In this document: positions 1 to 64,000 of the stretch, one piece after another | Position numbering within the stretch: position 1 is the stretch's first letter | Layout of the letters: every line of letters starts with the position of its first letter | Program-made: the position numbers and the translations under genes | The notes under the pieces: generated by a model | Databases searched by the model: none | What the model was told of the DNA's origin: nothing | Seen by the model: only the letters and a program-made list of their open reading frames with translations | Source of the DNA: an uncultured Verrucomicrobiae bacterium | GTDB taxonomy: Bacteria; Verrucomicrobiota; Verrucomicrobiia; Chthoniobacterales; UBA10450 | Assembly: GCA_963815455.1 (NCBI GenBank) | Contig: CAWFGO010000001.1 | Span: forward strand, 1,632,001 to 1,696,000 | Reading direction: 5' to 3' | Length of the DNA stretch: 64,000 bases

Positions 1-318
1 TACAAACATAATTTGAAATATCAGGCCCAGACCCAGGCAGATCTGGAGAAGACATTGGCGCGCGGCGACATGTTCGTGGCTTATCTGTCCGATTATCCGA
101 CATTGCATATTAATCACGCCGTCCTGGTTTATGAGCGAAAGCCGGGCCGCGGGAAAAATGGCATTATTCGTTATCGTGTGTACGATCCGAATCATTCCGA
201 CGCGCCGCGCGAATTGACCTGGTCGCCCTCCAAACGCGCGTTCAGCTTTGAGAAGGACGAAGAATTTGTCGGTGGTTTCACCAGGGTGTATCAGGTTTAC
301 GGTAAGCCGTTTCAATAA
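1..318 (+). CDS. Hypothetical protein, 3' part (open at left edge)
   Basis: Frame is open from base 1 to TAA at 316-318; NHAVLVY...YDPN segment is reminiscent of papain-like folds. Confidence 0.6.
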   Translation, partial: YKHNLKYQAQTQADLEKTLARGDMFVAYLSDYPTLHINHAVLVYERKPGRGKNGIIRYRVYDPNHSDAPRELTWSPSKRAFSFEKDEEFVGGFTRVYQVYGKPFQ

Positions 319-323
319 CCGAC

Positions 324-437
324 ATGTCGGATCCCGTTCCAGCGCCCAGACCAGCCCCGCCCGCGCCGGGTCCACATCCAATTCCGCGTCCGGAGCCACT
401 GCCGCCGAATCCGCCCGAACCACCGGCGAGAAGATAG
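324..437 (+). CDS. Possible 37-aa proline-rich small protein
   Basis: ATG324-TAG437 gives MSDPVPAPRPAPPAPGPHPIPRPEPLPPNPPEPPARR (18 Pro), 5 nt after the upstream stop; below the ORF-track cutoff. Confidence 0.3.
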   Translation: MSDPVPAPRPAPPAPGPHPIPRPEPLPPNPPEPPARR

Positions 438-450
438 AACCACCTGGCGC

Positions 451-1257
451 TCATCCGTGGGCGAGCGGAAACAGAAATCGCAGCGCGGGATCGAAACGGG
501 CCGCCCATGCTCCCTCGCTGTGATCCGCGCCTTCGGCCTCCAGGTAATGAAGGTCGTGATACAATCTCCACCCTTTTTCAACCAAACGATTCCGTAACTC
601 GCGCGCCTGCTCCCAGCCCGGTTCAGCCGTGCCGGTATCGAGCCAGATTTTCAACGGCGGTCGTTGTTCGATGGAATCGACCAGCCGATAAATCGCGAAA
701 TCGTCCCACCAAATCGATGGTGACATCACCATCAGCCGGGTGAACGCGTGCGGGAACAAAATCCCGATCGCCAGTGTAACCAGTCCGCCCAGCGACGATC
801 CGCCGAGTCCGGTAAATTCGGGCTCGCGCTTGGTCCGATATTTCTTGTCGATGTAAGGTTTGAGCTCGTCGATCAAAAATTGGCCGTAAAGACGGGCCAG
901 TCCGCGGCTCCGTTTTTTTTGCTTCGCTTTGGCATCGATGACGCCTCGGGTCGGTGCGTATTCGTGGATCCGATCTTCGCCGGTGTTTGCCACCGCCACT
1001 ATGATGAGCGGTTCGACCAGTTTTTTGCCGATCAAGCGCTCGGCCGTTTCATCCACGTTCCATTCCACCCCGGCGAATGCCGTCGCCGCGTCGAAGACAT
1101 TTTGGCCGTCATGCAAATACAAGACTGGATACGTTGCCTTGGAAAATCGACTGTAACCCGGCGGCAGATACACCAGCACCTCGCGCTGGTTCCCCAGGAT
1201 CCTCGATGGAAATCTCGGCAGCCGTTTGATGTCGCCGGTGAGTGTGGGTTTGGCCAT
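451..1257 (-). CDS. Alpha/beta hydrolase (putative esterase, Fes/IroE-like)
   Basis: YLPPGY, PVLYLHDGQN, GGSSLGG nucleophile elbow, C-terminal H(SE); ATG at 1257. Confidence 0.85.
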   Translation of the reverse strand: MAKPTLTGDIKRLPRFPSRILGNQREVLVYLPPGYSRFSKATYPVLYLHDGQNVFDAATAFAGVEWNVDETAERLIGKKLVEPLIIVAVANTGEDRIHEYAPTRGVIDAKAKQKKRSRGLARLYGQFLIDELKPYIDKKYRTKREPEFTGLGGSSLGGLVTLAIGILFPHAFTRLMVMSPSIWWDDFAIYRLVDSIEQRPPLKIWLDTGTAEPGWEQARELRNRLVEKGWRLYHDLHYLEAEGADHSEGAWAARFDPALRFLFPLAHG

Positions 1258-1331
1258 GCAACGCGAGACGCATCGCCGAGGATGTCGATCTTGTCCAGAT
1301 TCGGCTCCACCGAACAAAGCGAAATTGCTTT

Positions 1332-1393
1332 GACAGAATTAACGGAATAAAAGCGAATGTTTAGCCGCCGGCCGTGATTCCGATAATCTTGTC
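1332..1393. repeat. Imperfect inverted repeat (GACAGAATTAACGGAAT / ATTCCGATAATCTTGTC)
   Basis: Arms at 1332-1348 and 1377-1393, between divergent genes. Confidence 0.45.
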
Positions 1394-1413
1394 GATCCTG
1401 CCTCGGAACCTAC

Positions 1414-2125
1414 ATGAACGAACGCTACATTAAATGGCACACATCCCTGGCTCAGTCGCGAGTTTGAAATGCTCGTGTTCGGAGATGGTGGCGGCCTTCC
1501 GCTGATTCTTTTTCCCACTTCGTTCGGCAGTTATTACCAGAACAAGGATTTCGGTCTGGTCGGTTCCGTTGCCGGTTACATTGATGCCGGGAGGCTGACC
1601 GTTTATTGCCCGGACGCGATCGATCTGGAAAGTTTCTACAACAAATCGATTCATCCGGCCGATCGGATGCGGACGCATAACGCTTATGAAAATGTGATCG
1701 TGCACGACGTGTTCGATCTGGCGCGGCGTGAATGCAATGCTCATCGGGTGGCAACCTGCGGCGCCAGTCTCGGCGCGTATCACGCTGGCAATATCGCGTT
1801 TCGTCATCCCGATCTGGTCAGCCACTTCATCAGCCTGAGCGGCTCGTTCGACATCAGTTCATTTTTCGACGGCTATCACGACGACAACATTTATTTCAAC
1901 AGCCCGTATGAATATCTGCCGAACACGACCGACCCGTGGAAATACAATCACATGGGCATCATCATCGGCACCGGCGAATGGGATAACACCCGCCACGAAT
2001 CGTTCCGGATGTCCGAGATTCTAAATTCGAAAGGCATTCAACATTGGCTGGACGACGGAAAATGGCGCGGCCACGATTGGAATTACTGGCGCGACATGCT
2101 GCCGTATTACTTGTCGACGATTTGA
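1414..2125 (+). CDS. Putative esterase (alpha/beta hydrolase) of the ATP-grasp cluster; +1 frameshift near 1445
   Basis: ATG1414 MNERYIKWHT joins PWLSREFEMLVFG after removing one base; GASLG elbow and C-terminal HDW motif. Confidence 0.8.
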
Positions 2126-2131
2126 TTTGGT

Positions 2132-2219
2132 GGTAGAGCTCCGGGCGTCCGTCGAATTTCTCTTGCGCGGATCTGCCGCCGGCAATAAGTCGGACGGCTT
2201 GGAAATCCGTCCCTACCTG
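2132..2219. repeat. GTAG-type REP-like palindromic element
   Basis: GGTAG..GGGCGTCCGTCGAATT...GGACGG..CCGTCCCTACC; close relative at 5541-5663. Confidence 0.65.
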
Positions 2220-2227
2220 AATACGTT

Positions 2228-3190
2228 ATGAAAAAAATCGGAATACTTTTTGGCCAGGAACACAGTTTCCCGCCGGCGTTTGTCGAGCGGGTGAACCAGA
2301 AAACAGGCGGCAAGGACATCGTCGCCGAGTTCGTGAAGATCGACAAAGTGATCCAGGGTGAGCCGTGCGGCTACGATGTGGTGATCGACCGCATCTCGCA
2401 GGATGTTCCGTTTTATCGCGCGTGGCTAAAGAACGAGGCGCTAACCGGCTGCGCCGTGGTCAACAATCCCTTCTGGTGGAGCGCCGACGAAAAATTTTTC
2501 AATAACGCGCTCGCCACCAAGATTGGCGTGGCGGTTCCGCGCACGGTCTTGCTGCCATCGAACCAGCCTCCGCCCGACACGAACGACAAATCATTTCGTA
2601 ACCTCGAGTATCCGCTCGATTGGGAAGGAATTTTCAGCTATGTCGGCTGGCCGGCATTTTTCAAACCGTTCGCGGGTGGTGGCTGGAAGAACGTATACCG
2701 GTTGCACAACCCCGAAGAATTTTACCGCGCCTACAATGAGACTGGCCATCTGGTGATGATGTTGCAGGAGGAAGTGAAATTCGACATGTACTTCCGCTGT
2801 TACTCGATTGATCAACGTCACGTGCGGATCATGCCCTACGAGCCGCGGCATCCTTATCATTTGCGCTATCAAACCGAGTGGCAGGCGCCGAAGGACGTTT
2901 TGCAAAAGGTGGAAGAGGGCGTGCTTACCCTGAATCAATTTCTCGGTTACGACTTGAACACGGTTGAGTTCGCCATCCGCGACGGCGTGCCAGTGGCGAT
3001 CGATTTTTGCAATCCCGCGCCGGATGCGGAAGCAAGCAACGTAGGCCAGGCAAATTTTGAATGGGTGGTGGAAGCGGTGTCCGACATGGCCATTCGCAAA
3101 GCGCGGGTGCACCAGCCCGGCCAGGATAATTTGAGCTGGGGCAAGTTCGTGCACGCCGCAGTGTTGAAACGTTCTCTGGGCGAACTGTAA
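2228..3190 (+). CDS. ATP-grasp ligase (RimK/GshB-like)
   Basis: DRIS, NNPFWWSADEKF, WPAFFKPFAGGGWKNV, MLQE, VEFA..IDFCNPAPD motifs. Confidence 0.85.
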   Translation: MKKIGILFGQEHSFPPAFVERVNQKTGGKDIVAEFVKIDKVIQGEPCGYDVVIDRISQDVPFYRAWLKNEALTGCAVVNNPFWWSADEKFFNNALATKIGVAVPRTVLLPSNQPPPDTNDKSFRNLEYPLDWEGIFSYVGWPAFFKPFAGGGWKNVYRLHNPEEFYRAYNETGHLVMMLQEEVKFDMYFRCYSIDQRHVRIMPYEPRHPYHLRYQTEWQAPKDVLQKVEEGVLTLNQFLGYDLNTVEFAIRDGVPVAIDFCNPAPDAEASNVGQANFEWVVEAVSDMAIRKARVHQPGQDNLSWGKFVHAAVLKRSLGEL

Positions 3191-3198
3191 AATCTAAT

Positions 3199-3335
3199 TG
3201 TTATCCTGAGCAGAGCGAAGGATCCCACGAATACAGGCAACGTTTACGAGCGATCCTAGGATCATATGCTCAGTGTGGTTGAGTGGTGGGGTGCGTTCGC
3301 GGGATCCCTCGTTGTCTGCGCAACTCGGGATGACA
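3199..3335. repeat. TGTCAT(C/T)C(T/C)GAG-family palindromic element
   Basis: TGTTATCCTGAGCAGAGCGAAGGATCCC ... GGGATCCCTCG..CTCGGGATGACA inverted ends; relatives at 6953, 22464 and 41767. Confidence 0.7.
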
Positions 3336-3369
3336 GATTGCAGTTTTTAAGGCACAATTGCGCCCCGCC

Positions 3370-4494
3370 ATGAGCGCCAAAGATCACAAATTCACGCTCG
3401 GTATCGAAGAGGAATTCGCGATTGTCGATCCTGTCACCCGCGAATTGCGGTCGCACATCCAGGAAATTCTCGAGGGCGGCAAGGTTGTGCTCAAAGAGCA
3501 GATCAAGCCGGAGATGCATCAATCCGTGGTCGAATTGGGCACCGAAGTTTGCGACTCGATCGAGCATGCCCGCGCCCACGTGATCGAGTTGCGCAGCAAG
3601 CTGGCCGAACTGGCCGGACGGGCCGGCTTGAAGATCGCTTCCTCCGGCACGCATCCGTTTTCGCACTGGCGTGATCAGGAGATCACCGAGGGCGAACGTT
3701 ACGTCGATATCGTCCGCGACATGCAATTGCTCGCCCGCGCCAACCTCATCTTCGGCCTGCACGTGCATATCGGCATTCCCGACCGGAACAGCGCCATCCA
3801 TGTGATGAACCAGGTCCGCTATTTTTTGCCGCACATTTACGCGCTCTCGGTCAATTCGCCGTTTTGGGTCGGGCACGACACGGGTCTAAAAGGTTATCGC
3901 CTGAAAGTGTTCGAACGTTTCCCCCGGACCGGCATTCCCGATTCGTTCGACTCGCTTTCCGAGTACGAAGATTACTGCAAACTGCTGGTGAAAACCGGTT
4001 GCATCGACAATCCCAAGAAAATCTGGTGGGACATTCGGCTGCATCCATTCTTCGACACCCTGGAGATGCGAGTATGCGACGCGCAATCGCGGGTGGATGA
4101 CACGATTGCGATCGCGGCCCTGATCCAAGCCGTCATCTCGAAACTCTTCAAGCTGTTCTGGCAAAACACGACGTTTCGGATTTATCGCCGCCGTCTCCTG
4201 GATGAAAACCGCTGGCGCGCCTCCCGCTACGGCATCGGTGGAAAATTGATCGATTTCGGCAGGGAAACCGAAGTCGAGACGCGAAGTTTGCTGGACGAGC
4301 TGTTGCAGTTCGTTTCGACCGAAGTCAAAGAGTTCGGCACCCAAAAGGAGATGGCGCATGTCGAACGGATCATGCGTGAAGGCACCGGCGCGGATCGACA
4401 GCTCGCAGTTTACGAACGCACCCAGGACATGAAAGCCGTTGTCGATCATATCGTGGCGGAGACCTACGACGGGTTAACTTTTGCGCGTGCCTGA
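3370..4494 (+). CDS. ybdK: Carboxylate-amine ligase, glutamate-cysteine ligase family 2 (YbdK-like)
   Basis: FTLGIEEEF, GTHPF, GLHVHIG, SPFW, IWWDIR.HP...TLEMRVCD motifs. Confidence 0.85.
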   Translation: MSAKDHKFTLGIEEEFAIVDPVTRELRSHIQEILEGGKVVLKEQIKPEMHQSVVELGTEVCDSIEHARAHVIELRSKLAELAGRAGLKIASSGTHPFSHWRDQEITEGERYVDIVRDMQLLARANLIFGLHVHIGIPDRNSAIHVMNQVRYFLPHIYALSVNSPFWVGHDTGLKGYRLKVFERFPRTGIPDSFDSLSEYEDYCKLLVKTGCIDNPKKIWWDIRLHPFFDTLEMRVCDAQSRVDDTIAIAALIQAVISKLFKLFWQNTTFRIYRRRLLDENRWRASRYGIGGKLIDFGRETEVETRSLLDELLQFVSTEVKEFGTQKEMAHVERIMREGTGADRQLAVYERTQDMKAVVDHIVAETYDGLTFARA

Positions 4495-4520
4495 TTTCTG
4501 CGTAACTCTGAGAACTTTCC

Positions 4521-5540
4521 ATGCCCGATCGAGTATATCTTCATCCAATTGACCCGGAATTGATGCCGGGTGCGCGCAACGCGATCGAGGTTTGCCTGCA
4601 GTTGAAACCAGAGGAGCGGATCACGATCATCACCGATACAGCGACGCGCGAAATCGCGGCGGCATTGCAAAAGGAAGTGGAACGTGCCGGTTCGGACTAC
4701 AGTTTGTTCGTGCTCGAACATCACGCGCGCCGCCCGCTGAAGTTCATGCCGGAAATCATCCTCGAAGACCTGGCCCTTTCGCAGGTCTCGATCTTCGCCG
4801 CCCAGAGCCAGCCGGGCGAACTCTTTTCTCGCACCCAAATGACAGCCGTGGTCAACAAACACAAAATTCGCCACGGCCACATGGTGAACATCAACCGCGA
4901 AATAATGCTCGAAGGCATGCGCGCCGATTTTCACGCGATTGATGCCTTGAGCGAACGGCTGGTCGAACGCGCCCGCCAGGCAGAACGGATCGTATGCAAG
5001 ACGCCGCGCGGAACGGAATTCGAAGCAGAACTCTCGCCCAAACTAAAATGGCTGAAGACCAGCGGCATCATCACGAAAGACAAGTGGGGTAATTTGCCTG
5101 GCGGCGAGATTTTTACCGCGCCAATGAATACCAATGGCACATTCGTCGTTGACGGCGTGGTTGGCGATTATCTTTGCGAACGCTACGGCGATTTGAAAGA
5201 GAGCCCGTTGACGATTGAAGTGGAAAATAATCGCATTGTCGATCTTCGGTCGGAAAACAAGGACCTGCGGGATGATTTCCGGCTTTACACCAGCAGCGAT
5301 GAAAACAGCAACCGCGTCGGCGAATTCGCCATCGGCACCAACACGGCATGCACCCATGTCATTGGCCACATCCTTCAGGACGAAAAAATCCCGGGCGTTC
5401 ACATCGCCTTCGGTCATCCATACGCCGAGCACACCGGAGCGGATTGGGTTTCCGAAACGCATATTGACTGTGTCGGCCGCGACTTCGACATCTGGTTCGA
5501 CGACGACAAGGTGATGCAGGGCGGGAAATTTTTGGTTTGA
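4521..5540 (+). CDS. Aminopeptidase (M29 / thermophilic metalloprotease-like)
   Basis: GNLPGGEIFTAP, VGEFAIGTN, DEK..GVHIAFG, H.D metal ligands. Confidence 0.85.
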   Translation: MPDRVYLHPIDPELMPGARNAIEVCLQLKPEERITIITDTATREIAAALQKEVERAGSDYSLFVLEHHARRPLKFMPEIILEDLALSQVSIFAAQSQPGELFSRTQMTAVVNKHKIRHGHMVNINREIMLEGMRADFHAIDALSERLVERARQAERIVCKTPRGTEFEAELSPKLKWLKTSGIITKDKWGNLPGGEIFTAPMNTNGTFVVDGVVGDYLCERYGDLKESPLTIEVENNRIVDLRSENKDLRDDFRLYTSSDENSNRVGEFAIGTNTACTHVIGHILQDEKIPGVHIAFGHPYAEHTGADWVSETHIDCVGRDFDIWFDDDKVMQGGKFLV

Positions 5541-5663
5541 GGCAGGGACGCACCTCCGGGGCGTCCGTCGAATTGATTTCGCTGGCGCGAACCGCGCAGA
5601 AACAGCAAAAATAAGTGGGACGGTTCCCGCCGCGGCGGATAAACTGCAAGCCGTCCCTACCTG
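5541..5663. repeat. GTAG-type REP-like palindromic element
   Basis: GGCAGGGACG..GGCGTCCGTCGAATT...AATAAGTGGGACGG...CCGTCCCTACCTG; homologous to 2132-2219. Confidence 0.65.
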
Positions 5664-6884
5664 ATGGATCCGGAACTTCGCTCTCGCTTCAACGCTGATT
5701 TCACGCCGGAGAAGTATGCCGCGCTCGTTCGTTGCGTAAACGAAACCGAAAAATGGCCGGCAGATTTTCGCGTTTCGGAGACGCCGATTTTTTTGACGCG
5801 CGAGTTTACGGATGAATTAACCCGGGCTGCGACCAGGATTGTCGATCTTACCCGGACGCCGGAATTCGCGAAGCATTCCGAGAACGCGATTCCGAAAGGC
5901 CTGGAGGTGCCCAATGAATCGGCGCATCCAAATTTCCTGGTGGTCGATTTCGGTGTTTGCGCGGAGGGCGGCCGCCTGGTGCCGCGCTTGATCGAATTGC
6001 AGGCGTTTCCCAGTCTATTCGGTTTTCAATTGCTCGTCCTGCATTGCCTGCGCCAGGCGTATCCGGTTATCCCGCGGAATTGGACGTCATCCTTCGGCGG
6101 GATGAAGGACGATGCCTACCTGGAATTGCTGCGGCGCACAATTTTGGGCGATGTCGATCCTGAGAATGTGATCCTGCTCGAGATCGAGCCGGAGAAACAG
6201 AAGACGAGAGTCGATTTCGCAGCTACTGAGAGATTGCTCGGCATCCGCCCGATTTGCCTCACGAAGATTAGGAAGCGCGGCCGCCAATTATTTTACGATC
6301 GCGATGGACGCGATGTGCGGATCGAACGGATTTACAATCGAGTTATTTTTGACGAGTTAATGCGCCGCCCCGATCTTGAGTTCCCCTTTCGACTTCAAGA
6401 CGATCTCGATGTCACCTGGGCCGGCCATCCCAACTGGTATTTCCGAATCAGCAAACATTCGCTGCCGTTTCTGAAGACCGAGCATACATCGCCGGCGTTT
6501 TTTGCGGATGAATTTCCCGCCTTCGCCAAGGCTACGGCGGGCAGGCCCGCCGCCGATAACATCGACAATTACGTTTTGAAGCCGCTCTACTCATTCGCCG
6601 GTCTGGGCGTGGACATGGACCCCACGCAGGAAAAAATCGCTGCGCTGGAGAATGCCCACGAATGGATTCTGCAACGCAAAGTTCATTACGAGCCATTCGT
6701 TTTAACGGTGGACGGCTTGAAGTCGAAAGCTGAGATCCGAATGATGTTTCTCTGGCCGGAAGAAGATCGACATCCGACGCTGGTCAACAATTTGGTCCGG
6801 ATGAGCCAGGGCAAAATGATGGGCGTCGATTTCAACAAGGACAAGACGTGGGTCGGTTCGAGCATCGCACTGCACGAAGCTTGA
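5664..6884 (+). CDS. Putative circularly permuted ATP-grasp family protein
   Basis: VDF..PRLIELQAFPS precedes YNRVIFDE, YVLKPL.SFAG.GV and WILQRKV.Y, the permuted order of ATP-grasp motifs. Confidence 0.65.
   Translation: MDPELRSRFNADFTPEKYAALVRCVNETEKWPADFRVSETPIFLTREFTDELTRAATRIVDLTRTPEFAKHSENAIPKGLEVPNESAHPNFLVVDFGVCAEGGRLVPRLIELQAFPSLFGFQLLVLHCLRQAYPVIPRNWTSSFGGMKDDAYLELLRRTILGDVDPENVILLEIEPEKQKTRVDFAATERLLGIRPICLTKIRKRGRQLFYDRDGRDVRIERIYNRVIFDELMRRPDLEFPFRLQDDLDVTWAGHPNWYFRISKHSLPFLKTEHTSPAFFADEFPAFAKATAGRPAADNIDNYVLKPLYSFAGLGVDMDPTQEKIAALENAHEWILQRKVHYEPFVLTVDGLKSKAEIRMMFLWPEEDRHPTLVNNLVRMSQGKMMGVDFNKDKTWVGSSIALHEA
6516..6546. repeat. In-frame palindromic repeat CCCGCCTTCGCCAAGGCTACGGCGGGCAGGC (encodes PAFAKATAGR)
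   Basis: Hairpin CCCGCC...GGCGGG; related copies at 38383 and 46294. Confidence 0.6.
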
Positions 6885-6952
6885 TCCGCGGATTTACGCA
6901 GATTGTTTCTGCAAGATCCTTCGACTCAAGATGACAAGGGAAGCAATGTCGG

Positions 6953-7098
6953 GTCATCCCGAACCGCGCGGGCGGTGAGGGATCTCGCAGTCGGCCAAAC
7001 TGCACGCAGGCGGTTATGACCCGTTGCCGGGTGCATCGATTCCCTAGTGCGACAATTCAAGGCGCACTCGCGGGGTCCTTCGCTTCGCTCAGGATGAC
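6953..7098. repeat. TGTCATCC-family palindromic element overlapping the kbl stop
   Basis: GTCATCCCGAACC..GAGGGATCT ... GGTCCTTCGCTTCGCTCAGGATGAC. Confidence 0.65.
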
Positions 7099-8282
7099 GA
7101 ATCGCGGAGTTCCCGGTTTACTTCGGCGAAGGCGTTGACGGCGAATTCCAAATCTTCGCGGGAATGGGCGGCAGAAACCTGGGTGCGAACTCGCGCGGTG
7201 CCATGGGGCACGACCGGATAAAAGAAACCGATGACGTAAACGCCTTTGTCCAGCATGCGGGCGGCGAACTTTTGCGATTTGGCGGCGTCGCCGATCATGA
7301 TCGGAACGATGGGATGCGTGCCGGGTTTGATCGTCAGGCCGCGTTCGGTTAGAGCGGCCCGAAAGTATTTTGTGTTTTCTTCGAGTTTGTCGCGCAGTTC
7401 GGTGGACGCGCTCAAAAGTTCGAGCGCCTTCAGAGACGCGGCCACGACCGGCGGCGCAATCGTGTTTGAAAACAAGTAGGGTCGGGATCGCTGGCGGAGA
7501 AGATCGACAATCTGTTTGCGGCCGCTGGTAAATCCGCCGCTGGCGCCGCCGAGCGCCTTTCCGAGCGTGCCGGTGATGATGTCGATCTTGCCCATGACCC
7601 CGCGATATTCGTGGGTGCCGCGTCCGGTCTTGCCGAGGAATCCGGTGGCGTGGGCGTCGTCGATCATGGTGAGCGCGTTGTATTTCTCGGCAAGATCGAC
7701 AATTTCCTTCAAGCTCGCGATGGTCCCGTCCATCGAGAAACAGCCATCGGTGGCGATTAGCCGGAACCGCGCATCTTTCGCCGCGCCCAACTGCGCTTCG
7801 AGATCGGTCATGTCGTTGTGCTTGTAACGGAAGCGTTGGGCCTTGCAGAGCCGGACACCATCGATGATCGAGGCGTGATTCAATTCATCGCTGATGATCG
7901 CGTCCTTGTCGGTGAGAAGCGTTTCGAACAAGCCGCCGTTCGCATCGAAGCATGACGGATAAAGAATCGTGTCTTCGGTGCCGAGGAATTTCGTCAGCGC
8001 TGCCTCGAGTTCCTTGTGAATGTCCTGAGTGCCGCAAATGAAACGGACGCTGGCCATGCCGAAGCCGTGGGTGTCGAGGGCTTCCTTTGCCGCGGCGATG
8101 AGCGCGGGATGATCGGCCAGGCCGAGATAATTATTCGCGCACATGTTAAGAACGCGTTTGCCGCCGGTGATCGCAATGTGCGCGTCCTGCGGACTGGTGA
8201 TGACCCGTTCGGTCTTGAAGAGGCCCTGCGATTTTATCTCTTCGATGGTCTGAGAAATCTGTTTTTCGAATTCAGCGATCAT
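7089..8282 (-). CDS. kbl: 2-amino-3-ketobutyrate CoA ligase (glycine C-acetyltransferase)
   Basis: [63 protein letters not shown]. Confidence 0.95.
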
Positions 8283-8402
8283 CTCGAAGTTGTACGAAAG
8301 AGATGCGCGCGATGCAAAGCCCTTTGGCCGGGCCAGCGCATTCGCATAGAAAAAGCGCTTGCGCAGTTTTGTGAATAGCTGTTAATAACTTTCCAATCCC
8401 CC

Positions 8403-9122
8403 TTGCGTAACCCCCAGCGCATATTTGCTCAATTTGCCGCGATCGGTGCATTCTTGCTGAGTGCATGCGAAACGACTACACGGGCTTTGCCTCAATACGA
8501 GTCGCGTTTGCCCCAGAGCGATTTTCAAACTGTGCGGACCACGGCCTACACGCATACGGAATCGGATCATCGCCAATTCAGCAATCGCAACGCGCTTGGC
8601 GGCGAATTGCATGCCGCCGGACCGGCGATTCGGCGGGCCGAAAACATCAGTCGCGCGATTGAGGCTTCCGAGAATGATAGTTCCGCCTTGCGGCAGGCAT
8701 CGAATTCCGGCGCACCGCTACAGCCGTTCTCGATGGAACCTGTGGCAAGGCGAGTGACCGCGGCGGCAACAGCAACAAGATCGACATATGCTTTGCCGCG
8801 ATCGGGTGTTTACGGGAGCGCGGCGGCCGATTGGTCGCGCTGGCCCGCCGGCACGATCTTCCGTTTGCTTTCCACCGGGCAAGTCTATCGCGTAGACGAT
8901 TACGGGTGGGCGCTGGCCGGGCGAAACACGATCGACCTTTACATGGCGAACCAGCGGGAAATGAACAACTGGGGCGTGCGGCAGGAATCGATTCAAGTCC
9001 TACAATGGGGCGATCCGCAGGAAAGTTTGCGGTTGCTCGGTCCGCATCAGGAACATCCACAAATCAAGCGGATGATTCTTGAGTTACAGGGGCGAGAGCG
9101 AGAAGCGGCTGAGATGCGGTAG
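8403..9122 (+). CDS. 3D-domain lipoprotein (putative peptidoglycan-remodelling)
   Basis: Lipobox LLSAC; RTTAY...AAAD...YRVDD.G....NTIDLY three-Asp pattern. Confidence 0.75.
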   Translation: MRNPQRIFAQFAAIGAFLLSACETTTRALPQYESRLPQSDFQTVRTTAYTHTESDHRQFSNRNALGGELHAAGPAIRRAENISRAIEASENDSSALRQASNSGAPLQPFSMEPVARRVTAAATATRSTYALPRSGVYGSAAADWSRWPAGTIFRLLSTGQVYRVDDYGWALAGRNTIDLYMANQREMNNWGVRQESIQVLQWGDPQESLRLLGPHQEHPQIKRMILELQGREREAAEMR

Positions 9123-9142
9123 TTGTTCCAAGCCGCTTGTAC

Positions 9143-9169
9143 AAAAGAAAGCTCGCCGTGCGGCGAGCT
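9143..9169 (-). terminator. Intrinsic terminator after the peptide genes (possibly bidirectional)
   Basis: Minus strand AGCTCGCC-GCAC-GGCGAGCT followed by TTCTTTT. Confidence 0.75.
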
Positions 9170-9237
9170 CACTTTCTTACCTGAACCGCTGTGCGGGATC
9201 GGACCGCATTACGGTTTCGGTTCTACGATTTAGCGGC

Positions 9238-9450
9238 TTACTTGTTTCCAAAACCGCCGTCGATGTTCTTACCGGCTCCGGCGACTCCCGCTCCGGCTAC
9301 GCCAGCTCCAGCGACTCCAGCTCCGGCAACTCCGGCTCCAGCGACCCCGTGTCCGGCAACTCCCGCGCCGGCTACTCCATGTCCGCCGCCTTTGGCGTCT
9401 TTGCGGGGTTTGAGGTCACGAACTTTGATGTTTTTATTTTTCTTAGCCAT
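9238..9450 (-). CDS. Double-glycine-leader precursor peptide with (GVAG[A/H])x7 core
   Basis: MAKKNKNIKVRDLKPRKDAKGG then a 48-aa Gly/Val/Ala core; AAGGA upstream of ATG; 15-bp repeat varies mainly at wobble positions; same strand as the C39 exporter. Confidence 0.8.
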   Translation of the reverse strand: MAKKNKNIKVRDLKPRKDAKGGGHGVAGAGVAGHGVAGAGVAGAGVAGAGVAGAGVAGAGKNIDGGFGNK

Positions 9451-9451
9451 T

Positions 9452-9634
9452 TTATTTTTCCTTTTTGTTGTAGGTTAGTTGTTGTGGTTCAGTTGCGCCG
9501 AACAACAACCGACGACCCCCCGAGACGTTGGCCTTTGGGATCAGGTCGTCCAAGCGGATCAATTTTTCTTTCTTTCGCCTTTGCTTTCGAATTCCTGATT
9601 CTCCAGCAGCAGCATTTATGTTGTCTTTCGGCAT
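9452..9634 (-). CDS. Second small peptide with internal double-glycine leader motif
   Basis: ...LIRLDDLIPKANVSGG|RRLLFG...; shares DL.P...[AV].GG with its neighbour; stop 1 nt before the next ATG. Confidence 0.7.
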   Translation of the reverse strand: MPKDNINAAAGESGIRKQRRKKEKLIRLDDLIPKANVSGGRRLLFGATEPQQLTYNKKEK

Positions 9635-9655
9635 ACTTTGTTAACGAATCCCATT

Positions 9656-9672
9656 ATCAGTATCCATGCCAG
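9656..9672 (-). promoter_or_regulatory. Putative sigma54 -24/-12 promoter for the peptide genes
   Basis: CTGGCATGGATACTGAT matches YTGGCACG-N4-TTGCW spacing (GG-N10-GA, non-canonical -12), about 20 nt upstream of ATG9634. Confidence 0.6.
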
Positions 9673-9796
9673 TGTGGACTCGGCGCCAAAATAGGAGAGT
9701 AATCCGGTGCGAGCATCTGCTTTGTCTTCAGTAATTTACAACTAATTACAATTTCTCGGAATGGCGCATGCGAAGACAAAAAATCGAACACAGCGT

Positions 9797-9815
9797 TGGC
9801 CTCGATCTGAGTCCA
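9797..9815. promoter_or_regulatory. Putative activator binding site (palindrome)
   Basis: TGGCCTCGATCTGAGTCCA; 15/19 identical to 16326-16344; about 130 bp upstream of the -24 element. Confidence 0.55.
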
Positions 9816-9843
9816 TCATAGTGCCATTATTAGACCAGCTCGC

Positions 9844-10842
9844 TCACTTTTGAGCCATCTTCTGAAGGTGCCGCGTAAGGGTTGCGCGAGAGATGCCAAG
9901 TAGCTTCGCCGTTCGTCGTTGATTCCGATTTGTTTGTTCGTAAACCCGGCTTACATGCCGGCGCACCGCGGCTACCAGCGAAAGATCTTGATCCGATCGA
10001 TCATGATTCTGACCCGGCTGCGAGGCCCGCTCGGATCGATCGTTGTTCGAAGAAGTGTCGGGCAGATCGGGAGGGAAAAGGACATGTTCCGGCAAGATGA
10101 CCGAGCCCTCGCAAAAAAGCGTCATGGTGCGAACCGTATGGTTGAGCTCGCGCAAATTCCCCGGCCAATGGTGGGCAGTGAGCCGCTGCATGGCCTCGGG
10201 ATGGATGGCGGTGATCTTCTTGCCTTCGTTTGCCGCCGCGGTTCTGAGTTCGGCCGCGATGAGCGCGGGCAACTCTTCGATTCGTTCGCGTAACGGAGGA
10301 ATTAACAACGTCAGGCCGTTCAGTCGATGATACAAATCTTCCCGAAATTTTCCCTGGCGCACTCGCTCTCGCAGAGAGCAATTGGTCGCGCAGATGATCC
10401 GGGCTTCGCACTTGAGCAGCCGCTCGGAACCCAGGCGCTCAAACTCGCCGTATTCCAGGGCCCGCAAGACTTTCACCTGGGCCAGGGGGCTCATCTCGGA
10501 GATTTCATCGAGGAAAAGAGTGCCGCCGTGAGCGAGTTCAAATTTTCCTTTCACCGTTTGTTGGGCACCGGTAAACGCGCCGCGTTCGTGACCGAAAAGC
10601 TGGCTATCGAGGAGGGTATCGCTCATAGCCGACGCGTTAAACGCGACGAAAGGTTTGCCGGCGCGCGCCGAGGAATTGTGAATGGCGTGGGCAAGGAGCG
10701 TTTTACCGGTACCAGTTTCTCCCAGAAGCACAACAGGCACCGCGGATCTTGCAGCAAGGGCGGCCAGGCGAAGGCAACGAGCCATCGCTTCATTCGTCGT
10801 GGTCAGGGCCTCGACCGTGAGATTGGAAAGTGCCGGTTGCAT
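9844..10842 (-). CDS. Sigma54-dependent enhancer-binding protein lacking an N-terminal sensor domain
   Basis: GETGTGKT Walker [32 protein letters not shown]-terminal Fis-type HTH; only about 40 aa precede Walker A. Confidence 0.9.
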
Positions 10843-10855
10843 CGGGTAAACGGAA

Positions 10856-12040
10856 TTACTCGCGCATATTTTCGCGCAATTGCTTGATCGGCTCGAATGC
10901 GTATTCAATCAGAGTGCGCCGGCCGACCACGATGCGCGCATCGCCTCTCATCCCGACGGACAGGGCCAGCGGCTTGCGGCGCTTGGTGGAGTTGGTCTCA
11001 TCCAGCAAAGCCAATCCCACAAAATGCGGCCCGTCGGCCGAGGAAACGGCAGAGGGACTGACCCAGGAAAGTTTTGCATCCACCGCGCCATAGCGCTGGT
11101 AAGGAAACGCTTCGAAAAACAGGCGGACGCGTTGGTCAGCTTTCAACTTCGGAATTGCGGTTTCGTTGAAGGTTAATCGGGCCCGAACGCTGGATTTTAG
11201 CCGGGCCAGCTGACACAGTTCCTGGCCGCTTTGGACGACGCTGCCGGGGCTGCGTTGCGTCAGGGAGAGAACGACGGCGTCATATGGGGCCCGGATCGAC
11301 AACAGGTTCTGGTCCGAATTCACCAGATCGCCCTTGAGTGCGGACATTCGCATTTTCAGCTTTTCGATCTCGGCAACTTCCTCGCCACGCTTACGCGAGT
11401 GTTCCACCTCCATTCGCTTCCGATCCAGCTTCACCTGTTGCAGCGTCCGCTGCGAAACGCTCAAATCTTTTTCGGATGCCGCCAGATCGAGCCGGAGCCG
11501 GATTAGCTCGACCTGCGAAATACCGCCGCTCGCAGAGAGCGTTTCCATTCGATTAACCAAATCCTTGCTGCTGGCCACGTGTTTTTCCCGAAATTTCACT
11601 TCGCTTTCGGCCTGCCCGATTTCCGCCAATTTAATTTCGAGCTCTGATTTGTAAGCGGCATCGGCCTTGGAAAGGCTCTGCTCACGTGTCCGCAAGTCCT
11701 CGGCGTAGGTTCGTGAATCGGTGCTCAGGCCGCGGATCTCATCAGAACGCAACACGAACAATTGATCGCCTTTCTTCACCTGCTGGCCTTCCGCCACTCC
11801 AATCTGAGTCACAACGGCGAGACGCGGCGATTGAATTGGGTCGGCGCCTTCTTTTGGAATCAGGATAAATGGAGCGTTGACAGTCTCGGGAAGGTGAATG
11901 GTTATTGCGGCGAACAACCCGGCGAAAAACATTGCGATCAAAAGCCAGGCAATGAGCCTCATGATCCTGGGAGGCGGATCCTGGGGCAACATTTCCGACT
12001 CGACCGCCTTGGCGCCGCGTTGAGTTGCAGTTGCGCTCAT
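10856..12040 (-). CDS. HlyD-family membrane fusion protein
   Basis: N-terminal TM helix, V.EGQ.VKKGD.L hybrid motif, coiled coil, [26 protein letters not shown]. Confidence 0.9.
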
Positions 12041-12066
12041 GTTGATTTTTCGGTGATCAAACCACG

Positions 12067-15000
12067 TCAGATTCCTAATTGTTGGCTGGAGAGATAAAAA
12101 TAGAGGCCGCGCTGGGCCATCAGTTCGTCGTGCGTTCCGACTTCGGCCACGCTGCCTTTTTCCAGGACGACTATCGCGTGTGCCTCGCGAATCGTGCTCA
12201 AGCGGTGAGCGATCACAATAGTCGTGCGTCCGGCCATCAGTTTTCCGAGATTATCCTGGATCGCGCGTTCCGATTCCGTGTCGAGCGCGCTGGTGGCTTC
12301 GTCAAAAATTAGCACCGGCGGGTTATTGTAAATCGCGCGAGCAATCGCGACGCGCTGTTTCTGTCCGCCCGACAAAGTCAGTCCCGATTCGCCGATCTTG
12401 GTTTCGTAACCGAGCGGCAATCGCATGATGAAATCGTGCGCCGCCGCTGCCTGAGCCGCGGCCAGAACCCGATCCAGGTCCGGCTCGGCATCACCGAAAG
12501 AAATGTTGCGCGCGATCGTCTCGTTAAAAATGTGGTTCTCCTGCAACACCATTCCAATTTGGTGGCGGACGTCCCGATAATTAAGCGTCTTAAGATCGAC
12601 ATTATCGAACAGGATTGTTCCCTCGGTTGGTTCGAGCAGGCCGGCGATCAATTTGATGAGCGTCGTTTTTCCGCAACCGCTGCGGCCCACCAAGGCAATC
12701 ATTCGTCCCGGCGCAATATCCAGCGTGATGCCTTTCAAAATATCCGGCGATTCCGGCCCGCCGTATTTGAAGCCGACATTGCGTAACTCGATGCGGCCCT
12801 CCAGGCTGTGGACCGGTGTGAGCCGGGAGCGATCTCTTCCCTGCTCGGGTTCCTGTTCGAAAATGTCGTTCAACCGGTTCAGTAGAACGGAAGCGAATTG
12901 CAGGTTGTCCCAGACGCCGAGTGTTCGCATGATTCCTCCGTAGGCCATCGCGGTCAACGAACTAAAAGCAACGAAACCGCCGATGCTCAGGTTTCCCTGT
13001 ATGACCTGGTTTGCTCCGACCCAGAGAAAGATGGCGGTCGAAAGCATACCGATTGTTTGCAGGACACTGTCGTATGACATCACGATGAAGCTGCTCCGAA
13101 AGATTTTCTTCGACACGGCCAGGAATTCGTTGAGCATGGTGTCCCGAAAAACGGACTCGGCGGCGGCCGCCTTCACCGCCTCGATGCCTTTGATCGCATC
13201 GATCTGATGCGAGCTATACTTGCCCTGCGCTTCCTCGACCTCGGCAAACAATGGCCGCAGGACCTTCTTCGAAAAATACATCAGCCCGGCGTAAATCGGC
13301 GTGGTGACAAGAAAAGCCAGCATCAGGGACGGGCTGTAAACAAACATGAGCACGAGCGCGCCGGTGAGCTGCACAAGCGCCAGCAGCGCGCCGATTCCGT
13401 TGCCTACGGCGAATTGCCGGACCTGACGCGCGCCGTCCAACCGCCGCTGAATGTCGCCGGTGCGACGGCTGGTAAAGTAGGTCATCGGCAGAGACAAAAG
13501 CTGGCGGCTCAGGAAATCGAGGATCGCCGTGTCGAGGCGAACGGCCGCGAACGCGAGCAGGTATTCCTGGGCCAGGGCGGAGGCTTGAACAAAAAAGAGC
13601 GCCGCGCCCATGCCCAGCAGGATCGTTTTGAGAAGACCGATGTCCTTCTCGACGATCACCTTGTCCACCACCATTTCGGTAAAGATCGGGAAGAGCAATT
13701 GCAGGAAGCTCACCGCGACTGCCAGCAGGAGCACCTGCAAGAGAATGCGGCGGAACTTCGCGAAAAAGGGCATCAGCCACGCCAGAGTTGCCTTCGACTC
13801 GGGCGCTTTCTCGAACGCAATCGTGTAATCAAACAGCGCGGCATAACCCGACCAGCCTTGTTCGAAGTCTTTTCGCGGAATCCGTCTCAGCCCGAGGCCC
13901 GGATCCGCTACCCGGACGAATTTCTCATCGACATCGTAGAGGACCATCCAATGATTGCCCTCCCAATGAACGATGGCGGGCAACGGCATCTGCGGGAGAT
14001 TGCGCAACGAAACTTTTAACGCGCGGGCGGCCAGACCCAGCTCCGTCGCCGCCCGGCAAAGCGCCTTCAGGCTCGTGCCATCCGTGGCGGTGTGACAAAG
14101 CTGCCGGATGTACGCGAGGCTTACTTTGCGTCCGAAATGACGGCAGATCATGCCCAGACTCGCCGCGCCGCAATCCATCTCGTCGATTTGCTCGATATGC
14201 TCGAACTTGCGGATCGGTTTCTTCCGTTTGCGGAAAAGCCCTGTCTCGTCCGCGAATGGTTCCTCGCCATCTTTGCCGGGCGGGAGCGCGGCTTCTCCGT
14301 CCAGGGCCACCTTGTTCACGGTGGCGGTTTCGGCCGGCAAGTTTTCGACCGTAAAATCCAGCGGAATCCGCGCCTCGGTTTTTGCCTGATATTGCGCGAG
14401 GCGCTCTTCGAGCAGTTTTTGGAACTCCGGGAAGCGGTTTTTCAAATCGTGGACAGCGCTTGGCTCGAGCGCCAGCAAGCGACAATCGGTGAAAGCTTCC
14501 ACCGAGGCCGCCCGAGGCGACCCATTTAAGATCGACAATTCGCCAAAAAAATCGCCGTCCCGGTAGAACGCGAGATTGCGTTCGCGGCCGTTGTTCGCGA
14601 GAAAGGCCCGAGCCCGGCCTTTTTCGAGGATGAACATCGGCCCGGCGGGATCGCCCGCGCGAATGATGAGACCGCCTTTTTGGCAATCCATTGGGGTGAG
14701 ATTCTCGATCATTCCGCGCAAGGCCGCGGCGGGGAGCCGGCCGAAATTGCTGAACTCGTAAAGGAAACCCTGGAGCGCGCGCTGCCGTCCCATGATCTCG
14801 ATGTGGTGTTTTAGCTCAGGAACTTCCGCCACCAGTTGCAGAAAATCGTCGCGATCGAGTCTGATGACGTCGACTGCGGTACTGCAACGGACGCTGGCCG
14901 ATCGCGTGCCGCCCTCGGCCAGGGCTGCTTCGCCAAAAGTGTCGCCCGGCTTGAGCGTGCCCAACGGCAATTCTTGTCCATCCTGGGCCGTCTTGATTGC

Positions 15001-15180
15001 CCGTGCTCGACCGGATGTCAGCACGTAAAACGAGTCGGCCGGGTCGCCTTCTTTGACGATGATCTCGCCGAATTCGTAATGCTCTTCCTGCATCAACGGC
15101 ACGATTTTTTCGAAAATCTCGTCCGGTAGCAGCTTGAACAGCGAGGTTCGTCTTAGCAGAGCATCGTCGTAAGTTTTCAT
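12067..15180 (-). CDS. Peptidase-containing ABC transporter (2x cNMP-binding, C39, TMD, NBD)
   Basis: Two cNMP domains (FGE...R.ASV); QIDEMDCGAA Cys plus NHW and DPG residues; GRSGCGKT, LSGGQKQR, DEATS; ATGA overlap with upstream gene. Confidence 0.92.
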   Translation of the reverse strand: MKTYDDALLRRTSLFKLLPDEIFEKIVPLMQEEHYEFGEIIVKEGDPADSFYVLTSGRARAIKTAQDGQELPLGTLKPGDTFGEAALAEGGTRSASVRCSTAVDVIRLDRDDFLQLVAEVPELKHHIEIMGRQRALQGFLYEFSNFGRLPAAALRGMIENLTPMDCQKGGLIIRAGDPAGPMFILEKGRARAFLANNGRERNLAFYRDGDFFGELSILNGSPRAASVEAFTDCRLLALEPSAVHDLKNRFPEFQKLLEERLAQYQAKTEARIPLDFTVENLPAETATVNKVALDGEAALPPGKDGEEPFADETGLFRKRKKPIRKFEHIEQIDEMDCGAASLGMICRHFGRKVSLAYIRQLCHTATDGTSLKALCRAATELGLAARALKVSLRNLPQMPLPAIVHWEGNHWMVLYDVDEKFVRVADPGLGLRRIPRKDFEQGWSGYAALFDYTIAFEKAPESKATLAWLMPFFAKFRRILLQVLLLAVAVSFLQLLFPIFTEMVVDKVIVEKDIGLLKTILLGMGAALFFVQASALAQEYLLAFAAVRLDTAILDFLSRQLLSLPMTYFTSRRTGDIQRRLDGARQVRQFAVGNGIGALLALVQLTGALVLMFVYSPSLMLAFLVTTPIYAGLMYFSKKVLRPLFAEVEEAQGKYSSHQIDAIKGIEAVKAAAAESVFRDTMLNEFLAVSKKIFRSSFIVMSYDSVLQTIGMLSTAIFLWVGANQVIQGNLSIGGFVAFSSLTAMAYGGIMRTLGVWDNLQFASVLLNRLNDIFEQEPEQGRDRSRLTPVHSLEGRIELRNVGFKYGGPESPDILKGITLDIAPGRMIALVGRSGCGKTTLIKLIAGLLEPTEGTILFDNVDLKTLNYRDVRHQIGMVLQENHIFNETIARNISFGDAEPDLDRVLAAAQAAAAHDFIMRLPLGYETKIGESGLTLSGGQKQRVAIARAIYNNPPVLIFDEATSALDTESERAIQDNLGKLMAGRTTIVIAHRLSTIREAHAIVVLEKGSVAEVGTHDELMAQRGLYFYLSSQQLGI

Positions 15181-16268
15181 TGCGCGTAATTGAGCGGGCC
15201 CCGCCATTGGATGCGGTCGGCCACGAGCTGGCAGAAATGCCGATCAAGGATGGATTGGTCGATCCGGGCCTGAAGGGCCGGGTCATCCGCGTCGGGCGCG
15301 ATCTTTTTCATGATCCGGCACAACTGAAAACCGTCGCCGCGGGTCAGGGGCTCCAGGACTTTTCCGGGCGACACACTGAGAAACTTTTGCTGAAGTTCGT
15401 TGTCGATCTCCTGAAGCAGTAGCTCGACCCGGGTAAATGGATAACGCCCCTCCTTTGCCACTTCTTCCATCGACATTTCATCCTCGGTAACGCAGAGCGA
15501 TGCTTCCCGGGCCGCATCCATCGATTCCACTTCCACCATTTCCACTTCAAATCGCGTTAGCGGCAAACGCAATGCCGCCAGTTCGCTTTGACGCGACTTC
15601 GGATTTAGAAGCTGATCTCTTTTCGCATGCAAGATCGCCTCCATTCGCAGCATTTCATCGAGCCACTCCCGGTTCCGGCCAATGCCGGAAAGCCAGGCCA
15701 CCAATCCGGCCTGATCGATCCCGGTGCGTTCCAAAAAAGATTTCTCCTGCAACGCGATCGAAGCCGGATCGATCTCTTCGGCTTTCGATTCAAAAGCTGC
15801 GGCGACGCGCCAGCTGAGTTCCCTGGCCATCTTGTCGAACTCCCCGGAGAGAATGAGATCGATCTTCAGCAGATCGCGCAAATCCTCCGGTGCCGCAACG
15901 TAATCGATCGCCTTCGGCGCGACTTCGTCGTTCCAATGTTCGCCCCAATAGCGGCGCGCAAAATATTCTCCGAAATCGTCCAGGGTCAGGTCGCGCGCTT
16001 CGAGCCAATGCTCCGTCTCTTCCGCCGTGATCAGGTCATGGTCATAGCGAAATTCTTCCGCCGCCTGGTCCAGCGCGCCCTCCTCGATCTCGAGTTCATC
16101 GGCCTGGTTTTCACACTCGATGCTTCGCAGAAGTTCGTTCCAAATCGGCGCCAGATCGCCACGGAACAAGGCCGCATCGATCACATCCTTTTCCATGTAG
16201 GAAACGCCCTCACACGCGAAAATGGCGACCGGTTCTTTTAGAGTGGGCTGACTATCTTGGTTGGACAC
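15177..16268 (-). CDS. Acidic PpiC/SurA-like chaperone or maturation protein
   Basis: Repeated helical 'FR..HDL.TAEET..WL..R.LT' segments and a C-terminal parvulin-like G.V..P...G.GF..R motif; translationally coupled to the transporter. Confidence 0.6.
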   Translation of the reverse strand: MSNQDSQPTLKEPVAIFACEGVSYMEKDVIDAALFRGDLAPIWNELLRSIECENQADELEIEEGALDQAAEEFRYDHDLITAEETEHWLEARDLTLDDFGEYFARRYWGEHWNDEVAPKAIDYVAAPEDLRDLLKIDLILSGEFDKMARELSWRVAAAFESKAEEIDPASIALQEKSFLERTGIDQAGLVAWLSGIGRNREWLDEMLRMEAILHAKRDQLLNPKSRQSELAALRLPLTRFEVEMVEVESMDAAREASLCVTEDEMSMEEVAKEGRYPFTRVELLLQEIDNELQQKFLSVSPGKVLEPLTRGDGFQLCRIMKKIAPDADDPALQARIDQSILDRHFCQLVADRIQWRGPLNYAQ

Positions 16269-16325
16269 CAGCCCTGTCTCCTAACCGAAAGGGGCATACG
16301 AAGTCTAGCCTAAAAATGCGCCTTT

Positions 16326-16344
16326 TGGCCTTGTTTTGAGGCCA
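16326..16344. promoter_or_regulatory. Palindromic operator-like site upstream of the exporter operon
   Basis: TGGCCT-TGTTTTG-AGGCCA with perfect 6-bp arms; matches 9797-9815. Confidence 0.55.
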
Positions 16345-16375
16345 GTGGGCATTCCTGCCTCGGGCCCGCCCTCCC

Positions 16376-17413
16376 TCAGGACGATATCCTGCCCCAATCG
16401 AGCACGATCTTGCCGGAGTTGCCGGATTTCATTAACTCGATGGCTTCCTTGAATTCCGTGAAGGGAAACCGGTGGGTGATGACGGGTGAGATGTCGAGGC
16501 CGCTTTGAATGAGGGCGGTCATTTTGTACCAGGTCTCATACATTTCGCGGCCGTAGATTCCTTTGATCGTCAGCTGATTAAAAACGACGAGGTTCCAATC
16601 GATCGCAGCGCTTCCGGGCATGATGCCGAGCAGCGCGATTTTGCCGCCGTGAAACATGTTCGGCAAAATGTCGGCGAATGCTTTCGGATTGCCGGACATT
16701 TCAAGCGCGACGTCGAACCCTTCTCTCATGTCGAGCTTGTGCATGGCATCGGTGAGCTTCTCCGTGCGCACGTCCAGGGCGATATCGACGCCCATTTTGC
16801 GGGCGAGATCGAGACGATACGGATTCACGTCGGTAATCACCACGTGACGCGCGCCGGCTTTTTTGCAGATCGGAATAGCCATGCAACCGATCGGGCCGGC
16901 GCCGGTGATGAGAACGTCTTCGCCGACAAGATCGAACGAGAGCGCGGTGTGCACGGCGTTGCCTAACGGATCGAAACAGGAGAGCACATCGAGCGAGATC
17001 GAGGGATCGGCGTGCCAGCAGTTTGATTGTGGGATGGCCACGAACTCGGCGAACGCGCCCGGCCGATTTACGCCGACGCCTTGGGTGTTTGGGCAAAGAT
17101 GACGCCGCCCGGCCAGACAATTCCGGCAATGCCCGCACGTGATATGGCCTTCGCCAACCACGAGATCACCTTTGGCGAACCCTTTCACGTGATCGCCCAC
17201 ACCATCGACAACGCCGACGAACTCGTGCCCGATCGTCATCGGCACCGGGATCGTTTTCTGCGCCCAGGCATCCCAGTTATATATATGTACGTCCGTCCCG
17301 CAGATCGATGTTTTGACCACACGGATCAGCACATCATCGCCCGTGGCCACGGGAACCGGAACGTCCTCGAGCCAAAGTCCCGGATCGGCCCTCGACTTCA
17401 CCACGGCTTTCAT
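16376..17413 (-). CDS. tdh: L-threonine 3-dehydrogenase
   Basis: [62 protein letters not shown]. Confidence 0.95.
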
Positions 17414-17438
17414 TGTTTTTTGCACGACAGGGAGATTA

Positions 17439-17506
17439 TCCACAGATTTCGCAGATTCCTCAGCAAGAATTCTTAATTATCTGCGAAAATCTGCGTAATC
17501 TGTGGA
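17439..17506. repeat. Inverted 9-mer-periodic repeat (GCAGATTTC family)
   Basis: TCCACAGATTTCGCAGATT ... ATCTGCGAAAATCTGCGTAATCTGTGGA; partial copy near 6885-6904. Confidence 0.6.
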
Positions 17507-17538
17507 CAAAATTCTCTCCGGTCGGGATGATTCCAGCA

Positions 17539-18453
17539 ATGCCCGTGACGATTGAAGAATCCCAGCTGAAACCGACGAAACCGCGCTCCACGTTCATTTT
17601 GCGGTTCGTCAGCACGATCGGGCTCTGGGCGATCGCGCTGTTTATCGCGTTTTCCGGATACGAAATCCTGTTCTGGTTTCTGATCAGCGCCTTCGGATTG
17701 ATCGCGCTCTGGGAATTCTACGGCATGCTCGATCACGATCATCTGCCGAATTTCAAGATCACGGCGATGATCTGCGGCGCGTTCATGCTGGCCGGTAGTT
17801 TTTATTATTTCGCTCACGTGGGACCGGCCGGTTCCTACGACTTCGAGATCGCGGTCCTGGTTTTTTTTCTTTTGACCATGTTCGCCCGCCAGATGTTCGC
17901 CCGGTTGCGGGATGACGAGCCGCTCAAGACGATGGCGTATACGCTGTTCGGTTTGATGTATGTGCTTTGGCTTTTCAATTTCACGACCAAGATTGTTTAC
18001 CTGACGCCGCGCTCGACCGCCGGCATCGTGACGGGGCAATTTTACTGCCTCTATTTGATCGCGGTGACGAAATTCAGCGATATGGGCGCCTATCTGACGG
18101 GAAGTCTCATCGGCCGGCACCAGATGAGTCCGCACATCAGCGCGAAAAAAACCTGGGAAGGATTCTTCGGCGCGCTCATGTTTGCGCTCCTTTGCAGTTT
18201 GGCCTTGTTCAGTGTTATGCCCGGTCACTTGTCGATGTTGACCTGGACGCATGCCACCATCCTCGGTTTGCTGCTAGGATTCGCGGCGGTGATTGGCGAC
18301 CTGGCGGAGTCGATCATCAAGCGCAGCACCGGAGTAAAAGATTCCGGCAATCTGCTTCCCGGGATCGGTGGCGCGCTCGACCTGATCGACAGTCTCCTGT
18401 TTACGGCACCGGTCTTGTTTTTCTATCTCCGGCTGGTCATTCACGTGCCGTAA
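17539..18453 (+). CDS. cdsA: Phosphatidate cytidylyltransferase
   Basis: SDMGAY, SAKKTWEG, GDLAES.IKR...VKDSG..LPG.GG.LD..DS; precedes dxr. Confidence 0.92.
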   Translation: MPVTIEESQLKPTKPRSTFILRFVSTIGLWAIALFIAFSGYEILFWFLISAFGLIALWEFYGMLDHDHLPNFKITAMICGAFMLAGSFYYFAHVGPAGSYDFEIAVLVFFLLTMFARQMFARLRDDEPLKTMAYTLFGLMYVLWLFNFTTKIVYLTPRSTAGIVTGQFYCLYLIAVTKFSDMGAYLTGSLIGRHQMSPHISAKKTWEGFFGALMFALLCSLALFSVMPGHLSMLTWTHATILGLLLGFAAVIGDLAESIIKRSTGVKDSGNLLPGIGGALDLIDSLLFTAPVLFFYLRLVIHVP

Positions 18454-18496
18454 CAACCGCCGTGAACCGTTGTGACCGTTGTGTGATAGATTGAAA

Positions 18497-19657
18497 ATGA
18501 AGCATAAGCGTGTTGTTGTACTCGGCGCCACCGGCTCGATCGGTGAGAGTACGCTGAAAGTTGCGCACGACATCCCGGATCGGATGGAGATTGTCGGTCT
18601 CGCGGCAAATTCCAATGCGGAGAAACTGGCGGCGGCGGCGAACAAGACGCGTGCAGGATCGGTTTGTCTCGTTGACGAATCGAAGATCGACATCTTGCAG
18701 CGCACGCTGGAATACACGCCGCGGATCTTTTCGGGTGAAGCGGGCTTGCGCGAGATCGCTTGCCTTGCCGAAGCCGACATGGTGCTGGTCGCGATTGTTG
18801 GGACCGGCGGCTTGCGTCCGGCCCTGGCGGCAATCGAGGCGGGAAAAGATCTGGCAGTGGCGAGCAAGGAGATTTTGGTAATGGCTGGCGAGATTGTGAT
18901 GCGCGAGGCGGGCGAGAATGGCGTTCACGTTTTGCCGGTCGATTCGGAGCACAATGCAATCTTTCAGTGCCTCGATGGCCGGAGGTCAGAAGTTAGACGA
19001 ATCATTTTAACGGCGTCCGGCGGACCGTTTCGCGAGACGCCCGCGAAGGAACTTGTCGATGTTACGGTAGAGCGGGCATTGAAACATCCGACCTGGAACA
19101 TGGGGCCGAAGATTACGATCGATTCGGCCACGCTTTTTAATAAGGGGCTGGAGATGATCGAGGCGCATTGGTTGTTCGGCACAGAGATGAAGCGCGTGGA
19201 AGTGGTGATTCATCCGCAGAGCATCGTGCATTCGATGGTTGAGTTCGCGGACGGCTCGACTCTCGCGCAATTGAGCTACTCCGATATGTGTTTCCCGATT
19301 CAGTACGCGGTGACCTGGCCCGATCGCGTCCCCAACACGCTTCCACCGCTCGATTTTTCGAAGTTGTCGAAGCTGGAATTCTTTACCCCGCGCTTTGCTG
19401 ATTTCCCGGCTTTGAATCTGGCGCGACAAGCCGGCGAAACGGGCGGCACGCTGCCGGCGGTTCTAAACGCTGCCAACGAAGTCGCGGTGGCAGCTTTCTT
19501 GGACCGGCAACTGCGATTTCCACAAATCTGGCAAATTGTTGACCAGGTAATGGATCGGCACACGCCCGTTGCGCATCCCGATCTCGATGCCATATTGCGG
19601 GCCGATCAATGGGCGCGCGAGGAGGGCACGAGGTTCGTTAAAACGTTACATCGTTAA
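18497..19657 (+). CDS. dxr: 1-deoxy-D-xylulose-5-phosphate reductoisomerase
   Basis: LGATGSIG, LPVDSEHNA, LTASGGPFR, HPTWNMGPKITIDSAT, NKGLE.IEA, NAANE. Confidence 0.97.
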   Translation: MKHKRVVVLGATGSIGESTLKVAHDIPDRMEIVGLAANSNAEKLAAAANKTRAGSVCLVDESKIDILQRTLEYTPRIFSGEAGLREIACLAEADMVLVAIVGTGGLRPALAAIEAGKDLAVASKEILVMAGEIVMREAGENGVHVLPVDSEHNAIFQCLDGRRSEVRRIILTASGGPFRETPAKELVDVTVERALKHPTWNMGPKITIDSATLFNKGLEMIEAHWLFGTEMKRVEVVIHPQSIVHSMVEFADGSTLAQLSYSDMCFPIQYAVTWPDRVPNTLPPLDFSKLSKLEFFTPRFADFPALNLARQAGETGGTLPAVLNAANEVAVAAFLDRQLRFPQIWQIVDQVMDRHTPVAHPDLDAILRADQWAREEGTRFVKTLHR

Positions 19658-19706
19658 ATCGGCAGCGCGTTTCCCAGATCACAAATTTTCCACTCACGTT
19701 CTCACC

Positions 19707-21128
19707 ATGCTGGCTCACATCGCGCGCGTAATTTTCGTTCTCTTCGAAGTGCTGGTGCTCTTCAATATGCTCATCGTTGTTCATGAGCTTGGCCATTTTC
19801 TAGCGGCGCGCTGGCGAGGATTGTACATCGAAAAATTTGGTGTCTGGTTTGGCAAACCGCTTTGGAAAAAGACCATCAACGGCGTGCAGTATTCCCTCGG
19901 GTCCCTGCCCTTCGGCGGTTTTGTGGCGCTGCCGCAACTGGCGCCGATGGATATTATCGAAGGCAAGGCGGATCTCGATCGAGCGAAGCTGGCCCCGATT
20001 TCCGCGCTCGACAAAATCATCGTCGCGATTGCCGGGCCATTATTTAGCCTGCTGCTCGCCCTTGTTTTCGCCTGCGTGGTTTGGGCGGTCGGCCATCCGG
20101 TGGGCGAAGCCGACACCACCACGGTGATCGGTTACGTTGCGCCGGAGTCGCCGGCGCTAAAAGTTGGGCTGCAACCCGGTGATAAGATTCTCGCGGTGGA
20201 CGACAAGCCGGTTACCCGGTTTCTGGGGATGACCGACAGCGTGAGTTGGAACGTGGTGCGGAGCGAAGGCGACAAGATCGCTATCAAATTCGAGCGTGGC
20301 GGAAAAGTACAGACAGTTTGGGTGGAACCATACAAGGCCGAGACGCGGGGATGGCGCAGAAAAAGCGTAAGACAACTGCTGATCTATCCGGCAGCGACAC
20401 CGATCATCGACGAAGTAGAGCCGAACACTCCTGCGTCCGCGGCCGGTTTGCGTGCGCGCGACATCATTCGCGGTTTCGACCAAACACCGATGTACAGTCC
20501 AGTTGCTTTGATGGAACACATCAACGCGCATCCCAATGATAAGCTTGTTCTTCATGTGGAGCGGGCGGGAGCGAAGCTCGATGTTCCGGTAACGCCGGCG
20601 CCGTTGCCGACTGAGGGTGAAACGAAGCCCCGCATCGGAATTCGCTGGGATGCGGATGGGAAGATGTCGATCTCTCATCCGAATCCTGTCGAGCAGGTTT
20701 ACAAGAGCGTGACCGGCACTTTGAACACGATCGGCGCGATCGCCTCCCCGAAATCGGATGTGAAGCTGCAACACTTGAGCGGCCCAGTCGGCATCGGTCG
20801 CATTTACTATCTGCTTTTCCAAAGCGAGCGCGGCTGGCAGCTCGCGATCTGGTTCAGCGTGATTCTAAACGTTAACCTCGCGATTCTGAACATGCTGCCG
20901 ATCCCGGTGCTCGACGGCGGACACATCGTGCTGGCAATTATCGAATCGATACGGCGCAAGCCGGTCAACATGCGCTTGCTCGAAGTGGTACAGACCGCCT
21001 GCGCCGTGTTGATCATCGGTTACATGCTCTACGTCACATTTTTCGATGTGCAGGATTTGCCTTTCGTCCGGAAACAGCTCGACCAGATGGAATCGCAGCC
21101 GTCGCCGAAGAATTCGGACGCACCCTAA
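19707..21128 (+). CDS. rseP: Site-2 zinc metalloprotease with PDZ domains
   Basis: HELGH, LPFGGFV, AGP, two PDZ-like repeats, NMLPIPVLDGGH; follows dxr. Confidence 0.92.
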   Translation: MLAHIARVIFVLFEVLVLFNMLIVVHELGHFLAARWRGLYIEKFGVWFGKPLWKKTINGVQYSLGSLPFGGFVALPQLAPMDIIEGKADLDRAKLAPISALDKIIVAIAGPLFSLLLALVFACVVWAVGHPVGEADTTTVIGYVAPESPALKVGLQPGDKILAVDDKPVTRFLGMTDSVSWNVVRSEGDKIAIKFERGGKVQTVWVEPYKAETRGWRRKSVRQLLIYPAATPIIDEVEPNTPASAAGLRARDIIRGFDQTPMYSPVALMEHINAHPNDKLVLHVERAGAKLDVPVTPAPLPTEGETKPRIGIRWDADGKMSISHPNPVEQVYKSVTGTLNTIGAIASPKSDVKLQHLSGPVGIGRIYYLLFQSERGWQLAIWFSVILNVNLAILNMLPIPVLDGGHIVLAIIESIRRKPVNMRLLEVVQTACAVLIIGYMLYVTFFDVQDLPFVRKQLDQMESQPSPKNSDAP

Positions 21129-21170
21129 CGCTCGATTGCGCGCCTCGGCCGGCCCTTTTAAGTTAAGCGC

Positions 21171-23054
21171 GTGACTTATTGCGCTTCTCCATTTTCGTAT
21201 TCTCGCCGCCAGACCCGCGAAGTGATGGTGGGAAACGTCGGCGTGGGGGGATCGAATCCGATCCGGGTCCAGTCGATGATCACCTGTGACACCATGGACA
21301 CGGAGATGTCGATCAAGGAAACGATCGAACTGGCCCAGGTCGGTTGCGAAATTGTGCGGATCACCGCGCCGACGGTGAAGGATGCACGCAATCTCGAATT
21401 CATTGTTAAAGGTTTGCGCGAACGCGGCTGCGAAGTCCCGATCGTGGCCGACATTCATTTCAAACCGGACGCGGCGATGGAAGCGGCCAAGTGGGTGGAC
21501 AAGGTCCGGATCAATCCGGGCAATTACGCGGACTCGAAGAAGTTCTTGATTCGCGAATACAGCGATGAGCAGTACGAAGCGGAACTGAACCGGATTCGCG
21601 AGCGATTCACGCCGCTTGTCGATCTTTGTAAGGCACGCGGAATCGCCATGCGCATCGGGACGAATCATGGCTCGCTCTCCGACCGGATCATGAATCGTTA
21701 TGGCGACACACCGCTGGGGATGGTAGAGAGCGCGCTCGAGTTTGCCCGAATCGCTCGCGACCGCGATTATCACGCATTCATCTTCTCGATGAAATCGAGC
21801 AACCCGAAGGTGATGATTAATGCGTATCGATTGCTCGTTGCGCGACTAAATAAAGAGGGGCCGGATTGGAATTATCCGATTCATCTCGGCGTAACTGAAG
21901 CGGGCGAAGGCGAAGACGCGCGGATCAAGAGCGCGATTGGGATCGGCTCGCTCCTGACCGATGGAATCGGGGACACGATTCGCGTTTCGCTGACTGAAGA
22001 TAGTCCGCATGAGATTCCTGTAGCGAAAGCATTGGTCGCGATGGTGCAGAAAACATCGAACGCCGAACATCGAACGTCGAACGCAGAACTATCCTTTGAC
22101 CCATTTTCATATCAGAAGCGCGCTACAGAGACGATCGCTGTAGCCGGGATCGGTGATCCCGGCCAGGAGGTGAAACTGGGCGGCGAAGAACTGATTCGCG
22201 TTATCGTCAGGCAAGAGGCTTTCGAGAAAATCGCGCACAAGGTCGACAAGATGGGCGATTACAAGCCGGAGATTGTTTATGAGAACGCGCAGATACAGGA
22301 AGTCGATCCGCGCGATGAGAGCGCGATCGCGCAATTGAACAAGAATTCGAGGCCGCAGTTCGTGACCGTGCGAGACGATGTCGATCTTGCGGTGATTCCC
22401 GCGTTTCGATTACTGGCCGCCCGATTAAGTCCGCGGCATCCGATTCTTTTAAAGGATGTTTTTTGTCATTCCGAGCGGAGTGAACTGAAGCGGAACGCAG
22501 TCGAGGAATCCCGTGGTGAAAGCCTATCGGCGGCACAACGGGATCCTTCGACTTCTGACGATAACGATTTCCTTACAACTCTTCTGATCGCATCCACCAA
22601 CATCGGCTCCCTGCTCTGCGACGGAATTGGCGATGCGATCCTGGTGCAGGGCGAGGAAGCGCCCGGGCAATCGCTGCGGCTTTCTTATAATATCTTGCAG
22701 GCGGCCGGCTCCCGGATTTTCAAAACCGATTACGTGGCCTGTCCATCGTGCGGACGAACGCTATTTAATTTGCAAACCACGACGGCGAAGATCAAGGCGG
22801 CAACGTTGCATCTCAAAGGCGTGAAGATCGCAATCATGGGCTGCATCGTGAATGGCCCGGGCGAAATGGCGGATGCCGATTTCGGTTACGTGGGCGGCGC
22901 GCCCGGCAAAGTGAATCTCTACGTGGGAAAGACACCGGTGAAATTTAATATTCCGGAAGCCGAAGCGGTCGATCGACTTCAGGATTTGATTCGCGAACAC
23001 GGCAAATGGGTTGATGCAGTGCCGCAACCGATGTCGGCCGAGTTGTCCGCTTAA
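21171..23054 (+). CDS. ispG: 4-hydroxy-3-methylbut-2-en-1-yl diphosphate synthase (long form, with in-frame repeat inserts)
   Basis: RVQSM, VADIHF, RINPGN, RIGTNHGSL, HLGVTEAG, GDTIRVSL, CPSCGR, MGCIVNGPGE. Confidence 0.97.
   Translation: MTYCASPFSYSRRQTREVMVGNVGVGGSNPIRVQSMITCDTMDTEMSIKETIELAQVGCEIVRITAPTVKDARNLEFIVKGLRERGCEVPIVADIHFKPDAAMEAAKWVDKVRINPGNYADSKKFLIREYSDEQYEAELNRIRERFTPLVDLCKARGIAMRIGTNHGSLSDRIMNRYGDTPLGMVESALEFARIARDRDYHAFIFSMKSSNPKVMINAYRLLVARLNKEGPDWNYPIHLGVTEAGEGEDARIKSAIGIGSLLTDGIGDTIRVSLTEDSPHEIPVAKALVAMVQKTSNAEHRTSNAELSFDPFSYQKRATETIAVAGIGDPGQEVKLGGEELIRVIVRQEAFEKIAHKVDKMGDYKPEIVYENAQIQEVDPRDESAIAQLNKNSRPQFVTVRDDVDLAVIPAFRLLAARLSPRHPILLKDVFCHSERSELKRNAVEESRGESLSAAQRDPSTSDDNDFLTTLLIASTNIGSLLCDGIGDAILVQGEEAPGQSLRLSYNILQAAGSRIFKTDYVACPSCGRTLFNLQTTTAKIKAATLHLKGVKIAIMGCIVNGPGEMADADFGYVGGAPGKVNLYVGKTPVKFNIPEAEAVDRLQDLIREHGKWVDAVPQPMSAELSA
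22052..22086 (+). repeat. 5x heptamer AAC[AG][TC][CA]G inside ispG
   Basis: AACATCG AACGCCG AACATCG AACGTCG AACGCAG, encoding TSNAEHRTSNAE. Confidence 0.7.
22140..22163 (+). repeat. GTAG-REP hairpin inside ispG
   Basis: GTAGCCGGGATC-GGT-GATCCCGGC with a perfect 9-bp stem, encoding VAGIGDPG. Confidence 0.7.
22464..22555. repeat. TGTCATTCCGAGCG-family element inside ispG
   Basis: Aligns with the copy at 41767-41848 (TGTCATTCCGAGCG..AGTCGAGGAATCCCGTGG..ACGGGA.CCTTCG.CTTC). Confidence 0.8.
23000..23033 (+). repeat. Direct repeat copy 1 (ispG 3' end)
   Basis: CGGCAAATGGGTTGATGCAGTGCCGCAACCGATG; 33/34 identical to 25925-25958. Confidence 0.85.
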
Positions 23055-23291
23055 GTCGCCCCACTCAGCCCTCCCATAGAAACGCCGGTTTTTGGTCACG
23101 GAGGGAAGTGCAAGATACGCTCGATGTTTGGCAAAAAACGGGGAGCAACTGGGGGGTGCTGTCCCTATGTGTTGCAGATAAGCCGGCAATCATGAAGGCA
23201 ATCAACCCTCTCATGCGAATGACCTTCACTCGTCCAAACTCGGGACCGAGCAGAGCGAATGCGGAGAATCTAACTCAACCCACATCTAAAT

Positions 23292-25823
23292 ATGAAAAAA
23301 CATTGGCTTCACCTAGCAGCGTTTTTGGCGTTTGCGATCGGCATTGCTACCACCCAGGCAGGAACAGTTTTTTATCAGGCGATCCCGGCGGTGCAGAGCG
23401 ACCCGGGCTCTGGAATTAGCACTGATAATGGCTATACCAGCGCGGTGGATGGCGGGAACACGCGCGGAACGGATCGGGTCATCAATGGAATTACGCTTTA
23501 CGCCCTGGTGATCGACGGCCAGACGGCTACAGCTGACAACTGTACCCTCAATGCACTAGCCGGCACTCTCTCCAATGCGGGCGGATCGAGCGCCAGTATT
23601 CAGGCCGCCGGCATTTTTCGCGAGGTCTTGTCGGACATGACTTTCAACAACGGCGCGACCGACAATTCGCAGCAGGAGATCGTGCTCGATCCGGAGAGCT
23701 TGGAAGCAGGCGTGACATATGACCTGCGCGTTTATGTCTGTAATTCTTCGGGCCAAAACAGGCAGGTGAATCTCTCGTTCGTGGGCGACGGCCAGGCCGC
23801 GGTAGAGACCGGGTTCTTCAATGAGGACGACGCGACGACCTCGGCCGGCGGATTTAAGGACCCGAATCAGGTGTATTATATCAATTATCGTTTTACCTGG
23901 GACGGAGATTCCACGCCGGGCATCACGATTGCACAACGCTCCGGGAGCGCACCTTTCCTTCTTTATGCCTTGACCAACGAAGTGGTTCCGGCGGGCGGCG
24001 CGGAAGCAGCGCCATCCAGTGCCGGCGCAGCCTTGCAGGCGGGGGCCGATGAAGGCCTAACAACCGGCATGGTCGAAAACGAATCGGATGAAGTCGGCGT
24101 TGCCAGCGACGACTTTTATGGCAGCGAATCGCTCAATAACAACGGGCGCTGGATCAGTGTGGAAAAATGGGGCAAATGCTGGCAGCCCACCAATTGTTCG
24201 GCAGGCTGGACTCCCTATACCAATGGAACTTGGAGCGAATGCGACGATTGCGGCTGGACTTTTGTCTCGGACGAACCGTGGGCCTGGGCCTGTTATCATT
24301 ACGGCAGATGGCTCAAGGTTAGAACCGGCTGCGGTTGGGCCTGGGTGCCGGGCAAGGTCTGGGGGGCCTCCTGGGTTTCCTGGCGCCAGGGCCGGGATAA
24401 TGATTGTGATTGCATCGGCTGGGCTCCCCTGCCGCCGGAAGCGGGCTGCGAAGTCAACGTAGGCGTCAGCACCTGGGTTGATGAGATCTGCGACATTGGT
24501 TTCGAATCGTACACGTTCATCAGGATTCGCGATTTCGGCCGGGAATCGTACTGGGGCTGCAACTGCATCTTCGACCGCTCCCGCAACGTGACGATCATTA
24601 ATCAGACCATCAACATCACCAACATTTCCTATACCAGTCACGTAAACATCTATTGCGGCGGGCCGGATCGCGACTGGTGTAATACACGGATTCGCCAGGA
24701 AGGCGGCAGAGAAGTCGGGAAGGTCATGATCGATCGGATCGAGGACATGGGAGGGATGGGAGGGAAATATCAGAAGCACGATGGCGACCACCTCGCGCTT
24801 CATTCTCCGAAGATTAAAGGCGATAAGCACCCGAAACATGATCCGAAAGTTGCCGAGCATGTGGGCAAGGACAAGATCGACAAGGGCTGGGGCAAGGATA
24901 AGAAGGCTGAAAGAGAGGCGAGGAACCACATCGCCCAGCAAAACAAAGGGAAGAATCCAAAAAACACCAAGGGGAAACTGCCATCCGATGTCGCCCAGAA
25001 AATTGGCAAGCATGGCAAACAGGCCGGTGCTGGCGGTGGCGACGGACAACACCCCGGCGGGAAAGGTAAGAAGGGCCAGGGCAAGGGGGCAAGCTCACTT
25101 GCCGGAGAAGGTCAGGGCGCCGGAGGCGGCTTTAATCAGCATCCTGGCGGAAAGGGTAAAAACAAGGGTCAGGGTAAAGGGGCTGCCACAGCTGGCGCAG
25201 CGGGTGCGAGCGGCGGTGGCTTCAATCAGCATCCCGGCAAGAAAGGGAAGAACAAAGCTCGGAACGCAGGCCAGCTTGCCAATACCTTAGCCGGCGGTGG
25301 CGACCAGCATCCCGGCAAGAAAAAGAAAGGCAAGGGTCAGTCCGCCTCATCCGCGGCTGGTGGCGGGGGTACCGGCGGGTTCAATCAGCACCCAGGGAAG
25401 GCAAAGAATCACAAACGACCTGTGACCGCGACCCTTAATTCTGGTGCAGTTAACCAGCATCCCGGGAAGAAAGAGCATAAGGAAAAAACCAATGTGGAGG
25501 GGGTCGGGCAAGCGGGCGGCGGTAGTGGCGGTGGCAAGCACGGCAAGAAAGTTTCGCGAGGCGCGGGTCAGATGACGCAAGGTGGAGCTGGCCAGGCTGG
25601 CGGTGGCGGCGGCAAACACGGCAAGAAAGTTTCGCGAGGCGCGGGCCAGATGACGCAAGGTGGAGCTGGTCAGGCTGGCGGTGGCGGCGGCAAACACGGC
25701 AAGAAAGGAAGAAGAAGTACGGGCCAGATGACCGCGCCGGCAGGCGGTGGTGGCGGTGGACAGGGCGGTGGCGGCGGCGGGAAGAAGGGGAAAAAAGGGA
25801 AGGCAACTCCTCCGCCGTTTTAG
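23292..25823 (+). CDS. Secreted DUF6600-like protein with Cys-rich core and Gly/Lys/His-rich repetitive tail
   Basis: Signal peptide; W.P...GW.PY..G.W...GW.FVSDEPW.WA.YHYGRW...GW.W.PG..W...WVSWR...GWAPLPP pattern; QHPG repeats and a 66-bp tandem repeat. Confidence 0.75.
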   Translation: MKKHWLHLAAFLAFAIGIATTQAGTVFYQAIPAVQSDPGSGISTDNGYTSAVDGGNTRGTDRVINGITLYALVIDGQTATADNCTLNALAGTLSNAGGSSASIQAAGIFREVLSDMTFNNGATDNSQQEIVLDPESLEAGVTYDLRVYVCNSSGQNRQVNLSFVGDGQAAVETGFFNEDDATTSAGGFKDPNQVYYINYRFTWDGDSTPGITIAQRSGSAPFLLYALTNEVVPAGGAEAAPSSAGAALQAGADEGLTTGMVENESDEVGVASDDFYGSESLNNNGRWISVEKWGKCWQPTNCSAGWTPYTNGTWSECDDCGWTFVSDEPWAWACYHYGRWLKVRTGCGWAWVPGKVWGASWVSWRQGRDNDCDCIGWAPLPPEAGCEVNVGVSTWVDEICDIGFESYTFIRIRDFGRESYWGCNCIFDRSRNVTIINQTINITNISYTSHVNIYCGGPDRDWCNTRIRQEGGREVGKVMIDRIEDMGGMGGKYQKHDGDHLALHSPKIKGDKHPKHDPKVAEHVGKDKIDKGWGKDKKAEREARNHIAQQNKGKNPKNTKGKLPSDVAQKIGKHGKQAGAGGGDGQHPGGKGKKGQGKGASSLAGEGQGAGGGFNQHPGGKGKNKGQGKGAATAGAAGASGGGFNQHPGKKGKNKARNAGQLANTLAGGGDQHPGKKKKGKGQSASSAAGGGGTGGFNQHPGKAKNHKRPVTATLNSGAVNQHPGKKEHKEKTNVEGVGQAGGGSGGGKHGKKVSRGAGQMTQGGAGQAGGGGGKHGKKVSRGAGQMTQGGAGQAGGGGGKHGKKGRRSTGQMTAPAGGGGGGQGGGGGGKKGKKGKATPPPF

Positions 25824-25924
25824 GATTTCGGCGTTGGTTGTTGAAAATTGAAAAAAATTTTGAGCGTGCGAATCGACATCCGCGCGAATGAAAATATCAC
25901 CCCACCTCGGGTGAGAAGCGCTCG

Positions 25925-25958
25925 CGGCAAATGGGTTGATGCGGTGCCGCAACCGATG
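25925..25958 (+). repeat. Direct repeat copy 2 (orphan ispG 3' end)
   Basis: Continues in frame as GKWVDAVPQPMELQRR-stop. Confidence 0.85.
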
Positions 25959-26158
25959 GAATTGCAGCGCCGCTGATTGTTAAAACGTCGCGGGAAACGA
26001 ACCGCGCATTCGCGTGGTGTACTGCAAATGCGAGGCCACCGAAATTGCTAGGGATTTTTGAAAAAGAAAGGGCGGAAAAGTCTTGACTTTTGCGCGCGAG
26101 ATCAATCAGGCTGCTGGGTTCAGTCAACTCACAACCCAACCCGCAGCCCGAGTAAACT

Positions 26159-29100
26159 ATGAAAACTAGTCGCACTCTGATTTCAAATCGTGTTTTCCCA
26201 TCTTTTGCTTCCGTGGGCCTGTTCTGTCTGGCCATTTCGGTAGCTTTCACATTTGCGGCCCCTTTACCCAAAGGAGCGGCCAACGACGTGTCCGGTGAGC
26301 CCGCCGGTATTCCGCCAAATCTGCAAAGCGGTTCGGACCTCAAGAACTCCCTCGCGGTCATGGTGGAGTTGAACGGCGATCCGGCGGCAGTCACTTACGC
26401 CGCCGCCTTAAAGGAGGCCCAGGCCCAGGCCGACGCGGCGCGCAATTATGCGCTGGCCCATCCGAAGGCGAAGGGCTCGAAGAAGCTCCTGAAGCAAAAG
26501 CCCGAGGCGATTAGGATCAGCGCCGCTGCGGCGCGGCAGGTTCAGGCGACCGTGCGACAGCTTGATCAGGAGCAACAGGCGATTGTTAACGCATTAACCG
26601 GTCGGGACATTCGGGCGACGGTGTTGTTTCGGGCGCAACGCGCTTACAACGGCATCGCGGTGGCAACGAGCAATGATAAGATTCCCGCTATCGTCCAAAT
26701 TCCGGGCGTCAAAGCCGTCCACTTGATCGTGCCGAAGTTCGCGACCGCGGCTTTTTCCGATATTGATTTCCTGGCCACCCGTCCGGCATGGACGACCGGG
26801 CCATTCGGCACGCACGGTGAAAATATCAAGATCGCGGTGATCGACACGGGTCTGGATTACATTCACAGGAACTTTGGTGGTTCGGGTTCGGCTGCGGATT
26901 ATGCCAGCACCGGGGACACGACGCCGGTACCGAATCCGAATTATCCTACCCCGAAGATCCCCGGCGGAACCGACCTCGTCGGTGACACTTATAACGCCGA
27001 TCCAAATAGCCCGAGTTATCAGCCGATTCCGTTCCCGGACAACAATCCGTTCGATTGCAATGGTCACGGCACGGCTTGTTCCAGTTTGGCCACCGGATTC
27101 GGCGTGACCAGCGCCGGGTTTACTTATTCCGGCAACTACAATGGGAGTTCTCCGGACATGAGCACGCTGTCGATTTCTCCCGGCTTCGCTCCCAACGCGA
27201 AGCTCTATCCGGTGCGCGTGTTCGGCTGCGCCGGTTCAACTGATGTAGTCGTCTCGGCTATCGAATGGTCGATGGATCCAAATGGCGACGGCGATTTTGT
27301 AGATAAGATGGACGTGGTGAGCATGTCGCTGGGCGCGAACGAAGGTTTTGCGGATGATCCGGACGACGTTGCCGCTTCCAATGCCGCCTCGATCGGCATT
27401 CTCGTCTGTTCGGCAGCCGGCAATGCAGGCGATTCCTATTATATCCACAGCAGCCCGGCGGCAGCTAGCGGCACTCTCGGCATCGCGGCCACTTTTAACG
27501 ATCAAGGCGGTTTCATTTACGACTCGAACGTCACCTCCAATACGGCGGGCGGGGGCGGAGTTGGAGCGATGTATTTTTCGACAAAAGGCAGTGACAGTTC
27601 CGCCATTCCCGCAGGTGGCATCACGGGCAACCTGGTTTATGCCGTGCCACCCGACGCGAACGCGCCCGCACTTACCAATGCCGCCCAGGTCGCCGGCAAT
27701 ATTGTGATAATCGATCGCGGAGCCACGACTTTCACCGATAAGGTGACCAAGGGTTTGGCCGCCGGCGCCATCGCCGTAATCATCGACAATTTCACTAACA
27801 ATCCGAACGCTTTTGTTCCTATTTTAATGAGCACGGCGGGCCAGCCGCCCGGAGTAGATGTGATGATTTCCCGCACCAGTCGCGATACGATTGTGACGGC
27901 TTCTGGAGGGTTCGATCCAGTGACCGGGATTCCGGTAAATCCGGTCAATGTGACAATTAATAACGACAGCGGCGCACAAGTGATTCCGGCGCTGGCGGTG
28001 CCGGATACTATCCCCGCCTACAGTTCCCGTGGTCCGCGGCTGCCCGATAGCGCGGTCAAACCCGATATATCGGCCCCGGCTGAAGTCGTTGGTGTGGCCA
28101 ATCCCTTTAGCGGAACCGGCGTATCAAACTTTAACGGCACGTCGTCCGCCACTCCGCACGTCTCCGGCATCATGGCGCTGCTCCGTCAGTTGCACCCGGC
28201 CTGGACAGTCCAGGAACTCAACGGCGTAATTTGCGCCACCGCCAACCACGATCTCTTCACAACTACGGCGCACACGACGCAATACGGGATTGGAAGAATA
28301 GGGGCGGGGCGCGTTGATGTTGCCGCGGCGGCCAGGTCGAACGTGACCGCCTACAACGGGACCGATCCAAACCTGATCGGCCTCTCCTTTGGTGTGGTTG
28401 AGGCGCCGGCGGATAGCTCGGCGTCGGTTACCAAGAATATCATGGTTACGAATAAGGGGACGAGCAACGTGACCTACAGCGTGAGCTACCAGGACGTGAC
28501 CCCGGTCGGTGGCGCCAGCTTTACCTTGCCTGGCGGACCGATCACGGTGAACGCGGGCACAAGCATGAACGTGCCCGTCACGTTTGCTGTTACCGGCAGC
28601 CTTTTGAAGCATGGTCGTGAGGACAGCGTCACGGCTACTCTGGGAGGCAACCCTCGCCAATGGTTGACGGAGAAATCGGGCTACGCGGTGTTCACCGATG
28701 TTGGCGGTGTCGAGCCGACGCTGCGCGTGGCGCTTTATGCTGCGCCCAAACCGGCTTCCGTGATGCATTCTACAATCACCAGCGTTGTGCCCTCACAGCC
28801 AAACACCGGTTCGTTCACGATCAATCTGTCGGGTTCGCCTGTGAATACGGGCCCAAATCTCGGTAACGGCTTCGATATTCTCGGTCTGGTCAAGGCCTTT
28901 GAATTGCAATACGCCAGCGCGTTTGTCGGCCTGCCCAATGCCCCGACGAGCCCGAATGACCTCAAGTACGTCGGTGTAACCAGCGATTACGTAAATCGAG
29001 GCGTAGCTACCGCGGCCACCAGGGTTTTCTGGGGGATTGAGGGCTTCGGCAACGCGGCCACGCCCGACTTTGCCAGTTCGGACAAGGAAATCTTCGTGGA

Positions 29101-29914
29101 CACTGGCGACGGAGCCGGTGGTCCGCCAGATGGCGATCCCGACTTTGCAATTTATTTGAGTTCCACGGGGACGGTCAATGTCTTTACGCCAATTGTCGTT
29201 AACCTGCATACAGGCGGGTCGGCCTCGTCTGGTCTGTTTACGAACGGCCTTTCCGCCGCCGTTGCCGACACCAACGCTTACAACAATAGCGCGGTAGGCA
29301 TGATGGTTAACGCTTCATCGCTCGCCGGTCCCGGCTACCCGGCCTTGGGCACTGCCGGGCATACCCTCTTCCAGTATCAAGTGGTCACCTTTGACCGCTC
29401 GAACAACGAAGTAGATGAGACGCCGGTGCTGACCTACGACCTGGCTAATCCAGGCCTGGAAGTGGAAAATTCCGCGGGTGTCGCCGGAGTTTCCAAGACG
29501 CCAGCTGGCGGCGCCTTCCTCGAGCCGTTCCTGTACGATGATCTGGCTACCAATTCGATTCCGGTAAATTACAACGGCACCAATTTCCAAAATAATGGGT
29601 CGCTCGGTGTCCTGTTGCTGCACATGCACAACGGAACGGGAAATCACGCCGATATGGTGGCCTTCCGCAAACCAACCGTTAGCGGATTTAGCCCAACCAG
29701 CGGCCATGCCGGCGCGCAGATCACCATCACTGGCTCGAACTTCGGGCCTGGGACGGCCGTAAGGTTCTTCAATAACCAGCCGGCATCGGTGAATGTGCTT
29801 ACCAGCAACACACTCGTGGCCACGGTACCAGCCGGCGCTGTGACCGGCCCAATTAGGGTCTCCAATGCAGCGGGCGGAGTAACCGCACCCGGGAACTTTA
29901 CCGTATTGCCGTAA
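26159..29914 (+). CDS. Secreted subtilisin-like S8 serine protease (prodomain, PA insert, C-terminal IPT/TIG-like domain)
   Basis: VIDTG (Asp), NGHGT (His), AAGN, FNGTSSATPHV (Ser); PA-like IIDRG..TF..KV..AGA; terminal FSP.SG..G..ITITGSNF. Confidence 0.9.
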   Translation: MKTSRTLISNRVFPSFASVGLFCLAISVAFTFAAPLPKGAANDVSGEPAGIPPNLQSGSDLKNSLAVMVELNGDPAAVTYAAALKEAQAQADAARNYALAHPKAKGSKKLLKQKPEAIRISAAAARQVQATVRQLDQEQQAIVNALTGRDIRATVLFRAQRAYNGIAVATSNDKIPAIVQIPGVKAVHLIVPKFATAAFSDIDFLATRPAWTTGPFGTHGENIKIAVIDTGLDYIHRNFGGSGSAADYASTGDTTPVPNPNYPTPKIPGGTDLVGDTYNADPNSPSYQPIPFPDNNPFDCNGHGTACSSLATGFGVTSAGFTYSGNYNGSSPDMSTLSISPGFAPNAKLYPVRVFGCAGSTDVVVSAIEWSMDPNGDGDFVDKMDVVSMSLGANEGFADDPDDVAASNAASIGILVCSAAGNAGDSYYIHSSPAAASGTLGIAATFNDQGGFIYDSNVTSNTAGGGGVGAMYFSTKGSDSSAIPAGGITGNLVYAVPPDANAPALTNAAQVAGNIVIIDRGATTFTDKVTKGLAAGAIAVIIDNFTNNPNAFVPILMSTAGQPPGVDVMISRTSRDTIVTASGGFDPVTGIPVNPVNVTINNDSGAQVIPALAVPDTIPAYSSRGPRLPDSAVKPDISAPAEVVGVANPFSGTGVSNFNGTSSATPHVSGIMALLRQLHPAWTVQELNGVICATANHDLFTTTAHTTQYGIGRIGAGRVDVAAAARSNVTAYNGTDPNLIGLSFGVVEAPADSSASVTKNIMVTNKGTSNVTYSVSYQDVTPVGGASFTLPGGPITVNAGTSMNVPVTFAVTGSLLKHGREDSVTATLGGNPRQWLTEKSGYAVFTDVGGVEPTLRVALYAAPKPASVMHSTITSVVPSQPNTGSFTINLSGSPVNTGPNLGNGFDILGLVKAFELQYASAFVGLPNAPTSPNDLKYVGVTSDYVNRGVATAATRVFWGIEGFGNAATPDFASSDKEIFVDTGDGAGGPPDGDPDFAIYLSSTGTVNVFTPIVVNLHTGGSASSGLFTNGLSAAVADTNAYNNSAVGMMVNASSLAGPGYPALGTAGHTLFQYQVVTFDRSNNEVDETPVLTYDLANPGLEVENSAGVAGVSKTPAGGAFLEPFLYDDLATNSIPVNYNGTNFQNNGSLGVLLLHMHNGTGNHADMVAFRKPTVSGFSPTSGHAGAQITITGSNFGPGTAVRFFNNQPASVNVLTSNTLVATVPAGAVTGPIRVSNAAGGVTAPGNFTVLP

Positions 29915-29938
29915 TTCAGCTGAAATGAGGATCAAACT

Positions 29939-30719
29939 ATGAAAGTCATGAAAAAAAATCTGTCAGCCGGAACGTTTGTTCTGATCGCCTTTGCCCTTTT
30001 TGCCCTTCCCGCGACTTCAAGTTGGGCAACTCTGGTCGAGGGCTTCGAATCCGGAGCGCTCGCTCCCGGGTCCACCGTCGGCGACGCCGGCATCCGGGCG
30101 CCAAATTATTTTGGGATCAATCCCACAGAAGGAACCCATCAGCTGTTGCTCACGACGATCAACAACACCAGCGATCCCGGATACACCAACCAGTCGGGCA
30201 CAAATGCGGTCTCAGTGACGGCGATTGCCGCTTTTCTTGGTATTCCTACGAGCAGCATTCGCGATGGCATTGTTGCCGGGCAGGAAGGCTCTGCGTTTAG
30301 GCTTAACCTGGGCTTTTTGAACGTGGGCGATGTAGTGACGTTTAACTACAACTTCCTCACCGACGAAGTTCAACCGGGCGCGCATAACGATTTCGCCTTT
30401 GTCTCGCTCAGCGGCATAGGTGGAAATACCCCCGTCGTCGCGGACACGTTTAGTACCTCTGTTTCCGACGACAGGGAGCGGCAATCCGTTTGTTCTGGAA
30501 ACCCACTATCAGACGTATACGATCAGCATCACTAGCGCCGGCACATATGTCCTGGCAATTGGTGTAGTCGATGGAACGACGACCGACAGCGCTCCTACGG
30601 CGCTACTGGTCGACAATATTCAAGTCATCCCGGTTCCAGAACCTTCGACCTTTGGCCTCGCCCTTGTAGGCGCGGGTCTCCTGGTCGCGCTGCGCAGGCG
30701 AATCAAGAGAACTTCGTAG
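29939..30719 (+). CDS. PEP-CTERM sorting-domain protein; +1 frameshift near 30455
   Basis: Signal peptide in ORF 29939; VPEPST + TM helix + RRR in ORF 30420-30719. Confidence 0.8.
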
Positions 30720-30746
30720 CCCGACGCCAACTGCAGTTCTGTAAAT

Positions 30747-30772
30747 GGGCCGGCCGCAACGCCGGCCCGTTT
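30747..30772 (+). terminator. Possible intrinsic terminator
   Basis: GGGCCGGC-CGCAAC-GCCGGCCC followed by GTTT (short U tract). Confidence 0.45.
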
Positions 30773-30890
30773 CCGTTACAGCGGTAACGCCCGTAAGTTG
30801 ACGCCTCGCGTAGTCGCGTCCATATTCTGCACTCTCAATTGTCGGGACAACCCCCGCGAGAAGTAACGCCCCGGTTGATTGGATTCTCTC

Positions 30891-32702
30891 ATGGATAAGA
30901 TCCGTAACATCGCCATTATTGCGCACGTCGATCACGGCAAGACCACGCTGGTTGATCAACTGCTGCGCCAGTCGGGCACTTTCCGTTCCAATCAAAAAGT
31001 CGAGGAGCGTGTGATGGATTCGATGGATTTGGAGCGCGAAAAAGGGATCACGATTCGGGCGAAGAACGCCTCCTTTCAGTGGAATGGTTACCGGGTCAAC
31101 ATCGTGGATACGCCGGGGCATGCCGATTTCGGCGGCGAAGTGGAGCGGATCATGAAAATGGTCGATGGCGTTTTGCTCGTTGTCGATGCTCACGATGGTC
31201 CACAGGCGCAAACGCGTTTCGTTTTGCGCAAGGCGTTGGAGAACAAGGCCAAGCCAATTGTAGTCATCAACAAGATCGACCGGGAAAATGCCCGTCCCCA
31301 CAAGGTGCTCGACATGGTCTTTGATCTGTTCGTGGAATTAAAAGCGACCGACGAGCAGCTCGATTTTCCGATTATTTACGCCAGCGCGAAAAATGGTTTC
31401 GCCATGCGCGAGCTGCACGACAACAACGAAGATTTGACTCCGTTGTTCGAGGCGATCGTGAAGCATGTCCCGCCGCCGACGGTTTCAACGGAACCTTATT
31501 TCCAGATGCTGGTCTCTAATCTCCACTACAGCGATTACCTTGGTCGTATCGCGATTGGGCGGATCGTGAGCGGCCGTGTGGCCGTGGGGGATTCCATGGT
31601 TTGCATTCATCGCGATGAACGCCGCGAACGGTCTACCGTGACGGCGCTTTTTACTTATGAAGGCCTGGAGGAGGTCGAAACAAAGCACGCCTCCGCCGGC
31701 GACATTATCGGGCTAACCGGCTTTGAAGAAGTTTACATCGGTGAAACACTGACGGATCGCGAGGAGCGCGCGCCTCTTCAGTTTGTCGATATCGATCCGC
31801 CAACGATCCGTATGCGCATCCTGGTGAACGATTCGCCTTTTGCCGGACGCGAAGGGAAGTTCGTCACCGCGCGGCACGTGCGCGAACGGCTGGTGCGCGA
31901 AACTCGGGCGAACGTTTCCCTCCAGATGAGCGATACGGAAGTAGCCGGCACTTTTGAAATCAACGCCCGTGGAGAAATGCAGATCGCCATACTGGTCGAG
32001 CAAATGCGGCGGGAAGGCTACGAAGTCATGGTCTCGCGTCCCGAGGTTATTTTTCAACGAGATGCAGACGGTAACACGCTTGAGCCCCTTGAAAATTTGT
32101 ACATCGATTTACCCGCTGAAAATCTGGGCGACGTCATGCAATCGATCGCCGGCCGGAAAGGCGAAGTCGTCAATATGCACCATCACGCCGCGCGCGTTTC
32201 GGTGGAAGGAATTATTCCAACCCGCGGCCTGATTGGTTTCGAAACGGATCTTGTGAACCTGACCCGGGGCGAAGGTGTCATGAGCCATCTCTTTCGCGAG
32301 TACGCTCCATTCAAGGGCGAGATCGAAGGCCGCAATCGCGGAGTCATGGTCTCGATGGAGCCCGGCACGAGCACGGCCTACGCTCTTAATAACATCCAGG
32401 CTCGCGGCCGGCTTTTCATTGGGCCGCAGGAAGATGTCTACGCCGGGATGATCGTCGGCGAAAATGCGCGGCTGGAGGATCTGCCCGTGAATCCCTGCAA
32501 AGCGAAACACCTCACCAACATGCGCAGCCAGGGGGACGGCAAGGGAATCCAATTGGAAGCCCCCTTGCGACTGAGTCTGGAGCGCGCCATCGAGTACATC
32601 GACAGCGACGAGTACGTGGAAGCGACGCCAAAGTCGCTCCGTCTCCGCAAGCGCATCCTGGACGCGAACGCCCGAAAACGCGCCGGCGTGGTCGCCGCTT
32701 AG
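30891..32702 (+). CDS. typA: Translational GTPase TypA/BipA
   Basis: [54 protein letters not shown]. Confidence 0.97.
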
Positions 32703-32840
32703 GTACGATTGACAAACCATTTCGGCTACGATTGACTATGCGAGGGTAATTTCCTTCCTCGCCAGCCTTCTCTCGCGAGGCGCAGTAGCTTGAATGTTTT
32801 CCTAGCAGTTTCTGGTAAGAATTATTAACTCCGCACCGTT

Positions 32841-33597
32841 ATGTCGGGACATAGCAAATGGTCGAAGATCAAGCGCTTCAAAGGCGCGACCGATGCGAAA
32901 CGCGGTCAGGTTTTCAGCAAATTATCCAAAGAAATCTCCATCGCGGCCAAGGCTGGCGGCGGTGATCCCGATTCCAATCTGCGCCTGCGCGGCGCAATCC
33001 AGGCGGCGCGGGCCCAGAGCATGCCGAATGATAACATCGAGCGGGCGATCAAGCGCGGCACTGGAGAAGGCAGCGAAGCGCAGCACTTCGATGAGATCGT
33101 TTACGAGGGTTATGCGCCCGGGCGGAGTGGCTGTGATTGTCGAAGCCGCGACCGACAACAAGAACCGCACGGCAGCGGAGATTCGAAGCATCTTCAGCAA
33201 GAACGAGGGCAACCTCGCTTCATCTGGCAGCGTTTCTTATATGTTCCATAAGAAGGGTCAACTCACGGTCCAGCGAGCCGGGATCGACGAAAATCGCATC
33301 CTGGAGCTTGCCCTGGAAGCTGGTGCGGAAGAGTTGACAACCGAGGAGGATGAGTATGTTATTACCACTTCCCACGATCAGCTATACGCCGTAGCTGAAG
33401 CGCTCAAGAGAGCGGGTGTGACTACCGATGGGCAAAAGTTTACATTCATTCCCGATACGACTGTTCCGGTTGCCGATGAGACTGTTGCGCGCCAGGTGCT
33501 CCGATTGTGTGATGCGCTCGAAGACGACGATGACGTCCAAAACGTCTATTCAAATATAGAAATTCCCGACGAATTGCTGGCCACGTTGCCGGCTTGA
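32841..33597 (+). CDS. yebC: YebC/PmpR family protein; +1 frameshift near 33120
   Basis: MSGHSKW..IK, YEGYAPG|GVA....[17 protein letters not shown], split over two frames at a CCC/GGG run. Confidence 0.9.
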
Positions 33598-33660
33598 AAA
33601 TATTTGCGGCAGAAAGTTGCGCAAACCGCTCCTGAGCGAGCGACGAGACCTATTTTGCTT

Positions 33661-35013
<1,353 letters not shown>

Positions 35014-35016
35014 GAA

Positions 35017-35100
35017 TTTTCGAATTTCGATCGGCGATTTTCGATTAGGAAATCGGCGCGAAGAAATGCAATCGAAAATCGAAAATCCAAAATCGGAAAT
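35017..35100. repeat. Inverted AATCGAA heptamer arrays, right arm forming the N-terminus of the next gene
   Basis: TTTCGAATTTCGATCGGCGATTTTCGATT versus AATCGAAAATCGAAAATCCAAAATCGGAAAT (MQSKIENPKSEI). Confidence 0.65.
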
Positions 35101-35608
35101 TCTCGAGTGGGAAGTTCTCCCAGCCGAAGATCGACAATCTCGAAACCCGTCGGGACTCGATCCGCTCTTCAAGTGGCTCGCCCTTATCATGGACGATCTT
35201 CTGCGCGTCCCGGGAACGAAATTCCGATTTGGCATTGATCCATTAATTGGACTTGTCCCCGGAATCGGCGACACCGCCTCTGCGATTACCTCCGCGCTAG
35301 CGCTGATTTACGCCACGCGCTCCGGGCTCCCGAAGGTTCTGCTGGCCCGAATGGCGGGCAACATCCTGATTAACGAACTGGTCGGCATTGTTCCCGGGAT
35401 CGGCGATCTGTTCTCGTTCTGGTTCAAATCGAATGTCCGCAATTATGAGCTCCTCAAAGGATACGTCGCAGCGCCCCGGCAATCGCGAAAAGGCGATTGG
35501 ATTTTTATTATTGCGGTCCTTGGCCTTCTCCTGGTTATCGTCTGCGCCGGCTTGATCGTAAGCTTTCTCGTGCTCTTCGCTCTCGGCCGCCTCCTGTCCG
35601 GTCGTTGA
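35066..35608 (+). CDS. DUF4112-like membrane protein
   Basis: LMD...RVPGT.FRFG.DP.IGLVPGIGD...VPGIGD.F...K.N.RN pattern. Confidence 0.8.
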   Translation: MQSKIENPKSEILEWEVLPAEDRQSRNPSGLDPLFKWLALIMDDLLRVPGTKFRFGIDPLIGLVPGIGDTASAITSALALIYATRSGLPKVLLARMAGNILINELVGIVPGIGDLFSFWFKSNVRNYELLKGYVAAPRQSRKGDWIFIIAVLGLLLVIVCAGLIVSFLVLFALGRLLSGR

Positions 35609-35614
35609 CCGATC

Positions 35615-38344
35615 CTATTCCAAAGCGCTTTTGATTCGCCGGGTGTAAAGCGCGTGAACCGTTTCGCGCGCCGTGACATATTCCTGCCGGAAAGTCTCGA
35701 AATCCTCATGACCCAGGCGAACCGCGAATTTTTGTTGATCGTCGGCAGCGGTTGGCAAGGCTGAGACACTCTTGTTTTCCCACCGTCGCAGGCCCGATTC
35801 GCAACGCCGGAGGAAATCGTAACCGCGTTTTGCCTCCGCGACCTCGCGCGCGGTCAGAAGGCCGTGCGCGCCCAGTTGCTTCAGGGCCTCATGCCAATTC
35901 GGTTCCCAGATTCCTCCCTTCATCTGGAGTGCGTGCACGAAAAATTCCGCTTCGATGATGCCGCCCGCGCCGGTTTTGTAATCGAGAAGATCGGAACCGG
36001 ATCCGCGCTCGCGCCGGATCCGCTCCAGCATCGTGTCGATCTGCTGGAAAAGATCGGCGCGCTCACCCGCCGCCCTCCAATGCCGTCGGGCCATTTCCAT
36101 GAACTGATTTTGAAGCGGGCCAGTGAGCGGTCGTGCCCGGATGAGCGCATGCAATTCCCAAAGCTGCGCTCGCTGGCTGTAGTATGATTCGTACGCGGCC
36201 AGGGAGCAGACCAGCGGACCTTTCTCCCCGTCCGGCCTAAGCCGGGCATCGAGGGTGGGCAAAGCGCCTTCTGCGCTTGGTTGCGCCATCGCGGCGCTGA
36301 GATTTTGCGCGGCGCGGATATCTTCGCCGACAAAGAGAACATCGAGATCGGCTCCGTACCCGATTTCGCCTCCGCCGAATTTCCCGAGTGCGATGACCGT
36401 TAGTTCTTCGCTGCCGGCGAGTTTGTTTGCAGCGAGCAGACACGCTTCGGCGAGTGCGGAATGTTCCTCCAGCAATTCGAGAAGATCGACAAGATCGAGA
36501 ACGTCGCGAAGCAGAATCCGAAGCAACTGCGTTTGGCGGTAAACCCGGAGTGAATCGACATTGGCGCGATCAGGGGTCAGCGACGCGAGTCTGCGCAAAT
36601 GTCTTTCCACCGTAACGACGCCATCGAGTGCTTCGCCCCGCGTTAATTCTTCCAGCAGCTGCGGCCTTCGAATCAGGAGTTCGCTTCCGAATTGGCTGGC
36701 ATCGAATGTTTTGATCAATAGCTCGAGCAATCGCGGATGGGTCACGAGGAGTTCGAAAAGGAGACCACGCATGCCGTAGGCTTCGACGAATCGGACGAAC
36801 TGATTGAGGATTGCGTCGGGATCGGCTGTCTCGCCCAGACGCTCGAGCAGAAACGGCCGCAAATTGCGAAAGATTTGGCGCGTCCTCGGCGCCCGATGAA
36901 AACTGCCGCCGCTTTGGGCCAGGTCGGCCAGCGCCTTGGCAGCCCGTTTCTCGTCACTAAAGATCGACAAATCGACAGGCGCCGATTCGGCTGGTGTTTG
37001 CGAAATAACGCGTCGGAAAATCTCGCGCACCTGTTTCATCTGCTCTTGCAATTCCATGATGAATTGCTGGCCCGACGGATAACCGAGGCTGAGCGCCAGC
37101 CCCGAAAGCTTTCGGGGTTCTTGCGGCACGGTGTGGATCTGCTGCTCGGCTTCGATCTGCAAACGATGCTCGACCCGGCGCAAAAACCGGTAAGCCTGAT
37201 CGAGCGCAACAATTTCGCCCGATTGAAGAAGATCCAATTCGTGAAGAGATTGAAGCGCTTTCAACGTGCTCGTTTCCTGCAAGAAGGCATGGCGCGCCCC
37301 ATGAATGAGCTGAAGCGTCTGGACCACAAACTCAATTTCCCGAATACCTCCGGCGCCTAGTTTCACGTTCCAGGCCAGATTTTCGTGACCGACCACGTCG
37401 CGCTCGATCCGGCGCTTAATGGCGGCGACTTCGTCGAGCAAGTCCGGAGTCGGACTCTTCGGGTAGATGAACGGCTGAAGTTGGCGCAGGAATTCGTAGG
37501 CCAGCTCGCGGCTCCCGCAGATTCCGCGCGCCTTGGTCAATGCCAGCCGTTCCCAGGTTTCGCCAAAGCCGGCATAATAATTTTCCATGCTTGCGCGGGA
37601 ACGCGCCAGCGGTCCGGCGGAACCTTCCGGGCGAAGACGGAGATCGACTCGAAAAAGCGGCGCCTCGGTGTCAACGCTGGCGAACGTCTCGACAATCTTT
37701 CCGCCCAGGCGATTGAACCATTCATGATACGTCATGCGGGCCGAGACCTGCCCGTCTTCACCGTAGAGAAAAATAAGATCGACATCGGAGCTGTGATTGA
37801 GTTCGCGGCCACCGAGCTTGCCCAGAGCGAGAATCGTAAACTCTGCATCGGGCGAACCATATCGCCGGCGCAAATCGGAGTCCCAGTATTCGAAAACTTC
37901 GGTCAGACAAATTTCCGCCAGTTGGGATAATTCGGCGGTTGTCTCTTCCAATGGCGCGACATCGGCCAGTTCGCGTACAGCGATCCGGACCATTTCCCGG
38001 CCTTTCCAAAATCGCAGTGCGCGAAAGTTGTCCGCGGCGACCGATTCGTCGCGGAGCGCATGCAGATCGCGTCGCATTTGTCCGTAACCACGCCGGGACG
38101 AACAAATCTCCGGCTGACAAAGCCAGAGAAACGTCTCGGGATGCCGCGCCAATCGCGATGCGCAAATGCTTGAAGCAGCAAGAAGGTGGAGAAGAGCCGC
38201 TTCGCCCAGCGGAAAATTCGTGATTAGATCGACAAGCGCCGGCCCGTCGGACGCCCACGTCTCGTTCAGCTGAGCAAGTGTTCTCTCAACTTGCGAAGGA
38301 TGGAACGAACGAGCGGCCTTTTCCTGAATCCAATCGCGATGCAT
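35615..38344 (-). CDS. glnE: Bifunctional glutamine synthetase adenylyltransferase / adenylyl-removing enzyme
   Basis: Two NTase motifs (LGKLGGRELNHSSDVDL; LGKFGGGEIGYGADLD), DLRLRPEG, VKLGAGGIREIEF; ATG at 38344. Confidence 0.93.
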   Translation of the reverse strand: MHRDWIQEKAARSFHPSQVERTLAQLNETWASDGPALVDLITNFPLGEAALLHLLAASSICASRLARHPETFLWLCQPEICSSRRGYGQMRRDLHALRDESVAADNFRALRFWKGREMVRIAVRELADVAPLEETTAELSQLAEICLTEVFEYWDSDLRRRYGSPDAEFTILALGKLGGRELNHSSDVDLIFLYGEDGQVSARMTYHEWFNRLGGKIVETFASVDTEAPLFRVDLRLRPEGSAGPLARSRASMENYYAGFGETWERLALTKARGICGSRELAYEFLRQLQPFIYPKSPTPDLLDEVAAIKRRIERDVVGHENLAWNVKLGAGGIREIEFVVQTLQLIHGARHAFLQETSTLKALQSLHELDLLQSGEIVALDQAYRFLRRVEHRLQIEAEQQIHTVPQEPRKLSGLALSLGYPSGQQFIMELQEQMKQVREIFRRVISQTPAESAPVDLSIFSDEKRAAKALADLAQSGGSFHRAPRTRQIFRNLRPFLLERLGETADPDAILNQFVRFVEAYGMRGLLFELLVTHPRLLELLIKTFDASQFGSELLIRRPQLLEELTRGEALDGVVTVERHLRRLASLTPDRANVDSLRVYRQTQLLRILLRDVLDLVDLLELLEEHSALAEACLLAANKLAGSEELTVIALGKFGGGEIGYGADLDVLFVGEDIRAAQNLSAAMAQPSAEGALPTLDARLRPDGEKGPLVCSLAAYESYYSQRAQLWELHALIRARPLTGPLQNQFMEMARRHWRAAGERADLFQQIDTMLERIRRERGSGSDLLDYKTGAGGIIEAEFFVHALQMKGGIWEPNWHEALKQLGAHGLLTAREVAEAKRGYDFLRRCESGLRRWENKSVSALPTAADDQQKFAVRLGHEDFETFRQEYVTARETVHALYTRRIKSALE

Positions 38345-38382
38345 TGCTTTCCCGCAAGATAGCATCGAAAAGCGGCAGAACA

Positions 38383-38498
38383 CCCGCCTCCGCCAGGCTC
38401 TGGCGTGGCAAGCTGCCGCACTCCAAGACGTGGCCGTCGCAGAGGCCGCCCAAATATCCCGCATGCGTTTTGGAGTGCGGCGGTGCGCCGCCGCTTTC
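38383..38498. repeat. Composite REP-like region (CCCGCCT.CG family plus TTGGAGTGCG family)
   Basis: CCCGCCTCCGCCAGGCTCTGGCGTGGC; GCCGCACTCCAA / TTGGAGTGCGGC inverted pair; relative at 44869-44980. Confidence 0.65.
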
Positions 38499-38500
38499 AT

Positions 38501-38551
38501 ATTAACGCGATTTTCTTTCCAGAATCCGCTCGTGCGCTTTTGATAGCCTTC
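38501..38551 (-). repeat. Direct repeat: orphan copy of the rhomboid gene 3' end
   Basis: 48/51 identical to 40847-40897; reads RLSKAHERILERKSR-stop. Confidence 0.85.
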
Positions 38552-38598
38552 CGCAAATCCCGATCCCGAACGGCGTCGCGCATAGTTCCACTCCAAAC

Positions 38599-40098
38599 GT
38601 GCTCAATCAATTGATCGATCGAACTCTAATTGTTAACGGCGTGCCGGTTGAGTCACAGCCGATTACCTATGATCTGAACGGGAATATGACGGCAAACAAC
38701 GATGCGAACCAGCAGTACGAATGGGATGCGGCTAACCGGCTGGTGGCCATCAACTACACTCGACACCGGGGATCGCACGGAATTTGCTTATGATGGGCTG
38801 GGGCGACGCGTGAAAATTACCGAATACGGACCGGCGGTGACGGCGGAGGTTCAACCCAAAGCCGGGGGATATGTCGTCCTTTGACACGGCGGAGTTCAAT
38901 CTGCCGACAGGCGATTTTGAACTGAAGTTCGAAGGGCTTAATCCGAACGGAGGCAATAACACGGCGCTAATCGATGCCGGTAACTCTCGACCAAAGTGTG
39001 CAGGGCGGCGGTTTTGAAGATCCGGCATTGGACGAGGACACGACCGCGCCGGCCGACAGCGGCTGGAATTACTGGGGCCCGGCCGGGATTGCAACGCCCG
39101 ATGGCGACATGATGAGCGGCGGCCGGCGGCACCATGAGGGTAAGCAAGCTGGCATTCGTGACCAACCACGGGATGCTTTGGCAGTCTGGGACCGTGACGC
39201 CGGGAAATTACACCCTCAATTTTCAAGCGGCCCAGTACAGTCGGCAACGACAGTAACCAGCATGCTGCGCGTGACGATGCGCGGCGCGACCAGCACGAAG
39301 ACATTCGTCTGGTCGGGCAACTCAATTGCCGAAGAGCGCGACGCGAGCGGAGAAACGGTGATCAAGCGGTTCTATCCCGAAGGCGAACAACGGATCGGCG
39401 GGAAAGATGCGGGCGATTACTATTACTCGCGCGATCACTTGGGCAGCATCCGGGAGGTCACGAATGAAAACGGCGAACTGGCAGCTCAATACGATTATGA
39501 TGTGTGGGGCAAACGTGTAACCATCAGCGGAGATTCGAGTTTCGATTTCGGCTTCACCGGCCATTATTTCCATCAGCCGAGTGGTCTAAATCTCACAATG
39601 TATCGGGCGTATAGCCCAACGCTCGGGAGATGGATCAGCCGGGATCCAATGGGAGAAAGCGAGGGACCGAATCTCTATTCTTACGTTGCAAATGATCCGA
39701 TCAACATGATTGATCCACTGGGCCTCTTTAATTGGAGAAGATGGGTTCCGCGAGGCCCTTGGTTTTTCGGTACATGTTGCAATAGGTCCGGCGGGATAGA
39801 ATGGGCTTCTGTCGCGGGCAGGGGCTGGGTGATGCTTGCGCCTGGCGAGTGTGTTGGCCTTTCAAATATGCAGGATTGCGAGGGGATGACATGCGGCGGC
39901 GGATTTTATTATGTAAGCGGGCTTTCGGTCGGCTCGTGCAGCACACCAGGTTGCGACCGGTGGCCCGGAACGAAACGCAGGTGGACTCCTGATCCTACCA
40001 CAAGAGATCCCGGCGGCATGTCACCGACTAACGTAGGAATGGGCTTTGGAGATGTCCCGCCAGGCTACCAGTATGGCCCGCGCCGTCCGCGACCTTGA
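38599..40098 (+). pseudogene. N-terminally truncated, frameshifted Rhs/YD-repeat gene with intact core and C-terminal toxin-like domain
   Basis: YDLNGN, WDAANRL, YDGLGRR in successive frames; DHLGS, YD.WG, GFTG, RAY.P.LGRW.SRDP, NLY.Y..NDPIN..DPLGL. Confidence 0.8.
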
Positions 40099-40117
40099 TC
40101 TGCCATTACCTGTCCAC

Positions 40118-40585
40118 ATGAGAAATTCTTTATCCATGATTCTGATTAAAGGTGGCGTAGCATCCTTGGCTGCACTTTTGGTTGCGATGCTGGTGTTGAA
40201 GGCTTGGCCGAGCCTCTTCGGAAGAGATTGGAACAAGACGTTCGCCAGTTTAACGGATGGAGGGTGCGTCCGTGCGCTGGTCCATGGGTATACGGATAGC
40301 CCTTTAGCCGCATGGTACACGAGCTTGCTTTGGAAAAAAGAAGAGGACAAGTGGTTCGTGTACCATTTGAATCATGACGCTTACTTCCAAGACTATAAGC
40401 TGTCTCAGCGCGGCTTATATATTGACGTTTTCTGCAACGGCCGGCTGTTAGCAACGTTGAACACGTCTAATAATGAGCTTTTCCACGCCGGCCAAAACAT
40501 TCTCTACAAGAAGCCTATTGATATTATTCATGACGCGAATCTCGATGATCGCGAAAGATGGACGTATTGGATCAATCGCGAATGA
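40118..40585 (+). CDS. Putative immunity protein (N-terminal TM/signal helix)
   Basis: Starts 20 nt after the Rhs stop; AT-richer than flanks; no recognisable family. Confidence 0.55.
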   Translation: MRNSLSMILIKGGVASLAALLVAMLVLKAWPSLFGRDWNKTFASLTDGGCVRALVHGYTDSPLAAWYTSLLWKKEEDKWFVYHLNHDAYFQDYKLSQRGLYIDVFCNGRLLATLNTSNNELFHAGQNILYKKPIDIIHDANLDDRERWTYWINRE

Positions 40586-40847
40586 AAAACTTGCTTTTTA
40601 ACTTCTATCTCAAGCAGAGGCACCCCCTTTCCAGGCGGCCCAATACGGTGGCAATAACAGCGCCCAGCAACAGCGGGCGGGGAGCAAAACGGGTCGTGTC
40701 TGTATTCTTGTCATAAAAGGACCGAATGGTCGTGGGGTCCACTTCGTTTGCGACGTTAAGCGAGTTTCCTCCGTTCGATTCCGCGGCTAACAGATGTCGA
40801 AAGAGATGGACCGGTCGAGAATCTCAGCGTTTTGTACTGACGTTGCA

Positions 40848-41681
40848 TTAACGCGATTTTTTTTCCAGAATCCGCTCGCGCGCTTTTGATAACCTTCGTC
40901 GTTCGGATTTAGAGAGGCCCTGGAAACCGCGCTGCGAAATCTTTTCCAGTAGCGGATCGATCTCTTCCGTCATCAACTGGTGGGGACTCATGCGAGCGTA
41001 GCGCTCCGCCTCCGCTCGGCGACGATTGAGGAAGCGCTGGAGGAACGACGGGCCGCCGAAACCCAGCAGATGCGCATACAGCCAACCCGCTGCGCAGCCG
41101 CCGAGCAGAGCGCTGTGTCCGACTATTCCGGTACGGCTTGTGCAAATCAGGACGAGCGCAACCCCGACCGTTGCATAAGCGAGGTGTTTTATTTTGATGC
41201 GGACCGGCAAGACGAAGATCAGCGCGTTGAGTTCGAGCTCGGGTAGAATGGTTGCATAGGCGACAACCACAGCCGCAACGCCCCCGGTCGCGGCCAAAAG
41301 AATAGTGTCGGTCGGCATCAAAAAAAGATGCCCCAGCTCGCCGCCGATTGCTCCCGACAGATAGAGGTAAAGAAAATGGCGCTGGCCGAGAATGGATTCG
41401 ACGTCGCGTCCGAGCAGGTAAAGCATGAACATGTTGCCGGCAAAAATCCACGGGCCGCTGTGGAGAAAAATGGCGGTGGCAAACTGCCAGGCGTAGGCGT
41501 CGTGCACGCCGCGATCGCTGATGCCAAGATACTCTCGGACAAAGCCGGGTTGCCAGGCTTCGAGGACGAGCTGTGCGATAAAAACGGCGACGTTGGTGCC
41601 GATCAGGCAGAACAGGACGACGCGATGATGGTGCGTCCAATGCCGTGTGTAAAACGGTGCCTTGCGGCCAGAGAGACGCAT
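40848..41681 (-). CDS. Rhomboid-family intramembrane protease-like protein
   Basis: WQF.TAIFLH, NM..L..LG..VE..LG...F, C-terminal ID.LL.KIS..G...L...E helix; GASG appears as ATGG, so catalysis is uncertain. Confidence 0.8.
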   Translation of the reverse strand: MRLSGRKAPFYTRHWTHHHRVVLFCLIGTNVAVFIAQLVLEAWQPGFVREYLGISDRGVHDAYAWQFATAIFLHSGPWIFAGNMFMLYLLGRDVESILGQRHFLYLYLSGAIGGELGHLFLMPTDTILLAATGGVAAVVVAYATILPELELNALIFVLPVRIKIKHLAYATVGVALVLICTSRTGIVGHSALLGGCAAGWLYAHLLGFGGPSFLQRFLNRRRAEAERYARMSPHQLMTEEIDPLLEKISQRGFQGLSKSERRRLSKARERILEKKSR

Positions 41682-41766
41682 TGCACGAGAATATCGCAGA
41701 CGACTTTAAATGTCATCAGAATCCGGCTTTCAAGCGCAAAAAGTTACGGGTTGGCCACTTTAAACC

Positions 41767-41848
41767 TGTCATTCCGAGCGAAGTCGAGGAATCCCGTGGC
41801 AATACCTCCAGCGGCGCGACGGGAGCCTTCGGCTTCGCTCAGGATGAC
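41767..41848. repeat. TGTCATTCCGAGCG-family palindromic element
   Basis: TGTCATTCCGAGCGAAGTCGAGGAATCCCGT...ACGGGAGCCTTCGGCTTCGCTCAGGATGAC. Confidence 0.8.
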
Positions 41849-42718
41849 CGAGCGCGGGCCGGCGCCAGGACCCGCAGGGCTTTTTCCTGCATCCCGAATT
41901 CGACCGGGCATTTCCCGACCAGTTCGCCGTCGAGCTCGACCGGGACATCCTGGTCGCTGGTGACGCGCAGACGCCGGGTTTGGAAATATTCGATCTCGGG
42001 AACGCGAATGTCGGAACTAAACACGACGTCCTGGAGATACTTGATAATTTCGAGGTAGCCGAGCCGTTTGAAAACGACGACATCGAACAATCCATCATCA
42101 ATAACGGCGTGTTTGAAAAAAGGAAATGGCCCGCCGTAAAGACGCCCATTGCCGATCAACACGAACGAGCCTTCATCGATCGTTGCATTTTCCGATTCGA
42201 TGAATAGTCGCGGTGGCTTTCGGGCCGCGATCTGCGCCGCCGAGATCAAGTAGCTGAGGGGGCCGAAACTGCGCTTTAAACGCGAGGCTGGTTTCTTTGA
42301 CCACCTGTGCATCGAGACCCACGCCACCGAGCTGAACAAAATACTTTCCATTCGCGTTTGGAAGATCGACAAGTCGCGTGTGCCCGCGCTGGATGATATC
42401 CCAGCAACGCTGGAGATCGTTCGCGGGCAGGCCGAGTTCCATGGCGAAGACGTTTACCGTGCCCATTGGCAAAAGACCCAGGGCCGCGTTGCTTCCGGCG
42501 AGCCCGTTCACGACCTCGTTAATAGTTCCATCGCCTCCGGCGGCGACGATCTTTTCGAAGCCTTCCCGAACCGCATGGCGGGCGAGGCTCTCCGCTTCAC
42601 CCGAGCGTGACGTCGCGCGCAGGAGAGATCCGCCGGCGATCGATTCGATTTGCGCGCGCCATCGATTCGCCCGTACGCCGCGTGCCGCCGGATTGAGAAT
42701 GACCACCGTGTCACTCAT
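41839..42718 (-). CDS. Diacylglycerol kinase-like lipid kinase (YegS/DgkB family); +1 frameshift near 42280
   Basis: NPAA, GGDGTINEV, P.GTVN.FA, G.GLDA | NG..YGG, DDG..DV, ELDGE. Confidence 0.85.
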
Positions 42719-42781
42719 CCGGGATGATCTGGAACCGGGCTTTGATCTTTTCTTCAAACTGAGGCTGGGTAACGTCTCCGG

Positions 42782-44326
42782 GTGGGAAAGTTACGCCGAA
42801 TAATTCTGATTGCCGTGGGAGTGGTGGTCGCGCTGGCCGCGATTGTCCTGATGGGCGTGAACTTGTATGTGCAATCGCAGGCGACACAAGCGAAGATTCA
42901 GCAGGAACTCAGCCATCATCTCGGTACGCAGATTAGCATTCGTCAGATCAGCGTGACTCCGTGGGGCGGACTCAAATTGAGCGGCATCGCCATTCCTCAA
43001 GCGTCCACCGTGAGTTCGAGCGACTTTCTCACAGCCAAAACCTTCCAGCTTCGAATCCGTTTTTTTTCCCTCTTTGCCCGGCGTCTGGTGATTAAGGAGG
43101 TATCACTGGTCAATCCCGATGTTGTTTGGCCGCAAAACTCCGAGGGAAAATGGAGATTGCCGGGCCCGGCTGAAGAAAAAGTCGCGGCCTCGGAGACGGA
43201 AACCGATGCTGCACCGTCGAGATCGGCGACGCCGGCCGCGGCGGAAACGGCCGGCACGCCGATTGAACCGTCAAGAAACGTGGCGAGTGCGAAAGTGGCG
43301 AAGGACGACGCCGGCATCTCGGTCTCAACCCAAGTTCAGCGGATCAACGTGCGGCACGGTAACTTCAGTTTCCTCGACCGTTTTGGCGCAATCGTTGGGA
43401 ATTTCCAAGATGTCGATTTTCGGTCTAACGTGCGCGGCCCGGCTTCCATTCGCGGCAACGCCAAGGTTGCGAAAATCTCGCTGCGCGATCGCTTCTTCCT
43501 TGATCGCCTGCAGTCGCCGTTCAGTTACGAACCGGATGTCCTGGAACTTTCCAAAATATCCGCGCATGCGGGCGGCGGTGAAATCCACGGCCATTTTGCC
43601 ATGCAACCCGAGTCCGAGGATTCGCCGTTTACAGCCAGCGTGACATTTAAAGATGTCCAGGCCGATCAAATTATTACTGATGCCGGCGGTCCCAAGGGGA
43701 TGGTGCAGGGTAAACTGGAGGGAAACTTCGAAGCCTCCGGCAAAACGGCCGATCCCGACGCGCTAACCGGCGCCGGCGAGATTTTCCTGCGGGATGGCCA
43801 GGTGCGTCAATATAGCCTGCTGGTTGCGCTGGGGCAGCTTCTGCAAATCGAAGAGCTCACCCAGCTTCAGCTCGAGCAGGCGCAGTCGAAATATCACGTC
43901 ACTCCCGGGTTGGTCACCATTGATCAGCTCGTGTTGCGCTCACCGAATATTCGGCTTTCGGCAACCGGCACGGTCACGTTCAACGGCAAGCTGAAGCTCG
44001 AATCTCAGTTGGCCATCAACGAAAAAATTCGCGGCCAACTTTTCAAAATGATCCGCGATAATTTTCAGCCAATCGATGAACCCGGATATTATGCGCTCGA
44101 TTTCCATGTCGGCGGGACGGTGGAACGCCCGAAGACAAATCTGATGGATCGAGTGGTCGGTCGCGGTCTTAAGGATTTGGTGGACGGCTTCTTTGGCAGC
44201 GGAAAACCAAAGAAGAAAAAGCGCGAAGCGGAAACGAGTGAAGAAGCCACGTCGTCGCCAACACCAGCGGCAGATGAGAGCCCGGCCGCGGACGAATCCC
44301 CGGCGGAAACAGCATCACCGCCATGA
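42782..44326 (+). CDS. AsmA-like envelope protein
   Basis: N-terminal TM helix, beta-rich body, C-terminal V.GT..P motif. Confidence 0.7.
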   Translation: MGKLRRIILIAVGVVVALAAIVLMGVNLYVQSQATQAKIQQELSHHLGTQISIRQISVTPWGGLKLSGIAIPQASTVSSSDFLTAKTFQLRIRFFSLFARRLVIKEVSLVNPDVVWPQNSEGKWRLPGPAEEKVAASETETDAAPSRSATPAAAETAGTPIEPSRNVASAKVAKDDAGISVSTQVQRINVRHGNFSFLDRFGAIVGNFQDVDFRSNVRGPASIRGNAKVAKISLRDRFFLDRLQSPFSYEPDVLELSKISAHAGGGEIHGHFAMQPESEDSPFTASVTFKDVQADQIITDAGGPKGMVQGKLEGNFEASGKTADPDALTGAGEIFLRDGQVRQYSLLVALGQLLQIEELTQLQLEQAQSKYHVTPGLVTIDQLVLRSPNIRLSATGTVTFNGKLKLESQLAINEKIRGQLFKMIRDNFQPIDEPGYYALDFHVGGTVERPKTNLMDRVVGRGLKDLVDGFFGSGKPKKKKREAETSEEATSSPTPAADESPAADESPAETASPP

Positions 44327-44922
44327 GAGTCATCGCCGGCAGCGCCGGCGGCGTCCCCCTCGCTGTCCCGAAAAAGGGCGTCCGTCCCACCATGGACCGC
44401 GTCAAAGCCGCGATTTTTTCCAGTCTGGGCGAAGCGGTCATCGGAGCGAAGATTCTCGATCTTTTCGCCGGGACCGGCGCCCTCGGAATCGAAGCGCTCA
44501 GCCGTGGCGCAGCCTCCGCCATTTTTGTTGAGGAAGATCGACAGTCGGTTGCGGCAATCGAAAAAAATCTGGCGAAAACGAAACTGAAAGGTGGCGTACG
44601 GCAGGAAAACGTTTTTGATTTTGTGCAGCGCGCTGCCGGGAAGGAAAAATTCGACATTGTTTTTGCCGATCCGCCCTACGAAAAGACGAAGTCAGGCGAG
44701 CGTTTTACGGAGAAACTACTGGCAAACGATGTCTTGCCTCGTTTGCTCGAGCCCGATGGCATCTTTGTTCTCGAGAAACGTCCGGGCGAAACTCTTCCAG
44801 AAATGAAACAGTGGAACCTGATTCGCCAAAAAACCTACGGCGCGACCGAGGTTCTGTTTTTGCAATTCGAAAGCGATGCGGGGACGCACCGCACTCCAAA
44901 GCACTGCGTGCGAAATCAGTGA
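44323..44922 (+). CDS. rsmD: 16S rRNA m2G966 methyltransferase
   Basis: MRVIAG, RPT.DRVK, LDLFAGTG.LG.EALSRGA, DPPY, YG.T. Confidence 0.93.
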   Translation: MRVIAGSAGGVPLAVPKKGVRPTMDRVKAAIFSSLGEAVIGAKILDLFAGTGALGIEALSRGAASAIFVEEDRQSVAAIEKNLAKTKLKGGVRQENVFDFVQRAAGKEKFDIVFADPPYEKTKSGERFTEKLLANDVLPRLLEPDGIFVLEKRPGETLPEMKQWNLIRQKTYGATEVLFLQFESDAGTHRTPKHCVRNQ

Positions 44923-44980
44923 GGGCATGTTCTGTTTTCGCGAAGCTTTCGGAGTGCGACGCCGTCCTCGCGTCGCTTTT
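44869..44980. repeat. TTGGAGTGCG-family palindromic element overlapping the rsmD 3' end
   Basis: GAAAGCGATGCGGGGACGCACCGCACTCCAAAG ... CTTTCGGAGTGCGACGCCGTCCTCGCGTCGCTTT. Confidence 0.7.
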
Positions 44981-45006
44981 TAAGACATGATTCAATTTCG
45001 AAACAA

Positions 45007-46326
45007 ATGATTCGCTTCATTTACAATCTGCTGTGGCCGCTCGGGCTGCTGTTTTTTTTGCCGGGTTATTTGGTAAAAATGTTTCGGCGCGGCGGTTATC
45101 GGGAGAAATTCGGACAACGCTTCGGAATGTACGATGTCGATCTTTGCCGGCGCCTGTCGCAGCGAAGATCGACATGGTTGCACGCGGTGAGCGTGGGCGA
45201 GGTTGCCATTGCGTTAAAACTGGCCAACGCGTTGCGCATTGTTCAGCCGGATTTGCCTTGTGTCCTCACAACGACCACCACCACCGGATTCGCTTTTGCC
45301 CGGAAGAACGCCCCGCCCTGGATGGAAGTGATGTATACCCCGCTCGATTTCTGGCCCGTCATGCGGCGCGCATTCGATGTTGTTCAACCGGCACGAATTC
45401 TTTTGGTCGAGGCCGAAGTCTGGCCAAACCTGGCCGCGTTCGCGCACGCCCGTAAAATTCCAATCGCGTTGGTCAACGCCCGCCTCTCGCCGCGATCCGA
45501 ACAAAGAATGCGCCGCTTTCGCTCTTTTGTTGGGCCAACTTTTCGGCTGCTCGATCTGGTTTGCGTGCAAACTGCCGAAGACATCGATCGGTGGACGGCG
45601 CTCGGGGTGGATCGGGCCCGAATCAAAAATGTCGGCAGTATTAAGTACGATTCGGAAAACACCGTTGTCGATGCAAACACGCCTCGAAAAGTTCTGACCG
45701 ACTTTGGCCTCGATAATCGGGTGGTCATATTTGGCGGCAGCACCCATGCCGGCGAAGAGAAGATTCTGGCCGAGGTTTTTCGGGCGTTGCGCCGGGACTT
45801 TGTCGATCTTCTCCTGGTGCTCGCGCCGCGACACACCGAGCGAACCCCCGAAGTTCAACGGGTGCTCGAGGAAGGCCGCTTCAGTGTAGCTTTGCGAACT
45901 CAACCGCCGATTCTCGATCGACCGATCGACTGCTTGATTCTCGATTCAACCGGGGAATTACGGGATTGGTACGGAATTGCCACCCTCGCGTTCATCGGAA
46001 AAAGTCTGATCGGCCGGGGTGGACAGAATCCGGCCGAAGCCATTCTGGCCGGCAAGCCGGTTTTGTTCGGGCCTCACATGGAAAACTTCGCCGCGCTGGC
46101 TGAGTCGCTCCTGGCGCAAGGTGGCGCGGTCCAGGTCAGTTCCGCGACCGAACTACGGCGGGCGATGGCCAGCCTTTTGCCCGATCCGGAACGGCGGGCA
46201 AAGATGGTACAAAACGCTCGCAAAGTCCTGGAGATGCATCGGGGCGCAACCGCGCGGACCGCGGAATTGATTGTCGATCTTCGATCAGGAGCACCCGCCT
46301 TCGCTGCGCTCTGGCGTGGCGAGTGA
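45007..46326 (+). CDS. waaA: 3-deoxy-D-manno-octulosonic acid transferase
   Basis: WLHAVSVGE, PLD, E.EVWPN, NARLS.RS, G..KYD, STH.GEE, PRH.ER, GGQNP.E, GPHM.NF. Confidence 0.95.
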   Translation: MIRFIYNLLWPLGLLFFLPGYLVKMFRRGGYREKFGQRFGMYDVDLCRRLSQRRSTWLHAVSVGEVAIALKLANALRIVQPDLPCVLTTTTTTGFAFARKNAPPWMEVMYTPLDFWPVMRRAFDVVQPARILLVEAEVWPNLAAFAHARKIPIALVNARLSPRSEQRMRRFRSFVGPTFRLLDLVCVQTAEDIDRWTALGVDRARIKNVGSIKYDSENTVVDANTPRKVLTDFGLDNRVVIFGGSTHAGEEKILAEVFRALRRDFVDLLLVLAPRHTERTPEVQRVLEEGRFSVALRTQPPILDRPIDCLILDSTGELRDWYGIATLAFIGKSLIGRGGQNPAEAILAGKPVLFGPHMENFAALAESLLAQGGAVQVSSATELRRAMASLLPDPERRAKMVQNARKVLEMHRGATARTAELIVDLRSGAPAFAALWRGE

Positions 46327-46397
46327 GCAAGAGCAGGGACGAGTCGATGTCCATTTGCCTTGGCCGCAACGAATGGAATATTGCCCGGCTCTTTATC

Positions 46398-46473
46398 GAC
46401 CCTATCGTCTAGAGGCCTAGGACACCGCCCTTTCACGGCGGTAACACGGGTTCGAATCCCGTTAGGGTCGCCA
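46398..46473 (+). tRNA. tRNA-Glu (TTC)
   Basis: GACCCTA/TAGGGTC acceptor stem, CCGCC-CTTTCAC-GGCGG anticodon arm, ACGGG-TTCGAAT-CCCGT T arm, CCA end. Confidence 0.97.
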
Positions 46474-46559
46474 TTTATCTTCATAGGTAAATCAGGCGAT
46501 TCGTGTCCAATTTCAGATTCGGCGTGACAAAAACGTGACAGATCTTCAGGATCGGACGC

Positions 46560-47776
46560 GTGAAAGCGAAACGCGTCGAGGTGAAAGAGGGGAAGCGTCT
46601 CTGTTCCCATTTACAGATTTTCTGATGGAAGATTTTGCGTCGACACGCTGGTTGGAAAAAGGCGGAAGCGAATCACCCGCGCCTCACTCGACGCAGCGAA
46701 AATCGAAGCTCGGAAACTCATCGCGCAGATTGCTTCGGGCCGCGCGCACGAGGAGCGAATGACGCTCGCAGAAGTCGAGGATTACCGGCTCGCGAAGAAC
46801 AAGGTGGCTCCATTCGGAATGTCACTGCTCAGCGCTGTGGAGGAATGGATCGCGGGACGGGGCAAGACGCACCGCATCATTTCCAAGACGGCGGCCGAAG
46901 TTGTCGAGGAGTTCCTCACATCGAAGCGCGTCGAAGGCGTGAGTTTCTTCCACTTGGAAGATCGGAAATACCGGATGAAAAAATTTGCCGCTGCATTCCC
47001 AGGCCGCATCGATCAAATCAGCACGCACGAAATTGAGGTTTGGTTGAATGGCCTCGGAATCAGCGGGCGCACGCGCAACAACTACCGCAACGCGGTCCTT
47101 CAACTTTTCCGCTACGCGCGCGGCAAGCGTTATCTGCCGCGGAATGAGCCGACCGTGGTCGAGGACGTGGCGTCGGCGAATCCGGCTGAGGGCGCAATTC
47201 AAATCTACACGCCGCAAGAGCTGCGCCTGCTTCTCTCACACGCTCCCGCGAAACTGCTGCCCTTTTTTGCGATCGGCGCATTCGCCGGTCTGCGGAGCCA
47301 GGAAATCATGCGGCTCGATTGGAGCGAAATCCGGTTCGAGCAAGACTTCATCGAAGTCGCTGCGGCGAAGGCGAAGACAGCCTCCCGGCGCCTCGCACCA
47401 CTCCTGCCCTGCGCTCGCCGCGTGGCTGTTGCCGCTGCGCCAGAAATTAGGTCACGTTGTCGGCTACACGCGCAACGACATGCTCTGCGAAGCGCGGCAG
47501 CGGTTCTGCAAGAGCGGTATCAAAGTGGGAGACGAGGTTTTTGAATTCAGGTGGAAGCCAAATGCGCTGCGGCACAGCTACGCAAGCTATCGACTGGCCG
47601 ATATCAAGGACGCCGCGCGGGTCGCGCTGGAGATGGGCAACTCGCCGGCAATGCTCTTTCGCAATTACCGCGAGCTTGTGACCGAGAAACAAGCGGCAGA
47701 ATGGTTCGCTGTACTTCCCGAAACCAAAAGATCCGCAAAACCAACCCCGAAAGAAATCGCGCGACAAGCCGCTTAA
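46560..47776 (+). CDS. Tyrosine integrase; +1 frameshifts near 46590 and 47410
   Basis: GTG46560; FAGLRSQEI (R), AKT (K), NALRHSYASY, MGNS....RNY (Y); both shifts fall in homopolymers. Confidence 0.88.
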
Positions 47777-48041
47777 CTGCGCGATTTGATCAAGAACTCC
47801 TCCATAAATACGACGAGTTCTTGAAGGCGATAGCGCACTAAATGTGAACTGACTTTGCGCGGATGAATGAATCCGAGACGGACCCACTCCTTGAACTGTG
47901 ATTCGCCGACGGAGAGAAATTTGCATGCGCCTTTGAGATCGAGATAGCCGCTGAAATCATTGATATCGCGAAAGCTGTTTTTCGACGGCTTCGCTGACGG
48001 CGCGAATCAACAATTCATCTAGGAACTTCAACGCGCAACAT
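47773..48041 (-). CDS. Excisionase-like HTH protein (two +1 frameshifts; absent from the ORF track)
   Basis: Reconstructed MLRVEVPDELLIRAVSEAVEKQLSRYNDFSGYLDLKGACKFLSVGESQFKEWVRLGFIHPRKVSSHLVRYRLQELVVFMEEFLIKSRS; convergent with int, sharing TTAA; the first shift is absent in the homolog at 55889-55961. Confidence 0.7.
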
Positions 48042-49141
48042 GCTTAAGACAGTAACCTGCTCGTGATGTTTCCTTGCGCTAATTTCGGCGCAGGTTTCCT
48101 TCCCTCGGGGAATGGAGTGCAGATGCTCAGGACGCATCGTTTACTCAATAGGGGCGATAACAACAGTGCGCGGCTCGAATGGCGTATTGTGTTTCATCCC
48201 AAAACCTCGAACGCGCCGGAACGCCAAGACGAGTTATCCGCCAAGTCGGGGTCGTAATCGGCGACCCAAACTGTTTTGTCCACGGAAGATTCCGTGAGCT
48301 TTGTTACGAGGGACGCCCTACCCCTTAGCAGTTACTAAGGAATTTCTGACTTGCCGCTAACCCGCTCGCGATCTGACGACCGCAACGCGCCGACATCGCA
48401 GCGCACACGCAATCCTTCAATAACGTTTGCCCGTGCATTCATGCCGCTGTCACCGACGAGTCATGCCAAGTTGCGTGTCGCCGAAGGATGGCATCGTAAG
48501 ACTGTGGCAAAGGGGTGCTTCACTCCGGCTCGTCCGGAGTTGCTCGCAACTGCCGACGTGGTAGCGGGAAGCGATTCGATCGCGCGATTGCTCACGGAGG
48601 TGAATCTCGACGACGCGCCGCAACGAGCACCGAGACGATCCAGCCATCGGCATGCGGCTGTTCGCACACCGACTGCTGCGCGAACGGCGGCCGTCCCAGC
48701 GATCATCGAGGCATTGCGACGCACACAATCCCCTGTTCCGCCAGTCGCATACCGAAGTGCCGTCGAGCGATTCGCCAATCGGTTGTGCGCAACAACGGCA
48801 TGTTGAGTTTGACCAAGTAATAGTGCCCTGCGGCCTAACAACGATAGCGCCATTTCGGAGCCTACGCGGTCCGGTTCCTTTATGTCATTTGCGGCTTTTC
48901 CATAGCCGAAACGATGCGATTTCCTTGGCGCGCCGTAGCCTTGTGCGAAGGCGGCTCCTGGGACGGACCCCTGAAGCAGGCCATTTTCCAGTCGGAATGC
49001 GGATCATTGCAGTGCGATTGCGACGATGACCTCAACTGTTGGCGGATTCCAGACAAAGGTGATCGAGAAGCCGGCGAAAATCGCCAACAGAGCGCCTATT
49101 GAGATTTGGCAAATAGCCGCCAGTGCCGGCACCCATTGCAT

Positions 49142-49861
49142 CTAGACCGGGCGGAGATCGTAGATGTCCGCCTCGCTTTGGTCGGGCTGCCGTGGATCGT
49201 AAAAAACCCGGACCTTATCGCCGTGATTCCAGCGCCCCATCATTCTAGATGGGAGATCGGGGCTTCGGCCGGAATGTTTCTTGCCGTCTACAATGTAGCG
49301 GTAGCGGAAAAAGGGCGGATGCTTTCCATTGATGGTAATGCTCTGGTCGAATTCGAAGCTTGTGATGTCGGCATCTACTCCCGAGCCTATCCGTAAGAGC
49401 GCGAGGCGTCTCATGATTTTCCGGCTGGCCACCACGACAAACGTCCAGCCAAGGCCGCCGAAAATGACGCCGAGAAGACCAAACACTGACGGCAGGACCC
49501 ACCATGCGTCATCAATCTCCCCGGCCAGTCGATTGCGGTCTGGATATTCCGGGAGATAGCGAATCGGGAGGCTATCGCCGTCTGTGAAGCGGCGCCACTT
49601 CTCCCACTTCACGTGTGCCTGCCGAATGTGCTCTCGGCCAAGCTGATCGTTGAAAACATATTTCAACCAGTAGGTGCTACTCGAATTGCGGCTGGAGCTG
49701 TGGCCTTTCTCCACCAGGGTGGCGGTGGCAACAACTCCATCCCTAAGAATCTCGCGCTCCACCCCGAGCTGATAAAGAGCAACCACCAGAAACGGTGTAC
49801 CCACGACGGCGAAGAGCAGTCCGAACCAAAAGAAAAAGGATCCGCGGATATAATTAAACAT
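49142..49861 (-). CDS. Membrane protein with two DUF3592-like domains
   Basis: TM, G....AT....Y...Y.F..GD.L.I.Y.P..P, TM, then the same pattern again (GD.V.V.YDP..P). Confidence 0.7.
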   Translation of the reverse strand: MFNYIRGSFFFWFGLLFAVVGTPFLVVALYQLGVEREILRDGVVATATLVEKGHSSSRNSSSTYWLKYVFNDQLGREHIRQAHVKWEKWRRFTDGDSLPIRYLPEYPDRNRLAGEIDDAWWVLPSVFGLLGVIFGGLGWTFVVVASRKIMRRLALLRIGSGVDADITSFEFDQSITINGKHPPFFRYRYIVDGKKHSGRSPDLPSRMMGRWNHGDKVRVFYDPRQPDQSEADIYDLRPV

Positions 49862-50176
49862 AAGGCGGCCGGTGCCGGTACCTCGCCACCAGCGTGCACG
49901 GGGGAACGCAAAGAAAGTCTGGGACCGCAAAAACTCTGGCAACGGATTCGACAGGCCAGTTCAAGATTCTCATCCTTTTCTGGCCCGTGTCCGCCGAGAC
50001 ATTCGCAACCGCTTTGAGCTTTCGCCTGTGGAAAGCGAATCGCTTCACGGGCTTGAGGCTGACAAATGGGCATTTCGGCGTCAAGACCGGGGTTGCTGAA
50101 CCTGGCCCGGGCGCGGGGATTAGCGTTGACCTCTGCCACCGCCCTGTGTCACAAAGGACTCGTTAGCGGATTCACG

Positions 50177-51065
50177 ATGTCCAGAACGATGAACTCAGGC
50201 AAAGGAGTGCCTCTCGGAAAGCCGTGCCATCGCGCGCTGTGTGCGCTGGCTGCGGGCGTTCTTTTGGGTGTCGTATCCTGTGGCCGCCCGCACAGCGCCG
50301 AGATTCCGAAATCGAGCGACGGTGTCGACCACTACAACCGCGCCATGGAGGCCATCGGCGCGGAACAATGGGAGGATGCCGTGCAGGAATTGCGGCAGGC
50401 AGTCCGTCTCGATCCGAAAGATGCCGCCGCCCATTTCCAACTCGGCTATGCCTACCGGGAATTGAAGCGCTACCCGGAAGCAGCGGAGGAATTTCAGCAG
50501 GCCATTCGCCTTGAGCCGGGTGACGGGCAGGCTTCTTTCCAACTCGGCCTTGTAAAATTGAACAGGGCGATCTCGCGCAGGCCAAAGCTGCGTTAAAGCA
50601 GGCCACCAGCCTGTTGCCGTATGATGCCGAGATCCAGGCTGCACTGGGCTATGCTGCGCTTAACCTGAAGCAGTACGACGAGGCCATTTCTGCCTACAAG
50701 GCGGTTGTGAAACTTCAGCCCATTAGTGCGCAGGCGCATTTTCTCCTCGGCTGGGCCGACAACGTCGCCGGCAAGTTTTCAGATGCTGTTGAGCCGCTCA
50801 AGCAAGCCATTCGCTTCCAACCGGATAATGCCCCCGCGCATAGCGAACTCGGATATGCCTATCGCAACATGAAGAAGTATGCCGAGGCCCTCACCGCTTA
50901 TCAGGAGGCGATTCGTATCGATCGAAATACGCGCCAGCTCACCACGGCGTCGGCGCAACCCAGCTTGCCCTCGGCAACAAGCCGGCGGCGCAGGAGGAGC
51001 TTAAACTCCTAACAACGCTGGATGCGGATTGGGCAAAGAAGCTGGCCGACGCCATCGCCCGATGA
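50177..51065 (+). CDS. TPR-repeat lipoprotein (frameshifted near 50570-50610 and 50930)
   Basis: Lipobox VVSC; repeated A.R..P..A.AH..LG.AY units across ORFs 50066 and 50614; tail ends LADAIAR-TGA at 51065. Confidence 0.75.
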
Positions 51066-51124
51066 ACGCAATAACGGGCCGTGGACTGTTGTCGTGCCTG
51101 TTGAAGGAAACTCTCATTAGCTTT

Positions 51125-52070
51125 CTAGCCATTGGCGCCGGTGCCCATTGCTCCAGTAGCGTGGGCGTTATTCTGTATGTCTTTGAGGTAGAGCCTCTTT
51201 GGCGGTAGTGGCGCAGGCCGGTCGCACGAAACCTGGCTGGACGGAACCCAACCGGGGCTTCCACCTGGCGGACGAAAGTAATACCAACGCATACCGTTCT
51301 TCTCCTGCGTATTCGTGAAAACAACCCTGTCACCAGGGCACCCCGCCTACCTGGTGAATTCGTCGAAGGATCCGTATGAAGGGTGGCGGCATTAGCGCTC
51401 ACATAAATGAAACCCCGATCGCCGTCGCGCACGTTTTTGCAGCAGTCGCGACACCACACATGCAGTTGCCAATCGACGTTGAATCCTCCAGGAATCGTTT
51501 CGTGTCCCGAGTTTGAAAACCCTCCAGGGATCGTTTCGTGTCCCGAATTTGCAGCGAGTTCCCGGTAGGGAACATGAAACTGGGTGCCCAGGGCCATGGC
51601 AAGTCCGGCGAACGGGTTCATGCCCGGGGTCGACGACGACCGGACACCTTGCATTCGGCAGCCGGGCCCCCGATGCGGCTGAACTGAATCGTGGCTGTGG
51701 TTAGCGGGCGGATCATGAGCCAAATCTGATCTTTTTCCCGTCGGCCATCCACGGCAATATCGAAGGTGTCCGGGGTCACCGTGTGCATGAAGATGCAGCC
51801 GTCACTTTCAACAAAGGCACGGGGACGGCTAGTGATTTGGGCATTGCCCTTGCCGCTGATCTGTCCGGCATCGTTTATCGTGAACTCCAGTTCACAGTCC
51901 GCGAAATCCTTGTAAACATTGCCTTCGCCGAAAAGGTGCAGCGTTCCCGACCAATGGGTATCGGCCAACGCCGGCGAACGCCCGAACGCAAAGATCGCAA
52001 GCGCGAACGCGATCAGGCTTCGATTGAAGGCGCTCGATGCGTAGCGGGTGAAGAAGCTGGCGGACGCCAT
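51125..52070 (-). CDS. Secreted Cys-containing protein, paralog A, possible C-terminal SH3b-like domain (frameshifted)
   Basis: Signal peptide ending SPALA-D; highly similar to 52141-53076; C-terminal W.Y...PGG.PGWVPS.QVSC. Confidence 0.6.
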
Positions 52071-52140
52071 GGGTAAATCACTGCAGCCTATCGGCCTGTT
52101 GAACTTTTATCTCGCCTGCTGAAAAGATTTGCGTTACCTA

Positions 52141-53076
52141 TTAGCCGTTGGCCGCGGAAGTCATTGTCGTGGTGAGCTCTACCGCAGCCTTTAATATCTG
52201 GAAGATGTAGGGTTTTCCCAGCCGGTTTTGGAGGGGGCTGGTGGCAAGAGACTTGATCGGAGGGAACCCAACCAGGGGTTCCACCCGGCGCAATAACGTA
52301 ATGCCCAACGCGTACCGTTCTTCTGCAGCGTATTCGTGAAAACAACCCTGGCGCCCCGCGGCTCGCCACCAAGACTCGGCGAATCCGCGGACGGGTCCTG
52401 GTGACGTCTCGCGCCGTCAGCGCTCACCCACATGCTCCCCCGATCGCCGTCGCGCACGCTCACGCTTTTGCAGCAGTCGAGGCAATACACAACCAGGTTC
52501 CAAACCACGATAAACCCTCCAGTGAGCGTTTCGTGCCCCGAATTTAAACAACCTTCTACGCCTGTGTAGCTAACGTTCCGCGGCAACGAGCCGGTAGGGA
52601 GCATGAAACTTGGTGCCCAGGGCCATGGCAAGTCCGGCGAACGGGTTCATGCCCGGGGTCGACGACTGACCGGACACCTTGCATTCGGCAGCCGGGCCCC
52701 CGATGCGGCTGAACTGAATCGTGGCCGTGGCCCGCGTGCTGATTTTTATCCAAATCTCGCCTTTCTCTCGCCGGCCCTCGACTGCAATATCGAAGGTGTC
52801 CGGGGTCACCGTGTGCATAAAGATGCAGCCGTCGCTTTCAACAAAGGCACGGGAACGCGGTGAGATATATGCTTTGCCCGTGCCCCTGATCCGTCCCGCA
52901 TCGTCAATCGTGAACCACAGGGCGCTGTCCGAAAAGTCCGCGTAAACGTTTCCTTCGCCGAAAAGCTGTAGGCTTCCCGACCAATGGGTATCGGCCAACG
53001 CCGGCGAACATCCGAGCCTACAGGCAATGGCTACCCAACAGATGAAAGCGAGATGGCGTTTCATTATTCCGGGCAT
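52141..53076 (-). CDS. Secreted Cys-containing protein, paralog B (frameshifted; 3' end approximate)
   Basis: DTHWSG.L.LFGEGNVY.DF..., RAFVESDGCIFMHTVTPDTFDIAV and GPAAECKVSG..STPGMNPFAGLAMALGT shared with paralog A. Confidence 0.6.
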
Positions 53077-53178
53077 GTGTGCCCCCTCCTGCGGATTGAG
53101 ACGCTCACGGACCACATGCAGTTCCAATCCCTAAAATCCACACTGGCCTTAATAACCGGCGCGTGTCTCATGATCATG

Positions 53179-55098
53179 TCAGTTCGGCGGGGGCGTGCCT
53201 TCCGCGCCGTCTGCTTTCTTTTCAACCGGAGCGTCCTTCGCTCCTGCTGACTCGTTCTTCGCCGCAGCAACGTCGCCCGCTGTCACCTGCACAGATAATC
53301 GCCCGGTGCCCGGCTTGAATACTTTGTCGTGAACTTCGCCGCCGGAATTTACCACGCCGACGCTCACGTAAGCGTTTCCGCTCAGCGTCGCCGGCCAGCT
53401 CACCGCGAGAATTTGCGCGTCGGGCGGATTGTTTTTGATGACGAGCTTCTTCTGCGCGACCTGCACCTGGTCGTCGTCATACAGCGTCAGGGTGAACGTC
53501 GCCTTGATTCCACCGTTGTTGATGGTCGCGTCGTAAAACGGCTTCTGCAACGCGGCCGCGACCTCCACCGGATCACTTTTTTTGACCGCGAACTTGTAGA
53601 ACGCCACCTCGTCGAGTTTCAAATCGCTTGTCGCCAAAGCCGGTGCTTTCAGCTCGGTCGCGCTATTGAAACCGGCACCGCCGGCAGTTTCCGTGCGCGC
53701 CATTGAAGAGCCCTGCGCTCCCGCGCCCGCCGCCTCGCCCTCGATCTTGATCTTCAGCGTATAAGGCGAGGGCGCCGGATTCTTCGGTTTGTAAACTTCA
53801 TTGGGCCGTCCGTCCTTGTTCTGATTGTAGGACGCGGCGATGGAAAGGTAGGCCAGTCCGTCGGACTCCGCAGTCCATGTGGCCCTCAGGGTCACCGGGT
53901 CGGTTGGATTGCCTTCAGCAATGGAAGTCTCCCGCGCCACCTGCGAGAGGTCCTTGTTGTAAATCGTGACCACGAAGGCCTCGTTGACGACTTTGTTGTC
54001 ACCTTCGTATGGCGTTTTCTGAATGATCCCGATGGCGCGCAATTCCTGGCCTTTGTGCAACATGACCTGGTAATACTTCGCTTCCTTCATCGCCAGCTCG
54101 CCCTTGTAATCACCGGGCGGCGTGAGCGGCGCGTCGCCGAAAAACACTCCCGGCTTCACCGCTGCGCCGCCCGCTTCATATTCCCTGGTCTCGCGCGGTG
54201 TCGGGGTTGGCGTGGGGGTTGGGGTCGGGGTAGCGGTTGGAGTTGGCGTCGGTGTGGCAGCGACTTTTTCGGCGACCACTTTGTTCAGCGCGGTCGCCAG
54301 CTCATCAGCGTTCTCGACAGTCAGGAGTTTGCCGTGCCCTTTGGAGGCGATGTCTGCCAGTTCCGCCTTTTCCTTCGGCTCAATCCCGAAGCCGATGACA
54401 TTAATCCCGAACTTTACGCCAAACTCCGCCGCCAGTTTCGCCGCCACGCCCGCCGGATCGCCGTGGCAACTCTCCGCCCCATCGGTCACGAGCACGATGG
54501 CGCTGCCGCCTTTCGCTTTTTTCAGTTCTTCGCCCGCCTTGATCAAAGACGAGGCAATCGGCGTCATGCCGCTGGCGTTGAAGCCAATAATCCTGGTTCT
54601 TAACGCCGCTTTGTTGATCGGCCCGAGTGGTTGGACGATGTCGATGTCTTCGCATCCGCGTTTCTTGGATGTGCCGTAAACCACCAGCGCGACGTTTAGG
54701 TCGTTCGGCAATTTATCGATCAAATCGCTGACGCATTTCTTGGCTGACGCCACCTTGGTCGCCCCGTCTTTCATTTTCGCGTTCATGCTTCCGGAGTAAT
54801 CGACAATCAGTGCGAGATCGCTGATTTCCGAGCTCTCCGATCCCGTCGCGGCGGCAGCCGAACCGGACGATTGCATAGCCGCAATCAGCGCATCCGACGC
54901 CCCGGCTTTCTTTAGCCGCGCGATATCTTCGGTGCCCAGGACAAACGCAGTGCCAGAGCTTCTGACTTTCTCGACGATGGTTTGCTCGGGAATCTTCAGT
55001 TCGAGCAATTTGACGACATCTTGCTGGGTCAAGACCTGCGCGACGGCACTCGTTAGGGCAAGACAACAAACCAGGAGCGGGAGGAGGTAATGTTTCAT
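53179..55098 (-). CDS. Secreted VWA-domain protein with Pro/Thr linker
   Basis: Signal peptide; MIDAS DYSGS, GMTP, LVTDG.ESC; (TP)n linker; two similar beta-rich C-terminal domains. Confidence 0.85.
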   Translation of the reverse strand: MKHYLLPLLVCCLALTSAVAQVLTQQDVVKLLELKIPEQTIVEKVRSSGTAFVLGTEDIARLKKAGASDALIAAMQSSGSAAAATGSESSEISDLALIVDYSGSMNAKMKDGATKVASAKKCVSDLIDKLPNDLNVALVVYGTSKKRGCEDIDIVQPLGPINKAALRTRIIGFNASGMTPIASSLIKAGEELKKAKGGSAIVLVTDGAESCHGDPAGVAAKLAAEFGVKFGINVIGFGIEPKEKAELADIASKGHGKLLTVENADELATALNKVVAEKVAATPTPTPTATPTPTPTPTPTPRETREYEAGGAAVKPGVFFGDAPLTPPGDYKGELAMKEAKYYQVMLHKGQELRAIGIIQKTPYEGDNKVVNEAFVVTIYNKDLSQVARETSIAEGNPTDPVTLRATWTAESDGLAYLSIAASYNQNKDGRPNEVYKPKNPAPSPYTLKIKIEGEAAGAGAQGSSMARTETAGGAGFNSATELKAPALATSDLKLDEVAFYKFAVKKSDPVEVAAALQKPFYDATINNGGIKATFTLTLYDDDQVQVAQKKLVIKNNPPDAQILAVSWPATLSGNAYVSVGVVNSGGEVHDKVFKPGTGRLSVQVTAGDVAAAKNESAGAKDAPVEKKADGAEGTPPPN

Positions 55099-55770
55099 AA
55101 GTGGAGAAGTTGCGCGCCGGAAAAGGCGCGAAGCATGAACAGAAGAGCGTGATTGCCGCGGCCGTGCGGCTCTCTCATTAAGAGCGATCTTAGAGATTAC
55201 GGTTCGCCGGCGTCAAGCCCACATTTGGAAGCCTAACGCGAGCAAGGTTGGACTGGGGGAACCAAGTCTATTTTCACGATCTTCAGCTTCCTCATTGCTG
55301 TTGTTGAGCCGGAATTGCGAGACGAATTCGCGCTATGCAAACCGCGGAGCCTACGGGGCTCGAACCCAGTGTCGATCACGGTGAGGTTGAGAAGTGAGGC
55401 TACCTACCCCTCCATCCACGATTACCGTAGGAAGGCAGATTTTCATCGGACGAACCGGCCCTTCGAATTTATCGCTCGCTGCCCGCCGTAAAGGTATTGC
55501 TCGCTGCGCTGCGCTCCACCTTGACTGTGCTCGCTCCGCGGATGGGAGGTCGTTATCGGTTTGCGTTGGAGATCATTTTGCTAATCTTCAGCGCTGGCAA
55601 TTCCAGTGGATGCTCGTGAAAATTCCCGTGACAAAACGTGACAAACTTCGTCCGATTTTGTGCCTGTTAGTGGCTGAATCAGTTTTCATGGGCGAGCGGT
55701 TGCGTTTGCGTAAACACCTGATGGCGCAGGTGATAAACTGATATAAGCGGTCACAGAACTTGTGAGTTCG

Positions 55771-55798
55771 ACGGGTTCGAATCCCGTTAGGGTCGCCA
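55771..55798 (+). repeat. att core copy 2 (tRNA-Glu 3' end), junction of elements 1 and 2
   Basis: ACGGGTTCGAATCCCGTTAGGGTCGCCA identical to 46446-46473. Confidence 0.95.
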
Positions 55799-55888
55799 TT
55801 TACCTTCATAGGTAAATCAGGCGATTCGCGGCCGATTTCAGATTTGGCGTGACAAACGTGACAGATCTTCAGGATAGGACGCGTGAAA

Positions 55889-55961
55889 GCGAAAGCTGTT
55901 TTTCGACGGCCTGGCTGACGGCGCGAATGAGCAATTCGTCTTGAATTTCAACGCACAACAT
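55889..55961 (-). pseudogene. 5' remnant (24 codons) of the excisionase-like gene
   Basis: MLCVEIQDELLIRAVSQAVEKQLS truncated at the GCGAAA junction. Confidence 0.75.
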
Positions 55962-56050
55962 CGTGCTAGTCGTTCGGCGTGATTTCCATTTTCAAACCGA
56001 GCTAAGGGCTCGCAATCGACGGTCTATTTTGCTAGATTACGTCTGTAAAA

Positions 56051-56362
56051 GTGGATTCCAGAAGTGTGCAAACGGAAGAAATCAGTTCCCCGCGTTTGGC
56101 TGCCATAGCGCGCCGCGTTTGCTGGTGGGAACCGGCTGCCACGACCCTTGAAAACACGCCGTTGTTTCTCTGCCGGATCATGGCGCTGGGAACGTGGGAG
56201 GACATCTGCATTGCTCTGGACCACTATGGCATGGATGCTTTTCGCAAAGCATTGCAAAATGCGCCTCCCGGCCTGTTCGACCCCCGTTCGTGGTATTACT
56301 GGCACCACCGCTTGAAGCTTCTGCCTGTTCCATCCTTACAGCACCGCGTCATCCCCGCATGA
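56051..56362 (+). CDS. Putative antitoxin (small partner of the nucleotidyltransferase)
   Basis: 103 aa, ..WW.P......F...IM..GTWED...F.PRSW.YW; ATGA overlap with the toxin gene. Confidence 0.65.
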   Translation: MDSRSVQTEEISSPRLAAIARRVCWWEPAATTLENTPLFLCRIMALGTWEDICIALDHYGMDAFRKALQNAPPGLFDPRSWYYWHHRLKLLPVPSLQHRVIPA

Positions 56363-57009
56363 AGCCACGGCTGGATGTTTTGCTTCCCCAGGGGAGGCAT
56401 CTGTGGTCTGAGCTTTCCGAATTACCTGAGCATTTCGTTTTGTATGGTGGAACGGCGATTGCCTTGCGCCTTGGTGGAAGACAATCCGTCGATTTCGATT
56501 TTTTCACGAACCAACCCATTTCGGCAGACCTTCTAAGCCGGAGTCTGCCATTTCTCCGCGGAGCCGAACTGATTCAGTCCGAATCGAACACGTCAACGTT
56601 CACCATCCGGCGTGATGGAGAAATCAAAGTTTCATTTTTCGGCGGACTCACCATCGGCCGTGTTGCCGATCCCGACCGTTGCGAAGATAACGGAGTCTTC
56701 ATCGCGTCGCTTCCCGATCTCGCAGCGCAAAAGGTAAAAGTGGTTCTGGCACGCGCGGAGGCGAAGGATTACGTCGACATTTATGCGTTGTTGAAAGCCG
56801 GCATCACTTTGCCCACGGCTCTGGGAGCGGCCAAAGCGCTGTATCCCGAATTCAACCCGGTGCTGTCCCTGAAAGCCCTCGCATATTACGGCGAGCCGGG
56901 CCTTGCCGCGATGCCGGTGGAGATTCGCGAATTTCTCACAGCAGCAAGCGCAAAAGTAGAATCGGTCGAGACGATTTCTAAAATCGCACCCGGCATCAGT
57001 CCGTCGTGA
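56359..57009 (+). CDS. AbiEii/AbiGii-family nucleotidyltransferase toxin
   Basis: FVLYGGTAIALRLG.R.S.DFDFF, LAA.K......R...KDYVDI motifs. Confidence 0.82.
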   Translation: MKPRLDVLLPQGRHLWSELSELPEHFVLYGGTAIALRLGGRQSVDFDFFTNQPISADLLSRSLPFLRGAELIQSESNTSTFTIRRDGEIKVSFFGGLTIGRVADPDRCEDNGVFIASLPDLAAQKVKVVLARAEAKDYVDIYALLKAGITLPTALGAAKALYPEFNPVLSLKALAYYGEPGLAAMPVEIREFLTAASAKVESVETISKIAPGISPS

Positions 57010-57149
57010 CAAGACGTGACAAATTTTGCCGAAATTCGTGCCTGTTAGTGACCGAATAAATTCTGCACCTGTGGGACGAGATTTTATATAAGTTAATAAT
57101 AATCAGTGATATGGGTAAACAATGATCGGTCACAAAAATTAGTCAGTCG

Positions 57150-57175
57150 ACGGGTTCGAATCCCGTTAGGGTCGC
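57150..57175 (+). repeat. att core copy 3 (outer boundary)
   Basis: ACGGGTTCGAATCCCGTTAGGGTCGC (26 bp), diverging before the final CA. Confidence 0.92.
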
Positions 57176-57264
57176 TGTTTTTCGCGGCAACGGGGCGCTC
57201 GGTCCGTATCGTTGACAACGTTGCCCGCTATCGTGGAGAATCCGCGCTATTGCGGAAACGGCTC

Positions 57265-57999
57265 ATGAAAATTCTTCAGGGAGTGCTTTGGCAGTTGGAA
57301 AAACTGCTTGCCGGCTCTTCTCTCGTGCCCGACCAGCCATTCTTCGATCCGGCTGATTTCGCCTGGACCCGTTTTTTGGAGGAGAATTGGCGGACTATCC
57401 GGACCGAATTGGACGAGGTGATGCGACACCGGAAGGATCTTCCCAATTTTCAGGATATTTCCCCCGACCAGAAGGCCCTTTCTCAGGATGAAGGCTGGAA
57501 AACGTATTTCTTTTGCGCTTACGGCTTTGAGGCAAAAGGAAACTGCCAGCGATGCCCCGAGACCGCGCGCCTTCTCAAACAGATTCCGGGAATGAAAACG
57601 GCTTTTTTTTCCATACTCGCGCCGGGCAAGCATTTGCCGGAACATCGCGGGCCTTACAAGGGAGTGCTGCGGTATCATCTGGGCCTGATTATTCCGCAGC
57701 CGGAGATCGATTGCGGGATTCGGGTGGCCGATGAGACCCGGCATTGGCAGGAAGGCAAGAGCCTCGTGTTCGACGATACCTACCGGCACGAAGCATGGAA
57801 CAAAACGAGCCGCGACCGCGTGGTATTGTTCATGGATTTTGTGCGACCTTTGCGGTTCCCCGCGTCGTTGTTGAATTGGATTTTGCTTAACGCTATTGCC
57901 CTCTCTCCGCTCGTTCTCGGGGCGAAGGGAAATTATCTGGCTTGGGAAAAGCGATTTGAAAAGGTCGTCAACGCGGAAAAAGAGGCGAAAGCCGCTTAA
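57265..57999 (+). CDS. Aspartyl/asparaginyl beta-hydroxylase family dioxygenase (LpxO-like)
   Basis: CPET..LL..IP...AFFS.L.PG..L..HRGPY.G.LRYHLGL, W.EG...FDDTY.HEAWN....R.VLF.D. Confidence 0.85.
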   Translation: MKILQGVLWQLEKLLAGSSLVPDQPFFDPADFAWTRFLEENWRTIRTELDEVMRHRKDLPNFQDISPDQKALSQDEGWKTYFFCAYGFEAKGNCQRCPETARLLKQIPGMKTAFFSILAPGKHLPEHRGPYKGVLRYHLGLIIPQPEIDCGIRVADETRHWQEGKSLVFDDTYRHEAWNKTSRDRVVLFMDFVRPLRFPASLLNWILLNAIALSPLVLGAKGNYLAWEKRFEKVVNAEKEAKAA

Positions 58000-58149
58000 A
58001 TCCAATCCGGCCACGGGCAATTGTGCCGTTTTGTTTGTTCCGCGGGCCGGGAAAAAAGTCGCGACTAAAGGCTTGTCGAGGCTGCCTGGGGCCGCTAAGC
58101 TAGCTGCCCCGATATGGAAACCGGCGACATCAGCGTCCGGCCATAAGGA

Positions 58150-59400
58150 ATGAACGACGATCCCGCAAAGTTAAGCCTGAGCAATTTCCTCGCTGGAGAA
58201 ACCAGCGATCCCCTCCAGGCTCCCCCCAGTTTCACCAAATGGATGCGCGTCGGCGCGTGGGCGGTGAAGCTTTACGAACCAGAGCTGTTGGCCAGCGCCG
58301 ATGCTCGAACAACGCTGAATTACGATGGCAAGCGGCTTCCGGTCATCAATCTTTGCTCTTATAATTACCTCGGCCTGGCCAATCATCCCGAGGTCATTGC
58401 CGCCGCGCAAGAAGCGCTAAAGACCCACGGCATGGGCGCGTGCGGTTCGCCGATGCTTTCCGGAATGACCGATCTTCATCGGCAACTTGAACAGCGCATG
58501 GCGAAATTTCTGAATCGGGAAGACGCCATGCTTTTCAACAGCGGGTTCGGTGGCGCGCTGGGCACCATTTCCGGTCTGCTCCGCAAGACCGATGTCGCTC
58601 TGCTCGATAATCGATCCCATCTTAGCCTGCGCGATGGCGCCACCCTTTCGCGTTGTCGCATGGAAAAGTTCGAGCATAACGATCCCGAATCGCTCGAAGG
58701 AGCGCTGACGCGTCAAACGGGAAAGAGAAAACTTGTCATCATCGAGGGTATTTACTCGATGGACGGCGATTTCGGTAATCTCAAGCCGTTGATAGACGTG
58801 GCCACTGCTTACGGGGCAAAGGTTTTCATTGACGAAGCGCATTCGATCCTGGGATGCGGCGAGCACGGTCGGGGTGCGGCGGAACACTTCGGAGTGGAGG
58901 ACAGTCTGCCACTTGTTTACGGCACGTTTTCGAAGGCATTCGGCGCGGTTGGCGGATTTGTAGCCGGCTCGAAAGAGACGCTGCAATATCTGCGGTTCTA
59001 TTCTCATCCGTATGTTTATTCCTGCGCCTTGCCGCCGGTGGTCGTGGCGGCGATTTTGAAGGCCCTTGAAATCGCGACGACGCAACCTGAGTTACGCAAG
59101 AAACTGTGGGAGAACGCGGATTATTTTCATGCGCAACTGCGCGGTCTTGGCATCGACACCGGCAACTCGACCACCTACATCATGCCGCTGGTGATCGGCG
59201 ATCGTGAGCGAATGTATCGCCTCGGTCACGAACTTCGCCGGCGCGGGCTATGGGTGGCGCCGGTCGATTATCCGGCGGTGCCAAACGACCGCATTTGCTT
59301 CCGCGCCTGTGTAACCGCGAAACATACCCGCGCCGATATCGATGAGGCGCTCAACATCCTGCAGGACACGCTCGTTCCCGCGGTGTTGCAGAACGCCTGA
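58150..59400 (+). CDS. Alpha-oxoamine synthase family PLP enzyme, putative serine palmitoyltransferase
   Basis: SYNYLGL, G.CGS..LSG, F.HND, EGIYSMDGD, DEAHS, GTFSKAFG; adjacent to a bCerS-like gene. Confidence 0.75.
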   Translation: MNDDPAKLSLSNFLAGETSDPLQAPPSFTKWMRVGAWAVKLYEPELLASADARTTLNYDGKRLPVINLCSYNYLGLANHPEVIAAAQEALKTHGMGACGSPMLSGMTDLHRQLEQRMAKFLNREDAMLFNSGFGGALGTISGLLRKTDVALLDNRSHLSLRDGATLSRCRMEKFEHNDPESLEGALTRQTGKRKLVIIEGIYSMDGDFGNLKPLIDVATAYGAKVFIDEAHSILGCGEHGRGAAEHFGVEDSLPLVYGTFSKAFGAVGGFVAGSKETLQYLRFYSHPYVYSCALPPVVVAAILKALEIATTQPELRKKLWENADYFHAQLRGLGIDTGNSTTYIMPLVIGDRERMYRLGHELRRRGLWVAPVDYPAVPNDRICFRACVTAKHTRADIDEALNILQDTLVPAVLQNA

Positions 59401-59414
59401 GCCGCTATCCCGAG

Positions 59415-60551
59415 GTGTCCAGGCTTGAAGTTTCGCGGGTCGATTCCCGCAAAGAACGCGATGTTTTCATCGAGTTCCCATGGCGCGTCTATGCGAACGA
59501 TCCGGCCTGGGTCCCGCCATTAATCATCGAGCGCCGGCAGTTTCTCGATCGCAAGAAACATCCGTTCTACAAACATGGCGACGCTGCCTTGTTTCTGGCG
59601 CGGCGCGATGGAAAAGTCGCCGGCCGGATCATGGCCAGCGACGATCCCAATTACAACGCCTTGCACCAATCGAACACCGGGTGTTTCGGGCTTTTTGAAA
59701 GCATTGACGATGTCGATGTTGCGACGGCGTTATTCGATGCCGCCCAGGACTGGCTCCGGCGCAAAGGTCGGACCGAGGTGATTGGACCGATCGATTACTC
59801 GACAAACTACGTTTGCGGCTTGTTGATCGAGGGCTTCGAGCATCCGCCCACGCTGTTGACCGCGCACAACCCGCGGTTTTACCCGGCGCTAATCGAGAAG
59901 TGCGGCTTTCGGAAGGAAATCGATTTTTTCGCCTGGTGGTTTAGCGATGCTTCCGCGGCCGCTCGTCGTCTGCGCAGGTTGGCTGTTCGCTTAAAGAGTC
60001 GCGCGGCATTCACGATCCGTCACGGCGACATCAAGAACTTAAAGCGCGAAAGCGCAATCCTTCGGGGTATATATAATGAGGCCTGGCGCGACAACTGGGG
60101 TTTTGTGCCCTTTACCGAGACGGAGTTCGATCATCTCACCGCCGAAATGAAACCGGTGCTTCGCGCCGATTTTACCGCCGTGGCCGAGATGAACGGCGAG
60201 GCCGTGGGGTTCATCATCGGATTGCCCGACATCAATGTGGCTTTGCACAGGATCAACGGACGGCTCACCCGTTTCGGTCTGCCCATTGGCCTGGCGAAAT
60301 TGTTGTATCACAAATCGCGGCTGCGAAAGGCGCGGCTCATCGCCATGGGTGTGCGGCCGGAGTTCCGCAAGCTCGGCGTCGCGGAAATGCTGGTGCTGCG
60401 CGTGATGGAGGAAGGAATGCTCAAGGCCGGCTTCGCGGCCGAGCTGAGCATGACCCTGGAAGACAACGCACTGGTAAACCGTTTTATCGAAGCGATCGGC
60501 GCTAAAAAATACAAGACGTATCGGATTTACCGGCGCGAAGTGTCTTCTTAG
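59415..60551 (+). CDS. Tandem-GNAT acyltransferase, bacterial ceramide synthase (bCerS/YghO-like) candidate
   Basis: FI.FPW..Y..DP.WVPPL..ER..L..HPF..H....FLA...G...GRI, G.FG.FE, WGFVP, LPD.N, GV.PE.R, ELS..LEDN, K.YR.Y. Confidence 0.7.
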   Translation: MSRLEVSRVDSRKERDVFIEFPWRVYANDPAWVPPLIIERRQFLDRKKHPFYKHGDAALFLARRDGKVAGRIMASDDPNYNALHQSNTGCFGLFESIDDVDVATALFDAAQDWLRRKGRTEVIGPIDYSTNYVCGLLIEGFEHPPTLLTAHNPRFYPALIEKCGFRKEIDFFAWWFSDASAAARRLRRLAVRLKSRAAFTIRHGDIKNLKRESAILRGIYNEAWRDNWGFVPFTETEFDHLTAEMKPVLRADFTAVAEMNGEAVGFIIGLPDINVALHRINGRLTRFGLPIGLAKLLYHKSRLRKARLIAMGVRPEFRKLGVAEMLVLRVMEEGMLKAGFAAELSMTLEDNALVNRFIEAIGAKKYKTYRIYRREVSS

Positions 60552-60569
60552 TGATGACCGAACGAATCG

Positions 60570-61712
60570 ATGACTCAGAATAGGTTGCGAGCAATGCCAC
60601 ATTTTCTTTTTTTGATGTCAGATACGGGCGGTGGACATCGCGCCGCGTGCTGCGCTATCGAGGCCGCTCTGCAGGATCGCCATCGAGGCGAGTTTACGGT
60701 CGAACTGGTCGATTTGTGGAGGGACTACACTCCTTTCCCCCTTAACATGATGCCGCAGATCTATTCGCGGTGGATCAACATGCATCCATCGAGTTATTCC
60801 GCCCATTTTTGGGTCGGGGATCGGCTGTTTTTGAATCAATCGTGGAGCCAGCTCTATTGTCGACAGATGTACTCGCGTATGAAACGCCTCTACGCCGAGC
60901 ACCCCGCCGATGTTATCGTCTGTGTCCATTCCGTCTTTGTGCGCCCGGCGGTCTACGCACTGCGCAGAGCGCGCATCGACAAGCCGTTTATCACGGTAAT
61001 CACCGATTATGCATTGCCCTCCGTCCTTTGGTACGATGCCAAGGTGGATCATTGCCTGGTACCCACGGAACCCGCCTTCCAGCGCGGCCTGTCGCTTGGG
61101 ATGAAAACGGCACAAATGCTTCTGACTGGGGCACCGGTACACCCCAAATTTGCCAAGCTCAGTATTTCCAAACTCGATGCGCGCGCGCAGTTAGGGTGGA
61201 GGCCTGACAAACGTGTTATCCTGGTCGTCGGCGGCGCCGACGGGATGGGACCACTCATCTCGACGGCGCGCGCGATCGACGGACGGCAGTTGGATTGCCA
61301 GTTGGTCGTCGTTGCTGGACACAACCAGGCGTTGAAAGCCGCCTTGGAAAATGTGTCTTGGAGAGGGCCTGTCCGTATCTACGGTTTTGTAGACAATATG
61401 CATGTGTTTATGCGCGCGTCCGACCTTCTGATTACCAAAGCTGGCCCGGCGACGATTAGCGAGGCTGCTCTGGTGGGCTTGCCAATGGTGCTGAACAGCG
61501 CAATCAAATTCCAGGAATCGCCAAACGTCGACTATGTAGTGGAACACAGCGCTGGAGTGTACGCTGTCGGGCCGAAGAGAACCGCGGACAGTGTGCAGGG
61601 GTTGCTCGAAAATGGGGCAGTGGCGCTGGAGAAGCTCGCTAGTGGCGCCGCGCGGCTCGCGCAACCGGATGCAATCTGGAAGATTGCCGACGAAATCTGG
61701 GCCCATGCCTGA
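60570..61712 (+). CDS. GT28 glycosyltransferase (MGDG synthase / UgtP-like)
   Basis: SDTGGGHRAA, TVITD, G.PV...F, GG.DG.G, AG.N, GFV..M...M..SD..ITKAGP.TI.EA, QE..N. Confidence 0.85.
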   Translation: MTQNRLRAMPHFLFLMSDTGGGHRAACCAIEAALQDRHRGEFTVELVDLWRDYTPFPLNMMPQIYSRWINMHPSSYSAHFWVGDRLFLNQSWSQLYCRQMYSRMKRLYAEHPADVIVCVHSVFVRPAVYALRRARIDKPFITVITDYALPSVLWYDAKVDHCLVPTEPAFQRGLSLGMKTAQMLLTGAPVHPKFAKLSISKLDARAQLGWRPDKRVILVVGGADGMGPLISTARAIDGRQLDCQLVVVAGHNQALKAALENVSWRGPVRIYGFVDNMHVFMRASDLLITKAGPATISEAALVGLPMVLNSAIKFQESPNVDYVVEHSAGVYAVGPKRTADSVQGLLENGAVALEKLASGAARLAQPDAIWKIADEIWAHA

Positions 61713-62994
61713 GTGCGCCCCAAGAGTGAACGGCGTTCTGATTCTTGCGGATGAATCCGCTGAATGGAAAGTTGCGGGGCTACGCCAGCTCGATCGTTTG
61801 GCTCTTGCCTTGAATGATTACGTCAGTCGTAGCCAAGGAATTGACGTTCTTCCAGTCTGCGTCTGCTGGATCGGCAACAAATCGGGAGAGTCTTCCCGCC
61901 AGCCGCAAGATCGACGCCTTACGCATCTCATGATGAGTGACAATGTAGACGAATTCTTTATGCGAATGCGAGGGAACGACGCCTCTGCCTTGGTGGTCAG
62001 TACGCGTCTCGTGCTTGCCCGAGATACCCTCGCGCAGGCTTTCGAAAAATCCCTTGTCGATCGAACAATGCCGATGTTGTTGATGCGCGGAGACGCACTC
62101 GCCGGTGAGGGCAATATTCAAGCCGATTCATCTCTTGTGCGCCGGCTCCGTGCAACGGAACTAATTGCTTCGCAACAGCCAGGAGACAAAACGAATCGAG
62201 ATTGGACTTATCTTCAAAGCCGTGAGGGCATCGCAATTGCGGAGAAACGTTTAATGCAAAATACCGGTAAGTCGCAGGATGGCTTTGCAGCCCGCTTCAT
62301 AAATCGTCCGATCTCTCGCAGTGTCAGCAGGTGGCTTGTCCGCTTTCCTCTCTTGCCCAACCAATGGACACTGATGGTGACTGCAATACCGATTGCCGGA
62401 TCGATCCTCTTGATGCGAGGAGACTATCTTGGCTTCGCCTGTGGGGCGGTTCTCTTTCAACTCCACAGCGTGTTAGATGGATGTGATGGTGAAATCGCGC
62501 GCTTGAAATATCTCGAGTCAGAAAAAGGGAGAAGGCTCGATACAATTTGCGATCGGCTCGTCACATTGATTTTCGTTATTAGCATTGGCGTTGGTTTGTC
62601 CCGCCAGCCTGGGATTCCCGACACGCTGCGGTGGCTTTATCTGCTGGAAGCAGCGATCACGGCGCTCTTGATCGGTGTAAGTGAGTTCGTGTTAATGAGA
62701 GCTAAGGCAGATGAAGGCCACGGCCTCGGCGCAATAAAGGATGATCTGTACCCCCATTATGTGAGAGCAATCAGGAATTCCGGCGTGCTCCGTCTTGGTG
62801 CGGGTGTGACTTCGTTCTTTGTTGAAGTGACGAAACGCGACACCTACATCTTTGGTTTTATGGTGCTGGCACTCTGTGGGCGACCAACCTGGATTTTGCA
62901 TATACTCGCTGTCTGCGCCTGCGCGATGATGCTTTTTACCCGTAGGAATTTGGCGCCTTCGTCTTCCCCTGCAGATCGGGCCCGCGTTCAATGA
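61705..62994 (+). CDS. CDP-alcohol phosphotransferase with N-terminal soluble domain
   Basis: DG..ARFINRPIS, PN..T, DGCDGEIAR......G..LD..CD signature. Confidence 0.85.
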   Translation: MPECAPRVNGVLILADESAEWKVAGLRQLDRLALALNDYVSRSQGIDVLPVCVCWIGNKSGESSRQPQDRRLTHLMMSDNVDEFFMRMRGNDASALVVSTRLVLARDTLAQAFEKSLVDRTMPMLLMRGDALAGEGNIQADSSLVRRLRATELIASQQPGDKTNRDWTYLQSREGIAIAEKRLMQNTGKSQDGFAARFINRPISRSVSRWLVRFPLLPNQWTLMVTAIPIAGSILLMRGDYLGFACGAVLFQLHSVLDGCDGEIARLKYLESEKGRRLDTICDRLVTLIFVISIGVGLSRQPGIPDTLRWLYLLEAAITALLIGVSEFVLMRAKADEGHGLGAIKDDLYPHYVRAIRNSGVLRLGAGVTSFFVEVTKRDTYIFGFMVLALCGRPTWILHILAVCACAMMLFTRRNLAPSSSPADRARVQ

Positions 62995-64000
62995 TCGAAG
63001 AAGATCATCGTGTGGATCGTGTTGTGATTCTGGCTGATGAGTCAGCCAATTGGAAGATCGCCGGATTGCGCCAGCTTGATCGGCTTGTGCTGGCGCTCGA
63101 TGAATTCGCCAAAACAATCGGAACGGCAGAAAAGATCGACATCTCCGTTTTTTGGAAGCCGGAGATTCCGCTTTCGGAGCGATGGTTACCGAAGGACCCG
63201 CGAATCGGGCGTGTTCGTTTGATCGAACCTTCCGGGTCGCCAGAACCGGACGCGCGCATTCTTGCTACCCGCTTGTTCGTGGGGCGAAATGCGTTGTCGA
63301 TCTTTCTTTCCACGACGGCCCCAGTGAAAGCCGAACAACCCATTGTTGATCCAACGTTAGGGTGGCGGCAATTTTTCGAGCAGTTCGAGAGAACATGTCG
63401 AAACGCGACCGCAGCGGAGGAAGAGCGTGGTTGGCGGTTTCTCGCGCAGCCGGCCGAGATTGTCGCCAGCGAAATGCTTTTTCTTCGCCACATGGGAAAG
63501 TCCCAGGACGGAATTGTATCCAAGTTTCTTAATCGACCGCTGGTGCGACCGATCACGCGTTGCCTGCTTAGATTTCCCATCAAACCCACGACCTGGACAT
63601 TGTCGATGTTTGCGTTGCCACTCATTGCGTTCGCCTTTCTGCTGCGCGGAGATTACGCGGGCATTCTGGTTGGAGCAGCCATTTATCAACTCTTCAGCAT
63701 GCTCGACAGCTGCGATGGAGAAATTGCGCGGGCAAAATATTTGGAATCAAAGCGGGGCGGACGAGTGGACGACTTCTGTGATATGATCGGCGGCTTTGTG
63801 TTCTTAACCGGTCTCGGATTTGGTCTCTCTCACTGGCATGGTTCAGCGTTTTATGCTGCCGAAGGGATTTTCTGCGTCGCGATAATTGCGGCCAATGAAT
63901 TCCTATTAAGAATTTCGAAACCCGAAACCAACCTCGACCCAAGTCCGTTGGGACGGGCCTTGTATCCGCGCTATCGCCAGGTGATCCAGCAATCTGGTGT
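62991..64000 (+). CDS. Second CDP-alcohol phosphotransferase paralog (runs off the right edge; absent from the ORF track)
   Basis: ATG62991 overlaps the upstream TGA; VILADESANWKIAGLRQLDRL, GKSQDG.VSKFLNRP, DSCDGEIARAKYLES..G..VDDFCD. Confidence 0.85.
   Translation, partial: MIEEDHRVDRVVILADESANWKIAGLRQLDRLVLALDEFAKTIGTAEKIDISVFWKPEIPLSERWLPKDPRIGRVRLIEPSGSPEPDARILATRLFVGRNALSIFLSTTAPVKAEQPIVDPTLGWRQFFEQFERTCRNATAAEEERGWRFLAQPAEIVASEMLFLRHMGKSQDGIVSKFLNRPLVRPITRCLLRFPIKPTTWTLSMFALPLIAFAFLLRGDYAGILVGAAIYQLFSMLDSCDGEIARAKYLESKRGGRVDDFCDMIGGFVFLTGLGFGLSHWHGSAFYAAEGIFCVAIIAANEFLLRISKPETNLDPSPLGRALYPRYRQVIQQSG

Follow-up and report, generated by a model that had tools for sequence, protein, structure and literature searches.

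The 64,000-nucleotide stretch analysed here (the window) carries on its minus strand a cassette of six genes with a promoter and a terminator (Table 1), which we interpret on balance as an export-coupled anti-activator switch driving the secretion of unmodified, probably matrix-like peptides. If the switch holds, it would be an undescribed coupling of gene expression to secretion; literature searches, with subscription papers outside their scope, returned neither a description of the cassette nor one of any C39 exporter that cuts a peptide anti-activator. Judged by gene content, the exporter itself represents a variant of an established type, and its SurA-like/cNMP-C39-ABC/HlyD core matches cyanobacterial cluster group I.

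Table 1 Features of the export cassette, in window coordinates.
Feature	Position	Strand	Basis or remark
Intrinsic terminator	9149..9170	-	also scored on the plus strand for a convergent 3D-domain gene
Hairpin of about 12-13 bp, 7-nt tRNA T-loop-like loop (U-Y-C-N-A-N-Y)	9183..9223	-	49/51 loci
Peptide 2 (cargo), 70 aa: 22-aa leader ending DLKPxKDAKGG, 48-aa core of GVAGA/GVAGH pentapeptide repeats	9238..9450	-	
Peptide 1, 60 aa: basic extension, IxLDDLxP-x3-V-x-GG, conserved 20-aa core	9452..9634	-	pN/pS, invariant residues, complex prediction
Sigma54-type promoter (predicted)	9656..9671	-	-24 conserved, -12 TGA here
Sensor-less sigma54 enhancer-binding protein: AAA+ with GAFTGA, C-terminal HTH	9844..10842	-	PF00158, HTH_8, alignment, model
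HlyD-type periplasmic adaptor	10856..12040	-	PF13437 above cut-off; TIGR01843 146 bits, below cut-off; 67/68 loci
Peptidase-containing ABC transporter, 1046 aa: cNMP-cNMP-C39-membrane-ATPase	12067..15207	-	Pfam
SurA/PrsA-like chaperone (PpiL), 363 aa	15177..16268	-	weak TIGR04500 match and structure model

Composition and conservation of the cassette

The gene order proposed by the sequence-only reading (PpiC-like protein, transporter, HlyD, sigma54 activator, promoter, two double-glycine (GG) peptides, terminator) was confirmed on one strand. Among relatives in the Chthoniobacterales, which are kin and not independent samples, the transporter is syntenic in 79/79 cases, the activator in 63/63, HlyD in 67/68 and the two peptides in 50/54 and 51/54. 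Across 61 genomes, the leader and the PpiC-like gene are both present in 23, both absent from 36 and discordant in 2, and the cassette was found in 22 of the 36 searched genomes of the window's family. With a profile HMM of the leader, both peptides and a single orphan on contig C3 scored 26-34 bits, the next match 11.0 bits and reversed decoys 8.8 or less. Plasmids gave no match, nor did viral contigs searched by the exact leader pattern; a metagenome search with a single-protein query gave one short contig, and the ESM Atlas gave matches only to unnamed clusters, under 0.9. An ATP-grasp-like gene at 5664-6884 is not co-conserved and was treated as a neighbour.

The transporter, the single C39 protein found in the genome search, carries two cNMP domains and shows an FGE...RxA motif twice in 70/70 sequences. 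Its C39 residues Q340, C346, H419 and D435 are invariant in 68/68. This catalytic Gln/Cys/His/Asp domain fused to ABC membrane and ATPase domains, together with the linked double-glycine substrates, is the organisation of a peptidase-containing ABC transporter, for which the leader is atypical in placing a Pro eight residues ahead of the cut. The transporter very probably exports GG peptides. Synteny, co-occurrence and the lack of a co-conserved modifying enzyme support the earlier proposal of a dedicated secretion pathway for such peptides without tailoring, and as claimed there is no TolC in the locus, since none of the 12 OEP-domain matches in the genome falls within it. The description "self-contained" stands in that no tailoring enzyme travels with the locus, but not for the TolC-type genes and the orphan C3 cassette, which lie elsewhere.

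The PpiC-like gene encodes a chaperone without a Pfam match. It reaches 38 bits against TIGR04500 (E 9e-10), below the family cut-off of 180, and may be a distant, weakly matching relative of MirC/TIGR04500. The best structural matches of its AF2 model (pLDDT 90.5) are PrsA and SurA, with Z 11.3 and rmsd 8.5 over 209 residues for the whole protein and Z 11.2 and rmsd 2.2 over 93 residues for the parvulin domain alone. At the positions that we take to correspond to the PrsA/parvulin motif, the His of the first parvulin strand is absent in 68/68 and the second His occurs in 26/68, and the conserved dual-histidine motif of active parvulins is therefore lacking. With a net charge of -36 and no hydrophobic segment, the chaperone is listed as a putatively cytoplasmic, very acidic protein. 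Its family comprises 1690 representatives at E 0.001 or better, none informatively named.

The start of the activator was placed by homology at the ATG at 10842, where the list of open reading frames has a TTG at 10908. The protein is devoid of an N-terminal sensor or regulatory domain, which is the architecture of PspF and HrpS, and an rpoN box is present in the genome. Of the promoter read as sigma54-type, the -24 GG was borne out, but the -12 element is TGA instead of TGC. The site was found in 48/54 loci and also precedes the orphan cassette on contig C3; its -12 reads TGT, TGA or TGG in relatives, and TGC (GC) in 0/48. A -12 element that is never GC is a new observation for these predicted promoters. 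The -12 C holds basal sigma54 transcription in check (PMC4551910). A sigma70 promoter was sought between 8900 and 10100 and none was found. The window and the C3 copy have two short upstream blocks in common; no palindrome is conserved across 49 loci, and no upstream activator site was assigned.

Cargo peptides and the T-loop-like hairpin

The two peptides had been regarded as low-complexity cargoes of one kind. Low complexity applies to peptide 2 but not to peptide 1, and the shared role is not borne out, peptide 1 resembling a regulator of the activator. The cargo peptides combine a fixed leader with a hypervariable, multi-copy core of Gly/Ser/Thr/Asn/Gln/Arg repeats, periodic in 39/59, and the orphan on contig C3 consists of a promoter plus cargo. 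The cores are net positive in 67/79 cases, free of cysteine in 79/79 and polar (mean GRAVY -1.08, above 0 in 4/80), with 2.7% acidic and 12% bulky hydrophobic residues. By composition, such cationic, polar cores are not typical of amyloid hotspots. A role as matrix or adhesion material is a tentative assignment to which we give slightly less than even weight. A repeat-to-repeat pN/pS of 0.50 (25/80 cores) was set aside as biased, the cores having been picked by amino-acid similarity.

Alternatively, diversifying selection could be acting on cores that serve as unmodified, Gly-rich and cationic bacteriocins or in kin recognition, an unlikely reading that concerns the cargo only and is compatible with the switch. 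Hypervariable multi-copy cores behind a fixed leader, with their mostly positive charge, would suit it, whereas no immunity-like gene is co-conserved among the clustered ORFs of 120 aa or more (smaller ORFs were left out) and the cores are poor in bulky hydrophobic residues, rarely hydrophobic overall and without cysteine.

The hairpin follows 53/79 cargo genes, in 49/51 loci, against a background of 81/14267 windows, and it matches no Rfam family at gathering score. Origin as a genome-wide repeat was rejected: 41 genomes gave 14 matches at E 1.2e-5 or better, of which 12 adjoin leader-peptide genes and two lie at contig ends; one weaker match lies in an unrelated gene. On this sequence evidence, a T-loop-like hairpin after cargo genes is a new observation, and such mimics of the tRNA elbow may be processing signals.

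Peptide 1 and its predicted complex with the activator

In the sigma54 transcript, peptide 1 comes first. An in-frame GTG in 48/49 loci, no stop and a pN/pS of 0.21-0.42 (leader 0.21, core start 0.33) argue that it is coding. Its D, L, P, V, G, G, F and G are invariant in 48/48, with Phe45-Gly46 following the GG, and its tail is variable (14-28 aa, pN/pS 0.85). It was found in 22/24 genomes with the chaperone and 0/37 without, with one match each in 19/22, and it matches 1490 sequence clusters. The orphan cargo cassettes retain no more of peptide 1 than a decayed copy, and peptide 1 is therefore not needed in cis. A SecM-like role in translation arrest was dropped in view of the variable tail and this loss from the orphan cassettes.

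Two genomes of a distant family (G300 and G389) have peptide 1, the chaperone, the two-cNMP transporter and an orthologue of the sensor-less activator at 54-56% identity; no cargo leader was found in them, and no HlyD was found beside the transporter. In this family, peptide 1 comes first, ahead of genes for large proteins that have a pilin-like N-terminus and tandem-95 repeats. Because G300 has three copies of peptide 1 and promoters with a canonical -12, neither the single-copy peptide nor the odd -12 is universal. In a further genome with chaperone, transporter and activator (G404), the query used found no peptide 1 (best E 0.88), and another (G128) has a peptide-1-like gene but yielded no orthologous activator or transporter and no promoter.

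The complex of peptide 1 and the activator was predicted at 0.70/0.70/0.68 versus 0.01 for the best control, in a single job folded without ATP whose controls were unrelated proteins and not cargo leaders or paralogous activators. Of solved pairs, 116/157 reach the mark, and of mismatched pairs 2/215, a calibration that applies only roughly to our own alignments. The runs share at least 85% of contacts, with partner pLDDT of at least 63. In the model, the AAA+ lid carries the leader strand, and Phe45-Gly46 enter a pocket bounded by the N-terminal segment, Walker A and a pre-sensor II residue, which we take, partly by alignment to LuxO, to be the ATP (adenine) site. Phe45 contacts activator residues 13-15, 20, 24, 46, 49 and 50, beside Walker A, and Gly46 contacts residue 230; the GG cut site falls between the two binding segments, the leader strand and Phe45-Gly46. 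Because the complex was folded without ATP, Phe45 may only be filling an empty pocket. The lid contact residues are conserved at 0.895 versus 0.812 for the remaining lid, and of 22 lid contacts, distant orthologues have 9-11 in common and paralogous activators 3-6, while the excess over the whole interface is small (0.908 versus 0.873). On the strength of the model, peptide 1 probably binds the activator. That peptide 1 inhibits the activator on binding and that the transporter lifts this inhibition stands, in our estimate, at even chances; the sign of the effect, which the model cannot supply, is our inference.

The cassette might instead be a plain exporter, with peptide 1 a conserved secreted signal or accessory cargo, the activator constitutive or otherwise controlled, and the predicted complex a false pass. 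The GG leader that peptide 1 has in common with the cargo would agree with this, as would the pheromone secretion that is common among C39 exporters. We nevertheless consider it unlikely, since neither a receptor nor a kinase is co-conserved, peptide 1 accompanies the activator and transporter in lineages that lack cargo or an adjacent HlyD, and mismatched pairs seldom reach the mark of the complex.

Less likely still is positive feedback, with peptide 1 as a co-activator or with the leader or core released by the cut as the active ligand. The binding prediction would be identical, and the lid helix, aromatic (HF/YF/YY/TF) in most paralogues, has E or Q in this activator subfamily, so that the Phe of the peptide might complete the fold; in a model proposed for HetC (PMC10986499), the N-terminal fragment left by the cut remains and encounters a regulator. 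The position of the Phe beside Walker A and of the next Gly at residue 230, where ATP should bind, speaks for inhibition instead.

Known systems and the proposed switch

In PspA/PspF and HrpV/HrpS, a sensor-less activator is restrained in trans by an inhibitor encoded first in its own regulon, and FlgM and ExsE are inhibitors removed by secretion. To our knowledge, GG-leader peptides, C39 transporters and ATP-site plugs are absent from all of these, and none is homologous to the parts described here. A precedent for the predicted complex is LuxO, a sigma54 activator in which a short linker segment in the ATPase site inhibits by competing with ATP, also in trans (PMC4878744). In LuxO, phosphorylation releases a plug that is a linker in cis, whereas the cassette would have a peptide of its own as plug, freed by proteolysis and export.

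The view that the locus matches no classical class finds no support for its three-gene export core. Cyanobacterial "bacteriocin" clusters of groups I, II and VI (PMC3140520) likewise combine a SurA/rotamase protein and HlyD with a long C39-ABC transporter that carries CAP_ED/cNMP at its N-terminus, the composition found in the cassette. According to the same source, group I is also without tailoring enzymes and rarely has adjacent precursors (0.35 per cluster), and the K-V-R-D-L with which the cassette leader starts is similar to the HetP-like motif KIxDL...GG. Unlike these clusters, the cassette has two cNMP domains, a linked sensor-less sigma54 activator with its promoter, a short Pro-containing leader, a conserved regulatory-looking peptide and repeat cargo, and belongs to Verrucomicrobia. 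The PteB/EbfG1-4 system of Synechococcus elongatus is alike in its GG small proteins, C39 and HlyD proteins and non-antibiotic matrix role, and differs in that no sigma54 activator is described in the available text (PMC4997328). EbfG1-3 are reported to form amyloid in the biofilm matrix (bioRxiv 2022.07.13.498973); their motif A-F/I-N-I-G/S is not evident in the listed cargo cores, and the likeness is one of described features. HetC of Nostoc PCC 7120 (PMC10986499) has the cNMP-C39-ABC layout, a regulatory role and a cNMP domain that binds ppGpp; like the distant loci L122, L123 and L126, it has no adjacent membrane fusion protein. Its substrate is unknown, whereas the cassette encodes both a candidate substrate and a candidate target.

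Repeated cores occur among RiPP precursors. A RiPP pathway with its tailoring enzyme encoded elsewhere and the chaperone acting like MirC (TIGR04500), the SurA-like cytoplasmic partner of graspetide group 21 that adjoins a C39 transporter and is required alongside the graspetide synthetase (PMC13097080), is nonetheless very improbable, since the chaperone falls far under the family cut-off, no graspetide synthetase (TIGR04187) was found in the locus, TIGR04187, YcaO and SPASM are unmatched in the 90%-complete genome with positive controls detected (the LanC search left its control undetected), only one marginal RimK-like match appeared, and the acidic residues needed for graspetide links are scarce in the cores. 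The claim that there is no tailoring enzyme is supported for co-conservation in the loci and, in that genome, for the families searched.

The preferred export-coupled switch would work as follows. The non-consensus -12 would allow a low basal transcript, and some peptide 1 would always be made. Uncut peptide 1 would bind the activator by its two segments, with the adenine pocket occupied and the ATPase held off, in a negative loop laid out as in PspA/PspF. A nucleotide on the cNMP domains, cAMP/cGMP or perhaps ppGpp as in HetC, would switch the transporter on; C39 would then cut peptide 1 at the GG between its binding segments and remove the core, and the freed activator would allow the promoter and the orphan copies to fire. 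As GG cutting would both split and remove the anti-activator, the regulon would fire only with the exporter licensed and working. The acidic chaperone would hold the cargo by its basic leader, and after the GG cut the cargo would leave through HlyD and a TolC encoded elsewhere and would most likely serve outside the cell, without modification, as surface or matrix material.

In more general terms, and with a little less than even confidence in the whole, the C39 transporter may be a nucleotide-gated signalling protease and the GG peptide a two-part, ATP-site-plugging anti-activator, in a module older than its cargo, found ahead of adhesin-like genes in one family and of hypervariable repeat peptides in the Chthoniobacterales. 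If true, a C39 exporter would be the sensor arm of a transcription switch, and peptide 1 a natural peptide inhibitor of the ATP site of a sigma54 activator. It would also offer a testable model for gene-expression control by cNMP-bearing exporters such as HetC. The host belongs to a barely cultured group abundant in soil, within Verrucomicrobia related to common soil lineages. Given the frequency of the cassette in the family and the many clusters matched by peptide 1, the finding would name a major secreted product of this group and its regulon.

The export cassette and its neighbours

The gene order read from the sequence alone was confirmed, on the minus strand: a PpiC-like protein (363 aa) and a cNMP/C39 ABC transporter (1046 aa) come first, then HlyD and a sigma54 activator, and behind the promoter two GG peptide genes precede a terminator. 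The transporter combines two cNMP domains, C39, a membrane domain and an ATPase; it is the sole match of a C39 search of the genome, and its catalytic residues are unchanged in 68 aligned sequences. Homologues with names and record titles belong to Chthoniobacterales/Verrucomicrobiota. Of 236 confirmed loci, the best 80 served for the synteny counts; where the downstream sequence is long enough, the first gene is followed by the transporter (79/79), HlyD (67/68) and the activator (63/63); in loci reaching 700 nt beyond the activator, peptide 1 is present in 50/54, peptide 2 (the cargo) in 51/54 and both in 48/54. The same four genes occur in 20 loci of the genomes given G handles (G000 is the window's own), with peptides behind the activator in 16; this set may overlap the former, and all loci are kin. 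By-eye assessment of clusters from 2435 ORFs of at least 120 aa left only the four core genes widely common (80, 79, 67 and 65 loci); two other large clusters are antisense frames, and the next real gene is tdh, upstream in 33/80 loci. The first gene and the cargo leader are concordant in 59/61 genomes, a tally that takes in the unpublished G008 and G015 (both present in 23, neither in 36). Completeness is 84% and 68% in the two genomes that disagree, of which the second is G015. The cassette is real and conserved, and the peptides are co-conserved with it.

Coordinates of the features discussed
Feature	Coordinates	Remarks
Putative chaperone gene	window 15177..16268 (-)	SurA/PrsA-like
Transporter	window 12067..15207 (-)	
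HlyD	window 10856..12040 (-)	
Activator	window 9844..10842 (-)	
Promoter	window 9656..9671 (-)	
Peptide 1	window 9452..9634 (-)	60 aa
Cargo	window 9238..9450 (-)	70 aa
Hairpin	window 9183..9223 (-)	
Terminator	window 9149..9170 (-)	
kbl-like gene	window 7089-8282	
tdh-like gene	window 16376-17443	
406-aa protein	window 5664-6884 (+)	after M29 peptidase
tRNA-Glu gene	window ~46430-46470 (+)	
tRNA-Glu 3'-end copy	window ~55760-55800 (+)	no tRNA call
Orphan cassette (L159)	G000:C3:21253-21600	same promoter, 22-codon peptide 1 relic, 45-aa cargo peptide, weak T-loop hairpin
Small ORF	G000:C5:~185660-185820 (+)	looser leader (IRDIDSKKNPRGG), 23-aa tail
sigma54-like site	G000:C1:1542 (-)	-12 TGG
Canonical sigma54 promoters	G000:C1:1732884, C6:8205, C1:980840, C2:563541, C5:19994, C5:30979	
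Large proteins, pilin-like N-terminal helix and tandem-95 repeats	L189:6273-14400, L190:9569-12158, L191:412-3234	each after peptide-1-like gene

The cassette is flanked by tdh and a convergent 3D-domain gene with kbl beyond it (presumed names, based on domains), as if inserted into a threonine-degradation operon. The nearby 406-aa protein, ATP-grasp-like by eye with no Pfam match, is not co-conserved with it. In loci L032 and L092, promoter, peptide 1 and cargo are duplicated in tandem, and the transporter has several frameshifts (assembly error or decay). The tRNA-Glu gene and the copy of its 3' end about 9 kb on form the pattern that the att sites of an integrated element would be expected to show.

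No graspetide synthetase, YcaO or SPASM protein was found in the 90%-complete genome, with positive controls detected; LanC had no match there and its control gave no signal either, and RimK gave one marginal match. These blank searches, with only the core four genes widely shared, agree with the earlier view that tailoring enzymes are missing. The first gene product is SurA/PrsA-like and acidic, with neither a hydrophobic segment nor the conserved parvulin histidines. MirC, the closest of its relatives to have been studied, works as a chaperone-like partner (PMC13097080). Because the gene still lies immediately upstream of the cNMP transporter in distant genomes, it probably encodes the transporter's substrate chaperone. 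Cyanobacterial groups I, II and VI are defined by the same set (SurA, CAP_ED-C39-ABC and HlyD; PMC3140520), which makes the exporter a version of one already described; for the export core, the earlier view that the pathway does not match a classical bacteriocin or RiPP class is not supported as it was worded.

The promoter and the hairpin after the cargo genes

The window's genome encodes rpoN. Over 48 loci the promoter shows a conserved -24 element, and its -12 reads TGT (25), TGA (14) or TGG (9), never TGC. Among sigma54-like sites in the genome, 18/27 with TGC are intergenic versus 28/97 with other bases; this enrichment of TGC sites between genes indicates that the non-TGC -12 is a specific deviation, and the canonical -12 of the promoters in G300, a genome of a distant family, makes it a family trait. 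The -12 C, conserved in 96% of sigma54 promoters, restrains basal transcription (PMC4551910). A non-TGC promoter, if leaky, would keep the putative inhibitor, peptide 1, in supply. Canonical sigma54 promoters also precede small or secreted-looking proteins, two pairs of them duplicated. The -12 TGG site on C1 lies upstream of a gene that we take to be sugar-transferase-like, possibly a further target tying the regulon to polysaccharide synthesis.

A 12-13-bp stem with a T-loop-like heptamer lies downstream of 53/79 cargo genes. Such hairpins occur in 49/51 loci; of the background windows, 81/14267 have one. Double-sided changes occur at 10/12 stem pairs, a count reached by 18/500 shuffles, and the covariation score is 0.246 (versus 0.166 shuffled, 0/500, and 0.08-0.14 slid); both results are supportive only, the related sequences having been chosen by loop motif. 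Matches of the hairpin model mainly adjoin peptide genes, with none in the distant-family loci searched. From its presumed likeness to a tRNA acceptor-plus-T minihelix, the hairpin may be an RNase P or Z processing site.

Peptide 1 and the activator

As a pair, the two GG-leader peptides stand, but they are not alike, peptide 1 being conserved and the cargo cores hypervariable. Peptide 1 is under purifying selection (pN/pS 0.21 in the leader, 0.33 at the core start, 0.42 in the N-terminal extension and 0.85 in the tail; 48 sequences). Its in-frame GTG start lies 2-9 nt past the predicted transcription start in 48/49 loci, one further locus without a promoter match being omitted, and its invariant Phe-Gly sits five residues past GG. 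It occurs in 22/24 chaperone-positive genomes (a single match in 19 of the 22) and 0/37 chaperone-negative ones, and is decayed in both orphan cassettes examined in full. Its search matched 7/401 genomes, one weakly and probably by chance, including G300 (three copies), G389 and G128 of the distant family. In G300 and G389 the chaperone and transporter genes are paired, HlyD was not found next to them, and the activator has an orthologue of 330-340 aa. Against a pairing of peptide 1 with the activator count G404, where chaperone, transporter and activator are consecutive and peptide 1 was not found, and G128, where neither activator nor transporter was found. Distant-family peptide 1 genes have sigma54-like sites upstream in 4/5 cases, two of them weak, and precede proteins that combine a pilin-like N-terminus with tandem-95 repeats (2/4 above cut-off).

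The complex of activator 1-330 and peptide 1 residues 19-56 was predicted from alignments of both partners. The three runs score 0.70, 0.70 and 0.68, where the best control has 0.01; at least 85% of contacts agree between runs, and partner pLDDT is at least 63. Of solved pairs 116/157 attain the score mark, and of mismatched pairs 2/215, a calibration only roughly valid here. In the model, peptide residues 23-33 rest on activator lid residues 190-218 and peptide residues 40-50 enter a pocket, Phe45 contacting 13-15, 20, 24, 46, 49 and 50 and Gly46 contacting 230, with GG (39-40) where the two segments meet. The lid contacts are subfamily-specific, 9-11/22 being common to distant orthologues versus 3-6 in paralogues. 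The Walker A motif is residues 41-48. An equal-length alignment (activator 19-251, LuxO 149-381) puts interface residue 234 within one residue of LuxO Gln363, which binds AzaU, an inhibitor of the adenine site, as well as the inhibitory linker (PMC4878744). The other residues of the pocket are presumptively assigned. The solved relatives listed are full activators or domains thereof. To our knowledge the nearest like arrangement is the LuxO cis linker, whose structure could have helped the prediction pass. The model supports binding of peptide 1 to the activator and leaves the sign of the effect aside. A switch in which uncut peptide 1 would plug the ATP site until C39 cuts at GG is a candidate that we rate slightly below an even chance.

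The cargo and its possible role

The cargo leader is almost fixed (9 invariant columns in 30 sequences) and occurs in 3/401 phylum-wide genomes, all three of the window's family. The cores, 10-45 aa long and 48 aa in the window, contain 19% Gly and no Cys; 67/79 are net positive and 39/59 periodic, most commonly with period 5. Orphan copies lie elsewhere, several downstream of the same promoter. The small ORF on C5 was missed by the leader HMM, and no sigma54 site was seen there. Non-repeat cores of orphan leader peptides (L161, L165, L166, L169, L174 and, in an unpublished genome, L152) recur across different genomes as RTGEADFMG-like, PTSLQDFLKRD-like and KGES..PKHKD-like forms, which suggests further conserved cargo classes.

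The exporter is known in kind; for the candidate peptide switch, the non-TGC promoter and the cargo hairpin, the literature searched holds no description. Given the EbfG precedent and the adhesin-like genes in the cargo's place in the distant family, our best guess is that the cargo may serve as matrix or surface material.
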